Source: Escherichia phage ETEP21B | Strand: one strand, 5' to 3' | Sequence record: OR979722.1 | Length of the DNA: 39,424 nucleotides | In this document: positions 1-39,424 of the stretch, one piece after another | How the letters are laid out: every line of letters starts with the position of its first letter | How positions within the stretch are numbered: position 1 is the stretch's first letter | The notes under the pieces: generated by a model | What the model saw: only the letters and a program-made list of their open reading frames with translations | Told to the model about the DNA's origin: nothing | The model's database searches: none | Translations under genes and position numbers: made by a program

Positions 1-145
1 GTGTTACCACTAGATATGGGGCTTAGGGTGACTTAGTGATACTATATGTGGGCCTCTATGTGTCCCTATCTGTAATCACCTAGAGTCACCACCTAGAGTC
101 ACCACCTAGAGTCACCACCTAGAGTCACCACCTAGAGTCACCACC
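1..145. repeat. Left direct terminal repeat (DTR); identical to 39280-39424. True repeat probably extends to about 184 because the right copy is cut by the window end
   Basis: Exact match of window start to window end read by eye; core GTGTCCCTATCTGT resembles the T7 terminal-repeat sequence. Confidence 0.85.
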
Positions 146-184
146 TAGAGTCACCACCTAGATTCACCACCTAGAGTCACCACC
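77..184. repeat. Tandem array of about 8 copies of 13-bp unit CACCTAGAGTCAC (one variant copy CACCTAGATTCAC) at the inner edge of the terminal repeat
   Basis: Head-to-tail perfect copies visible directly in the sequence; same unit repeated at 39356-39424. Confidence 0.9.
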
Positions 185-381
185 TTATGTCAGACCAGTG
201 ACCTCTATCCTTATGTTAACCTTCAGTCGGTGCCTTCAGTTTATCAGTGACCAGTAGGCTTAGTCACAAAGGGATTCACTATCTTACTCTGTTTAGCAGT
301 CTCTGAGTAATGAGAGAGACACAAATAGAATTGACTGAGTGCCTATAGTGCCTTAAAGGTGACTAAGAGTCAATCCCTGAT

Positions 382-404
382 TAATGCGACTCACTAATGG
401 GATA
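382..404 (+). promoter_or_regulatory. Phage RNAP promoter (phiOL-like), TAATGCGACTCACTAATGGGATA
   Basis: Match to the T7-type promoter family found 15 times in the window; same position as phiOL in T7. Confidence 0.7.
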
Positions 405-435
405 GGCCGATTATGGTCTAATTATAATCCCTTCC

Positions 436-482
436 TTATAGGCTAACTTAAAGACTACTTAAAGATAACTTAAAGTCTAACT
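436..482. repeat. Three phased copies of ACTTAAAG (about 11-bp spacing) just upstream of the first early promoter
   Basis: aACTTAAAGactACTTAAAGataACTTAAAGtct seen in sequence; two more copies at 38605-38625. Confidence 0.7.
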
Positions 483-487
483 AAGGG

Positions 488-516
488 TTGACTCTAAGAA
501 ACAGCTATGGTTTAAT
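488..516 (+). promoter_or_regulatory. Host sigma70-type early promoter (A1-like): TTGACT, 17-bp spacer, TTTAAT
   Basis: -35/-10 pattern at the position of the T7 A1 promoter; -10 is weak. Confidence 0.45.
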
Positions 517-623
517 AGCTACCAGTTGAGAGACACAACGCTAACAACTACCAGACAAGACCTAGAGTTATCTGGTAAGGCTGAAGGGTCTCAAGTAGTC
601 ATCAACCAGACATACGAAAGTGG

Positions 624-652
624 TTGACTCAACGAAAGCAATAGCGTAGTAT
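624..652 (+). promoter_or_regulatory. Host sigma70-type early promoter: TTGACT, 17-bp spacer, TAGTAT
   Basis: Good -35/-10 hexamers and spacing; early leader region. Confidence 0.55.
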
Positions 653-874
653 AGCAGTCCTCAACACAAAGTAACCCTCTGAAACAACACGAGGTGTCAT
701 GGTGAAACAAGTGTTGATTAGTAGTAAGGTCGCTATCGGCTTCCACGGTAGCAGTTCGGGAAGGCACTAAAGCCTAACAAGTGGTTGACCACCACGAGAC
801 ATTAAGCGCCCACGAGTGGGAACAACGCGGAGTCAGACGGTCGCCCACTGAGGGGCTATAGCTCACAAATCAGG

Positions 875-904
875 TTGACAAGCTGATAAGAAAAGATGTA
901 AGAT
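875..904 (+). promoter_or_regulatory. Host sigma70-type early promoter: TTGACA, 18-bp spacer, TAAGAT
   Basis: Consensus -35 and good -10; resembles T7 A2/A3 promoters (TTGACAACATGAAGTAA...TAAGAT). Confidence 0.6.
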
Positions 905-1001
905 GTACGACATAACGTTCTCGTGAAGTCCCACACTGAAAGGGACTCGGTGCTAACAAACCTGCACTTAAAGCTCTTTAACAATTTGGATAAATAGCAC
1001 T

Positions 1002-1033
1002 CTTGAGATGACGGCACTAGCGATTAACTCAAG
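1002..1033 (+). promoter_or_regulatory. RNase III processing hairpin upstream of gene 0.3 (R0.3-like)
   Basis: CTTGAG...CTCAAG inverted repeat; surrounding leader CTCTTTAACAAT...AACTCAAGG parallels the T7 R0.3 region as I remember it. Confidence 0.5.
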
Positions 1034-1094
1034 GTGACTCGAAAGAGAAGCCTTTATGATAATCACTGTAACCAACATCGAGGAAATCATCACC

Positions 1095-1553
1095 ATGATT
1101 CACACTAAAGAGCAAGCTAACGTTTTCTATGTACTGGTAAGCGCATTCCGTTCTAACCTCGACGATGAGGTCAACATGAGTCGCCACCGTCACATGGTGA
1201 ACAACTTGCGCAACGCACCGGGTCTCTATGGTAGCGTTGAGTCTACTGATTTAACTGGCTGTTACCGCGAAGCCATCTCAAGCGCACCGACTGAAGAGAA
1301 AACAATCCGTGTACGTTGTAAAGACAAGGCACAGGTTCTCAATGTCGCACGTCTGGCTTGTAACGAGTGGGAACAAGATTGCGTACTGGTCTATAAGTCA
1401 CAGACTCACACGGCTGGCTTAGTGTACGCTAAAGGCATCGACGGGTACAAAGCTGAACGTCTGCACGGTAGCTTCCAGCGCATCCCTAAAGGTGCACCAA
1501 TCCAAGGCTGCTTCACGGTTGACGAGTTCGGTAAATACTGGCAGGTAGCATAA
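1095..1553 (+). CDS. 0.3: S-adenosylmethionine-degrading anti-restriction protein (T3 gene 0.3 SAMase type), 152 aa
   Basis: Translation ...ANVFYVLVSAFRSNL..VNMSRHRHMV..GLYGSVESTDLTGCYREAISSAPTEEK..CKDKAQ..NVARLACNEWEQDCVLVYKSQTHTAGLVYAKGIDGYKAERL matches T3 SAMase from memory; start chosen at the ATG after GAGGAA rather than the track start 1056. Confidence 0.8.
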   Translation: MIHTKEQANVFYVLVSAFRSNLDDEVNMSRHRHMVNNLRNAPGLYGSVESTDLTGCYREAISSAPTEEKTIRVRCKDKAQVLNVARLACNEWEQDCVLVYKSQTHTAGLVYAKGIDGYKAERLHGSFQRIPKGAPIQGCFTVDEFGKYWQVA

Positions 1554-1554
1554 C

Positions 1555-1752
1555 ATGGTCGCACTCTTCGTAATCACTGTGTACGCTCTGATTGGGGCGT
1601 ACTTCCTTCGAGACTTCCGCAAGGGTCTCAAGGTACACAAGGCTAACTTCTCGCACTTGAAGTATGGCTTTCTACCACGATTCACAGTCCGTGAACGCAA
1701 TGGGCGCTTTAAGGCTAACAAGGTTGGTATCTTCTATGTTGCAACACACTGA
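1555..1752 (+). CDS. Small early protein, 65 aa, hydrophobic N-terminus (gene 0.4-0.6 region)
   Basis: ORF immediately after gene 0.3 stop (TAACATG); position of T7 genes 0.4-0.6; no homology recognised. Confidence 0.5.
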   Translation: MVALFVITVYALIGAYFLRDFRKGLKVHKANFSHLKYGFLPRFTVRERNGRFKANKVGIFYVATH

Positions 1753-1900
1753 TAGTTTAACTAAGAAAGTTCTGTACACACTGGCATATGGTGCTACCAA
1801 CAAGACTCTAATGAGGGCATTGCACCTGAAGCGGATACCCGCCAGAAAGGTAGCAAAGGCATGTAAAGAAGCACGTTTAATCCTCAATTCTCTTTCTTAA
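1664..1900 (+). CDS. Possible small early protein overlapping the previous ORF in another frame; start uncertain (alternative ATGs at 1700, 1736, 1811)
   Basis: ORF fills the gap before gene 0.7; weak RBS; T7 has overlapping 0.6A/0.6B here. Confidence 0.3.
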   Translation: MAFYHDSQSVNAMGALRLTRLVSSMLQHTDSLTKKVLYTLAYGATNKTLMRALHLKRIPARKVAKACKEARLILNSLS

Positions 1901-1920
1901 ACTCAATAGGACACAATCTA

Positions 1921-3024
1921 ATGAACTACACCGACATTCAGGCACGTCTGGCAATCATCAAGTCACTCCCGCTTAGCGAACTGGACAAGCGCCAGCCTCT
2001 TCTGGTTGCACTGGCTGCTGACATCGTGAACGGTGAGACTAGTGACGGTAACGACACAGACGGGTCGCAGGGTCTTGAGTATCAGGACTGGTGGCACACT
2101 TTGGGTGCACTCATGCGTAATGCTGGGTTCCACCTGCTGGGTAATGGTCACTTCAGTGCGGCCTACTCGCACGAAATGTTACCGGGTCGAGTCATCAAGG
2201 TTGGCTTTAAGAAAGAGGATTCAGGCGCTGCTTACACGGCCTTCTGCCGGATGCACCAAGGTCGAGCGGGTATCCCTAACATCTATCACGTAGCACGTCA
2301 CGCTGGCTGTTATACGGTCGTACTGGACAAGCTGTTAGCATGTGACCGCTATGCTAATGATACACACGGGAACTATGCGAGTGCTGCCCGTGAGTTCATT
2401 GAGTGTACTGGCGGTGATGCTGAAGAGTACGCACAGTTTGTTAGCATGGAGTTCATCGAAACGTGCAAGATGATTCGTGAGTTCTTCTACGGGATTGCAT
2501 CATTCGACATGCACAGCGGTAACATCATGTTCGATGAGAACGATGTCGCTTACATCACTGACCCGGTTAGTTTCTCTCATGACCGTGAACGTGAGGGTGG
2601 TTTCCCGTTAGACCCTGAAGCATTGATTGCAGAGGTCGAGGCGATAGCTAACGAGCGCATCATTGAACGGTGTCGCAACCGTAAGGCAAAGCGTGACCCG
2701 AGCGGCACATTCCGCATCAACCGTAAGGCCAACATGAAGCGCCGCAAGCGTAACCGTAAACACGCCGAACGCGTGGCTAAACGCGACCGCTTACACTTTA
2801 TGGCAATCCGTAGGGAACGTGGTGTAATCGAACGAAACGAGCGCCGCGCTGAGATGCTCATGGGGTCTGATTGGCATAACTTCTGGTTGCACAATGGCAA
2901 CGCAACGGTACGCAAGGTTGACCAAGTGAACGGCCTTAAGTGGCAACTAGGGGACCGCCTAGCAATCCAAGCTGGTCTCCCTCTGAATATCGACAAGGTA
3001 CTTGACGCTCAACTGATGGGCTGA
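1921..3024 (+). CDS. 0.7: Serine/threonine protein kinase and host transcription shut-off protein (gp0.7), 367 aa
   Basis: Strong similarity to T7 gp0.7 (NGHFSAAYSH, VIKVGFKKEDSGAAYTAFCRM, FDMHSGNIMF, YITDPVSFS). Confidence 0.92.
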   Translation: MNYTDIQARLAIIKSLPLSELDKRQPLLVALAADIVNGETSDGNDTDGSQGLEYQDWWHTLGALMRNAGFHLLGNGHFSAAYSHEMLPGRVIKVGFKKEDSGAAYTAFCRMHQGRAGIPNIYHVARHAGCYTVVLDKLLACDRYANDTHGNYASAAREFIECTGGDAEEYAQFVSMEFIETCKMIREFFYGIASFDMHSGNIMFDENDVAYITDPVSFSHDREREGGFPLDPEALIAEVEAIANERIIERCRNRKAKRDPSGTFRINRKANMKRRKRNRKHAERVAKRDRLHFMAIRRERGVIERNERRAEMLMGSDWHNFWLHNGNATVRKVDQVNGLKWQLGDRLAIQAGLPLNIDKVLDAQLMG

Positions 3025-3097
3025 TAAGGTGTATCTTCAAGGTCGGCACTGACTGCTGGCCTTTATAGATAAACTTTCTTAACAACGTGAGGCAACA

Positions 3098-5749
3098 ATG
3101 ACTAACGTAATCAACGCACCAAAGAATGACTTCTCTGACATCGCTAACGCAATCCAGCCGTACAACATTCTGGCTGACCATTACGGTGCACAGCTTGCAG
3201 CTACACAGCTTGAGTTGGAACATGAAGCGCACACTGAGGGCGAGAAGCGTTTCCTTAAGGCAATGGAACGTCAAATCAAAGCGGGTGAGTTCGGTGATAA
3301 CGCAGTAGCTAAACCTCTCCTGTCATCCCTCGCACCGAAGTTCATCGAAGCGTGGGGCGCATGGTTCACCGAGGTGGAAGCGAAGCGTGGCAAGCGTCCA
3401 GTAGCCTACAATCTGGTACAGAAGGTTGCACCTGAAGCGGCAGCTTTCATCACATTGAAGGTCACACTAGCTTGTTTGACGAAAGAAGAGTTCACCAATC
3501 TGCAATCGGTCGCCACTAAGATTGGTCGAAGCATTGAGGATGAACTGCGTTTTGGTCGCATCCGTGACGAAGAGGCGAAGCACTTTAAGAACCACGTACA
3601 GGAGGCACTGAACAAGCGCGTTGGTATCGTCTACAAGAAAGCATTCATGCAAGCCGTAGAAGGCAAGATGCTTGATGCTGGTCAACTGCAAACCAAGTGG
3701 ACTACATGGACACCTGAAGAGACTATCCACGTTGGTGTGCGCATGTTGGAACTGCTCATAGGGTCTACTGGTCTCGTTGAGTTACACCGACCGTTTGCTG
3801 GTAACGTTGAGAAGGATGGCGAGTACATCCAGTTAACCGAGCAATACGTTGACCTGTTATCTAAACGTGCTGGCGCTCTGGCTGCGATTGCACCGATGTA
3901 TCAACCTTGTGTAGTCCCTCCGAAGCCTTGGACTTCTCCGGTCGGTGGTGGCTATTGGGCGGCTGGACGCAAGCCTCTCTCTCTGGTTCGCACTGGTTCC
4001 AAGAAGGGACTTGAGCGTTACAACGATGTGTACATGCCTGAAGTCTACAAGGCGGTGAACATCGCACAGAATACTCCTTGGAAGATTAACAAGAAGGTTC
4101 TGGCAGTGGTCAACGAGATTGTGAACTGGAAGCATTGCCCGGTTGAAGATGTCCCTGCTCTGGAACGTGGTGAACTGCCTGTCAAACCTGAAGACATCGA
4201 CACGAACGAGGCGTCACTCAAAGCGTGGAAGAAAGCGGCCTCCGCAATCTACCGCAAAGAGAAGGCACGAGTGTCACGCCGCATGAGCATGGAGTTCATG
4301 TTAGGTCAGGCCAATAAGTTCGCACAGTTTAAAGCTATCTGGTTCCCGATGAACATGGACTGGCGCGGTCGAGTGTATGCAGTCCCAATGTTTAACCCGC
4401 AAGGCAACGACATGACCAAAGGGCTGCTGACCTTGGCTAAAGGTAAACCAATCGGTGTCGATGGGTACTACTGGCTGAAGATTCACGGTGCTAACACTGC
4501 TGGTGTGGACAAGGTGGACTTTGCAGAACGCATCAAGTTCATTGAGGACAATCACGAGAACATCATGAGCGTTGCGGCTGACCCTATCGCTAACACTTGG
4601 TGGGCTGAACAAGACTCTCCGTTCTGCTTCCTCGCGTTCTGCTTTGAGTATGCGGGAGTCCAGCACCACGGGATGAACTACAACTGCTCTTTACCGCTGG
4701 CGTTCGATGGCTCTTGCTCTGGTATTCAGCACTTCTCCGCGATGCTCCGCGATGAGGTCGGTGGTCGTGCGGTTAACCTGCTTCCAAGCAAAGAGGTCCA
4801 AGACATTTACCGCATCGTTGCTGAACGTGTGAATGAGATTATGCAACAGGATGTAATCAACGGCACTGATAACGAAGTGGAAACCGTGACCAATAAGGAC
4901 ACTGGAGAAATCACTGAGAAGCTCAAGCTAGGAACGAAGGAACTGGCTGGTCAATGGTTGGCATATGGTGTGACTCGCAAGGTCACTAAGCGTTCCGTGA
5001 TGACCTTGGCTTATGGTTCCAAAGAGTACGGCTTCCGTGACCAAGTTCTTGAGGACACCATTCAGCCAGCTATTGACGATGGCAAGGGATTGATGTTCAC
5101 TCAACCGAACCAAGCGGCTGGCTACATGGCTAAACTGATTTGGAACGCGGTAACAGTGACAGTGGTCGCAGCGGTTGAAGCGATGAACTGGCTGAAGTCT
5201 GCGGCTAAACTTCTGGCTGCTGAAGTCAAGGACAAGAAGACCAAAGAGGTGCTTCGCAAACGTTGCGCAGTACATTGGGTAACTCCCGATGGCTTCCCGG
5301 TCTGGCAGGAATACAAGAAGCCAGTACAGACCCGCTTGAACCTGATGTTCCTAGGCCAGATTCGTCTGCAACCTACCGTGAACACCAACAAGGATAGCGG
5401 CATTGATGCACGTAAACAGGAGTCAGGCATCGCACCGAACTTTGTCCACTCAATGGATGGAAGCCACCTGCGAATGACTGTAGTGCGCTCCAATGAGGTC
5501 TACGGTGTGGAATCCTTCGCACTGATTCATGACTCCTTTGGTACTATCCCGGCTGACGCTGGCAACCTGTTTAAAGCTGTACGTGAAACGATGGTGAACA
5601 CCTACGAAGAAAACGATGTACTCGCAGACTTCTATGAACAGTTCGCTGACCAGTTGCACGAGTCACAGCTTGACAAGATGCCTGAGATGCCAGCTAAAGG
5701 CTCCCTCGACCTGCAAGAAATCCTCAAGTCAGACTTCGCGTTTGCTTGA
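3098..5749 (+). CDS. 1: Single-subunit DNA-directed RNA polymerase (T7 RNAP family), 883 aa
   Basis: Collinear with T7 RNAP over its whole length (same 883 aa; motifs PMYQPCVVPPKPW, RGRVYAV, DGSCSGIQHFSAM, specificity loop QPTVNTNKDSGIDA, C-terminal FAFA). Confidence 0.98.
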   Translation: MTNVINAPKNDFSDIANAIQPYNILADHYGAQLAATQLELEHEAHTEGEKRFLKAMERQIKAGEFGDNAVAKPLLSSLAPKFIEAWGAWFTEVEAKRGKRPVAYNLVQKVAPEAAAFITLKVTLACLTKEEFTNLQSVATKIGRSIEDELRFGRIRDEEAKHFKNHVQEALNKRVGIVYKKAFMQAVEGKMLDAGQLQTKWTTWTPEETIHVGVRMLELLIGSTGLVELHRPFAGNVEKDGEYIQLTEQYVDLLSKRAGALAAIAPMYQPCVVPPKPWTSPVGGGYWAAGRKPLSLVRTGSKKGLERYNDVYMPEVYKAVNIAQNTPWKINKKVLAVVNEIVNWKHCPVEDVPALERGELPVKPEDIDTNEASLKAWKKAASAIYRKEKARVSRRMSMEFMLGQANKFAQFKAIWFPMNMDWRGRVYAVPMFNPQGNDMTKGLLTLAKGKPIGVDGYYWLKIHGANTAGVDKVDFAERIKFIEDNHENIMSVAADPIANTWWAEQDSPFCFLAFCFEYAGVQHHGMNYNCSLPLAFDGSCSGIQHFSAMLRDEVGGRAVNLLPSKEVQDIYRIVAERVNEIMQQDVINGTDNEVETVTNKDTGEITEKLKLGTKELAGQWLAYGVTRKVTKRSVMTLAYGSKEYGFRDQVLEDTIQPAIDDGKGLMFTQPNQAAGYMAKLIWNAVTVTVVAAVEAMNWLKSAAKLLAAEVKDKKTKEVLRKRCAVHWVTPDGFPVWQEYKKPVQTRLNLMFLGQIRLQPTVNTNKDSGIDARKQESGIAPNFVHSMDGSHLRMTVVRSNEVYGVESFALIHDSFGTIPADAGNLFKAVRETMVNTYEENDVLADFYEQFADQLHESQLDKMPEMPAKGSLDLQEILKSDFAFA

Positions 5750-5756
5750 TGTGAAC

Positions 5757-5779
5757 TAATACGACTCACTAATGGGAAC
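5757..5779 (+). promoter_or_regulatory. Phage RNAP promoter (phi1.1A-like), TAATACGACTCACTAATGGGAAC; transcript begins with hairpin GAACCC-TTTG-GGGTTC (5776-5791)
   Basis: Consensus match; perfect 6-bp inverted repeat immediately at +3. Confidence 0.85.
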
Positions 5780-5841
5780 CCTTTGGGGTTCTCTAACTTT
5801 AAGATACACTTTAAGTTCTAACTCTAAGAGGAAACAACATT

Positions 5842-5991
5842 ATGCGTACCAACTTTGAACCAACCACTAAGCGCAACAACGTAATCAACGAACACGGCGC
5901 TGAATGGCAGGAACGTAAAGACCGCATGAAGAAGCGTCACAAGACACAACGCGGCAACGCTGAGAAACGCAACTGGAAGGAGGCACTCTAA
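5842..5991 (+). CDS. 1.1: Gene 1.1-like small basic protein, 49 aa (not in supplied ORF track; below length cut-off)
   Basis: ATG 8 nt after AGAGGAAAC; translation MRTNFEPTTKRNN...KRHKTQRGNAEKRNWKEAL resembles T7 gp1.1; stop overlaps start of gene 1.2. Confidence 0.7.
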   Translation: MRTNFEPTTKRNNVINEHGAEWQERKDRMKKRHKTQRGNAEKRNWKEAL

Positions 5992-6263
5992 TGGGTCGCT
6001 TATACAGTGGTAACTTAATAGCATACAAAGACGCTATCGAACGACTTAAAGAAGACCATGATGTAAGCGTGGTCGAAGAGACATTCCGTTATGAGAACTA
6101 TGCACAACGCCGCTGGGTATCCGGTGAGACTCTCCGCATTGTTCTACGCAATGGCCTCATACTGACATCCAAGTGTTTCGAACAGTCAGACGAAGATGTC
6201 CGGTGCAACGCACAGACCGAGTGGCTCCGCAAGGTACACGCAGACCTGAAGCACTGGAAGTAA
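5991..6263 (+). CDS. 1.2: gp1.2-like protein (T7 gp1.2 inhibits host dGTPase), 90 aa
   Basis: N-terminus MGRLYSGNL and C-terminus ...DLKHWK match T7 gp1.2. Confidence 0.8.
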   Translation: MGRLYSGNLIAYKDAIERLKEDHDVSVVEETFRYENYAQRRWVSGETLRIVLRNGLILTSKCFEQSDEDVRCNAQTEWLRKVHADLKHWK

Positions 6264-6283
6264 TACGACTCACTATTGCGAAA
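6261..6283 (+). promoter_or_regulatory. Phage RNAP promoter (phi1.3-like), TAATACGACTCACTATTGCGAAA; initiating region is GCGA rather than GGGA
   Basis: Perfect -17 to -5 consensus; overlaps the gene 1.2 stop as in T7. Confidence 0.75.
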
Positions 6284-6331
6284 GAGTTAAACTAAAGGTC
6301 ATCTTCACGGGCGGCCTTTGTGATTAACTTT
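6283..6331 (+). promoter_or_regulatory. RNase III-type processing element (R1.3-like): imperfect hairpin with internal loop; second near-identical copy at 12638-12684
   Basis: AGAGTTAAACTAAAGGTCATCT...GGCCTTTGTGATTAACTTT repeated at two sites that correspond to T7 R1.3 and R4.7. Confidence 0.6.
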
Positions 6332-6364
6332 GTTTACTTAATAACCAACAATAGGAGTTCCATA

Positions 6365-7384
6365 ATGGAAATCACATTCAAGACTAACCCTTTTAAAGCT
6401 GTATCCTACGTTGAGTCTGCCATTAAGAAAGCACTCGACAAAGCTGGCTACCTGATTGCTGACACTAAGCATGATGGTGTACGTGGTAACATCGTGGTTG
6501 ACAATACGGCTGACTGCCTGTGGCTATCCCGTGTCTCTAAGACCATCCCCGCGCTTGAGCACCTTAATGGGTTCGACCAACGCTGGGCTAATGTTCTCAA
6601 AGATGACCGCTGGATTTTCCCTGATGGTTTCATGCTGGATGGTGAACTGATGGTCAAAGGCGTAGACTTCAACACAGGGTCTGGCCTACTGCGTACCAAG
6701 TGGCTCAAGAAGACAAACTGTGAATTTGATATTGGTGGAGTAGAACCTCTCAAGGGGAGTAAAGTAGACTTCTGCTTAGACCCTAAGAAACTTAAGGTTG
6801 TATTGTATGCTGCTATGCCATATCACGATATGATAGAAGGCAAAGAGTATGACGTTATGTCCCTCCTGATGCAAGAGCATGTGCGTTCCCTCATTCCGGT
6901 TCTTAGTGAACACTTCCCGGAAATCACATGGGAACTCTCTGAAGCCAAGGAAGTCTACGACATGGTAGAACTTCAGGCTCTCTATGAGAAAGCTCGTGCC
7001 GATGGACACGAAGGTCTGGTTGTCAAAGACCCTCTGGAAGTCTACAAGCGAGGCAAGAAGTCTGGCTGGTGGAAGATGAAGCCTGAGAATGAAGCTGATG
7101 GTATTATCGTTGGTATCAATTGGGGGACTAAAGGTCTCGCTAATGAAGGCAAAGTGATTGGCTTCGAGGTTCTCTTGGAGTCCGGTCGTGTAGTTAACGC
7201 CAACAACATTAGTCAAGAGTTGATGAATGAGTTCACTAACACAGTGAACATTGAGGGTGCTACCTTCTACAATGGACATCAATGTCAGGTTGCCTACATG
7301 GAGGAAACTCCTGATGGTTCTCTGCGTCACCCATCGTTCGTTATGTTCCGTGGTGTCGAGTCAGACCCAATGGTCAAGATGTAA
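6365..7384 (+). CDS. 1.3: ATP-dependent DNA ligase, 339 aa
   Basis: Strong similarity to T7 ligase (TNPFKAVSYVESAIKKALD, KHDGVRGNI, LSRVSKTIPALEHLNGF, DGELMV, EGLVVKDP, SGWWKMKPE, MEETPDGSLRHPSFVMFRG); start at ATG after AGGAG instead of track start 6320. Confidence 0.95.
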   Translation: MEITFKTNPFKAVSYVESAIKKALDKAGYLIADTKHDGVRGNIVVDNTADCLWLSRVSKTIPALEHLNGFDQRWANVLKDDRWIFPDGFMLDGELMVKGVDFNTGSGLLRTKWLKKTNCEFDIGGVEPLKGSKVDFCLDPKKLKVVLYAAMPYHDMIEGKEYDVMSLLMQEHVRSLIPVLSEHFPEITWELSEAKEVYDMVELQALYEKARADGHEGLVVKDPLEVYKRGKKSGWWKMKPENEADGIIVGINWGTKGLANEGKVIGFEVLLESGRVVNANNISQELMNEFTNTVNIEGATFYNGHQCQVAYMEETPDGSLRHPSFVMFRGVESDPMVKM

Positions 7385-7394
7385 ATAAATCAAC

Positions 7395-7423
7395 GGTCAG
7401 TCCTTAGCGGGTCTGGCCTTTTT
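7395..7423 (+). terminator. Candidate intrinsic terminator after the ligase gene (TE-like): stem GGTCAGTCC/GGGTCTGGCC then TTTTT
   Basis: Hairpin with one mismatch and a G-U pair followed by a T-run; same location as T7 early terminator TE. Confidence 0.5.
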
Positions 7424-7429
7424 GCGTTT

Positions 7430-7452
7430 CTATACGACTCACTATGGAGGAA
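7430..7452 (+). promoter_or_regulatory. Phage RNAP promoter variant (phi1.5-like), CTATACGACTCACTATGGAGGAA
   Basis: Core CGACTCACTA retained; downstream region one base shorter than consensus. Confidence 0.55.
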
Positions 7453-7459
7453 CAACCTC

Positions 7460-7540
7460 ATGCTATTTCTAATTGTATCCGTCATTGCGGCGACTGCCGC
7501 TTGCATTATCATTGACGACAAGTTCTGGCCTGATTGCTAA
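7460..7540 (+). CDS. Tiny hydrophobic peptide, 26 aa (MLFLIVSVIAATAACIIIDDKFWPDC), between two promoters
   Basis: ATG 9 nt after GGAGGAA; single predicted transmembrane-like segment; not in ORF track. Confidence 0.4.
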   Translation: MLFLIVSVIAATAACIIIDDKFWPDC

Positions 7541-7560
7541 TACGACTCACCTATGGAGGA
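7538..7560 (+). promoter_or_regulatory. Phage RNAP promoter variant (phi1.6-like), TAATACGACTCACCTATGGAGGA
   Basis: Consensus -17 to -5 with altered -4 to +3. Confidence 0.6.
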
Positions 7561-7567
7561 AACACTT

Positions 7568-7831
7568 ATGTTACGACTACACTTCAACAAATCAAATGGC
7601 ATCTTCTCTGCCCGTGGCGCTGACCGTTCAACCGTTCTGGCCTCTGAGAAACATGCAGTCATCCCTAAAGTGCTTGGCTCGACCATTGAGTTAGCACCTC
7701 GTGTTCACGCTGTAATCACCACTGGCTTATATAAAGAAGCGACCACTGGCTCCCGGCCTTTCATTCCGGTTCTCGTCACCCGTTTCCCTAAAGTCCGTCT
7801 GGTAATTGCGCGTATCAAGGAGGTGCTCTAA
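7568..7831 (+). CDS. Gene 1.6-like hypothetical protein, 87 aa
   Basis: ORF with GGAGGA 8 nt upstream; position as T7 gene 1.6; no function recognised. Confidence 0.6.
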   Translation: MLRLHFNKSNGIFSARGADRSTVLASEKHAVIPKVLGSTIELAPRVHAVITTGLYKEATTGSRPFIPVLVTRFPKVRLVIARIKEVL

Positions 7832-8142
7832 TGGTCTGCATGGCATGTTTAGAGAATGATGACCGCTGCCCACATACCTGTGAACCTGTAGCTAAACCAC
7901 AAGATATAGAGGGTGTTCGCAAGCCGAGCCACTATATGTTGTTTGATGACATTGAGGCTATCGAGGTGATTGCCCGTTCGATGACCCGTGAACAGTTCAA
8001 AGGTTACTGCTTAGGGAACATCCTTAAGTACCGCCTACGTGCTGGCAAGAAATCCGAACTGGCATTCTTAGAGAAGGACATGGCTAAAGCTGGGTTCTAT
8101 GGTGAACTGTTCGAGAAACATAAGGACAAGTGCTATGCTTAA
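7831..8142 (+). CDS. 1.7: gp1.7-like protein (nucleotide kinase family in T7), shortened to 103 aa
   Basis: N-terminal CxxC-HTC motif and C-terminal [67 protein letters not shown] match T7 gp1.7; central about 90 aa of T7 protein absent. Confidence 0.8.
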   Translation: MVCMACLENDDRCPHTCEPVAKPQDIEGVRKPSHYMLFDDIEAIEVIARSMTREQFKGYCLGNILKYRLRAGKKSELAFLEKDMAKAGFYGELFEKHKDKCYA

Positions 8143-8233
8143 GCCAAGCGAATGGTGTGAGCGCATGTTCGAGAAGACAGGCAACACCGACTACTTAGAG
8201 TTATACAACCTGTGGAAAGGGAGAGGACAATGA
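8135..8233 (+). CDS. 1.8: Gene 1.8-like small protein, 32 aa (not in ORF track)
   Basis: Translation [32 protein letters not shown] resembles T7 gp1.8; overlaps ends of flanking genes. Confidence 0.6.
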
Positions 8234-8421
8234 GCAATTTAAACAAAGGGTCACTGGTTAACGGTGACAAGAAGTTCTTCGCAACGGTCGAAGGCCAAGG
8301 CCAATCGTTCGAAGTACCTGTGTTCGCTGAGTCTCTTGAAGAGGCCAACGAGTTAGCCGAGTGGCAATACGTCCCGGCTGGCTTCGCAGTGACACGCATC
8401 CGTCCAGACCGTAAGGTTTAA
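8230..8421 (+). CDS. 2: Host RNA polymerase inhibitor Gp2, 63 aa
   Basis: [59 protein letters not shown] matches T7 Gp2; start at internal ATG with GGGAGAGGA RBS. Confidence 0.9.
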
Positions 8422-8441
8422 TTGGACTCACTAATGGGAGA
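8419..8441 (+). promoter_or_regulatory. Phage RNAP promoter (phi2.5-like), TAATTGGACTCACTAATGGGAGA
   Basis: Consensus match with two substitutions upstream. Confidence 0.75.
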
Positions 8442-8488
8442 CACATCGTTTCCCGCTTTTAACTTTCAGAAACTTAAGGAGAAACATC

Positions 8489-9196
8489 ATGGCTTTCAAC
8501 AAACGTAAAGTATTCACTTCCGCTCGTGGCGTTGCTGAACCATACTGCTATCTGGCTAAGCCGGACTTCGGTAGTGGTGACTTCAAGAACGAACGCGGTG
8601 TCTACAAAGTGTCACTTACTGTATCCAACGACGACCCTCGCTGTCAGAAAATGATTGACGAGATTGTCGAAGCCCACGAAACGGATTACGCTGCACGTCT
8701 GGAAGAGTACGAAGCGAACCCGCCGAAGGTAGTCAAGGGCAAGAAACCGCTGAAGCCATACGTTGGCGACATGCCGTTCATGGATAACGAAGATGGAACC
8801 ACAACGTTCAACTTCAAGTGCTACGGTTCGTTCACTGACAAGAAGACTGGTGAGAATAAACCAATCGACTTGGCTATCGTGGACTCCAAAGGTAAGCGCA
8901 TTCGCGGCGAGCGTCCAGCTATCTCTGGCGGCTCTGAACTGAAAATCAAATACACCCTGTTCCCATATGGCTGGTCTGCTGTGGCTGGTGCAAGCGTTAA
9001 GCTGCAACTGGATTCCGTAATGCTGATTAAGCTGGTCGAGTTCGGTGGTGGTGATGACGATTGGGGCGATGAAGTCGAAGAAGACGGCTACGTTGCTGAT
9101 GAGTCTCAGACCCGTCAACGTCCGCAGAATGATTCTGGTTGGGGCGAAGAAGAAGCTGAGGAGTCTGAAGACGAAGATGAAGATGGCGACTTCTAA
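8489..9196 (+). CDS. 2.5: Single-stranded DNA-binding protein gp2.5, 235 aa, acidic C-terminal tail ending DGDF
   Basis: Similarity to T7 gp2.5 including the characteristic acidic C-terminus. Confidence 0.93.
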   Translation: MAFNKRKVFTSARGVAEPYCYLAKPDFGSGDFKNERGVYKVSLTVSNDDPRCQKMIDEIVEAHETDYAARLEEYEANPPKVVKGKKPLKPYVGDMPFMDNEDGTTTFNFKCYGSFTDKKTGENKPIDLAIVDSKGKRIRGERPAISGGSELKIKYTLFPYGWSAVAGASVKLQLDSVMLIKLVEFGGGDDDWGDEVEEDGYVADESQTRQRPQNDSGWGEEEAEESEDEDEDGDF

Positions 9197-9642
9197 TGGC
9201 TAAGGGATATGCAGGTCGGGGCACTCGCGTGGGTGCCTTTCGCTCTGGCTTGGAGGATAAGGTAAGTAAGCAACTCGAAGGGAAGAACATCAAGTTCGAT
9301 TATGAGCGTTGGCGAGTACCTTATGTTATTCCTGCAAGCAACCATACCTATTGCCCGGACTTCCTGTTACCTAATGGAATCTTTGTGGAAACCAAAGGTC
9401 TGTGGGACAGTGACGACCGCAAGAAGCACTTGCTGATTCGTGAACAGTATCCTGAACTTGATGTACGCATCGTGTTCTCTTCTAGTCGCTCCAAGCTGTA
9501 CAAAGGGTCTCCGACCAGTTACGGTGAGTGGTGTGAGAAGCATGGCATTCTGTTCGCTGACAAATTAATTCCAGTTGATTGGCTTAAAGAGCCTTCTAAG
9601 GATGTTCCATTCGATAAATTTAAAGAGGTGAAGAAGAAATGA
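9196..9642 (+). CDS. 3: Endonuclease I (Holliday junction resolvase), 148 aa
   Basis: VGAFRSGLEDKVSKQLE, VPYVIPASNHTY.PDFLLPNGIFVETKGLW.SDDRKKHLLIREQ.PEL match T7 gp3. Confidence 0.95.
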   Translation: MAKGYAGRGTRVGAFRSGLEDKVSKQLEGKNIKFDYERWRVPYVIPASNHTYCPDFLLPNGIFVETKGLWDSDDRKKHLLIREQYPELDVRIVFSSSRSKLYKGSPTSYGEWCEKHGILFADKLIPVDWLKEPSKDVPFDKFKEVKKK

Positions 9643-10094
9643 GTAAGGTACAATTCAAACCACGCGCTGTGACAGAAGCAATCTTTGTCCACTGTAGCGC
9701 AACTAAGGCGACCATGAACGTTGGTCTGCGTGAAATCCGTCAGTGGCATAAAGAACAGGGCTGGCTTGATGTAGGCTACCACTTCATTATTCGCCGTGAT
9801 GGTACAATCGAAGAAGGCCGTCCGGTCGATGTCGTTGGGTCTCATGTGAAAGACTGGAACAGTAAGTCAGTCGGTGTGTGTCTCGTTGGTGGTATCGACG
9901 AAAAGGGCAAACACGAAGCTAACTTTACTCCAGCACAGATGCAGTCTCTTAAAGAGAAACTGGCAGACCTGAAAGACCTGTACCCGGATGCTGAAATCAA
10001 AGCGCACCACGATGTCGCACCTAAAGCATGTCCAAGTTTTAACTTGAGTCGCTGGCTGAAGACTGGTGAATTAGTAACAAGTGATTGGGGTTAA
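9639..10094 (+). CDS. 3.5: Lysozyme / N-acetylmuramoyl-L-alanine amidase (also the RNAP inhibitor in T7), 151 aa
   Basis: VQFK.R..T.AIFVHCSATK...NVG.REIRQWHKEQGWLDVGYHFII.RDGT, HEVAPKACPSF match T7 lysozyme. Confidence 0.95.
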   Translation: MSKVQFKPRAVTEAIFVHCSATKATMNVGLREIRQWHKEQGWLDVGYHFIIRRDGTIEEGRPVDVVGSHVKDWNSKSVGVCLVGGIDEKGKHEANFTPAQMQSLKEKLADLKDLYPDAEIKAHHDVAPKACPSFNLSRWLKTGELVTSDWG

Positions 10095-10114
10095 TAGAAC
10101 TCACTATGGGAGGA
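10092..10114 (+). promoter_or_regulatory. Phage RNAP promoter variant (phi3.8-like), TAATAGAACTCACTATGGGAGGA
   Basis: Consensus core; GAAC replaces CGAC. Confidence 0.65.
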
Positions 10115-10164
10115 CCGAAAGGTTTCTCCCTTTGTTCGCTAAAATTGTATAAGGAGTAACCACT

Positions 10165-11974
<1,810 letters not shown>

Positions 11975-12040
11975 CAGTCATTGGGTAGACCAGTGGGAAG
12001 AACTGAATGAGCGCGAACAGGCGCTCGACAGGAAGCAATC

Positions 12041-12063
12041 AATAGAACTCACTAATGGGACAG
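12041..12063 (+). promoter_or_regulatory. Phage RNAP promoter (phi4.3-like), AATAGAACTCACTAATGGGACAG
   Basis: Consensus match downstream of gene 4. Confidence 0.7.
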
Positions 12064-12105
12064 ACATTCTGTTCCCACTCATCAATCCACTTAAGGAGAA
12101 TCACA

Positions 12106-12318
12106 ATGTTTAAATTCATCAACACTCTTGGTAAGCTGGTCGTTAAGATGTACTTCCGTGAAGCTAAACGTCTGAACAACAAGGCACGTAAAGACGCTGA
12201 ACAGGCACAACGCTTGGCTAAACAGGCGCGTCTGCTGTCTGAAGATGCGAGCAATGGCGTGACCTCTGCTGCCAAGATTGCAGCGAAAGCAACCGACCTC
12301 AACAAATTCTTCGCTTAA
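12106..12318 (+). CDS. 4.3: gp4.3-like protein, 70 aa
   Basis: MFKFINTLGKLVVKMYFREAKRLNNKARKDAEQ... resembles T7 gp4.3 (same length); AAGGAGAA RBS. Confidence 0.8.
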   Translation: MFKFINTLGKLVVKMYFREAKRLNNKARKDAEQAQRLAKQARLLSEDASNGVTSAAKIAAKATDLNKFFA

Positions 12319-12331
12319 GGAGTAACATAAC

Positions 12332-12637
12332 ATGGCTATTAAATTCCCCGGCAATACCATCCGTCTGTCTGACACCGTTGACCAGTATGCTCGTCGAGTC
12401 CACATCAACGTTCGCAATGGCAAGGTCACTCTGGTCTACCGTTGGAAAGACCATAAGTCCACCAAGGCGCACACACAGCGTGTGACTCTGGATGACACAC
12501 AGGCAGGTCGTCTGCTGGCCTCCGTTGCTGTAGCTGCTACTGTGGCTGTAGGTGAAGACAAGACCCGCGAACTTCTGCTGTCCAAGGTGGTAGGAGAAGA
12601 GGGCATGGTTCTGGCTGAGAAGTCTGAACTGCACTAA
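12332..12637 (+). CDS. 4.5: gp4.5-like hypothetical protein, 101 aa
   Basis: ORF with AAGGAG RBS at the T7 gene 4.5 position. Confidence 0.7.
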   Translation: MAIKFPGNTIRLSDTVDQYARRVHINVRNGKVTLVYRWKDHKSTKAHTQRVTLDDTQAGRLLASVAVAATVAVGEDKTRELLLSKVVGEEGMVLAEKSELH

Positions 12638-12684
12638 GAGTTAAACTAAAGGTCATCTCCGGGTGGCCTTTGTGATTAACTTTT
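12638..12684 (+). promoter_or_regulatory. RNase III-type processing element (R4.7-like), second copy of the 6283-6331 element
   Basis: Near-identical about 47-bp sequence; T7 has R4.7 at this position. Confidence 0.6.
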
Positions 12685-12693
12685 GTATGAAAA

Positions 12694-12716
12694 CTATTCA
12701 ACTCACTAATGGGAGA
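12694..12716 (+). promoter_or_regulatory. Phage RNAP promoter (phi4.7-like), CTATTCAACTCACTAATGGGAGA
   Basis: Consensus core and initiation region. Confidence 0.7.
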
Positions 12717-12724
12717 ACGAAACT

Positions 12725-13141
12725 ATGCGTAACCGTAATGTAATCGAATCTGAAATCTCTAAGCTGCAAGCTGAACTGGCTGATGTCAAAGAGTATGAAT
12801 GTGCTCGTGACTCTGCGGTACACATCCTGAAGAACTTAGGGTGGACTCGCGTTCGTGGTCAATGGGTGAAACCTAAATCCACTAGCGGTAGCGTTGGCTA
12901 TCAGACCTTCGACGCAAACAAGATGACCCACATCAAGCCCGGTGACTTCTGCACCTCTCTGAGTAACGCAGACATCTGGTACGTTCGCAAAGTGGAAGGC
13001 ATCGACGTGTGGTGTTCCCGTGTGACTCGCATTGATGCTATGGGAACTGTGGCTGGCATTCAGTACCACAAGATGAACCACAAGAACCTGCGTGTGGTTG
13101 ACCCTAAGAACTTCATGGGATACCGCAAATCTACATTTTAA
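12725..13141 (+). CDS. 4.7: gp4.7-like hypothetical protein, 138 aa
   Basis: ORF at the T7 gene 4.7 position with similar length. Confidence 0.7.
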   Translation: MRNRNVIESEISKLQAELADVKEYECARDSAVHILKNLGWTRVRGQWVKPKSTSGSVGYQTFDANKMTHIKPGDFCTSLSNADIWYVRKVEGIDVWCSRVTRIDAMGTVAGIQYHKMNHKNLRVVDPKNFMGYRKSTF

Positions 13142-13153
13142 GGAGTAAACACA

Positions 13154-15268
13154 ATGTTACTATCCGACATCGAAACAAACGGGTTGCTGCACAACGTTAG
13201 TCAATTTCACTGTGCGGTGACTTACGACTACACAACTGACCAGTACATCCGTTACCGACCTGATGACTTTGGGGCGTACATTGATGCACTCGAAGCCGAG
13301 GTTGCTCGTGGTGGTCTCATTGTGTTCCACAACGGTCACAAGTATGACGTTCCTGTTATCGAGAAGCTGGCGAAGCTGATTCTGAATCGTGACGTTAAGT
13401 TCCCGAAAGAGAACGTTTTGGATACCCTCGTGATGTCCCGCTTGATTTACTCTAACATCAAAGACACCGATGCTGGTCTGCTCCGTGCTGGTAAGCTGCC
13501 GGGTAAACGCTTTGGTTCCCACGCTCTGGAGGCTTGGGGTTATCGCTTAGGCGAAATGAAGGGTGAGTACAAGGACGACTTCAAGGCTTCACTGGCTGAG
13601 TCTGGTGAAGAATACGTTGATGGTATGGAATGGCTCCTGTTCAACGAAGACATGATGGAATATAACGTTCAAGACGTTGTAGTCACCAAGGCTCTCTTCG
13701 AGAAACTCTGTAGCAACACATTCTATTTCCCTAACGAGACACCTGCTGGAAGCACAGAAGCAGACCGTTTCTGGAATGGTAGCCTTGAGGCTGTCAAACT
13801 GGAACATGATGCTGCGTGGTTGTTAGCCAAGATGGAACGTAACGGTTTCCCGATTGACGTCAAGTCTCTTGAGAACCTGTACGCAGAACTCGCTGGTCGC
13901 CGTGGTGAGCTACTCGTAGAGTTAACCAATACGTTTGGCTCATGGTACTCCGCTAAAGGCGGTGTGGAAGCATTCAGGCACCCTCGTACCGGAAAGCCAC
14001 TCACTAAGTATCCTCGTGTGAAGTATCCGAAACAGGGTGGCATCTTTAAGAAGCCGAAGAACAAGAAGCAACGTGAAGGTCTGGAACCTTGTGAACTGGA
14101 CACTCGTGATTATGTAGAGGGCGCTCCGTATACGCCTGTAGAGCACGTTGTGTTTAACCCTGCAAGTCGTGACCACATCACCCGTGTGCTTACCAAAGCT
14201 GGATGGGTTCCCGTTGAGTTCACTCCGAGTGGTGCACCAAAGGTAGACGATGAGGTCTTAGAGCACGTTAAGGTAGACGACCCTGATGCACAGCGTTGCA
14301 TTGAGTTGATTAAAGAATACCTTATGATTCAGAAACGTATCGGTCAGGTTGCTGAGGGTGATAACGGCTGGCTCCGAATGATTGGAGACGATGGTCGTAT
14401 TCACGGAAGCGTTAACCCGAACGGTGCGGTAACTGGTCGTGCAACTCATAGTTTCCCTAACGTGACACAGGTGCCTTCCATCCGTGCTGCATATGGCGAA
14501 CCTTGCCGTGCTGCTTTCGGTGCCGAGCACAACATGAAAGACGGTAAGCCAGACCCTTGGATTCAAGTTGGTGTGGATGCGTCCGGCCTTGAGCTACGCT
14601 GCTTGGGTCACTTCATGTATCGCTATGATGAGGGTGAGTACGTTGAGACCATCCTAACTGGTGACATCCATACGAAGAACCAGTTGGCTGCTGGTCTACC
14701 AACTCGTGACAACGCTAAGACGTTTATATATGGGTTCCTCTATGGCGCTGGTGCTGCGAAGATTGGACAGATTGTTGGGGGTACTGCCGAAGACGGTAAG
14801 CGACTCATCAAGAACTTCCTTGAGCAAACTCCGGCTATCGCTGCGTTACGTGAAGCAATCACAGGGACACTCGTCAAGGACTCTAAGTGGGTCGGTGGCG
14901 AACAGAAAGTAACTTGGAAGCGCCGATGGGTTCGTGGGTTGGATGGTCGTAAAGTCCATGTCCGTAGTCCTCATGCTGCGCTGAACACCTTGTTGCAGTC
15001 TGCTGGTGCACTTATTTGTAAACTGTGGATTGTCAAGACAGAAGAGATGCTCCTTGAGATGGGCTATAAGCACGGCTGGGATGGTGACTTCTGCCTCATG
15101 GGGTGGATACACGATGAGCAACAGCTTGCTTGCCGTACTGAAGAGATTGCCAAAGTTGTAATCGAAGTATCTCAACAGGCTATGCGCTGGGTTGGAGACC
15201 ACTTTAACTTCCGGTGCCAACTGGATACTGAAGGAAAGATGGGGCCGAATTGGGCTGTATGCCACTGA
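13154..15268 (+). CDS. 5: DNA polymerase gp5 (family A, with 3'-5' exonuclease), 704 aa
   Basis: Collinear with T7 DNA polymerase (same 704 aa; DIETNGL exo motif, GLIVFHNGHKYDVP, KTFIYGFLYGAG, HDE motif, C-terminal GPNWA.CH). Confidence 0.98.
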   Translation: MLLSDIETNGLLHNVSQFHCAVTYDYTTDQYIRYRPDDFGAYIDALEAEVARGGLIVFHNGHKYDVPVIEKLAKLILNRDVKFPKENVLDTLVMSRLIYSNIKDTDAGLLRAGKLPGKRFGSHALEAWGYRLGEMKGEYKDDFKASLAESGEEYVDGMEWLLFNEDMMEYNVQDVVVTKALFEKLCSNTFYFPNETPAGSTEADRFWNGSLEAVKLEHDAAWLLAKMERNGFPIDVKSLENLYAELAGRRGELLVELTNTFGSWYSAKGGVEAFRHPRTGKPLTKYPRVKYPKQGGIFKKPKNKKQREGLEPCELDTRDYVEGAPYTPVEHVVFNPASRDHITRVLTKAGWVPVEFTPSGAPKVDDEVLEHVKVDDPDAQRCIELIKEYLMIQKRIGQVAEGDNGWLRMIGDDGRIHGSVNPNGAVTGRATHSFPNVTQVPSIRAAYGEPCRAAFGAEHNMKDGKPDPWIQVGVDASGLELRCLGHFMYRYDEGEYVETILTGDIHTKNQLAAGLPTRDNAKTFIYGFLYGAGAAKIGQIVGGTAEDGKRLIKNFLEQTPAIAALREAITGTLVKDSKWVGGEQKVTWKRRWVRGLDGRKVHVRSPHAALNTLLQSAGALICKLWIVKTEEMLLEMGYKHGWDGDFCLMGWIHDEQQLACRTEEIAKVVIEVSQQAMRWVGDHFNFRCQLDTEGKMGPNWAVCH

Positions 15269-15279
15269 GGAGGTAAACT

Positions 15280-15615
15280 ATGGGAGGCGTTACTACGCTT
15301 AGGTTTCACACTATGCCGACTGGCTGTGTCGTCTGCGTCTCCCATAAGAGGAACAAAGATGGTTACTTCCGGTACAGCGTAGGGTCATCCAGAAAGGGTG
15401 AGAAGATGGCGTTTATGTTCCACCGATTCGTGTGGGAGAACGTCAACGGAAAGATACCAGAAGGGTATGAGATAGACCATCTATGCCTAAACCGTGGGTG
15501 CTGTAACGTAGAGCACCTACAGTGTATCCCCAAGCGGGAACATGTAATCAAGACTAACCGAGAGCGGAAGGTCATCACATTGAAAGCAAAGGAGAAATAT
15601 CATGGCTATTACTAA
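15280..15615 (+). CDS. HNH endonuclease (homing-endonuclease-like), 111 aa
   Basis: HNH motif EIDHLCLNRGCCNVEHLQ with upstream HRFVWE; GAGGAGG RBS; lies between DNA polymerase and gene 5.5. Confidence 0.8.
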   Translation: MGGVTTLRFHTMPTGCVVCVSHKRNKDGYFRYSVGSSRKGEKMAFMFHRFVWENVNGKIPEGYEIDHLCLNRGCCNVEHLQCIPKREHVIKTNRERKVITLKAKEKYHGYY

Positions 15616-15886
15616 ACGTTTTAAAGTATCATTTGAAGTTACCGCTGTAATCAACTCTGAGATGGAGAAAGGCTTCACCGAGGAACTGGTTCATTTGGCT
15701 AAGAAGGCTGCGGCTGGTGAGAAGATTAGTCCTCGTGACCGTGAACTTCTGGTACAAGCGCTGACTCATGGTGTCGAGGGTGCTATCTCCTTTGCCGCCA
15801 AACAGGGTATGCGAGAGTTCATTCGTACCGAGTTACCGGAAGATGGTCTGAAGGTTTCTCCAGCAACTATCCGTGAGGTGAAGTAA
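15602..15886 (+). CDS. 5.5: gp5.5-like protein (H-NS-binding protein in T7), 94 aa
   Basis: MAITKRFKVSFEVTA...SPATIREV resembles T7 gp5.5. Confidence 0.85.
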   Translation: MAITKRFKVSFEVTAVINSEMEKGFTEELVHLAKKAAAGEKISPRDRELLVQALTHGVEGAISFAAKQGMREFIRTELPEDGLKVSPATIREVK

Positions 15887-16095
15887 TGGGTGAATATCTT
15901 CGTGTACTGGCGGCTATCAAAAGCTGCCCTAAGACCTTTCAGTCTAACTACGTGCGCAACAATGCGTCACTGGTGGCTGAGGCTGCGAGCCGTGGTCATA
16001 TCTCTTGCCTATCAGTCGATGGGCGTAATGCTGGCGCTTGGGAAGTAACAGGCGCTGGCGTCCGTTTCCTGAAGAAGATGGGAGGTTGCGTATGA
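15886..16095 (+). CDS. 5.7: gp5.7-like protein, 69 aa
   Basis: LAAIKSCPKTFQSNYVRNNASLVAEAASRGHISCL matches T7 gp5.7. Confidence 0.9.
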   Translation: MGEYLRVLAAIKSCPKTFQSNYVRNNASLVAEAASRGHISCLSVDGRNAGAWEVTGAGVRFLKKMGGCV

Positions 16096-16277
16096 GTCTG
16101 CACACAGACAACGTTACAGTGACCCGTGAGGCGTGGAACGACATGCAAGCATACATTCAATCACTGGAGAAGAAAGCTGAGAAGCTGGACGCTCTGGAGG
16201 CTGGTGGTGTGGACAATTGGTCCGGCTACTGGTTCTCTATGGAAGAGGCTGGTCTCACAGGGGAGGACGACTTATGA
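16092..16277 (+). CDS. 5.9: gp5.9-like protein (RecBCD inhibitor in T7), 61 aa
   Basis: AWNDMQAYIQSLEKK resembles T7 gp5.9; start at ATG after GGAGG. Confidence 0.75.
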   Translation: MSLHTDNVTVTREAWNDMQAYIQSLEKKAEKLDALEAGGVDNWSGYWFSMEEAGLTGEDDL

Positions 16278-17188
16278 GTGCAATTACATTGAAGGAGTTC
16301 TATGAGTTACGCCAAGGCAAATCCGATAAGGGTGTCTTGGTCATGGATGGTGACTGGCTTGTCTTTCAGGCTATGGCTGCAAGTGAAGTAGAGACCGATT
16401 GGGGTGATGACTGCTGGACATTAGAGTGCGACCATGCGAAGGCGTGGAACATTCTCGTTGACTCCATCAAGTCCTATGCGAGCCGTAAGAAGGCTTGGCG
16501 TGCTGCACCTATCATATTGGCCTTCACCGACTCTGTGAACTGGCGTAAGGAATTAGTCGACCCAACCTATAAGGAGAACCGTAAGGCATCCCGTAAGCCT
16601 GTAGGCTACCGTGCGTTCGTCGAGCGTGTTCAAGCCTGTGAGGACTGGACGTCTATCCTTGAGGACCGACTTGAGGGTGATGACGTAATGGGAATCATTG
16701 GGTCTGGTGCTAAACATTTTGGTTTCAAGAAGGCTGTGTTGGTCTCCTGTGATAAGGATTTTAAGACCATCCCTGATTGTGACTTCTTGTGGTGCACAAC
16801 TGGTAACATCTTGACTCAAGACCAGACTACTGCTGACTACTGGCACATCTATCAGACCATTAAAGGTGACTTGACAGATGGCTATGGTGGCATTCCGGGC
16901 TGGGGTGAGACTACCGCTGAGTGGCTGGAGAACCCGTATGCCTTTGAACAGGTTGAGAAAACCTTTAAGTCTGGTGCCCGTAAGGGTCAGACGGTTCTCG
17001 AATGGAAGAAGGTTGACATGGGTGAGCGAACCTTATGGGAAGCCATTGTGACACTTGGCGCGAAAGCTGGGATGACCGAAGAGGAAATCATTAAGCAGGG
17101 CCAGATGGCTCGCATCCTGCGTTTCGAAGAGTACAACTTTATCGACAAGGAGATTTACCTATGGTCGCCGGAACAGTTGCGTTCGTGA
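16274..17188 (+). CDS. 6: 5'-3' exonuclease gp6, 304 aa
   Basis: KEFYELRQGKSDKGVLVMDGDWLVFQAM, VSCDKDFKTIPDCDFLWCTTGNILTQ, GMTEEEIIKQGQMARILRFEEYNFIDKEIYLW match T7 gp6. Confidence 0.96.
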   Translation: MSAITLKEFYELRQGKSDKGVLVMDGDWLVFQAMAASEVETDWGDDCWTLECDHAKAWNILVDSIKSYASRKKAWRAAPIILAFTDSVNWRKELVDPTYKENRKASRKPVGYRAFVERVQACEDWTSILEDRLEGDDVMGIIGSGAKHFGFKKAVLVSCDKDFKTIPDCDFLWCTTGNILTQDQTTADYWHIYQTIKGDLTDGYGGIPGWGETTAEWLENPYAFEQVEKTFKSGARKGQTVLEWKKVDMGERTLWEAIVTLGAKAGMTEEEIIKQGQMARILRFEEYNFIDKEIYLWSPEQLRS

Positions 17189-17247
17189 TGTTCGCAATCG
17201 TAGCCTTCGCTATGGTGTGGGCCGCATTTATAGCTAAGAGTGTGTAA
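17161..17247 (+). CDS. 6.3: gp6.3-like tiny hydrophobic peptide, 28 aa, overlapping the end of gene 6
   Basis: AGGAG 8 nt upstream; MVAGTVAFVMFAIVAFAMVWAAFIAKSV; T7 has small gene 6.3 here. Confidence 0.5.
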   Translation: MVAGTVAFVMFAIVAFAMVWAAFIAKSV

Positions 17248-17275
17248 CTCTAGGCATTCTTCTCGACAGTGAAAT

Positions 17276-17298
17276 CAATACGACTCACTATTGAGAGG
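17276..17298 (+). promoter_or_regulatory. Phage RNAP promoter (phi6.5-like), CAATACGACTCACTATTGAGAGG
   Basis: Consensus -17 to -1; initiation region GAGA. Confidence 0.75.
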
Positions 17299-17349
17299 GG
17301 TGCCTATATGATACCTACTTTAAGTTTAACTTTAAGGAGAATATTAATT

Positions 17350-17595
17350 ATGTTAACCCCTATCAAGAAGTATATGGAGAACCCACAAGATATTCCTAAT
17401 GTGCCTCGTGCAACTATGGAGTACCTACAGGTTCAATACAATGCTGGATATGCTATTCAGTCAGGACTAATCAACCGATTAAAACAGGCTGGATGGTCTG
17501 AAAGCTACATCGCTGGGTTCCTCGCGGGTCTCAACTATGCGTCTCAAACCTTAGACGACATGGAGGCAATCCGTAAGGAACAGGCTGAGTCCTAA
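17350..17595 (+). CDS. 6.5: gp6.5-like protein, 81 aa
   Basis: MLTPI...NPQDIPNVPRATMEYLQV resembles T7 gp6.5; AGGAGA RBS. Confidence 0.8.
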   Translation: MLTPIKKYMENPQDIPNVPRATMEYLQVQYNAGYAIQSGLINRLKQAGWSESYIAGFLAGLNYASQTLDDMEAIRKEQAES

Positions 17596-17610
17596 TCGTA
17601 TGGAGGTCTT

Positions 17611-17883
17611 ATGTGCTTTTCACCAAAGATTAAGACACCTAAAGTAAAGACAGATACTGTCCGAGCTATTGACCCAGCGCCACTGACTGAGGAACCGAAA
17701 GGTATTCTCTTTGGAGGCGATGAGGACACAGATAGCGGAACCTCTTCTGAGGTGCCAACGGGTGGCAAGAAGTCCCTTAAGGTGAAACTGGATGACTCCG
17801 TTGAGAAGTCCAAGAAGGCTGATGATGCAGCCAAGAAGAAGTCCAAGTCTGGTATCCGTACCAGTATCTTTAAGAAGAAATAA
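17611..17883 (+). CDS. 6.7: gp6.7-like virion protein, 90 aa
   Basis: MCFSPKIKTPK... N-terminus matches T7 gp6.7. Confidence 0.85.
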   Translation: MCFSPKIKTPKVKTDTVRAIDPAPLTEEPKGILFGGDEDTDSGTSSEVPTGGKKSLKVKLDDSVEKSKKADDAAKKKSKSGIRTSIFKKK

Positions 17884-17897
17884 TTAGGAGGTTTATC

Positions 17898-18263
17898 ATG
17901 GGTTGGGGTAAAAAGATTCGCAAATCAGTTAAGAAGGCTGTCAAGAAAGTAACCAAGCCTATCGAGAAGGTAGTTAAGGAAACAGGTAAGGCAGTTGAGA
18001 AGGTTGGTAAGGAAGCTGGGAAAGTCGTTGGAGGCGTTGCTGGTGCTCTGTCTGGTGGTAAGCCTGATGTTCAAGTCGTTGAGACACCTGCTGCTGCTGT
18101 TCAAGCTGCACCTCCTGCTGCACAGATTATCGAGCCACCAAGTAAAGACGATGTAGACTCCGATGATGATGCACAGACTGAATCAGGTAAGAAGAAAGCC
18201 CGTGCTGGCGGTAAGAAATCTCTGAGTGTCGCTCGCAGTTCTGGCGGTGGTCTTAACATTTAA
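17898..18263 (+). CDS. 7.3: gp7.3-like virion protein, 121 aa
   Basis: Lys-rich N-terminus and C-terminus TESGKKKARAGGKKSLSVARSSGGGLNI match T7 gp7.3. Confidence 0.88.
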   Translation: MGWGKKIRKSVKKAVKKVTKPIEKVVKETGKAVEKVGKEAGKVVGGVAGALSGGKPDVQVVETPAAAVQAAPPAAQIIEPPSKDDVDSDDDAQTESGKKKARAGGKKSLSVARSSGGGLNI

Positions 18264-18275
18264 TAAGGAGGCACT

Positions 18276-19877
18276 ATGGCAAGCTCACAGAAACGTGAAG
18301 GCTTCGCGGAGAATGGTGCCAAGGCGGTGTATGACGCATTGAAGAACGACCGGAACTCCTACGAGACCCGTGCGGAAAACTGTGCGAAGTACACCATACC
18401 TTCGTTGTTCCCTAAAGACTCCGACAACGCCTCTACTGACTACACCACTCCGTGGCAAGCAGTTGGCGCTCGTGGCTTGAACAACTTGGCCTCTAAGCTC
18501 ATGCTCGCTCTGTTCCCTATGCAGACGTGGATGAAGCTGACCATCTCTGAGTTCGAAGCGAAACAATTGGTTGCACAGCCAGCCGAACTAGCGAAGGTCG
18601 AAGAAGGTCTCTCAATGGTCGAGCGAATCTTGATGAACTACATCGAGTCCAACTCGTACCGTGTGACACTCTTTGAGACCCTCAAGCAGTTGGTCGTTGC
18701 AGGTAACGCTCTGCTCTACATTCCTGAACCTGAAGGTGCTTACAATCCCATGAAGCTATACCGCCTGTCTTCTTATGTTGTCCAACGAGACGCATTCGGC
18801 ACGGTGCTACAGATTGTAACCTTAGATAAGACTGCCTATGCAGCACTTCCAGAAGACGTGCGAAACGCTATGGACTCCGGTCAGGAACATAAAGGCGACG
18901 AAATGATTGATGTGTACACTCACATTTATCTTGACGAAGAATCAGGAGAATACCTCAAGTACGAAGAGATTGATGGTGTTGAAGTCGATGGTACAGATGC
19001 TTCTTATCCGGTGGACGCTTGTCCTTATATCCCGGTTCGCATGGTACGCATTGATGGAGAATCATATGGTCGTTCTTACTGTGAGGAATACTTAGGTGAC
19101 TTACGGTCCCTTGAGAACCTCCAAGAAGCTATCGTTAAGATGTCAATGATTAGTGCAAAAGTTATCGGCTTGGTTAACCCTGCTGGTATCACACAGGTTC
19201 GTCGTTTGACCAAAGCACAGACAGGTGACTTCGTGTCCGGTCGTCCAGAAGACATCTCGTTCCTTCAGCTTGAAAAGGCCGCAGACTTCTCTGTAGCGAA
19301 AGCTGTGAGTGAACAGATTGAGGGCCGATTGTCTTATGCCTTTATGCTGAACTCTGCTGTGCAACGTACTGGTGAGCGTGTGACTGCCGAAGAGATTCGA
19401 TATGTCGCATCTGAACTCGAAGATACCCTTGGTGGCGTCTATTCGATTCTCTCACAGGAACTTCAGTTGCCAATGGTTCGTGTCCTGCTGAAGCAACTTC
19501 AAGCAACCAATCAGATTCCTGAGTTACCGAAAGAGGCCGTTGAGCCTACTATCAGTACCGGGATGGAAGCATTGGGTCGTGGTCAAGACCTCGATAAGCT
19601 GGAACGTTGTATTGCTGCGTGGTCTGCTCTTGCTCCTATGCAGAATGACCCTGACATCAACATTGCGACCATTAAGTTGCGCATTGCGAATGCTATCGGC
19701 ATCGACACTTCTGGTATCCTTAAGACACCTGAAGAGAAGCAACAGGAGATGGCTGAGGCCGCTCAAGGCACTGCTATGGAGAACGCTGCTGCGTCTGCTG
19801 GTGCTGGTGCTGGTGCTCTGGCTACTGCAAGCCCTGAGAACATGCAAGCTGCGGCTGAACAGGCTGGCATGATTTAA
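18276..19877 (+). CDS. 8: Head-to-tail connector (portal) protein gp8, 533 aa
   Basis: Long collinear identity blocks with T7 gp8 (YTIPSLFPKDSDNASTDYTTPWQAVGARGLNNLASKLMLALFPMQTWM...). Confidence 0.97.
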   Translation: MASSQKREGFAENGAKAVYDALKNDRNSYETRAENCAKYTIPSLFPKDSDNASTDYTTPWQAVGARGLNNLASKLMLALFPMQTWMKLTISEFEAKQLVAQPAELAKVEEGLSMVERILMNYIESNSYRVTLFETLKQLVVAGNALLYIPEPEGAYNPMKLYRLSSYVVQRDAFGTVLQIVTLDKTAYAALPEDVRNAMDSGQEHKGDEMIDVYTHIYLDEESGEYLKYEEIDGVEVDGTDASYPVDACPYIPVRMVRIDGESYGRSYCEEYLGDLRSLENLQEAIVKMSMISAKVIGLVNPAGITQVRRLTKAQTGDFVSGRPEDISFLQLEKAADFSVAKAVSEQIEGRLSYAFMLNSAVQRTGERVTAEEIRYVASELEDTLGGVYSILSQELQLPMVRVLLKQLQATNQIPELPKEAVEPTISTGMEALGRGQDLDKLERCIAAWSALAPMQNDPDINIATIKLRIANAIGIDTSGILKTPEEKQQEMAEAAQGTAMENAAASAGAGAGALATASPENMQAAAEQAGMI

Positions 19878-19897
19878 TACGACTCACTAATGGGAGA
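19875..19897 (+). promoter_or_regulatory. Phage RNAP promoter (phi9-like), TAATACGACTCACTAATGGGAGA; transcript 5' end can form hairpin GGGAG...CTCCC
   Basis: Perfect consensus, overlaps portal stop codon as in T7. Confidence 0.9.
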
Positions 19898-19953
19898 GAC
19901 AATACGTCCTCCCTTTGAGTTCAACTTTATGAAATCTAAAGGAGATAACAATT

Positions 19954-20865
19954 ATGGCTGGTGAATCTAACGCTGACGTATACGCATCTTTCGGTGTGAA
20001 CTCTGCGGTTGTTGGTGGGTCTACTCCTACTGAACACGAACAGGCTATGCTTGAACTCGATGTTTCTGCCCGTGATGGTGATGATGCAATCGAGCTAGTT
20101 AGCAACGATGACCCTTATGGCAATCCAGACCCATTCGGTGAAGAGGATGAGAGTCGTACTGAGATTCGCATCTCCACTGATGGTGAACCTGAAGTAACCG
20201 AAGAAGGTGAAATCGACTATGAAGGAACCGAAGATGAAGGCTCCGAAGAGTTTGAACCAGTTGGTGACGTTCCAGATGAACTGAACGAAGCCTCAAGTCA
20301 ACTCGAAGAGCACGAAGCTGGTTTCGAAGAGATGGTCAATCAGGCGGCTGAACGTGGTCTGTCAGAAGAAACCATCGTGCGTATCCAACAGGAATACGGA
20401 GAGGACGGTCTGTCTGAAGAGTCTTACGAAGAGCTAGCCAAAGCTGGTTACTCCAAGTCGTTTGTTGACTCCTACATCCGCGGTCAGGAAGCACTGGTAG
20501 AACAGTATGTTCAGTCCGTTATGGAGTACGCTGGCGGTGAAGCACAGTTCCAAGCAATCTACAATCATCTCGAAGTGTCCAACCCGGATGCTGCTGAGTC
20601 TCTGATTAGTGCCTTGGAGAACCGTGACCTCGCAACAGTTAAGGCTATCGTCAATCTCGCTGGTGCAAGCCGTGCGAAGACTTTCGGTAAACCTGCTGCC
20701 CGTAGTATCTCTAAACGTGCCGTACCCGCTGCACCTGTACGCACCAAACAGTCTGGCTTTGAGTCACAGGCTGAGATGATTGCTGCAATGTCCGACCCTC
20801 GCTATCGCCACGACAGTAAGTTCCGTGCGGAAGTTGAGCGCAAGATGATGTACAGTCAGTTCTAA
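19954..20865 (+). CDS. 9: Capsid assembly (scaffolding) protein gp9, 303 aa, highly acidic
   Basis: ESNADVYASFGVNSAV, DSYIRGQEALVEQYV, NRDLATVKAI.NLAG.SRAK, MSDPRYR match T7 gp9. Confidence 0.95.
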   Translation: MAGESNADVYASFGVNSAVVGGSTPTEHEQAMLELDVSARDGDDAIELVSNDDPYGNPDPFGEEDESRTEIRISTDGEPEVTEEGEIDYEGTEDEGSEEFEPVGDVPDELNEASSQLEEHEAGFEEMVNQAAERGLSEETIVRIQQEYGEDGLSEESYEELAKAGYSKSFVDSYIRGQEALVEQYVQSVMEYAGGEAQFQAIYNHLEVSNPDAAESLISALENRDLATVKAIVNLAGASRAKTFGKPAARSISKRAVPAAPVRTKQSGFESQAEMIAAMSDPRYRHDSKFRAEVERKMMYSQF

Positions 20866-20868
20866 AAT

Positions 20869-20891
20869 TAATACGACTCACTATTGGGAGA
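20869..20891 (+). promoter_or_regulatory. Phage RNAP promoter (phi10-like), TAATACGACTCACTATTGGGAGA; transcript 5' hairpin GGGAGAG...TCTCCC
   Basis: Consensus; long AT-rich leader with strong RBS AGAAGGAGA before the capsid gene. Confidence 0.9.
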
Positions 20892-20998
20892 GACATTACG
20901 TTCTCCCACTTTGAGTGATACACAATGAGAACCAACTCGTTTCAAGTAGTACCTCACATTTAAACTTTTTCATATAAATCAACAGAAGGAGATTCAAC

Positions 20999-22042
20999 AT
21001 GGCTAACATGAATGGTGGACAGCAGATGGGTAAAGACCAAGGTAAAGGCATGAGCGCTGGTGACAAACTGGCTCTGTTCCTGAAGGTCTTCGGTGGTGAA
21101 GTTCTGACTGCATTTACCCGTACCTCCGTAACTATGAACAAACACCTTGTGCGTTCTATTCAGTCCGGTAAGTCCGCGCAGTTCCCTGTGCTGGGTCGTA
21201 CCAAAGCTGCTTACCTGCAACCGGGTGAGAACCTCGATGACAAACGTAAAGACATGAAGCACACTGAGCGTACCATTAACATTGATGGCCTGCTGACTGC
21301 TGACGTTCTGATTTACGACATCGAAGACGCAATGAACCACTATGACGTGCGTTCTGAGTACACCGCACAGTTGGGTGAGTCTCTGGCTCTGGCTGCTGAT
21401 GGTGCGGTTCTGGCTGAAATGGCTAAACTGTGTAACCTTCCGTCCGCAAGCAACGAGAACATCGCTGGCTTGGGTACTGCAAGTGTACTGGAAGTTGGTG
21501 AAGCTGAAGCACTGCGAGCCGACCAAGTGAAGCTGGGTCAGGCAATCATCGCACAGTTGACTCTGGCTCGTGCACGACTGACTAAGAACTATGTTCCGGC
21601 TGCGGACCGTACCTTCTACACCACTCCTGATAACTACTCTGCGATTCTGGCTGCTCTGATGCCTAACGCGGCAAACTATCAGGCGCTGATTGACCCGGAA
21701 ACTGGTTCTATCCGCAACGTGATGGGCTTTGAGGTTATCGAAGTTCCGCATCTGACCGCTGGTGGTGCTGGCGAAGACCGTCCAGAAGAAGGTGTGAACC
21801 CGACTGGTCAGAAACACGCGTTCCCTGAGACCGCTAGTGGTGACACTAAGGTTGCTCTGGACAACGTTGTAGGTCTGTTCTGCCACCGCTCTGCCGTTGG
21901 TACTGTTAAGCTGAAAGACATGGCGCTGGAACGTGCTCGTCGTGCAAACTATCAGGCTGACCAGATTATCGCTAAATACGCGATGGGTCACGGTGGTCTG
22001 CGACCTGAAGCAGTAGGTGCGCTGGTTTTTCAAACGGCTTAA
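20999..22042 (+). CDS. 10A: Major capsid protein gp10A, 347 aa
   Basis: Collinear with T7 gp10A (GGQQMG, DKLALFLKVFGGEVLTAF, SGKSAQFPVLGRT, IDGLLTADVLIYDIEDAMNHYDVRSEY, KYAMGHGGLRPEA). Confidence 0.98.
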   Translation: MANMNGGQQMGKDQGKGMSAGDKLALFLKVFGGEVLTAFTRTSVTMNKHLVRSIQSGKSAQFPVLGRTKAAYLQPGENLDDKRKDMKHTERTINIDGLLTADVLIYDIEDAMNHYDVRSEYTAQLGESLALAADGAVLAEMAKLCNLPSASNENIAGLGTASVLEVGEAEALRADQVKLGQAIIAQLTLARARLTKNYVPAADRTFYTTPDNYSAILAALMPNAANYQALIDPETGSIRNVMGFEVIEVPHLTAGGAGEDRPEEGVNPTGQKHAFPETASGDTKVALDNVVGLFCHRSAVGTVKLKDMALERARRANYQADQIIAKYAMGHGGLRPEAVGALVFQTA

Positions 22043-22176
22043 CTTCTCGCAAACTCGTGGGGGACATTGAGTCCCTTACTGAAGTTGAGCAAGAGCTAAC
22101 GCCACAACAGAAAGCTGCCCGTACCCGTGCGGCAAACAAGGCTCGAAAGGAAGCTGAGTTAGCTGCGTCTATGTAA
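20999..22176 (+). CDS. 10B: Minor capsid protein gp10B made by programmed -1 frameshift near the end of 10A (slippery G GTT TTT C at 22024-22031); about 50-aa C-terminal extension
   Basis: -1 frame stays open from the slippery site to TAA at 22174-22176; same arrangement and extension length as T7 10A/10B. Confidence 0.65.
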
Positions 22177-22187
22177 CAACTATATGA

Positions 22188-22228
22188 AACCCCTTGGGTG
22201 CCTTCACGGGTGCTTGAGGGGTTTTTTT
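22188..22228 (+). terminator. Tphi-like late terminator: G-U-rich hairpin ACCCCTTGGGTGCC...GGGTGCTTGAGGGG followed by T7 run
   Basis: Sequence and position closely resemble T7 Tphi (AACCCCTTGGGGCCTCTAAACGGGTCTTGAGGGGTTTTTTG). Confidence 0.85.
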
Positions 22229-22248
22229 CGCTACAAGGAGACACACTT

Positions 22249-22839
22249 ATGCGTTCCTATGAAACAACCCTAGAGACAGGTGAAGAGTTGGCTGCTGTCA
22301 ATGACATCTTGGCCTCTATCGGTGAACCGCCAGTATCGACTCTGGAGGGTGACTCTAACGCCGATGTTGCCAACGCCCGTCGAGTTCTCAATAAGATTAA
22401 CCGACAGATTCAGTCTAAGGGCTGGACGTTCAACATTGAGGAAGGTCAACAATTGGTCCCCGATGTGTTCAACGGTCTGATTCCCTATATGTCCGACTAC
22501 CTGTCTGTGCTCTCTCAAGGCGACGCGACTGCTTACGTCAACCGTGGTGGGTACGTCTTTGACAGGACCACTGGCACCGATGTGTTCCAGAACCCTATCA
22601 CAGTGACTATCATCAAACTGAGAGAGTTCTATGAGATGCCTGAATGCTTCCGCTACTGGATTGTCACTAAGGCCGCTCGCCAGTTCAACAACCGATTCTT
22701 CGGTGCACCTGAGATTGACGCAGTGTTGGCTGAAGAAGAACAAGAAGCGAAGATGCAGTGTCATGAGTACGAACTGGACTTCGGTAACTTCAACATGCTT
22801 GATGGTGATGCCTTCACTGGTGGTCTACTGTCTCGTTAA
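22249..22839 (+). CDS. 11: Tail tubular protein A (gp11), 196 aa
   Basis: [75 protein letters not shown] match T7 gp11; start at ATG after AAGGAG. Confidence 0.96.
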
Positions 22840-22861
22840 TAACAACTCAAGGAGGTCTCTA

Positions 22862-25240
22862 ATGGCTCTTATTTCACAATCCGTCAAGAACCTAAAAGGC
22901 GGTATCAGTCAACAGCCTAACATCTTAAGGTTCCCCGAACAGGGTTCCGAACAGATTAACGGCTGGTCATCCGAGACCGAGGGCTTACAGAAGCGTCCAC
23001 CTTTTGTCTTCACTAAGACCATTGGAGACCAGAATGCCCTTGGTGCTAAGCCGCTTGTTCACCTCATCAACCGCGATAGCGTCGAACAGTATTACGTTGT
23101 GTTCACCGGACAGGGAGTCCGAGTGTTTGACCTGAATGGTAAAGAGTATGCTGTGAAGGGTGACTTGTCATATGTCAAAGTTGGGAACCCTCGTGATGAC
23201 CTGCGAATGGTCACAGTGGCTGACTACACGTTTATCGTTAACCGCAACATGGTTGTACGTGCTGACACTGCTCCTATCTATACCCTGAAGGAGAATGGTG
23301 ACTGCTTGATTAACGTGCGTGGTGGACAGTATGGTCGCACCTTGGCTTTTGTAATCAACGGTGTTCGTACCGAGTACAAAATCGCACAGGGTGATAAGCC
23401 AGAACACGTACAGGAGACTGACGCGCAGTGGCTCGTTAAGAAACTTGCTGGACTCGCTCGCGCCAATGACGCTTTCAAGGACTGGAAGTTCAACGAGGGT
23501 GCTGGATTCATTCATGTGATTGCTCCGGGAAACCAGACGATTAACTCTCTGTCAACCGAGGATGGCTACGCTAACCAATTGATGAACGCAGTGATGCACA
23601 CCAGCCAGTCATTCAGTAAGTTGCCAATCGAGGCTCCTAATGGGTACACTGTGAAGATTGTTGGCGACACCTCTAAGACTTCCGATATGTTCTATGTCCA
23701 GTATGACAACGTGAAGAAAGTCTGGAAGGAAGTCGCCGGATGGGGAGTTGAGAAGGGTCTCAATGGTGCCACTATGCCACACGCTTTGGTACGTCAATCA
23801 GACGGTTCCTTCCAGATGCAGGTTCTACCGTGGGCACAGCGCTCATGTGGGGACATGGACACTAACCCGACTCCTTCTATCGTAGACCAGAAGATTAACG
23901 ATGTGTTCTTCTTCCGTAACCGCTTAGGGTTCCTCGCTGGTGAGAACATTGTGATGTCCCGTACCTCCAAGTATTTCTCACTGTTCCCTGCGTCAGTGGC
24001 TAACCTGTCAGATGATGACCCGATTGATGTGGCTGTATCTCACAACCGTATCTCAATCCTGAAGTATGCCGTACCGTTCTCCGAAGAGTTGCTGCTATGG
24101 TCTGACCAAGCACAGTTCGTTCTGTCTGCCTCTGGTATCCTCTCACCGAAGTCTGTAGAGTTGAACCTTACGACTGAGTTCGATGTGTCCGACCGTGCGC
24201 GCCCTTATGGTGTTGGCCGTGGTGTGTATTTTGCGTCACCTCGTGCCTCCTATACATCACTGAACCGCTACTATGCTGTACAGGACGTAAGTTCAGTTAA
24301 GTCTGCTGAGGATATGAGTGCTCACGTTCCAAGCTATATCCCCAACGGTGTGTTCTCCATTCGTGGTTCTGGTACTGAGAACTTTATCTCTGTGCTCTCT
24401 GCGAACGCCCCAAGTAAAATCTTCCTGTACAAATTCCTGTACCTAAACGAAGAGATTGCACAACAGTCGTGGTCACATTGGGAACTTGGAAGTAACGTAA
24501 CGGTTCTGGCTTGTGACTCTATAGGCTCAACGATGTACCTAGTGTTGCGCAATCAGTCACACACTTGGATGTGCCGAGCACACTTTACGAAGAACAGCAT
24601 TGACTTCGACAGCGAGCCTTACCGCTTGTATATTGACAACAAGATAAAGTATGTGATTCCTAAAGGTGCCTACAACGATGACACTTACACGACCACTATC
24701 AAGCCTGTGGACATCTATGGGATGAAGTATTGGAAGGGTAAGTTCTACATCGTAGCATCTGACGGTCTGGTCTCGTGGTTCGAGCCACCTCGTGGTGGAT
24801 GGCCTAATGGTGTCCCTGTGTTGTCAATGAGTGGGAACCGAGAGGGTGAGACGATTTACATTGGGTTGGCTATAGACTTCCGTTATGTGTTCTCTAAGTT
24901 CCTCATTAAGAAGACCGCCGATGATGGTTCGACAGCTACCGAGGATATTGGGCGCTTGCAGCTTCGCCGTGCGTGGGTCAACTATGAGGACTCCGGTGCG
25001 TTCACTGTGGAGGTTGAGAACACCTCTCGACTCTTCAGATACGACATGGCTGGTGCTCGCTTGGGTTCCAATGCTCTACGTGCTGGTGGACTTAACGTTG
25101 GCACTGGTCAGTTCCGATTCCCGGTTGCTGGAAACGCACAGTTGAACGAAGTAAGGATTATCTCTGACCACACTACACCGCTTAACGTGATTGGTTGTGG
25201 CTGGGAAGGTAACTACCTACGACGCTCTTCTGGTATCTAA
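22862..25240 (+). CDS. 12: Tail tubular protein B (gp12), 792 aa
   Basis: N-terminus MALISQSVKNLKGGISQQP typical of gp12; size matches T7; start at ATG after AGGAGG rather than track start 22631. Confidence 0.93.
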   Translation: MALISQSVKNLKGGISQQPNILRFPEQGSEQINGWSSETEGLQKRPPFVFTKTIGDQNALGAKPLVHLINRDSVEQYYVVFTGQGVRVFDLNGKEYAVKGDLSYVKVGNPRDDLRMVTVADYTFIVNRNMVVRADTAPIYTLKENGDCLINVRGGQYGRTLAFVINGVRTEYKIAQGDKPEHVQETDAQWLVKKLAGLARANDAFKDWKFNEGAGFIHVIAPGNQTINSLSTEDGYANQLMNAVMHTSQSFSKLPIEAPNGYTVKIVGDTSKTSDMFYVQYDNVKKVWKEVAGWGVEKGLNGATMPHALVRQSDGSFQMQVLPWAQRSCGDMDTNPTPSIVDQKINDVFFFRNRLGFLAGENIVMSRTSKYFSLFPASVANLSDDDPIDVAVSHNRISILKYAVPFSEELLLWSDQAQFVLSASGILSPKSVELNLTTEFDVSDRARPYGVGRGVYFASPRASYTSLNRYYAVQDVSSVKSAEDMSAHVPSYIPNGVFSIRGSGTENFISVLSANAPSKIFLYKFLYLNEEIAQQSWSHWELGSNVTVLACDSIGSTMYLVLRNQSHTWMCRAHFTKNSIDFDSEPYRLYIDNKIKYVIPKGAYNDDTYTTTIKPVDIYGMKYWKGKFYIVASDGLVSWFEPPRGGWPNGVPVLSMSGNREGETIYIGLAIDFRYVFSKFLIKKTADDGSTATEDIGRLQLRRAWVNYEDSGAFTVEVENTSRLFRYDMAGARLGSNALRAGGLNVGTGQFRFPVAGNAQLNEVRIISDHTTPLNVIGCGWEGNYLRRSSGI

Positions 25241-25267
25241 ATGAAACACCCCGACTCAATAAGTGAA

Positions 25268-25290
25268 CAATACGACTCACTATTGGGAAG
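25268..25290 (+). promoter_or_regulatory. Phage RNAP promoter (phi13-like), CAATACGACTCACTATTGGGAAG
   Basis: Consensus match immediately upstream of gene 13. Confidence 0.85.
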
Positions 25291-25317
25291 GGGGTTTATA
25301 CTTAAAGGAGAAACTCT

Positions 25318-25731
25318 ATGTTAATAATCAGACCTACCAAAGAATCAGACTTCGGGAGATTCACACCATCACCTGAAGACATCGCTGAGGCAAAAGCCTA
25401 CGGGATTGAACCATCATTTCCACCAGCTAACGAGTGCGTCACTATGTCACTTCATGGTATGCCAGTGGCTATCGGTGGTAATTGTGGCGACCAAGTGTGG
25501 TTCGTAACGTCCGCTCGTGTCTGGAAACTAAGTATGAAGACCCGAAGAGAGTTCCGAAAGCTCATTCTGGAGTATCGTGATACCATGCTCAAACAGTATC
25601 CGATTATCTGGAACTACGTTTGGGTTGGCAATAAGTCCCACATTAGGTTCTTGAAGTCTATTGGTGCGGTGTTCCATAATGAGTTTACTGGCGACAGTAA
25701 TCAATTCCAACTATTCACTATAGGAGGTTAA
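25318..25731 (+). CDS. 13: Internal virion protein gp13, 137 aa
   Basis: Position, size and AAGGAG RBS as T7 gene 13. Confidence 0.8.
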   Translation: MLIIRPTKESDFGRFTPSPEDIAEAKAYGIEPSFPPANECVTMSLHGMPVAIGGNCGDQVWFVTSARVWKLSMKTRREFRKLILEYRDTMLKQYPIIWNYVWVGNKSHIRFLKSIGAVFHNEFTGDSNQFQLFTIGG

Positions 25732-25733
25732 CT

Positions 25734-26339
25734 ATGTGCTGGATGGCTGCAATCCCAATCGCCATGCAAGGTGCGTCTATGGTAATGGGCGGTATGCAGG
25801 GTGAACAGGAAAAGGCCGCACAGATTGACCAAGGTCGTCGACAAAGCTGGCAGATGATTAAGGAGATGAACTACAACGATGCTAACCTTAAGTTAGAATC
25901 TCGTGACCTCATCGACTCGACTGTCCAAGAGATGACCCAAGCGAATATGAACCGTGTGCGAAACATGGGGACTATCCGTGCGGCAATCGGTGAAGGGATG
26001 CTTGAAGGTAACTCAATGGAACGTGTAGCTCGCGTTACTGAGGGTGACTTCCTTCGAGAGTCTCAAGGTCTCACCGAGAACTACCAACGTGACTACAGTG
26101 TCATCTTAGGGAAGCGTTTAGCTAACCGTGAGAACACCGTAAGTCAAATCAATGAAATCAACAAGTCCGAACCTCGACTGAAAGGCAAGCTGGAACAAAT
26201 CATTGACCCATTAGGCTTAGGCTTAACGAAGCTGGTCGATGTGGCAACTGCTGGTAGCCCTCTGACTAACAAGCTGGGTAAGAAGGCTGCTTCCAAGGTT
26301 AAGGCTTCAGATGCTAAGTCTACCGGACAAGGCAGGTAA
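25734..26339 (+). CDS. 14: Internal core protein gp14, 201 aa
   Basis: MCW.AAIPIA...IRAAIGEGMLEGNSMERV.RVTEG.F.RE resembles T7 gp14. Confidence 0.9.
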   Translation: MCWMAAIPIAMQGASMVMGGMQGEQEKAAQIDQGRRQSWQMIKEMNYNDANLKLESRDLIDSTVQEMTQANMNRVRNMGTIRAAIGEGMLEGNSMERVARVTEGDFLRESQGLTENYQRDYSVILGKRLANRENTVSQINEINKSEPRLKGKLEQIIDPLGLGLTKLVDVATAGSPLTNKLGKKAASKVKASDAKSTGQGR

Positions 26340-26356
26340 ACACAGGAGGTAACTGT

Positions 26357-28636
26357 ATGAGTAAGTTAGCACAAGCATTAGGTAACATGGGTGCTCCTGC
26401 TGCAAGCCGACTCCGTGGTACTGGTCGTATGGAGGTTAAGGCTGCGACTGTCTATGAAGACCCTAGCTATGCCAATAAGTCCGCACTGATTGGGACTGTA
26501 GGTAAACTTGCTGAGATGGGTGCTGATGCGTACATGAAGTATGACCAGAAGCAGAAGGACAAGGCAGATGAGCGCTCCAACGAGATTATCCGCAAGTTGA
26601 CTCCTGAGCAGCGCCGAGAGGCCATTAAGAATGGAACACTTCTGTATCAGGACGACCCTTACGCAATGGAAGCATTGAAGATTAAGACTGGTCGTAACGC
26701 GGCCTACTTGGTTGACGATGAGGTTGCACAGAAGGTTAAGAACGGTGAGTTCCGTACTCGTCAAGAGTTGGAAGAGTTCCGTCACAGCCGACTTCAAGAA
26801 GCCGCTAAGAACTATGCGGAACAGTTCGGTATCAATGAGTCAGATGAGTTTTATCAGAAGGGTTTCAACTCCGACATCACTGAACGTAACATCGCCCTCT
26901 ATGGTGCTCATGATAACTTCCTGAGTGACCAAGCTAAGAAGGGTGCCGTTATCAACAGCCGTGTCGAACTGAACTCTGTACTCAACGACCCTGAGACCCT
27001 GCGTTCCCCATATGCTGGTGAGTTCTTTGAGAACTACTTCACGGCTGGCTTGACCACTGGAAGTATCCCTAGTGATGACCAAGCATTCACGATGATTAGC
27101 CAAGGTCTATCTGACGTGGTTAACCGTGAAGGTGGCGGTCAGTTCCTGCAACAGATTGAGAACCGTAAGGTGAAACTCCACGGAAAAGAGACAACCTTCA
27201 AGGAACTGATGGGTGCCGAACAGTGGAACAATCTGATGGTTAAGGCTCAACATAATGAGTTCCAGTTGAATGCTAAGAAGACCGAGGCGTTCCAACTTAA
27301 TGTGAACTCTGCGTTGAACCAAGAGAACGTGAACACTGGCTGGGAACAGTTGCAATCCATCAAGGCTGAACTGGACACACTGCAACCGGGCGAAGAGATG
27401 ACACCTGAACGTCAGGCGTTAATCAATGCACAGACGCAGATGCAGGACAGGATGAAGCGGGAGACCGCTGAGTTAGCCAAGCAGATGGACAAGCAACAGA
27501 AGTCGATGAACAAGATGAACGTCATTGACGCACAGTTCCAGAAGAGACTGAATGGTCAGTATGTGTCTACTGCGTATGGCGATATGCCTACCAACGAGAA
27601 CACTGGTGAGTTCACCCATAGTGACATGGTTAACTATGCGAACAAGAAGTTAGCCGACATTGACGCTATGGACATCCCTGCTGAACAGAAGGACCGAATG
27701 AAGCTGGACTACCTCAAGGCTGACTCCGAGAAGGGTGCTTTCCGTACTGCGGTAGGTGAACTGATTGGGGACGCTGAGAAGGAATGGACATCTGCTGTGA
27801 TTAACGGGAAGATGCCTGAAGATGGAGGTGTGGCTCTTAACGCTCTTCGTCGTGTTCGTAATGCTGACCCTGAGTTATTCGCTGCACTCTATCCTGATAA
27901 AGCCGAGATGTTCCTCACTATGGACATGATGGACAACCAAGGGATTGACCCGCAGATTCTCTTAGATGCAGATAAGGCCCGGCAGTCTCTGACCAAGGAT
28001 ATGCAGTACGAGGATGACAAGGCATGGGCTGCTCTCAAGAACAACTCACAGTCTCCTGAACTGTCCCGTATGCCAGCAACACTTGATGCAGGTGCCCGTA
28101 AGATTTACGACTCCGTTAAGTACCGCACAGGTAACGCTGACATGGCAATGCAACAGGTCGATAAGTATCTCAAAGAGAACACAACGACTCTCACTGGTGA
28201 TGATGTTGATGGTGATACCATTGGTGTCTTAACGAGAAACTCTCTGCGTGTGTCCGATGACCCGGACTCTTGGAAACAAGGTAAGGACATCATCGACCAA
28301 GCCGCTAAGAAACTCGCTGAGACGAACCCTTGGGTGACTAATAAGCAACTCACTGTGTTCGAGCGTGGTGACTCTATCTACCTGATGGACACTACCGGAC
28401 AGGTTAACGTAAGGTATGACAAGCAGTTGCTCTCGAAGATGTACCAAGAGAATCAGGCCAAGTTGGATGCGGAAGCACGAGACAAGGCACTCAAAGATGC
28501 CAACAAGCGAACCCTGCATACACGAGCTATGAACCGTAAGCGTGAACGTGAAGCCAAGAAACCTAAGCGTTCTGGTAGCATGTACGATTCGGTGAGTGGT
28601 AAAGGTATTCTGGACACGCTGACTGGTAAAGACTAA
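26357..28636 (+). CDS. 15: Internal core protein gp15, 759 aa
   Basis: ERSNEIIRKLTPEQRREA..NGTLLYQDDPYAMEAL.IKTGRNAAYLVDD, HSDMVNYANKKLA, TNKQLT...GDSIYLMDTTGQV.VRYDK.LLSK match T7 gp15. Confidence 0.95.
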   Translation: MSKLAQALGNMGAPAASRLRGTGRMEVKAATVYEDPSYANKSALIGTVGKLAEMGADAYMKYDQKQKDKADERSNEIIRKLTPEQRREAIKNGTLLYQDDPYAMEALKIKTGRNAAYLVDDEVAQKVKNGEFRTRQELEEFRHSRLQEAAKNYAEQFGINESDEFYQKGFNSDITERNIALYGAHDNFLSDQAKKGAVINSRVELNSVLNDPETLRSPYAGEFFENYFTAGLTTGSIPSDDQAFTMISQGLSDVVNREGGGQFLQQIENRKVKLHGKETTFKELMGAEQWNNLMVKAQHNEFQLNAKKTEAFQLNVNSALNQENVNTGWEQLQSIKAELDTLQPGEEMTPERQALINAQTQMQDRMKRETAELAKQMDKQQKSMNKMNVIDAQFQKRLNGQYVSTAYGDMPTNENTGEFTHSDMVNYANKKLADIDAMDIPAEQKDRMKLDYLKADSEKGAFRTAVGELIGDAEKEWTSAVINGKMPEDGGVALNALRRVRNADPELFAALYPDKAEMFLTMDMMDNQGIDPQILLDADKARQSLTKDMQYEDDKAWAALKNNSQSPELSRMPATLDAGARKIYDSVKYRTGNADMAMQQVDKYLKENTTTLTGDDVDGDTIGVLTRNSLRVSDDPDSWKQGKDIIDQAAKKLAETNPWVTNKQLTVFERGDSIYLMDTTGQVNVRYDKQLLSKMYQENQAKLDAEARDKALKDANKRTLHTRAMNRKREREAKKPKRSGSMYDSVSGKGILDTLTGKD

Positions 28637-28659
28637 CAGACCACAATAGGAGGTTCCAA

Positions 28660-31600
28660 GTGGATAAGTATAACCCGAACGAACCGCATGAATATGATGC
28701 GTTATTTCAACAAGCTGCTGACACACATGGAGTCTCCTATGGCCTTCTTCGGAAGGTCGGTTGGGTAGAGTCCCGATTCAAACCTACGGCCCAATCTCCA
28801 ACAGGGCCACGAGGTGTCATGCAGTTCACTAAGGCAACTGGTCAGGCTTATGGTCTCCAGAACGATGAGGACTTCAACGACCCGGCTAAGTCTATTGATG
28901 CTGGTGCTCGTTACCTTGCAGACCTCGTTAAGAAATACAACGGGGATGAACTCAAAGCTGCCCTAGCGTACAACCAAGGTGAGGGACGTAATGGTAAACC
29001 TCAATTGGAAGCCTACGACTCCGGTAACTTTGCTGGCATCGGTGATGAGGGGCGCAACTATCTCCGCTCACTTCTGGATGTCGCTAAGTCTCCTAAGAGT
29101 GGTGACATTGAGTCATTCGGTGGTATCACCCCAAAGGGTAAAGGGATTCCGTTCGATACTGCTATGAGTGGTATCGGGAAGAAAGGAAAGGTAACTACAG
29201 AACTCCCTGAGTCTCACTCAATGTCCTTTCAAGGTAAAGAACAGGCCGCTCCCAATCAGCCGTTCGGAAAAGACTATTGGGAAGAAAAAGGAACTACACT
29301 CGACGAAGCCAATGAGCGTTCAACCTTCTTCGGATTCGGTAATGCTACTGAAGCAGAACTCTCCAACTCAACCTTGGGTGTGGCCTTCCGTGCTGGTAAG
29401 CGTGATAATGGTTTCGATGTTGTTACTGATGTACTTCAACCAACACGGTTTAACAGCCACATTTGGTCGCCCGAAGAACTCGAAAGGATTCGCAACGAAG
29501 TGAAGAACCCTGCGTACATGAACGTAGTGCTTGGAGGTTCCTCTGATAATCTGGATGAACTCATCAAGTTAGCCAATGAGAACTATGAGTTGGACGCTAA
29601 GGCCGCTGATGCTGGACTTGGTGCGAAACTATCTGCTGGGATTATTGGTGCTGGTGTTGACCCTCTTACCTACGTTCCAATCGCTGGGACTGCGGCTAAG
29701 GGATTCAAACTGGTGAACAAGGCGCTGATTGTGGGTGCACAGGCAGGTGCTCTTAACGTTGCCTCTGAGGGTCTGCGTACATCGGTGGCTGGTGGTGATG
29801 CTCACTACGCAGAAGCTGCCCTTGCTGGTATGCTGTTCGCTGGTGGACTGACCGCTATCGCTGATGGTGTTGCCGCAGGTCTCCGTAAGTCTGGCGCTGA
29901 ACAGATTGAGAACCCGTTTGCTGCTGCACAGATGCGCTTTGAGGCCCGTGAGACTGCCCGTAACACTGGTGGACATGACGCAAGTCGTATGCCTCCTAGT
30001 GAAGACCGAGTGTTCTCACAGCACAACGGCGTTGAGTATTCACCTCTTGAGACCGAACCGGGTGCCGTAGTGTTGCGTGATGGTTCCATTATCAGTGACA
30101 CCAACTTAGCTAACCCTATGACAGCCAAAGAGTTCGCCGAGGTAGACCCTGAACGTGCTGCGTGGGGATTGCCTATGCGTGGACTGAGTGAAATCGGCTT
30201 GAGGACTTTACGTTCTGAACATGCTGAAATCCGTGGTCTCGCTAAGGACTTAATTCGTTCACCTACAGGGATGGAGTCTGGCTCACATGGTAAGTTCGGT
30301 GCTACCGCATCTGACATCAAAGAGCGACTACACAGTACCAACCAGCGAACCTACAATGACCTCTATGATGCAATGAAGGAAGCAATGGCTGACCCTGAGT
30401 GGTCCGTGGGTATGTTCAAGCGTGGTTCTCAAGGTGCCCGTCAGGAAATCTATCGTCGTGCTGCTATCGCTATTGAGCGTCCAGAACTTCAAGCAAACTT
30501 AACGAAGGCTGAACGTAAGGTTATGGACATCATGAAGGAACACTTCGACCTCAAGCGTGAGATGATGGAGAACCCGGCTATGTTCGGTAACAAGGCAACT
30601 TCCATCTTCCCTAACAGCCGTCACAAAGGGACTTACGTTCCTCATGTGTACTCACGGGAAGCCAAGCAATTGTACTCACAGGCTCTTGGTGGCTCTGATG
30701 GTTTACAGGAAGCTATCGCCGCAAGCTGGATGACCTCTTACCGTTCACGTCCTGAAGTTAAGGCTCGTGTGGATGAGCATCTAGCGGAGACCTTGGGTAT
30801 CGACCCGAAGGCTGTAACCGAAGAGATGGTGATGAAACATGCCAGCGACAAGGCTTATGGTATTGCGAAGACAGATGAGTTCAACTCTTCAAGTGTCATC
30901 GACGATAACATTGAGGGTCTCGTAGGGATTGAGAACAACTCGTTCCTTGAAGCCCGTAACCTGTTCGATTCTGACATGCCAGTCACTTTACCGAATGGAC
31001 AACAGTTCTCTGTGAATGACCTCCGTGACTTCGATATGAAGCATGTGATGCCAGCCTATGACCGCCGTGTTGATGGTGACATTGCTATCATGGGTGGTAC
31101 AGGAAAGACTACTGCTGAACTCAAGGATTCCATTATGGCTCTCGATAAGAAGTCAGAAGGGAAGGGTACGATGAAAGGTGAAGTTGAAGCACTCAAGGAT
31201 ACCGTTAAGATTCTCACAGGTCGTGCTCGACGCAATCAGGATACTATGGGTGACACTATGGTTCGCGCTCTGTCCGATATGTCCTTCTTTACGAAGAACG
31301 CATACATGGGCTTGCAGAACCTAACTGAAATCTCTGGTCTCTTGGCGAAGGGTAACACCCGTGCGATGCTGCATGGCATTCCTGCTCTGCGTGACCTAGC
31401 GTTCCGTAACAAGCCAGTGTCCGGTAAGGAACTTAAGGAACTACATTCTATGGTGTTCGGTAAAGAGTTCGATGACTTGATCAGACCGACACGTCAGGAC
31501 ATCATTCAGCGACTCCGTGAATCTACGGATACACCTGATGTTGCCGCTAAGGTTGTTGGTACGGTTAAGCACACCACTCAAGAGTTGGCTGCTCGCTCTC

Positions 31601-32607
31601 CGTTCACTAAGTTCCTCAATGGTACTTCCAACTACATTCTGGACATGGCCCGTCAAGGTGTCATGGGAGATGTGGTAACTCATGCCATTACTGGTAAGGG
31701 TGCCAACAAGTGGATTAAAGGCGACATGCTGAAATCTGCGAGTATCTCTAAGGAACAGTGGGAAGGCATTCAGAACCTAATCCGTGAGAACGTCACTCAA
31801 GGTGCTGATGGCAAATATACCTTCAAGGATAAGCGCAAGCTGGCTAATGACCCGCGAGCTATGGACCTGTGGCGTCTGGCTGATAAGGTAGCTGATGAAA
31901 CAATGCTGAGACCACACAAGGTGTCCTTACAGGATTCCCATGCGTTCGGTGCTGCTGCTAAGTTGGTCCTTCAGTTCAAGTCTTTCGTAATCAAGTCGAT
32001 GAACTCTAAGTTTATCCGCTCCGGTAACGAAGCATTTAAGAACCATAGGGCTATGGACATGGCGCTGACCTACGCAATCTCTGGAGGCATCGCTGGTTCC
32101 TACTATGTGGCACAGGCCCACTTGAAGGCTGCTGGTCTACCTAAAGAGCAACAGAAGGACTACTTGAAGAAAGCCCTTGACCCTAAGATGATTGCCTATG
32201 CTGCTGCGTCCCGAAGTTCACACCTTGGGTCGCCTCTGAGTATCGCAAACTTCGCTATGGGTGCTGCTGGTTATGACCAAGGTCTCATGGTCCGCTCTAC
32301 GATTCTCCCGAAAGGTGAGGACAAGCGGGAACGGAACAAGGCGGTAACTTCTCGTGACATGAGTGACTCCATCATGGGCGCATTAGGTGAACAGATTCCT
32401 GCTCTTGGATTCGCCGGGGCAACCTTTGCTGCTGGTCGAAATGCTTATGGTGTCCTTACAGCTCCTAATAAAGTGACCGAGCGTGAGATGATGACTGGCC
32501 TAATGAACGCTCATCGTGAGATGGTTCCGAATGACCCTATCACTCAACAGATGCTCATTAAGTTCTATGAGGCTAACGGTGTTCACCTGAAGTCTGACAA
32601 GAAGTAA
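28660..32607 (+). CDS. 16: Internal core protein gp16 with N-terminal lytic transglycosylase domain, 1315 aa; GTG start
   Basis: MDKY...GVSY.LLRKV.W.ESRF.PTA.S.TGP.G.MQFTKAT, LAYNQGEGR, ELAARSP.TK.LNGT.NY, NDP.TQQ...K.YEANGV collinear with T7 gp16; AGGAGG 5 nt upstream of GTG. Confidence 0.95.
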   Translation: MDKYNPNEPHEYDALFQQAADTHGVSYGLLRKVGWVESRFKPTAQSPTGPRGVMQFTKATGQAYGLQNDEDFNDPAKSIDAGARYLADLVKKYNGDELKAALAYNQGEGRNGKPQLEAYDSGNFAGIGDEGRNYLRSLLDVAKSPKSGDIESFGGITPKGKGIPFDTAMSGIGKKGKVTTELPESHSMSFQGKEQAAPNQPFGKDYWEEKGTTLDEANERSTFFGFGNATEAELSNSTLGVAFRAGKRDNGFDVVTDVLQPTRFNSHIWSPEELERIRNEVKNPAYMNVVLGGSSDNLDELIKLANENYELDAKAADAGLGAKLSAGIIGAGVDPLTYVPIAGTAAKGFKLVNKALIVGAQAGALNVASEGLRTSVAGGDAHYAEAALAGMLFAGGLTAIADGVAAGLRKSGAEQIENPFAAAQMRFEARETARNTGGHDASRMPPSEDRVFSQHNGVEYSPLETEPGAVVLRDGSIISDTNLANPMTAKEFAEVDPERAAWGLPMRGLSEIGLRTLRSEHAEIRGLAKDLIRSPTGMESGSHGKFGATASDIKERLHSTNQRTYNDLYDAMKEAMADPEWSVGMFKRGSQGARQEIYRRAAIAIERPELQANLTKAERKVMDIMKEHFDLKREMMENPAMFGNKATSIFPNSRHKGTYVPHVYSREAKQLYSQALGGSDGLQEAIAASWMTSYRSRPEVKARVDEHLAETLGIDPKAVTEEMVMKHASDKAYGIAKTDEFNSSSVIDDNIEGLVGIENNSFLEARNLFDSDMPVTLPNGQQFSVNDLRDFDMKHVMPAYDRRVDGDIAIMGGTGKTTAELKDSIMALDKKSEGKGTMKGEVEALKDTVKILTGRARRNQDTMGDTMVRALSDMSFFTKNAYMGLQNLTEISGLLAKGNTRAMLHGIPALRDLAFRNKPVSGKELKELHSMVFGKEFDDLIRPTRQDIIQRLRESTDTPDVAAKVVGTVKHTTQELAARSPFTKFLNGTSNYILDMARQGVMGDVVTHAITGKGANKWIKGDMLKSASISKEQWEGIQNLIRENVTQGADGKYTFKDKRKLANDPRAMDLWRLADKVADETMLRPHKVSLQDSHAFGAAAKLVLQFKSFVIKSMNSKFIRSGNEAFKNHRAMDMALTYAISGGIAGSYYVAQAHLKAAGLPKEQQKDYLKKALDPKMIAYAAASRSSHLGSPLSIANFAMGAAGYDQGLMVRSTILPKGEDKRERNKAVTSRDMSDSIMGALGEQIPALGFAGATFAAGRNAYGVLTAPNKVTEREMMTGLMNAHREMVPNDPITQQMLIKFYEANGVHLKSDKK

Positions 32608-32608
32608 T

Positions 32609-32631
32609 CAATACGACTCACTATTGGGAAG
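32609..32631 (+). promoter_or_regulatory. Phage RNAP promoter (phi17-like), CAATACGACTCACTATTGGGAAG
   Basis: Consensus match directly after gene 16 stop. Confidence 0.85.
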
Positions 32632-32677
32632 GCTCCCACAGCTTCCCTCTATTTACCTAACCGAAAGGAGGCTACAG

Positions 32678-34645
32678 ATGGCTAACAAAATTTCCACTGT
32701 GCGTACTTACCCACTTAATGGTGCCGTGAACTTCACAATCACCTTTGAGTATCTGGCCCGTAAGTTCGTGCAAGTAACCCTAATTGGTAAAGACCGTAAG
32801 GAACTGGTACTTAATCAGGACTATCGCTTTACCTCTAAGACGCAAATCACAACCTCTCGTACTTGGACTGCCGCAGATGGCTACCAGATGATTGAGATTC
32901 GTCGATTCACTTCAGCTACTGACCGTCTGGTTGACTTTGCCGATGGCTCTATCCTTCGTGCGTATGACCTGAACATCTCACAGATTCAGACTCTGCACGT
33001 TGCTGAGGAAGCACGAGACCTCACTGCTGATACTATCGGTGTCAACAACGATGGTCACTTAGATGCCCGTGGTCGTAAGATTGTGAACCTTGCGTTCGCT
33101 ACTAATGACTATGATGCTGTCCCTCTGAAGCAGATTAAAGAGCGTGAGACCTCTGCGTGGAATGCTGTTACTAAGGCAAACGAACATGCTGACCGTTCTA
33201 ATCGAGAGGCTAATCGTTCTCGTGATGAGGCTAACCGTGCTCAACGCGAAGCTGACCGTTCAACTCAACAGGCAGGTATCTCTACGGCACAAGCGGTTGA
33301 GTCCAAGAAGCAAGCTGACCGTTCCAACTCTGAGGCTAACCGAGCTAAAGGATATGCTGATAGTATGACCGCAAGTGTCGCTGAGGCCAAGAAGCAAGCT
33401 GACCGTTCCAACTCTGAGGCCAATCGTGCCCGTGATGAGGCCAACCGTGCTGCCGGAGAAGTGACTAAAGCTGCTGCTGAGGTTGCCAAGGCTGCTGCAC
33501 ATGTTGAGACCGCTAAGGGACATGCTGACCGAGCCAACACTGAGGCAAACCGCTCTAAGAGTGAAGCCGACCGTGCAAAGACCGAGGCCGATAAGTTGGG
33601 GAACATGAATGAATTAGCTGAGGCCATCGACAGGGTTGATGCTCCTGATGTTTACTTCAAGAGGAATGTTGTCGCCGGACACAGATTGGAGACTTCTGGA
33701 GGATCACATCTTCACCCTAATGAGATTAAATTGGTTAACAATAAATCTCCAGACCAGCACTTCATTGTACAGGCGTGGGGAACTGGAGACCCTAATGATA
33801 GGTCGCAGGTGTTTGAGTTAAAGGATAACTTGGGTCCGTACGCATTCTATATCCAGCGCCAGAAGAAGACAGACCAAACTTGGCAAATGAGTGTGAACGG
33901 TACTGTTAGCTGCGTATCCATCGAGGCTGGCAAGGGTTTCATCTCTAAGGACCGTACAGGCTCCATTCAGATGAAGACTTGGGGAGGTAGTTGGGGCCAA
34001 TGGACTTCTAATGCTGTTCCTGACATTCAGCACGATATTGAGGCCCAACATGATGCTGCTTATCTTCTGGAGAGGGCTACCATTTGGGGTAAGGAGCATT
34101 TATACGCAAAACAACTGTACAACAATGGCACTGGCGCAAACTTCTTTATCAGACACTATCTCCGTGGGACTTACTTTGACTTCCGCTCTGATGGTACTCT
34201 TATCAGTTCCACCGGATGGAATATCCCGGCAGATGGTAACCTGTACATCAAGAAATATGGAACGTATATTGACGCATGGGTAAACAAGCGCCTAAGCGAA
34301 CATGCCTACAACAAGAGCGAGACAAACAACCTAGTGAATGGTCGATTGACACAAGCCCAAGCTGATGGGCGATACGTCCGTAAGAATGCGGGGTGGACTG
34401 AAGTGTGGAAAGGAAGCGCTGGCGGTGGTACCTCGGTAGGTCTCTCACAGGATGTTCGTTGGAGAACCATCTGGATTCAAACTCAAGGCAGATGGAACCC
34501 TGTTCAGATTGGTGATAATGGTGCTTACTACATCTCGTCGATGGGCGGTTGGTTGCAGTTTACCATCTCGAATAATGGTAGAACATTCCGTAACGATGTG
34601 GATAGAAGCTCTGTTCCTACGAGAATCTTGGTTCAAAACCAATAA
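32678..34645 (+). CDS. 17: Tail fiber protein gp17, 655 aa: conserved N-terminal tail-attachment domain, repetitive Arg/Ala-rich shaft, distinct C-terminal receptor-binding part
   Basis: N-terminal 150 aa collinear with T7 gp17 (FEYLARKFV.VTLIG.DRK, DRLVDF.DGSILRAYDLN..QIQT.HVAEEARDLT.DTIGVNNDGHLDARGR.IVNLA); C-terminus WKGSAGGG.SV..SQD also T7-like; middle differs. Confidence 0.93.
   Translation: MANKISTVRTYPLNGAVNFTITFEYLARKFVQVTLIGKDRKELVLNQDYRFTSKTQITTSRTWTAADGYQMIEIRRFTSATDRLVDFADGSILRAYDLNISQIQTLHVAEEARDLTADTIGVNNDGHLDARGRKIVNLAFATNDYDAVPLKQIKERETSAWNAVTKANEHADRSNREANRSRDEANRAQREADRSTQQAGISTAQAVESKKQADRSNSEANRAKGYADSMTASVAEAKKQADRSNSEANRARDEANRAAGEVTKAAAEVAKAAAHVETAKGHADRANTEANRSKSEADRAKTEADKLGNMNELAEAIDRVDAPDVYFKRNVVAGHRLETSGGSHLHPNEIKLVNNKSPDQHFIVQAWGTGDPNDRSQVFELKDNLGPYAFYIQRQKKTDQTWQMSVNGTVSCVSIEAGKGFISKDRTGSIQMKTWGGSWGQWTSNAVPDIQHDIEAQHDAAYLLERATIWGKEHLYAKQLYNNGTGANFFIRHYLRGTYFDFRSDGTLISSTGWNIPADGNLYIKKYGTYIDAWVNKRLSEHAYNKSETNNLVNGRLTQAQADGRYVRKNAGWTEVWKGSAGGGTSVGLSQDVRWRTIWIQTQGRWNPVQIGDNGAYYISSMGGWLQFTISNNGRTFRNDVDRSSVPTRILVQNQ
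33303..33420 (+). repeat. Two perfect 34-bp direct repeats (CCAAGAAGCAAGCTGACCGTTCCAACTCTGAGGC) 84 bp apart inside gene 17, within a wider degenerate repeat region (about 33180-33600)
   Basis: Exact nucleotide repeat read from sequence; encodes repeated KKQADRSNSEAN blocks. Confidence 0.85.
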
Positions 34646-34689
34646 TGGAATACAACGAGGCCACGGATGGCTGACACTAGGAGGACATA

Positions 34690-34896
34690 ATGTTGTCATT
34701 GGATTTTAACAACGAGGTAGTGAAGGCTGCTCCGATTGTAGGGACAGGGGTTGCCGATGGTGCTGCCAGACTGTTCTTCGGCCTGTCACTTAACGAGTGG
34801 TTTTATGTAGCCGCAATTGCCTACACAGTGGCTCAAATTGGTGCCAAGGTAGTCGATGTGGTTATCAAATGGAAGAAGGAGGGTAAAGATGTCTAA
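34690..34896 (+). CDS. 17.5: Class II holin gp17.5, 68 aa
   Basis: MLSLDFNNE..KAAPIVGTGVAD..ARLFFGLSLNEWFYVAAIAYTV.QIGAKVVD nearly identical in pattern to T7 holin. Confidence 0.95.
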   Translation: MLSLDFNNEVVKAAPIVGTGVADGAARLFFGLSLNEWFYVAAIAYTVAQIGAKVVDVVIKWKKEGKDV

Positions 34897-35158
34897 CGAT
34901 AAATCTTTGATTCAATTCCTTGAGATGCTGGACACTGAGATGGCTCAACGTATGCTGAAAGACCTTCAGGATGACGAGAAGCGAACGCCTCAACTGTACA
35001 ACGCAATCGGGAAGCTGTTAGAACGCCACAAGTTCCAAGTCTCCAAGTTACAGCCAGACCGTAACATCCTTGGTGGACTTGCTGATGGACTTCAGGAGTA
35101 TCAGAACCTCGTAGGTGACGATGGTCTAACTGAAGATGAGAAGTACACGCTGAACTGA
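34889..35158 (+). CDS. 18: Terminase small subunit gp18, 89 aa
   Basis: Position between holin and spanins, size identical to T7 gp18, AGGAGGG RBS. Confidence 0.85.
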   Translation: MSNDKSLIQFLEMLDTEMAQRMLKDLQDDEKRTPQLYNAIGKLLERHKFQVSKLQPDRNILGGLADGLQEYQNLVGDDGLTEDEKYTLN

Positions 35159-35171
35159 TGGAATAACTCAA

Positions 35172-35191
35172 GGCCACTAGATGTAGTGGTC
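35172..35191 (+). promoter_or_regulatory. Hairpin GGCCACTA-GATG-TAGTGGTC in the gene 18 / 18.5 intergenic region (R18.5-like RNase III site or attenuator)
   Basis: 8-bp stem with one G-U pair; no following T-run, so probably not a terminator; T7 has R18.5 here. Confidence 0.4.
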
Positions 35192-35256
35192 TTTATGATA
35201 TTTCAACACAACTCACGGTGACGCTACGTGAAATCTGAAAATACGGGAGGGTAGTT

Positions 35257-35697
35257 ATGCTCAAGAATTTAAAGAGCTACGCCATAATTGCTGCGTTTGC
35301 CTTGGGTATTACCCTTGCGTATAACCACGGATATGACAAAGCTAACACTAAATGGGAACAGGAGGTGCACAATGAGTACGTTAAGAAAGTTAAGGCGACT
35401 GAGGATAAACAGGCTGCTATCAACGAAGTCTCACGACAATACCAAGAAGACCTTGCGGCGTTGGAAGGCAGCACTGATAGGGTCATTAATGATTTGCGTA
35501 ACGATGGTAAGCGGCTGCGTGTCAAGCTGTCAAACACCTCACGAGAACTCCAAGCTAACGGTGGATGCCTCGCTGATGGTCGAGCCGAACTTGACGAAGA
35601 GTTTAGTAAGCGTCTTATCGGAGTAACTCAAAGAGGGGATGCGTGGATTAGAGCGCTCCAAGGTACAATAACTGAAATGCAACGTAAGGAGAAATAA
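35257..35697 (+). CDS. 18.5: Inner-membrane spanin (Rz-like, gp18.5), 146 aa
   Basis: N-terminal transmembrane segment, coiled-coil body; T7 gp18.5 position and size. Confidence 0.88.
   Translation: MLKNLKSYAIIAAFALGITLAYNHGYDKANTKWEQEVHNEYVKKVKATEDKQAAINEVSRQYQEDLAALEGSTDRVINDLRNDGKRLRVKLSNTSRELQANGGCLADGRAELDEEFSKRLIGVTQRGDAWIRALQGTITEMQRKEK
35372..35626 (+). CDS. 18.7: Outer-membrane lipoprotein spanin (Rz1-like, gp18.7), 84 aa, fully embedded in gene 18.5 in the +1 frame
   Basis: MSTLRKLR...KKTLRRWKAALIGSLMICVTMVSGC...SLMVEPNLT resembles T7 gp18.7; signal peptide plus Cys lipobox; GGAGGTG RBS. Confidence 0.85.
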   Translation: MSTLRKLRRLRINRLLSTKSHDNTKKTLRRWKAALIGSLMICVTMVSGCVSSCQTPHENSKLTVDASLMVEPNLTKSLVSVLSE

Positions 35698-35698
35698 C

Positions 35699-36256
35699 AT
35701 GGCTACTGTAAACTCAAGAACCCGTACCATCTGGACTATCAATGGTCGCTCACCGGACAGCCGGGATATGTACGACCGAAACAATGTGGGCCTTCGTGTT
35801 GGGCGTATCGACATCCCAGCTTCAGAAATGGTCAAGGTAGATGGCTATGACAAGGTTGAATATGTTGTTCAACTGAGTGACGGCACAACCGAGCAACATG
35901 CTACCTTTGAGACCCTGATGTCCACTTGGGGTGGCTCCGTCGAGTCTAAACCGGGTAGTGGGTTCATGACTGTATTTCTGGATGAGCAAAGCTCTGAGCG
36001 TCTCGGTATGGTTCGAATCGACGTATACAAAGAGTGGACTGGTGCTGACCCTGAACCGGAAGGCGGTATGGATTCGCTAGTTAGTGCAACGCTTTCTGCG
36101 TCTGATAGTGCATTTGGTACACAGTTCGTGGACAGCGAAGGAAAGAGCGCTTCCGTTATGTTCCAGCCTAGTAACATCGACGGGGCTGTATCTAAGACAG
36201 ACACCATCAAGGCTCTGGAGAAGCGCATCGCTGCCTTAGAGAAACCTGCCGAGTAA
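35699..36256 (+). CDS. Hypothetical protein, 185 aa, acidic, no recognisable motif; extra gene between spanins and terminase
   Basis: Clean ORF with AAGGAG 8 nt upstream, start overlapping the 18.5 stop (TAACATG); I recall no gene at this position in T7 or T3. Confidence 0.7.
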   Translation: MATVNSRTRTIWTINGRSPDSRDMYDRNNVGLRVGRIDIPASEMVKVDGYDKVEYVVQLSDGTTEQHATFETLMSTWGGSVESKPGSGFMTVFLDEQSSERLGMVRIDVYKEWTGADPEPEGGMDSLVSATLSASDSAFGTQFVDSEGKSASVMFQPSNIDGAVSKTDTIKALEKRIAALEKPAE

Positions 36257-36271
36257 CAATAGGAGGCCACA

Positions 36272-38032
36272 ATGTCACAATCCCAAGAAGCTAAGAACGC
36301 GCTAATCATTGCGCAACTTAAGGGTGACTTCGTGGCCTTCCTGTTCGTCTTATGGAAGGCTCTGAACTTACCTAAACCAACCAAGTGTCAGATTGATATG
36401 GCACGAACACTCGCTAATGGAGACCACAAGAAGTTTATCCTTCAGGCGTTCCGTGGTATCGGCAAGTCCTTTATCACCTGTGCGTTCGTTGTGTGGGTAT
36501 TATGGCGTGACCCTCAACTTAAGGTGCTCATTGTGTCTGCCTCTAAGGAACGTGCGGATGCTAACTCCATCTTCATCAAGAACATCATCGACCTCTTACC
36601 GTTCCTCTCTGAGTTGAAACCTCGACCGGGACAGCGAGACTCCGTGATTAGCTTTGATGTTGGCTTGGCTAAACCCGACCACTCACCTTCTGTGAAGTCT
36701 GTGGGTATCACTGGTCAGTTGACTGGTAGCCGTGCTGACATCATTATTGCAGATGACGTTGAGGTTCCCGGTAATAGCTCTACGAGTTCTGCCCGTGAGA
36801 AGCTCTGGACGTTGGTAACTGAGTTTGCTGCATTACTTAAGCCGCTGCCTACCTCTCGTGTTATCTACCTTGGGACACCTCAAACCGAGATGACTCTCTA
36901 CAAGGAACTCGAAGATAACAAAGGGTACAGCACCGTAATCTGGCCTGCACAGTATCCACGCAATGATGCTGAGGCTCTCTACTATGGGGACCGCTTGGCT
37001 CCTATGCTGAAGGCTGAGTACGATGAAGGCTTTGAGTTACTCCGTGGTCAACCTACTGACCCTGTTCGATTCGATATGGATGACCTCCGTGAACGTGAAC
37101 TCGAATATGGTAAAGCTGGTTACACTCTTCAGTTCATGCTTAACCCTAACCTTAGTGATGCCGAGAAGTACCCACTACGACTCCGTGACGCTATCGTGTG
37201 CGCTGTGGACCCTGAACGTGCCCCATTGTCTTACCAGTGGTTGCCGAACCGTCAGAACCGCAATGAGGAACTCCCTAACGTTGGTCTGAAGGGTGATGAC
37301 ATTCACAGCTTCCATGTGTGTTCCTCTAAGACCGCTGAGTACCAGCAAAAGATTCTCGTCATTGACCCATCGGGTCGTGGTAAGGATGAAACAGGTTACG
37401 CAGTCCTCTACACCCTTAACGGCTACATCTACTTGATGGAAGTCGGTGGGTTCCGTGGTGGCTACGATGACCCTACCTTAGAGAAGCTCGCTAAGAAGGC
37501 CAAGCAGTGGAAGGTACAGACGGTCGTACACGAGAGTAACTTCGGTGATGGTATGTTCGGTAAGGTATTCTCTCCGGTTCTCCTGAAGCACCACAAGTGT
37601 GCCTTAGAAGAGATTCGTGCTCGTGGCATGAAGGAGATGCGTATCTGCGATACTATCGAACCGTTGATGGGTGCACACCGCCTTATCATCCGTGACGAAG
37701 TAATCCGTGAGGACTACCAGACCGCTCGTGACCTCGATGGGAAACATGATGTTCGCTACAGTGCGTTCTATCAGATGACCCGTATGACTCGCGAGAAGGG
37801 CGCTGTGGCACACGATGACAGACTTGATGCTATCGCATTGGGTATCGAGTTCCTTCGTGAAGGGATGCAGGTGGACTCTAAGGTGGGCGAAGAAGCTATG
37901 ACCCTTGAGTTCCTTGAGCACCACATGGAGAAACCTATCATCGGTGGTGACATGGCTCGTGAGTTAGTGTCTGGCGGCGTGGACATCTACTACGAGGATG
38001 ATGGTGATGGAGAGTGCTTCATTGAGTGGTAA
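36272..38032 (+). CDS. 19: Terminase large subunit gp19 (ATPase/nuclease), 586 aa
   Basis: Collinear with T7 gp19 (same 586 aa; [91 protein letters not shown]-terminal FIEW). Confidence 0.98.
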
Positions 38033-38055
38033 TGACAACTAATTAAGGAGGTAAT

Positions 38056-38505
38056 ATGAGAGTGGCAATTGACCCTATCAGTGGTTGCCACAACTTCCTT
38101 GGGTGTAAGACTTCGGGTGGCTACGGTAGAATCCGTGTAGGTGGTGTCCATTGGATGGCCCACAGATACGCTCTATCAGTTCACCTGAAGCGTCCACTAG
38201 AGGAAGGCTGTGTGGTAATGCACTTATGTGATAACCCTGCCTGTGTTAACCCTGAGCATCTCAGAGAGGGAACTCAGAAGGAGAACATGCAGGACTGTAA
38301 GGACAAGGGAAGGATGCACAAGGCTACAGGCCCTAGAGCACCTCGTCGTCCGTACATCAATAAAATCAACCAGCGATACAATGAGAGACTTAAGGCTGTC
38401 CTTGAGGCCGATGGGTCTGACTTGCAGGTCGCTAAGAAGCTGGGCCTGAACCTACAGTGGGTCAAGAAGGCTCGTAAAGGTAAACTAGTTATGCAAGAAG
38501 TGTGA
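38056..38505 (+). CDS. HNH endonuclease with C-terminal helix-turn-helix-like region, 149 aa
   Basis: Motif GYGRIRVGGVHWMAHRYA...HLCDNPACVNPEHL..GTQKEN; AAGGAGGT RBS; immediately downstream of terminase. Confidence 0.8.
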   Translation: MRVAIDPISGCHNFLGCKTSGGYGRIRVGGVHWMAHRYALSVHLKRPLEEGCVVMHLCDNPACVNPEHLREGTQKENMQDCKDKGRMHKATGPRAPRRPYINKINQRYNERLKAVLEADGSDLQVAKKLGLNLQWVKKARKGKLVMQEV

Positions 38506-38571
38506 ATAGTTAAGCACATCATGAGGCCCTTCCAGTGAACTATAAAAACCTAATGAAATCAAGGGTGTACC

Positions 38572-38594
38572 TAATACGACTCACTATTGGGAAG
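38572..38594 (+). promoter_or_regulatory. Phage RNAP promoter (phiOR-like), TAATACGACTCACTATTGGGAAG
   Basis: Consensus match near the right end, as phiOR in T7. Confidence 0.85.
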
Positions 38595-38750
38595 GGCCCC
38601 CTAAGACAACTTAAAGACACTTAAAGACTGCATATGCAAAGTGCATACTTAGTGACTACTCTTAGAGACCATTACAGTGAGGGATGATGGTAATAGTAAT
38701 TACATCCCTACTATCAGTGTAACCATCAAGTATAACAAGGAGGACGCTCT

Positions 38751-38906
38751 ATGCGCTTACTATCCGTGCTCAAGACACTGGCAACGCATCGAGTGACTTA
38801 CAAATTTCTCGTTGTACTTGCTGCTTCCATTGGTCTCGCATCTAGTGCTGAACACATCGGTGAACTGGAGACTCTGCTTTGTTCTCTACTCACTTGTGTT
38901 CCTTAG
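38751..38906 (+). CDS. 19.5: gp19.5-like small hydrophobic protein, 51 aa (not in ORF track)
   Basis: AAGGAGGA 6 nt upstream of ATG; last gene before the right end, as T7 gene 19.5. Confidence 0.55.
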   Translation: MRLLSVLKTLATHRVTYKFLVVLAASIGLASSAEHIGELETLLCSLLTCVP

Positions 38907-39279
38907 ACTGCTCATCGGCGCTTAGTGCGCTCTTAGTGATAATGGTCGATATACATCTTCCCTATTATCACTGTAAGAAGTCAACTCTAAGAGTAACCCT
39001 TATGTACCCTATGGTCTACAGGGTCTCTTAGGGTCTCTCACGTAGTCTCACCGCTATGCTCCTGCGTAGCACCTTATGATAGCCACCCTGTGGTGAACCT
39101 TATGAGACTTGATGTACCCTTTAAGAATCCTACAGAAAATCTGAGTGGGTATCTCATAGTTCATACAAAGTGTTTCCCCCCCCTATGGCCTCCTTCAGTC
39201 CACTCAAAGAGTGCCACCCTATGGTAACTTATGGTTTACTTAATGTCAATCCTTATATGTGACATTGGGTTAACTCTAG

Positions 39280-39424
39280 GTGTTACCACTAGATATGGGG
39301 CTTAGGGTGACTTAGTGATACTATATGTGGGCCTCTATGTGTCCCTATCTGTAATCACCTAGAGTCACCACCTAGAGTCACCACCTAGAGTCACCACCTA
39401 GAGTCACCACCTAGAGTCACCACC
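39280..39424. repeat. Right direct terminal repeat (truncated by window end), includes at least 5 copies of the 13-bp tandem unit from 39356
   Basis: Exact identity to 1-145. Confidence 0.85.

What the first reader, a model, noticed from the sequence alone, without database searches (positions are those of the whole stretch)
35699..36256. Unrecognised 185-aa gene inserted between the spanin cassette and the large terminase
In T7 and T3 as I recall them, gene 19 follows 18.5/18.7 directly. Here a well-formed 558-bp ORF sits in between, with a strong Shine-Dalgarno (AAGGAG, 8-nt spacing) and a start overlapping the gene 18.5 stop (TAACATG), so it is almost certainly translated from the late transcript. 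The acidic product has no motif I recognise and no transmembrane segment. It uses codons (AGA, TCA, CTA, TTA) that the capsid gene completely avoids, which hints at recent horizontal acquisition. It could be an anti-defence or host-takeover factor, or a packaging accessory.
Basis: partly seen in the sequence, partly recalled or inferred. Interest (0 to 1): 0.75.

Follow-up and report, generated by a model that had tools for sequence, protein, structure and literature searches.

The report
Optional fibre-like gene before T7-type terminase
The 185-codon gene is real and almost certainly expressed, but it is a known, uncharacterised optional gene of BA14/Berlin-type T7 relatives, most likely a small dispensable virion-surface fibre or decoration protein rather than a recent foreign import.

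Summary
The ORF at 35699-36256 (+) exists as described. It has an AAGGAG ribosome-binding site, starts one base after the gp18.5 stop, and lies inside the late phi17 transcription unit. Eight orthologues give dN/dS 0.13, so it is a functional gene.

It is not unrecognised. The window is a complete Berlinvirus genome, and the ORF is a full-length member of PHROG 20446 (E 4.5e-123). It is annotated "hypothetical" in 57 phage records, always between Rz (18.5) and the large terminase (19).

About 24 other Berlinvirus isolates lack it cleanly (18.5 TAATG 19), and phage Carena keeps only a 75-aa remnant. It is therefore dispensable.

The codon-usage hint of recent transfer fails: CAI is 0.678 against a gene range of 0.54-0.80, and GC is 0.51 against 0.49.

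The family is tiny (28 clusters among 1.84 billion representatives). Members share a conserved ~120-aa N-terminal beta domain with no Pfam or PDB match, a DPEPE hinge, a swappable middle and a short C-terminal heptad helix.

In paralogues the middle is genuine tail-fibre material: a T7 gp17-like hinge and shaft, or a domain shared with prophage tail fibres.

Best reading (about 0.45): an accessory virion-surface mini-fibre or decoration protein. Virion presence is untested.

The parts
35699..36256 (+). Gene X: 185-aa ORF, orthologue of BA14 AS7_0050 / PhiV-1 QLF85797 / FE44 U5P467; member of phrog_20446
   Evidence: dN/dS 0.13
35686..35691 (+). Shine-Dalgarno AAGGAG for gene X, 7-nt spacer to the ATG; lies inside the last codons of gene 18.5
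   Evidence: read directly from the sequence
35699..36064 (+). Conserved N-terminal domain (aa 1-122): seven beta strands and one helix, pLDDT about 81-90. It is the part shared by all family members. I propose it is the virion anchor (inference).
   Evidence: no Pfam/NCBIfam hit; no PDB fold match
36047..36061 (+). DPEPE hinge (aa 117-121), invariant in alignment A1; analogous in position to the ADP-E-D-DAV hinge that ends the gp17 N-terminal domain
36065..36253 (+). Variable C-terminal part (aa 123-185): a short three-strand beta meander, then a helix at aa 158-181 carrying the conserved heptads IKALEKR IAALEKP. I propose it is an oligomerisation element (inference).
   Evidence: weak matches to designed three-stranded coiled coils only
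35257..35697 (+). Gene 18.5 (Rz-type i-spanin), immediately upstream
   Evidence: PF03245; BA14 annotation
35372..35626 (+). Gene 18.7 (o-spanin, 84 aa, lipobox-like TMVSGC), embedded in 18.5 in another reading frame
   Evidence: position by homology to the BA14 annotation
36272..38032 (+). Gene 19, large terminase, with its own AGGAGG at 36261-36266
   Evidence: PF22530 and PF03237
32609..32631 (+). Phage RNA-polymerase promoter phi17, the nearest promoter upstream of gene X (exact match to BA14 phi17)
38572..38594 (+). Promoter phiOR, the next phage promoter downstream; none lies between phi17 and phiOR

Best explanation
Gene X encodes a dispensable, late-expressed accessory virion protein: a small fibre or decoration protein.

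- The conserved ~120-aa N-terminal beta domain would dock the protein onto the particle, at a site other than the gp17 socket.
- The acidic DPEPE hinge would lead into an exposed distal part. Across the family this part is swapped for different tail-fibre modules. In this phage it is reduced to a short beta meander.
- The conserved C-terminal heptad helix would act as the oligomerisation nucleus, probably for a trimer.
- Its likely role is auxiliary adhesion to cell surfaces or environmental matrices, or particle stabilisation. It is not essential for infection.

**Shown:** the gene is real, constrained, in the late operon, fixed in position, optional, and belongs to a modular family that uses tail-fibre modules.

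**Inferred:** virion association, anchoring by the N-domain, oligomeric state and adhesive role.
For: **1. The architecture parallels fibre proteins.**
- The N-domain is conserved (dN/dS 0.096) and is followed by an invariant hinge and a hypervariable middle.

**2. Paralogues that share the N-domain carry genuine tail-fibre modules.**
- P0015 residues 114-219 match phrog_4242 'tail fiber protein' at positions 140-245, E 5.5e-9, and also phrog_9502 and phrog_8713.
- The P0015 hinge ADPEADPDAVDLHTVKQW aligns with ADPVEDGDAVNLYTFKSF at residue 139 of the gp17 encoded in the same contig.
- The 256-aa Yersinia form P0007 matches phrog_6578 'tail fiber'.
- P0007 residues 123-218 are 32% identical to a domain of a prophage tail fibre that also carries PF08400, PF20744 and PF25670, E 4e-12.
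- The family profile hits long fibre and spike proteins carrying Peptidase_S74.

**3. The C-terminal heptad helix is retained across different middles.**
- It is tandemly duplicated in P0004.

**4. Expression is late**, from the same transcript as gp17, the holin and the terminase.

**5. The gene is dispensable, as accessory fibres and decoration proteins are.**
- About 24 Berlinvirus isolates lack it.
- Carena carries an in-frame remnant, and locus L022 carries a split copy.

**6. It is confined to T7-type phages that have a PF03906 tail fibre, always at the same locus**.
Against: - The window's own protein lacks the fibre modules on which the inference rests. Only a ~35-aa meander and about two heptads remain, modelled at pLDDT around 60.
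- I found no virion proteomics or cryo-EM evidence for any family member.
- The gene lies among lysis and packaging genes, outside the 6.7-17 structural block.
- The N-domain shows no sequence or fold similarity to the gp17 anchor (hhalign probability 1.4%) or to any solved decoration or fibre protein (best Foldseek E 0.04, TM below 0.35).
- To my knowledge, no free docking site is known on T7-type particles.
- According to Harbury's GCN4 rules (my own knowledge), heptads with Ile at position a and Leu at position d do not specifically indicate trimers.
Confidence: 0.45

Rival explanations
1. Gene X encodes a soluble, non-virion late protein that acts on the host, for example as an anti-defence factor, a decoy or a host-takeover factor.
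For: - It is acidic (pI 4.65), small and has no known domain.
- It is optional and patchily distributed among near-identical genomes, as many counter-defence genes are.
- It sits directly upstream of the large terminase, a known trigger of the Avs and Upx sensors.
Against: - It is expressed from the late phi17 unit rather than early.
- Paralogues carry tail-fibre shaft and knob modules, which is hard to reconcile with an intracellular inhibitor.
- PhiV-1 carries a 96% identical orthologue yet is still restricted by EcAvs2, SeAvs3, SeUpx and HpUpx. In the PhiV-1 genome-wide co-expression screens only the terminase scored (PMC13601566).
- Codon usage gives no sign of foreign origin.
Confidence: 0.25
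2. Gene X encodes a lysis or DNA-packaging accessory that works with Rz/Rz1 or with the terminase. Its fixed position and tight translational linkage would reflect that partnership.
For: - The order Rz, X, large terminase is invariant in every context examined, including distant metagenomic members.
- There is a 1-nt gap after the 18.5 stop and 15 nt before gene 19.
Against: - It has no transmembrane segment, signal peptide or lipobox.
- It has no similarity to terminase or spanin families.
- About 24 Berlinviruses with 95-97% identical 18.5 and 19 lyse and package without it.
- A variable middle made of fibre modules is unexpected for such a role.
Confidence: 0.12
3. Gene X encodes a tail-fibre assembly or capping factor. 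It would help gp17 trimerise or attach and then leave, or modulate how fibres are deployed.
For: - It shares hinge, shaft and knob modules with fibres.
- It co-occurs strictly with PF03906-type gp17.
Against: - It is separated from gene 17 by the holin, small terminase and spanin genes.
- Non-carrier phages with closely related gp17 assemble fibres without it.
- T7 gp17 needs no chaperone (established knowledge).
- The window protein itself has no detectable similarity to its own gp17.
Confidence: 0.08
4. Gene X is a functionless passenger or a decaying remnant of a larger fibre gene.
For: - This is the shortest architecture in the family.
- Phage Carena and locus L022 show ongoing decay.
- Many relatives lack the gene.
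Against: - dN/dS is 0.13 across eight intact 185-aa orthologues from phages of E. coli, Salmonella, Enterobacter and Erwinia.
- Those orthologues show no frameshifts or length changes.
Confidence: 0.05

Closest known systems
phrog_20446: 'hypothetical protein' of Escherichia phages BA14 (ACF15774.1), PhiV-1 (QLF85797.1), 285P, P483, S523, CarlSpitteler and nasanit; Erwinia phage FE44 (U5P467); Salmonella phage BSP161; Enterobacter phage PZJ0206
   Same: - Full length at 185 aa.
- 91-96% amino-acid identity.
- Identical locus between 18.5 and 19.
   Different: Nothing of substance. The window copy is simply a new allele in a Berlinvirus genome that is about 92% identical to PhiV-1. None of these proteins has been characterised.
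phrog_27102 and the 201-300-aa paralogues of Yersinia phages (Berlin, Yepe2, Yep-phi, YpP-G, PYPS50, vB_YpP_T3, Altay-2017), Erwinia phage pEa_SNUABM_57 and Helsettvirus YpEc11
   Same: - The same N-terminal domain, 56-64% identical over aa 4-121.
- The same DPEPE hinge.
- The same locus.
- Often the same C-terminal ALEKRIAALE helix.
   Different: The middle and C-terminal modules are replaced. The replacements are a knob-like domain shared with long tail fibres, a gp17-like shaft, or modules ending in '...LKxALGI'.
T7 gp17 tail fibre (PF03906 N-terminal anchor, then hinge, trimeric shaft and tip)
   Same: - The same design logic: a globular N-domain of about 120-150 aa, an acidic hinge, then fibre modules.
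- Paralogue P0015 carries a gp17-type hinge and shaft.
   Different: - The N-domain is not homologous (hhalign probability 1.4%; no PF03906 hit).
- The window protein has no shaft and no receptor-binding tip.
- It is 185 aa, against 655 aa for the gp17 of the same genome.
Dispensable accessory fibres and decoration proteins of other phages: T4 fibritin (Wac) with its C-terminal foldon, phi29 head fibre gp8.5, T5 pb10, T4 Hoc. This comparison rests on my own knowledge, not on a test made here.
   Same: - Non-essential.
- An anchor domain plus an exposed module.
- In fibritin, a short C-terminal element nucleates trimerisation.
   Different: - I detected no sequence or fold similarity to any solved phage decoration or fibre protein.
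- Virion location and oligomeric state are untested here.
Uncharacterised proteins of Klebsiella phage vB_KpnP_Sibilus (A0A5B9NKC0, 205 aa) and Dickeya phage Dagda (A0A2S1GSI5)
   Same: The predicted fold resembles that of the N-domain: Sibilus E 5.4e-5 with TM 0.63, Dagda E 0.013 with TM 0.54. Both proteins are about 205 aa long.
   Different: - Only 15-21% identity.
- Function unknown.
- I did not check their genomic position in those two phages. The 205-aa metagenomic members P0040 and P0041 do sit between Rz and the terminase.

Membership tests
phrog_20446 / phrog_27102 (uncharacterised T7-like phage proteins) | Significant full-length match to the family profile | tested here: met
   phrog_20446: E 4.5e-123 over 1-185 of a 185-position profile. 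phrog_27102: E 1.3e-46 over aa 4-123.
phrog_20446 / phrog_27102 (uncharacterised T7-like phage proteins) | Conserved locus between the Rz-type spanin gene (18.5) and the large terminase gene (19) | tested here: met
   All annotated records and all metagenomic contigs examined show this order.
T7-type tail fibre (gp17) | PF03906 N-terminal tail-attachment domain | tested here: not met
   - No Pfam hit.
- hhalign of the family profile against a gp17 N-domain profile gives probability 1.4%.
- Against the single gp17 sequence of this genome the probability is 0.1%.
- No T7 tail-fibre chain appears among the 50 best Foldseek PDB matches, none of which is significant.
T7-type tail fibre (gp17) | Trimeric coiled-coil shaft and C-terminal receptor-binding tip | tested here: not met
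   The window protein matches no tail-fibre PHROG. Only the paralogues P0015 and P0007 do.
Virion decoration or accessory fibre proteins (Hoc, Soc, gpD, Dec, pb10, phi29 gp8.5, fibritin) | Physical presence on purified particles | not testable with these tools
   I found no proteomic or cryo-EM data for any carrier phage in the literature searched. The Yep-phi proteomics paper is not held in the library.
Virion decoration or accessory fibre proteins (Hoc, Soc, gpD, Dec, pb10, phi29 gp8.5, fibritin) | Sequence or fold similarity to a solved member | tested here: not met
   - Foldseek against the PDB gave no match at E <= 0.001 for the full-length model or the N-domain model.
- HMM searches against PDB sequences gave only weak matches to designed coiled coils, E 0.3-1.
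Virion decoration or accessory fibre proteins (Hoc, Soc, gpD, Dec, pb10, phi29 gp8.5, fibritin) | Dispensable for plaque formation | tested here: met
   Natural variants lack the gene or carry a truncated copy while their flanks are 95-98% identical: ErnstBeyeler, JSS1, JSS2, A7, P694, Kvp1 and others, plus the Carena remnant.
Ocr-type DNA mimics and other early anti-restriction proteins | Early expression, extreme acidity and a match to PF08684 or similar | tested here: not met
   - It lies in the late transcription unit.
- pI is 4.65, only moderately acidic.
- It has no Pfam hit.
Spanin or lysis accessory proteins | Transmembrane segment, signal peptide or lipobox | tested here: not met
   The maximum 19-residue hydropathy is 0.75 and there is no Cys.
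Homing-endonuclease or other mobile cassette | A nuclease domain, or a foreign compositional signature | tested here: not met
   - No nuclease domain.
- GC 0.509 against 0.491 for the window; CAI mid-range.
- The genuine HNH gene lies elsewhere, at 38056-38505.

The most novel reading that the evidence does not exclude
Gene X and its relatives would form an unrecognised class of modular, optional mini-fibres in T7-type phages.

- They would be built on a new anchor fold that docks at a virion site distinct from the gp17 socket.
- The distal cassette would be exchanged with tail-fibre genes.
- This would add a second, tunable adhesion layer and a natural display scaffold to a particle long thought to carry only six gp17 fibres.
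Probability: 0.35. Interest if true: 0.5.

Novelty: new member of a known kind. Interest (0 to 1): 0.35.

Why it matters
T7-type phages are the best-understood podoviruses and are workhorses for phage display, engineering and therapy. Their particle is usually treated as a closed parts list.

If this optional gene encodes an extra surface protein with a new anchor domain and swappable fibre modules, three things would follow:
- It would add a component to that parts list.
- It could explain some differences in host range or persistence among near-identical Berlinviruses.
- It would offer a naturally dispensable scaffold for display.

If the protein is not in the virion, it remains one of the few conserved late genes of this group with no assigned role. 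Either way, the practical value of this check is to correct the record. The gene is known but uncharacterised, and it is not a recent foreign import.

Tried and rejected
**Family and motif searches**
- Pfam, NCBIfam and PHROG scans of the ORF and of family members gave no functional family. The only matches were the two 'unknown function' PHROGs, plus tail-fibre PHROGs for the paralogues.

**Structure searches**
- HMM searches against PDB sequences returned only insignificant matches to designed coiled coils.
- Foldseek of the full model and of the N-domain model against the PDB returned nothing significant.
- Foldseek against BFVD returned only uncharacterised phage proteins.

**Homology to the gp17 anchor**
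- BLASTP and two hhalign runs rejected homology of the N-domain to the gp17 anchor.

**Codon and GC test for recent transfer**
- The ORF is not an outlier.

**Searching with the C-terminal 64 aa alone**
- Only the Carena remnant came back, so this was uninformative.

**Scan of IMG/VR viral contigs**
- It returned only the already known isolates. A first attempt with the broad alignment A4 failed because it had no conserved stretch to search with.

**Literature**
- I found no paper discussing this gene.
- The Yep-phi proteomics paper is not held in the library.
- The Avs2/Upx paper shows only that PhiV-1, a carrier, is still restricted, and that only its terminase acts as a trigger. Its supplements are not held.

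**RNA elements**
- The Rfam scan of 34600-39424 found nothing.

**Antisense ORF**
- I dismissed the 171-aa antisense ORF at 35869-36384. The genome is transcribed on one strand only, and the substitution pattern fits the + frame.

**Considered but not run**
- I considered correlating gene X presence with capsid or tail protein variants across Berlinviruses.
- Recent losses would leave the docking site intact, so I expected little signal.

Full report
**1. Observation**

The window is a complete T7-like genome of 39,424 bp. It has 145-bp exact direct terminal repeats. Its closest relative is Escherichia phage PhiV-1, genus Berlinvirus, at about 92% nucleotide identity over 97% of the first 25 kb.

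The ORF at 35699-36256 (+) is present exactly as described:
- It has an ATG start, encodes 185 aa and ends in TAA.
- AAGGAG lies at 35686-35691, 7 nt before the start codon.
- The gp18.5 stop is at 35695-35697. One base follows, then the ATG, so the genes abut rather than overlap.
- Gene 19 starts 15 nt after the stop and has its own AGGAGG.

The neighbours are confirmed by Pfam: gp17 (PF03906), holin, gp18, Rz-type gp18.5, large terminase, and an HNH endonuclease after gene 19.

Phage promoters matching the annotated BA14 promoters lie at 32609-32631 (phi17) and 38572-38594 (phiOR), with none between them. The ORF is therefore inside the late transcription unit. The generic terminator scan reports one terminator-like stem-loop inside that unit, at 35170-35193 between genes 18 and 18.5, and nothing between the ORF and gene 19.

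The product is acidic (pI 4.65), has no Cys and has no hydrophobic segment.

**2. Is it a real gene?**

Yes. Eight full-length orthologues are all exactly 185 codons long. They give dN/dS 0.13, with 0.096 for residues 1-122 and 0.24 for residues 123-185. No Rfam family matches the region. The long antisense ORF is spurious.

**3. It is not unrecognised**

The protein matches phrog_20446 end to end (E 4.5e-123), and its first 120 residues match phrog_27102. Both families are labelled 'unknown function'.
- Megablast finds the gene at 89-94% identity in 17 records (12 phages; five are listed under both GenBank and RefSeq accessions): PhiV-1, CarlSpitteler, FE44, P483, 285P, S523, PZJ0206, BSP161, BA14, nasanit and part of Carena.
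- tblastn finds relatives in 57 of 50,697 phage records. Most of the rest are Yersinia phages, including Berlin, Yepe2, Yep-phi, YpP-G and PYPS50.
- Every copy is annotated 'hypothetical' or 'unknown product', and every copy sits between 18.5 and 19.
- An exhaustive profile search of 1.84 billion representative proteins found only 28 relatives at E <= 0.001.
- All metagenomic contigs examined show the same order: Rz, X, large terminase.

**4. The gene is optional**

About 24 distinct Berlinvirus isolates have gene 19 joined directly to 18.5 by TAATG. They include ErnstBeyeler, JSS1, JSS2, vB_CECAV_058, A7, P694, Kvp1 and PP74.

The window's flanks are as similar to non-carriers as to carriers:

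| Phage | Carries gene X | Identity in 18.5 | Identity in the 5' part of 19 |
|---|---|---|---|
| JSS1 | no | 97.6% | 96.8% |
| BA14 | yes | 94.3% | 93.5% |

Presence or absence is therefore shuffled by recombination or repeated loss.

Carena retains a 75-aa in-frame remnant made of aa 1-42 joined to the last 33 residues. One metagenomic copy is split.

Gene X itself is more divergent (89.6-93.9%) than its flanks.

**5. The horizontal-transfer hint fails**

- The capsid gene does avoid AGA, TCA, CTA and TTA, but it is the most codon-optimised gene in the window (CAI 0.797).
- The ORF has CAI 0.678 within a range of 0.54-0.80, and 3.2% of its codons are the four rare ones. Both values are ordinary for this genome.
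- Its GC and GC3 (0.51 and 0.51) are ordinary too.
- The gene that does stand out by this measure is the HNH endonuclease, with 8.1% rare codons including six AGA.

**6. Anatomy of the family**

Alignments show four parts:

(a) A conserved N-terminal domain of about 120 aa.
- Its near-invariant motifs are GR.PDSRD, GRIDIP, GYSKVEY, ESK.GSG.MTVF and IDVYKEW.
- AlphaFold models it as seven strands and one helix. The domain-only model has pLDDT 80.8 and pTM 0.72.

(b) An invariant acidic hinge, DPEPE.

(c) A hypervariable middle.

(d) A short C-terminal helix in most members, with the heptads IKALEKR IAALEKP. It is duplicated in P0004.

The N-domain has no Pfam or NCBIfam match. It has no significant Foldseek match in the PDB: the best is E 0.04 with TM below 0.35. 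In BFVD it matches only uncharacterised phage proteins, namely the FE44 orthologue, Klebsiella phage Sibilus and Dickeya phage Dagda.

**7. What the variable modules are**

In paralogues they are tail-fibre parts.
- P0015 residues 114-219 match tail-fibre PHROGs at profile positions 140-245 (E 5.5e-9). That is the hinge and shaft that follow the gp17 anchor.
- The P0015 hinge aligns with the hinge of the gp17 encoded in the same contig and with the window's gp17.
- The knob-like domain of the 250-aa forms matches phrog_6578 'tail fiber'.
- That domain is 32% identical to a domain of a prophage tail fibre (E 4e-12), and it occurs in fibre and spike proteins carrying Peptidase_S74.
- Other members end in '...LKxALGI' modules.
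- The N-domain is not a diverged gp17 anchor: hhalign gives probability 1.4%.

**8. Mechanism**

The most economical reading is an accessory virion-surface protein built like a miniature fibre.
- The conserved N-domain would be the anchor.
- The hinge would lead to an exchangeable distal module.
- The C-terminal helix would be the oligomerisation nucleus.
- The protein is dispensable, as accessory fibres and decoration proteins of other phages are.

In this window the distal module is minimal, so the protein may be little more than a decorating knob or whisker.

The inferred steps are virion association, the docking site, the oligomeric state and any adhesive role. I found no proteomic or structural data on any carrier phage.

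Rivals:
- *Soluble late effector, including anti-defence.* PhiV-1, a carrier, is still restricted by Avs2, Avs3 and Upx, and only its terminase triggers them (PMC13601566).
- *Lysis or packaging accessory.* This is suggested by the fixed locus, but the protein has no membrane features and many relatives do without it.
- *Fibre assembly factor.*
- *Neutral passenger.* dN/dS 0.13 contradicts this.

**9. Verdict**

It overstates novelty, and the codon evidence for recent acquisition is wrong.

The gene is a new allele of a known, small, uncharacterised family specific to T7-type phages of Enterobacterales. Its modular, fibre-like architecture is a modestly interesting and testable lead.

Noticed in passing
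window 38056-38505 (+): A 149-aa HNH homing endonuclease (PF13392 plus the zinc-binding loop of homing endonucleases) lies directly after gene 19 and before promoter phiOR. BA14 has no annotated gene there. A similar HNH follows the terminase in metagenomic locus L023. It has the highest share of AGA/TCA/CTA/TTA codons in the genome (8.1%, six AGA), so this gene, not gene X, carries the foreign codon signature.
   Followed up: partly
window 1-145 and 39280-39424; tandem repeat at 39356-39424: The window is a whole genome with 145-bp exact direct terminal repeats. The repeat contains 5.3 copies of a perfect 13-bp tandem unit, CACCTAGAGTCAC.
   Followed up: partly
window 35170-35193 (+): A 10-bp stem-loop followed by a T-rich tail lies between gene 18 and gene 18.5. 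The scan flags it as terminator-like. Its position corresponds to the T7 R18.5 RNase III site (my own knowledge). I did not examine it further.
   Followed up: no
L005 901-1128 (Escherichia phage Carena); L022 5827-6582: Natural decay of gene X. Carena keeps a 75-aa in-frame fusion of the first 42 and last 33 residues. One metagenomic T7-like contig has the gene split into a 34-aa piece and a 193-aa piece.
   Followed up: partly
protein P0004 (208 aa, metagenomic): The C-terminal unit 'NIDGAV..T.TIKALEKR..ALE' is tandemly duplicated in this family member. This suggests the helix unit behaves like a fibre repeat.
   Followed up: no
window 32678-34645 (+), gp17: The tail-fibre shaft carries many near-repeats of the motif ADRSN(S/R)EANR. 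The ORF finder extends gene 17 upstream to a TTG at 32624, which overlaps the phi17 promoter and is probably not the real start.
   Followed up: no
window 15280-15615 and 25318-25731 (+): These two genes have the lowest codon adaptation in the genome (CAI 0.54 and 0.60), well below gene X. I did not identify them.
   Followed up: no
window 35640-35700 compared with L003 and L004: The last codons of gp18.5 differ between phages that carry gene X (...QRKEK*) and those that lack it (...QTKKEAK*). This stretch doubles as the ribosome-binding site of whichever gene follows, so the insertion or deletion boundary lies inside the 18.5 C-terminus.
   Followed up: partly

What the first reader, a model, noticed from the sequence alone, without database searches (positions are those of the whole stretch)
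38056..38505. HNH endonuclease gene directly downstream of the large terminase
The product has a complete HNH motif (HLCDNPACVNPEHL...N) and a helix-turn-helix-like C-terminus. It lies in the right-end region where T7 has only the small gene 19.5. HNH genes next to terminase genes are either free-standing homing endonucleases, a sign of mobile-element invasion, or packaging co-factors as in some cos phages. Either role would be notable for a T7-like phage that packages from concatemer junctions.
Basis: partly seen in the sequence, partly recalled or inferred. Interest (0 to 1): 0.6.

Follow-up and report, generated by a model that had tools for sequence, protein, structure and literature searches.

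The report
Mobile HNH homing-endonuclease cassette after terminase
The gene is real and is an ordinary selfish "homing endonuclease" cassette that hops between related T7-like phages at one fixed spot after the terminase gene; it is already annotated in close relatives and is not a DNA-packaging helper.

Summary
The ORF at 38056..38505 (+, 149 aa, AAGGAGG ribosome-binding site) is real. It is a two-domain I-HmuI-like protein: an N-terminal HNH_3/His-Me finger nuclease with invariant catalytic residues, a flexible linker, and a C-terminal three-helix HTH. The window is a complete Berlinvirus (T7-like) genome.

The gene sits between the gene 19 (large terminase) stop codon and the phiOR promoter. 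T7 and about 38 Berlinvirus records have only a conserved 81-89 nt spacer there. About 98 phage records in three genera carry a homolog, in nearly every listed case at this site. PP74 and PcCB251 carry it at 98.7% aa identity, annotated "HNH homing endonuclease".

Near-isogenic pairs differ only by swapping the spacer for the cassette. In the window, only the cassette (about 38005-38547) is 99% PP74-like; gene 19 up to 38004 is 99.4% BP12A-like. That indicates recent lateral transfer.

All 8 alleles examined are intact, with dN/dS 0.11-0.30. The packaging-cofactor reading fails its defining features: the terminase is T7-type rather than Terminase_1, the phage is not a cos phage, the gene is patchy among viable relatives, and the protein has an extra DNA-binding domain.

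Verdict: a known kind of element, already annotated. Nuclease activity and target site are untested. Low interest.

The parts
36272..38032 (+). Gene 19, large terminase (586 aa). Its conserved 3' end is the left homology arm of the cassette.
   Evidence: ORF. PF22530 Terminase-T7_RNaseH-like 4.9e-40, weak Terminase_6N, no Terminase_1. Annotated as terL in all relatives.
38000..38004 (.). Left crossover interval. To its left the window matches BP12A-type gene 19; to its right it matches the PP74/PcCB251 type.
   Evidence: the last mismatch to PP74 is at 37999 and the first mismatch to BP12A after 37888 is at 38005. One search gives the sliding identity.
38033..38055 (+). Cassette 5' leader with the Shine-Dalgarno site AAGGAGG (38045-38051). 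No promoter of its own.
   Evidence: The nearest upstream phage promoter is at 32609, and no terminator-like site was found in 35500-39424.
38056..38505 (+). HNH homing endonuclease gene (149 aa), 98.7% identical to PP74 orf49 and the PcCB251 homolog.
38194..38292 (+). HNH_3 / beta-beta-alpha-metal core (aa 47-79). H56 (38221-38223) is the presumed general base; N65 and H68 follow; N77 (38284-38286) is the presumed metal ligand. C11, C58, C63 and H68 are a likely zinc site.
   Evidence: Pfam match. H56, C58, C63, N65 and H68 are invariant and N77 is at least 90% conserved in 35 homologs. Residue roles are inferred from the HNH family.
38353..38475 (+). C-terminal three-helix HTH-like DNA-binding domain (aa 100-140), joined by a low-confidence linker (aa about 86-99).
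   Evidence: helices 100-117, 122-129, 133-140; pLDDT dips to 59-78 in the linker. (I-HmuI full-length; weak XRE/Fis HTH hits)..
38506..38571 (+). Cassette 3' flank, specific to occupied sites (GAACTATAAAAACCTAATGAAATCAAGGGTGTACC). The right crossover with the PP74-type tract lies between 38503 and 38547.
   Evidence: the flank travels with the HEG in Berlinvirus and in Helsettvirus fPS-59. (mismatch density to PP74 rises from 38548).
38572..38594 (+). phiOR phage-RNA-polymerase promoter TAATACGACTCACTATTGGGAAG, the right homology arm. Identity between occupied and empty genomes resumes exactly here.
   Evidence: annotated phiOR in BA14 and Yepe2. (exact consensus match)..
38751..38906 (+). 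Gene 19.5 homolog (51 aa). Context only, not part of the cassette.
   Evidence: 54% identity to T7 gp19.5, E=2e-12. Annotated 19.5 in BA14 and Kvp1.

Best explanation
It is a free-standing HNH homing endonuclease gene (HEG): a promoter-less, roughly 540-bp mobile cassette (SD + ORF + 66-nt 3' flank) that has replaced the ancestral ~80-nt spacer between the gene 19 stop codon and the phiOR promoter.

Shown: the ORF and its family; an I-HmuI-like two-domain fold; purifying selection; one fixed insertion site in three genera; empty and occupied alleles in near-isogenic genomes; a cassette-limited 99% identity tract showing recent lateral exchange.

Inferred mechanism: the gene is transcribed late on the gene 17-19 message. 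The monomer binds a long asymmetric site through its HTH and HNH domains and nicks or cuts a co-infecting relative that carries the empty spacer. The target is most probably within or at the edges of that spacer, because the spacer is the only local sequence that distinguishes near-isogenic empty and occupied genomes. The break is then repaired by T7-type recombination using the HEG+ genome as template, with the conserved gene 19 end and phiOR as homology arms. That copies the cassette in and destroys the site, which would make carriers immune.
For: Family and fold: Pfam HNH_3 1.1e-9, PHROG 6254 2.8e-57. AF2 pLDDT 89.6. Foldseek PDB top hit I-HmuI 1u3e, E=6.3e-4, prob 1.00, 159 columns, then I-PpoI. 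Catalytic and zinc residues are invariant in 35 homologs.

Functional constraint: 8 alleles are intact with dN/dS 0.11-0.30.

Fixed site, patchy presence: 98 phage records with E<1e-30, nearly all of the 60 listed lying at the far right end of the genome or, in circularly permuted records, at the matching spot; the position directly after gene 19 was confirmed in the 8 carrier loci inspected, in Berlinvirus, Helsettvirus and Teseptimavirus. 38 records have the empty 87-nt spacer at 95-100% identity. The T7 spacer is homologous to it (z=5.0), so the empty state is ancestral.

Near-isogenic pair: ErnstBeyeler (HEG+) and CarlSpitteler (HEG-) are identical from -99 to +7 around the gene 19 stop and again from phiOR -17 onward. 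In between, 80 nt is swapped for 526 nt.

Lateral transfer: the window is 99.4% BP12A-like up to 38004. It is 99% PP74-like over about 38005-38547, while only 75-92% PP74-like over the last 700 bp of gene 19. BP12A's own HEG is only 46-83% identical in nt.

Expression: no promoter between 32609 and the ORF and no terminator, as for the promoter-less free-standing HEGs of T4 (PMC2988022).
Against: No nuclease activity, cleavage site or biased inheritance has been measured for this protein or, as far as my searches found, for any T7-group homolog at this locus.

Free-standing HEGs in T4 can cut hundreds to thousands of bp away from their gene (PMC2988022), so placing the target in the spacer is only the most parsimonious guess.

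The promoter-proximal spacer variant is not perfectly linked to HEG presence: P151 has an HEG+-like right half without the HEG.

The window's pattern fits replacement of a resident type-B HEG by a type-A one as well as, or better than, invasion of an empty site. Ordinary homologous recombination without any endonuclease-made break could also produce it.
Confidence: 0.85

Rival explanations
1. Packaging co-factor: the HNH protein works with the terminase to cut concatemers, as HK97 gp74, phi12/80alpha HNH or Skunavirus HrdP do in cos phages.
For: It is immediately adjacent to and co-transcribed with the large terminase gene. HNH genes next to terminases are established packaging components in other phages (PMC12967558; Kala et al. 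2014 as quoted in PMC8861465).
Against: The terminase is PF22530 T7-type with a weak Terminase_6N hit, not Terminase_1. The genome has direct terminal repeats (145 bp shared), not cos ends. The gene is absent from 38 records of close relatives and from T7, all of them propagated isolates. Packaging-type HNH proteins are universal and more than 90% conserved within their genus and are about 94-aa single-domain proteins. This one is patchy, its alleles diverge to 52-72% aa identity, and it carries an extra HTH domain. There is no Pfam PF01844 hit at E<=1.
Confidence: 0.03
2. Decaying or domesticated remnant: the ORF is an inactive relic of a former HEG, or a DNA-binding protein that has lost nuclease activity (for example a regulator acting near phiOR through its HTH).
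For: No activity data exist. HEGs commonly degenerate after fixation. The HTH domain and the position directly upstream of a promoter would allow a regulatory role. fPS-7 shows only 79% coverage, so some copies may be truncated.
Against: All 8 alleles examined are full length, with dN/dS 0.11-0.30 even at near-saturated dS. H56, N65, H68 and the Cys ligands are invariant and N77 nearly so. The cassette moved recently into a different gene 19 background. Relatives without it keep the same phiOR promoter.
Confidence: 0.08
3. Passive cargo: the presence/absence pattern reflects only ordinary homologous recombination and deletion at a hypervariable intergenic spot, with the nuclease serving some other purpose such as host DNA degradation or exclusion of unrelated phages.
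For: The spacer has at least four haplotypes, including HEG-free RN5i1 and P151 types. Gene 19 itself is mosaic. Both flanks of gene 19 are indel hotspots.
Against: The same gene family occupies the same site across three genera while the flanks differ. The architecture is that of site-specific homing enzymes (I-HmuI), not of non-specific nucleases. Nucleases marking recombination boundaries are themselves a described signature of HEG activity (PMC10448857).
Confidence: 0.04

Closest known systems
PP74 orf49 / PcCB251 homolog / Yepe2 'gp7.7 homolog' (Berlinvirus post-gene-19 HNH endonuclease)
   Same: Same locus: gene 19 stop, then the HEG, then phiOR. Same length. 98.7% aa identity to PP74 and PcCB251, 68-72% to the Yepe2, Berlin, BP12A and ErnstBeyeler alleles. 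Already annotated as HNH or homing endonuclease.
   Different: Two amino-acid changes relative to PP74 (I5V, K140E). The window's surrounding gene 19 is BP12A/BA14/Kvp1-like rather than PP74-like. None of these proteins has been characterised experimentally as far as I could find.
I-HmuI (PDB 1U3E), the intron-encoded HNH nicking homing endonuclease of Bacillus phage SPO1
   Same: Best structural match over the full length (Foldseek E=6.3e-4, prob 1.00, 159 columns). Same order of modules: HNH catalytic domain, extended linker, C-terminal HTH.
   Different: Only 22% identity and no sequence-level PDB hit. This gene is free-standing in an intergenic spacer, not inside a group I intron. It is 149 aa against 174 aa. 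Whether it nicks or makes a double-strand cut is unknown here.
T4 MobE/MobA free-standing HNH homing endonucleases
   Same: Intergenic between conserved genes. HNH domain fused to a C-terminal DNA-binding region. Promoter-less cassette riding an existing polycistronic message. Patchy distribution, with flanking co-conversion and mosaicism (PMC2988022).
   Different: Different phage family and no detectable close sequence relationship. MobE's target lies in a neighbouring gene (nrdB), whereas here the target is unmapped and I infer it lies in the replaced spacer.
T7 gp2.8 and gp7.7
   Same: Same HNH_3 family in the same phage subfamily: gp2.8 is 32% identical over 138 aa (E=6e-20), and gp7.7 is 41% over 83 aa (E=1e-16). 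They are also small free-standing genes between conserved genes.
   Different: Different insertion sites (between 2.5 and 3; between 7.3 and 8). T7 has the empty spacer after gene 19.
HK97 gp74 / Skunavirus HrdP packaging-type HNH proteins
   Same: An HNH nuclease motif and adjacency to terminase genes.
   Different: The packaging proteins are universal in their genus, single-domain, about 94-120 aa, non-specific nucleases, essential, and paired with Terminase_1 enzymes in cos phages. None of these features holds here.

Membership tests
HNH (beta-beta-alpha-metal / His-Me finger) nuclease superfamily, Pfam HNH_3 | Sequence match above the curated cutoff, with the catalytic His and the Asn/His metal-site residues present | tested here: met
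   HNH_3 scores 38.2 bits against a cutoff of 24.8. H56, N65 and H68 are invariant and N77 is at least 90% conserved in 35 homologs.
HNH (beta-beta-alpha-metal / His-Me finger) nuclease superfamily, Pfam HNH_3 | Beta-beta-alpha fold of the core | tested here: met
   The AF2 model has strands 52-56 and 69-73 followed by helix 74-83, at pLDDT 94-97. Foldseek hits I-HmuI and I-PpoI.
I-HmuI-like modular HNH homing endonucleases | N-terminal HNH domain plus a C-terminal helix-turn-helix DNA-binding domain joined by an extended linker | tested here: met
   with weaker support from PHROG 4441 and HTH_23 in homologs.
Free-standing homing endonuclease gene (HEG) | Located in an intergenic region between genes conserved among related phages, not within an intron or intein | tested here: met
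   It lies between the gene 19 stop and phiOR/gene 19.5. Gene 19 is uninterrupted at 586 aa, the same length as in T7.
Free-standing homing endonuclease gene (HEG) | Sporadic presence/absence among close relatives at an otherwise conserved site, with an identifiable empty site | tested here: met
   98 occupied against 38 empty records (counts include GenBank/RefSeq duplicates). Near-isogenic pairs. The T7 empty spacer is homologous.
Free-standing homing endonuclease gene (HEG) | Evidence of lateral movement independent of the flanking genes (phylogenetic incongruence or a conversion tract) | tested here: met
   The cassette is 99% PP74-like while gene 19 is 99.4% BP12A-like. Crossovers are at 38000-38004 and 38503-38547.
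Free-standing homing endonuclease gene (HEG) | Site-specific cleavage or nicking of the HEG-less allele, and immunity of the HEG-bearing allele | not testable with these tools
   This needs in vitro cleavage mapping. There is only the inference that the replaced 80-nt spacer holds the site.
Free-standing homing endonuclease gene (HEG) | Endonuclease-dependent super-Mendelian inheritance in mixed infection | not testable with these tools
   This needs phage crosses. No published data were found.
Packaging-associated HNH (HK97 gp74 / HrdP type) | Partnered with a Terminase_1-family large terminase in a cos phage | tested here: not met
   Gene 19 is PF22530 plus a weak Terminase_6N hit. The genome has a direct terminal repeat of at least 145 bp.
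Packaging-associated HNH (HK97 gp74 / HrdP type) | Universally present and highly conserved within the phage genus; essential | tested here: not met
   It is absent from 38 Berlinvirus records and from T7. Alleles are only 52-72% identical. Essentiality was not tested directly, but viable HEG-less isolates argue against it.
Packaging-associated HNH (HK97 gp74 / HrdP type) | Small single-domain HNH (Pfam PF01844 type) without a separate sequence-specific DNA-binding domain | tested here: not met
   No PF01844 hit at E<=1. A C-terminal HTH domain is present.

The most novel reading that the evidence does not exclude
Two diverged HEG lineages (type A: window/PP74; type B: BP12A/Yepe2/ErnstBeyeler; about 70% aa identity, dS about 1 or higher) may compete for the same locus. 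The window would then be a type-A-for-type-B replacement driven by type A cutting type-B-bearing genomes. Alternatively, or in addition, the target lies in the conserved gene 19-phiOR spacer next to the concatemer-junction/maturation region, so cutting it would also cripple packaging of a co-infecting rival. That would make it a competition weapon, or a moonlighting role in right-end processing, rather than a purely selfish gene.
Probability: 0.07. Interest if true: 0.55.

Novelty: already known. Interest (0 to 1): 0.2.

Why it matters
It matters little for biology at large. Free-standing HNH homing endonucleases are routine passengers of T7-like phages, and this one is already annotated at the same locus in several RefSeq genomes.

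The useful by-products are practical. The cassette boundaries, the ancestral empty site and natural near-isogenic HEG+/HEG- pairs (ErnstBeyeler/CarlSpitteler, both E. coli K-12 phages from one collection) are now defined. No T7-group free-standing HEG at this locus appears to have been tested experimentally, and this locus would be an easy system for doing so.

For annotation, the lesson is that an HNH gene next to a terminase should not be called a packaging factor without checking the terminase family, the end type and the gene's conservation.

Tried and rejected
1. A sequence search of the PDB found nothing. Only the fold search linked the protein to I-HmuI.

2. I looked for gene 19 3'-end variants linked to HEG status, as a sign of a target inside gene 19. 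Both end variants (…GDGEC FIEW and …GDSSC FIEW types) occur with and without the HEG, so no linkage was found.

3. I supposed the promoter-proximal spacer variant (AAAAACCTAATGAAATCAAGGG) was perfectly linked to the HEG. P151 has a related version without the HEG and RN5i1 has a third spacer type, so the linkage is strong but not absolute.

4. I tested a conserved RNA/DNA stem-loop downstream of the HEG, prompted by a perfect 13-bp inverted repeat in fPS-59. The consensus energy is only -3.6 kcal/mol, 3 pairs are covarying, and pairing is poor in the window and PP74. It is not convincing.

5. I tested whether the last ~25 nt of the HEG ORF plus the 3' flank are a diverged copy of the empty spacer. 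Support is moderate for the window type (z=3.8), weak for type B (z=2.4), and absent against T7 (z=0.3-0.5). I therefore describe the event as replacement of the spacer rather than a clean insertion.

6. One literature query failed on a term-length rule. The other searches found no experimental study of this gene.

7. The Hafnia phage Ca paper concerns a different HEG on the other side of terL, and its deletion overlaps neighbouring genes. It does not bear on a packaging role here.

Full report
**The observation**

The window is a complete T7-like genome of 39,424 bp, with 145 bp shared exactly between its two ends. It belongs to the genus Berlinvirus and is about 92% identical to PhiV-1, CarlSpitteler and 285P.

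The ORF at 38056..38505 (+) is real. It encodes 149 aa from an ATG, with AAGGAGG four bases upstream, and starts 23 nt after the stop codon of gene 19, the large terminase at 36272..38032.

- Pfam gives HNH_3 (E=1.1e-9, above the curated cutoff) and a near-cutoff I-PpoI-type His-Me zinc-loop hit.
- PHROGs gives a full-length hit to 'HNH endonuclease' family 6254 (2.8e-57) and a weak C-terminal HTH hit.
- In an alignment of 35 homologs, H56, C58, C63, N65 and H68 are invariant and N77 is nearly so.
- An AlphaFold2 model (mean pLDDT 89.6) shows a beta-rich N-terminal domain ending in the beta-beta-alpha core, a low-confidence linker (aa about 86-99), and a three-helix C-terminal bundle.
- Its best match among solved structures, over the full length, is the HNH homing endonuclease I-HmuI (prob 1.00), followed by I-PpoI.

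**Where the gene sits**

More exactly, T7 has gene 19, then an 81-nt spacer, then the phiOR promoter, then gene 19.5. The window has all of these: phiOR at 38572-38594 (an exact match to the phage promoter consensus) and a 19.5 homolog at 38751..38906. The HNH gene fills what would otherwise be the short spacer.

**Distribution**

- A tblastn search finds 98 phage records with E<1e-30, and nearly all of the 60 listed hits lie at the far right end of the genome (or the matching position in circularly permuted records); the eight carrier loci I inspected all have the gene directly after gene 19.
- PP74 and PcCB251 are 98.7% identical in aa. ErnstBeyeler, D226 and SEqdws-315 are about 72%. Yepe2, Berlin, Yep-phi and BP12A are about 68%. 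The Helsettvirus fPS phages are about 66%. Teseptimavirus Vi06 and 3A_8767 are about 52%.
- Many of these are already annotated 'HNH endonuclease', 'HNH homing endonuclease' or 'gp7.7 homolog'.
- Conversely, 38 records (BA14, Kvp1, 285P, S523, BSP161, CarlSpitteler, FE44, PhiV-1 and others) carry an 87-89-nt empty spacer that is 95-100% conserved. It is homologous to the T7 spacer (z=5.0 against shuffles). The empty state is therefore ancestral.
- More distant family members occupy other intergenic sites in T7-like phages, such as the gene 2.8 and 7.7 positions.

**Anatomy of the polymorphism**

ErnstBeyeler (occupied) and CarlSpitteler (empty) are near-isogenic here. There is no difference from 99 nt inside gene 19 to 7 nt past its stop (TAGATAA), and identity resumes exactly at position -17 of phiOR. 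Between these points, 80 nt in one genome is replaced by 526 nt in the other.

The cassette is therefore SD + ORF + a roughly 66-nt 3' flank, bounded by two very conserved sequences that can serve as recombination arms. The 3' flank (…GAGTGAGGTGTAAAAACCTAATGAA…) travels with the gene even into Helsettvirus fPS-59. The last ~25 nt of the ORF plus the flank resemble the empty spacer only moderately (z=3.8 for the window type, 2.4 for type B).

**Evidence of recent movement**

- In the window, the last ~330 nt of gene 19 up to 38004 differ from BP12A at 2 positions (99.4%) and from PP74 at 55.
- From 38000 to about 38547 the window differs from PP74 at only 5 positions.
- BP12A's own HEG is only 46-83% identical in nt over this stretch.
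- The left crossover lies within 38000-38004. The right one lies between 38503 and 38547.
- The exchanged tract is thus essentially just the cassette. The pattern looks like a type-A cassette replacing a type-B one, or invading an unsampled empty BP12A/Kvp1-like genome.
- Synonymous divergence between allele types is near saturation (dS about 1 or higher), while the flanks are 0-25% diverged. All eight alleles examined are intact, with dN/dS 0.11-0.30. The protein is being maintained as a working protein.

**Expression**

The nearest upstream phage promoter is at 32609 (the phi17 equivalent). No promoter or terminator-like site lies between gene 19 and the ORF. By inference the gene is expressed late on the gene 17-19 message. 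The T4 review describes the same promoter-less arrangement for seven T4 free-standing endonucleases (PMC2988022).

**Mechanism**

This is inferred, not shown. Like I-HmuI and T4 MobA/MobE, which nick one strand, the monomer would bind a long asymmetric site through its HTH and HNH domains and nick or cut a co-infecting empty-site genome. Repair by the phage's recombination system, templated on the carrier genome, would copy the cassette in.

The empty spacer is the only local sequence that distinguishes near-isogenic empty and occupied genomes, so I place the target there (roughly even odds). Free-standing HEGs can cut far from their gene, and one empty genome (P151) carries an HEG+-like promoter-proximal segment.

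**The packaging-cofactor rival**

The literature criteria are as follows. Packaging HNH proteins accompany Terminase_1 enzymes in long-tailed cos phages (Kala et al. 2014, as quoted in PMC8861465). They are universal, more than 90% conserved, about 94 aa, single-domain, non-specific and essential within their genus (Skunavirus HrdP, PMC12967558).

None of these holds here:

- The terminase is PF22530 T7-type.
- The genome has terminal repeats.
- The gene is missing from many propagated relatives and from T7.
- Alleles are highly diverged.
- The protein has an added HTH.

I give this rival about 3%.

**Verdict**

This is a typical free-standing HNH homing endonuclease cassette, already annotated at the same site in close relatives and uncharacterised biochemically. 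Novelty: already known. Interest is low (0.2). The main value is a well-defined, experimentally tractable homing locus, plus a caution against reading terminase-adjacent HNH genes as packaging factors.

Noticed in passing
window 15280..15615 (+): A second free-standing HNH_3 gene (111 aa; Pfam 5.1e-18; PHROG 1872/6254) lies directly after the DNA polymerase gene (13154..15268), at the position of T7 gene 5.3. It is only distantly related to the post-terminase gene (32% identity over 63 aa). It has no C-terminal HTH.
   Followed up: partly
window 35699..36256 (+): A 185-aa ORF of unknown function (PHROG 20446, 4.5e-123) sits between the Rz-like gene 18.5 and gene 19. It is present in BA14, S523, CarlSpitteler and FE44 but absent in PP74, BP12A, Kvp1 and PcCB251, where the spanin gene abuts terL. 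In fPS-59 and Hafnia phage Ca this same slot holds another HNH endonuclease, so both flanks of gene 19 are indel hotspots.
   Followed up: partly
window 36272..38032: Gene 19 is itself mosaic. Roughly 36300-37299 is closest to CarlSpitteler/ErnstBeyeler (up to 100% per 100-nt window), while 37300-37999 is closest to BA14, Kvp1, S523 and BP12A (94-100%) and only 76-91% to CarlSpitteler. This implies another crossover near 37300.
   Followed up: partly
window 39356..39424 (and 77..145 in the left terminal repeat): There are 5.3 perfect tandem copies of a 13-nt unit (CACCTAGAGTCAC) at the inner end of the direct terminal repeat. The window's two ends share 145 bp exactly (1-145 = 39280-39424).
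   Followed up: partly
L014 (Salmonella phage vB_STy-RN5i1) 1500-1634; L015 (Escherichia phage P151) 1500-1588: Two further haplotypes of the gene 19-phiOR spacer lack the HEG. RN5i1 keeps the first ~32 nt of the empty spacer, followed by ~100 nt of unrelated sequence. P151 has an empty-type left half and a right half resembling the HEG-associated flank. These may be resistant alleles or footprints of HEG loss.
   Followed up: partly
L012 (Salmonella phage Vi06) 1-2143: Vi06 gene 19 is annotated as a two-piece pseudogene with an internal ORF (Vi06_49, locus 300..842). This could be an intron or other intervening element inside the terminase gene, in the same genome that carries the post-terminase HEG.
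   Followed up: no
L011 (Yersinia phage fPS-59) 2651-2716: A perfect 13-bp inverted repeat (AGCTACCCATTGA…TCAATGGGTAGCT) brackets the conserved HEG 3'-flank motif just upstream of phiOR. Berlinvirus copies keep only a weaker version (consensus fold -3.6 kcal/mol, 3 covarying pairs).
   Followed up: partly
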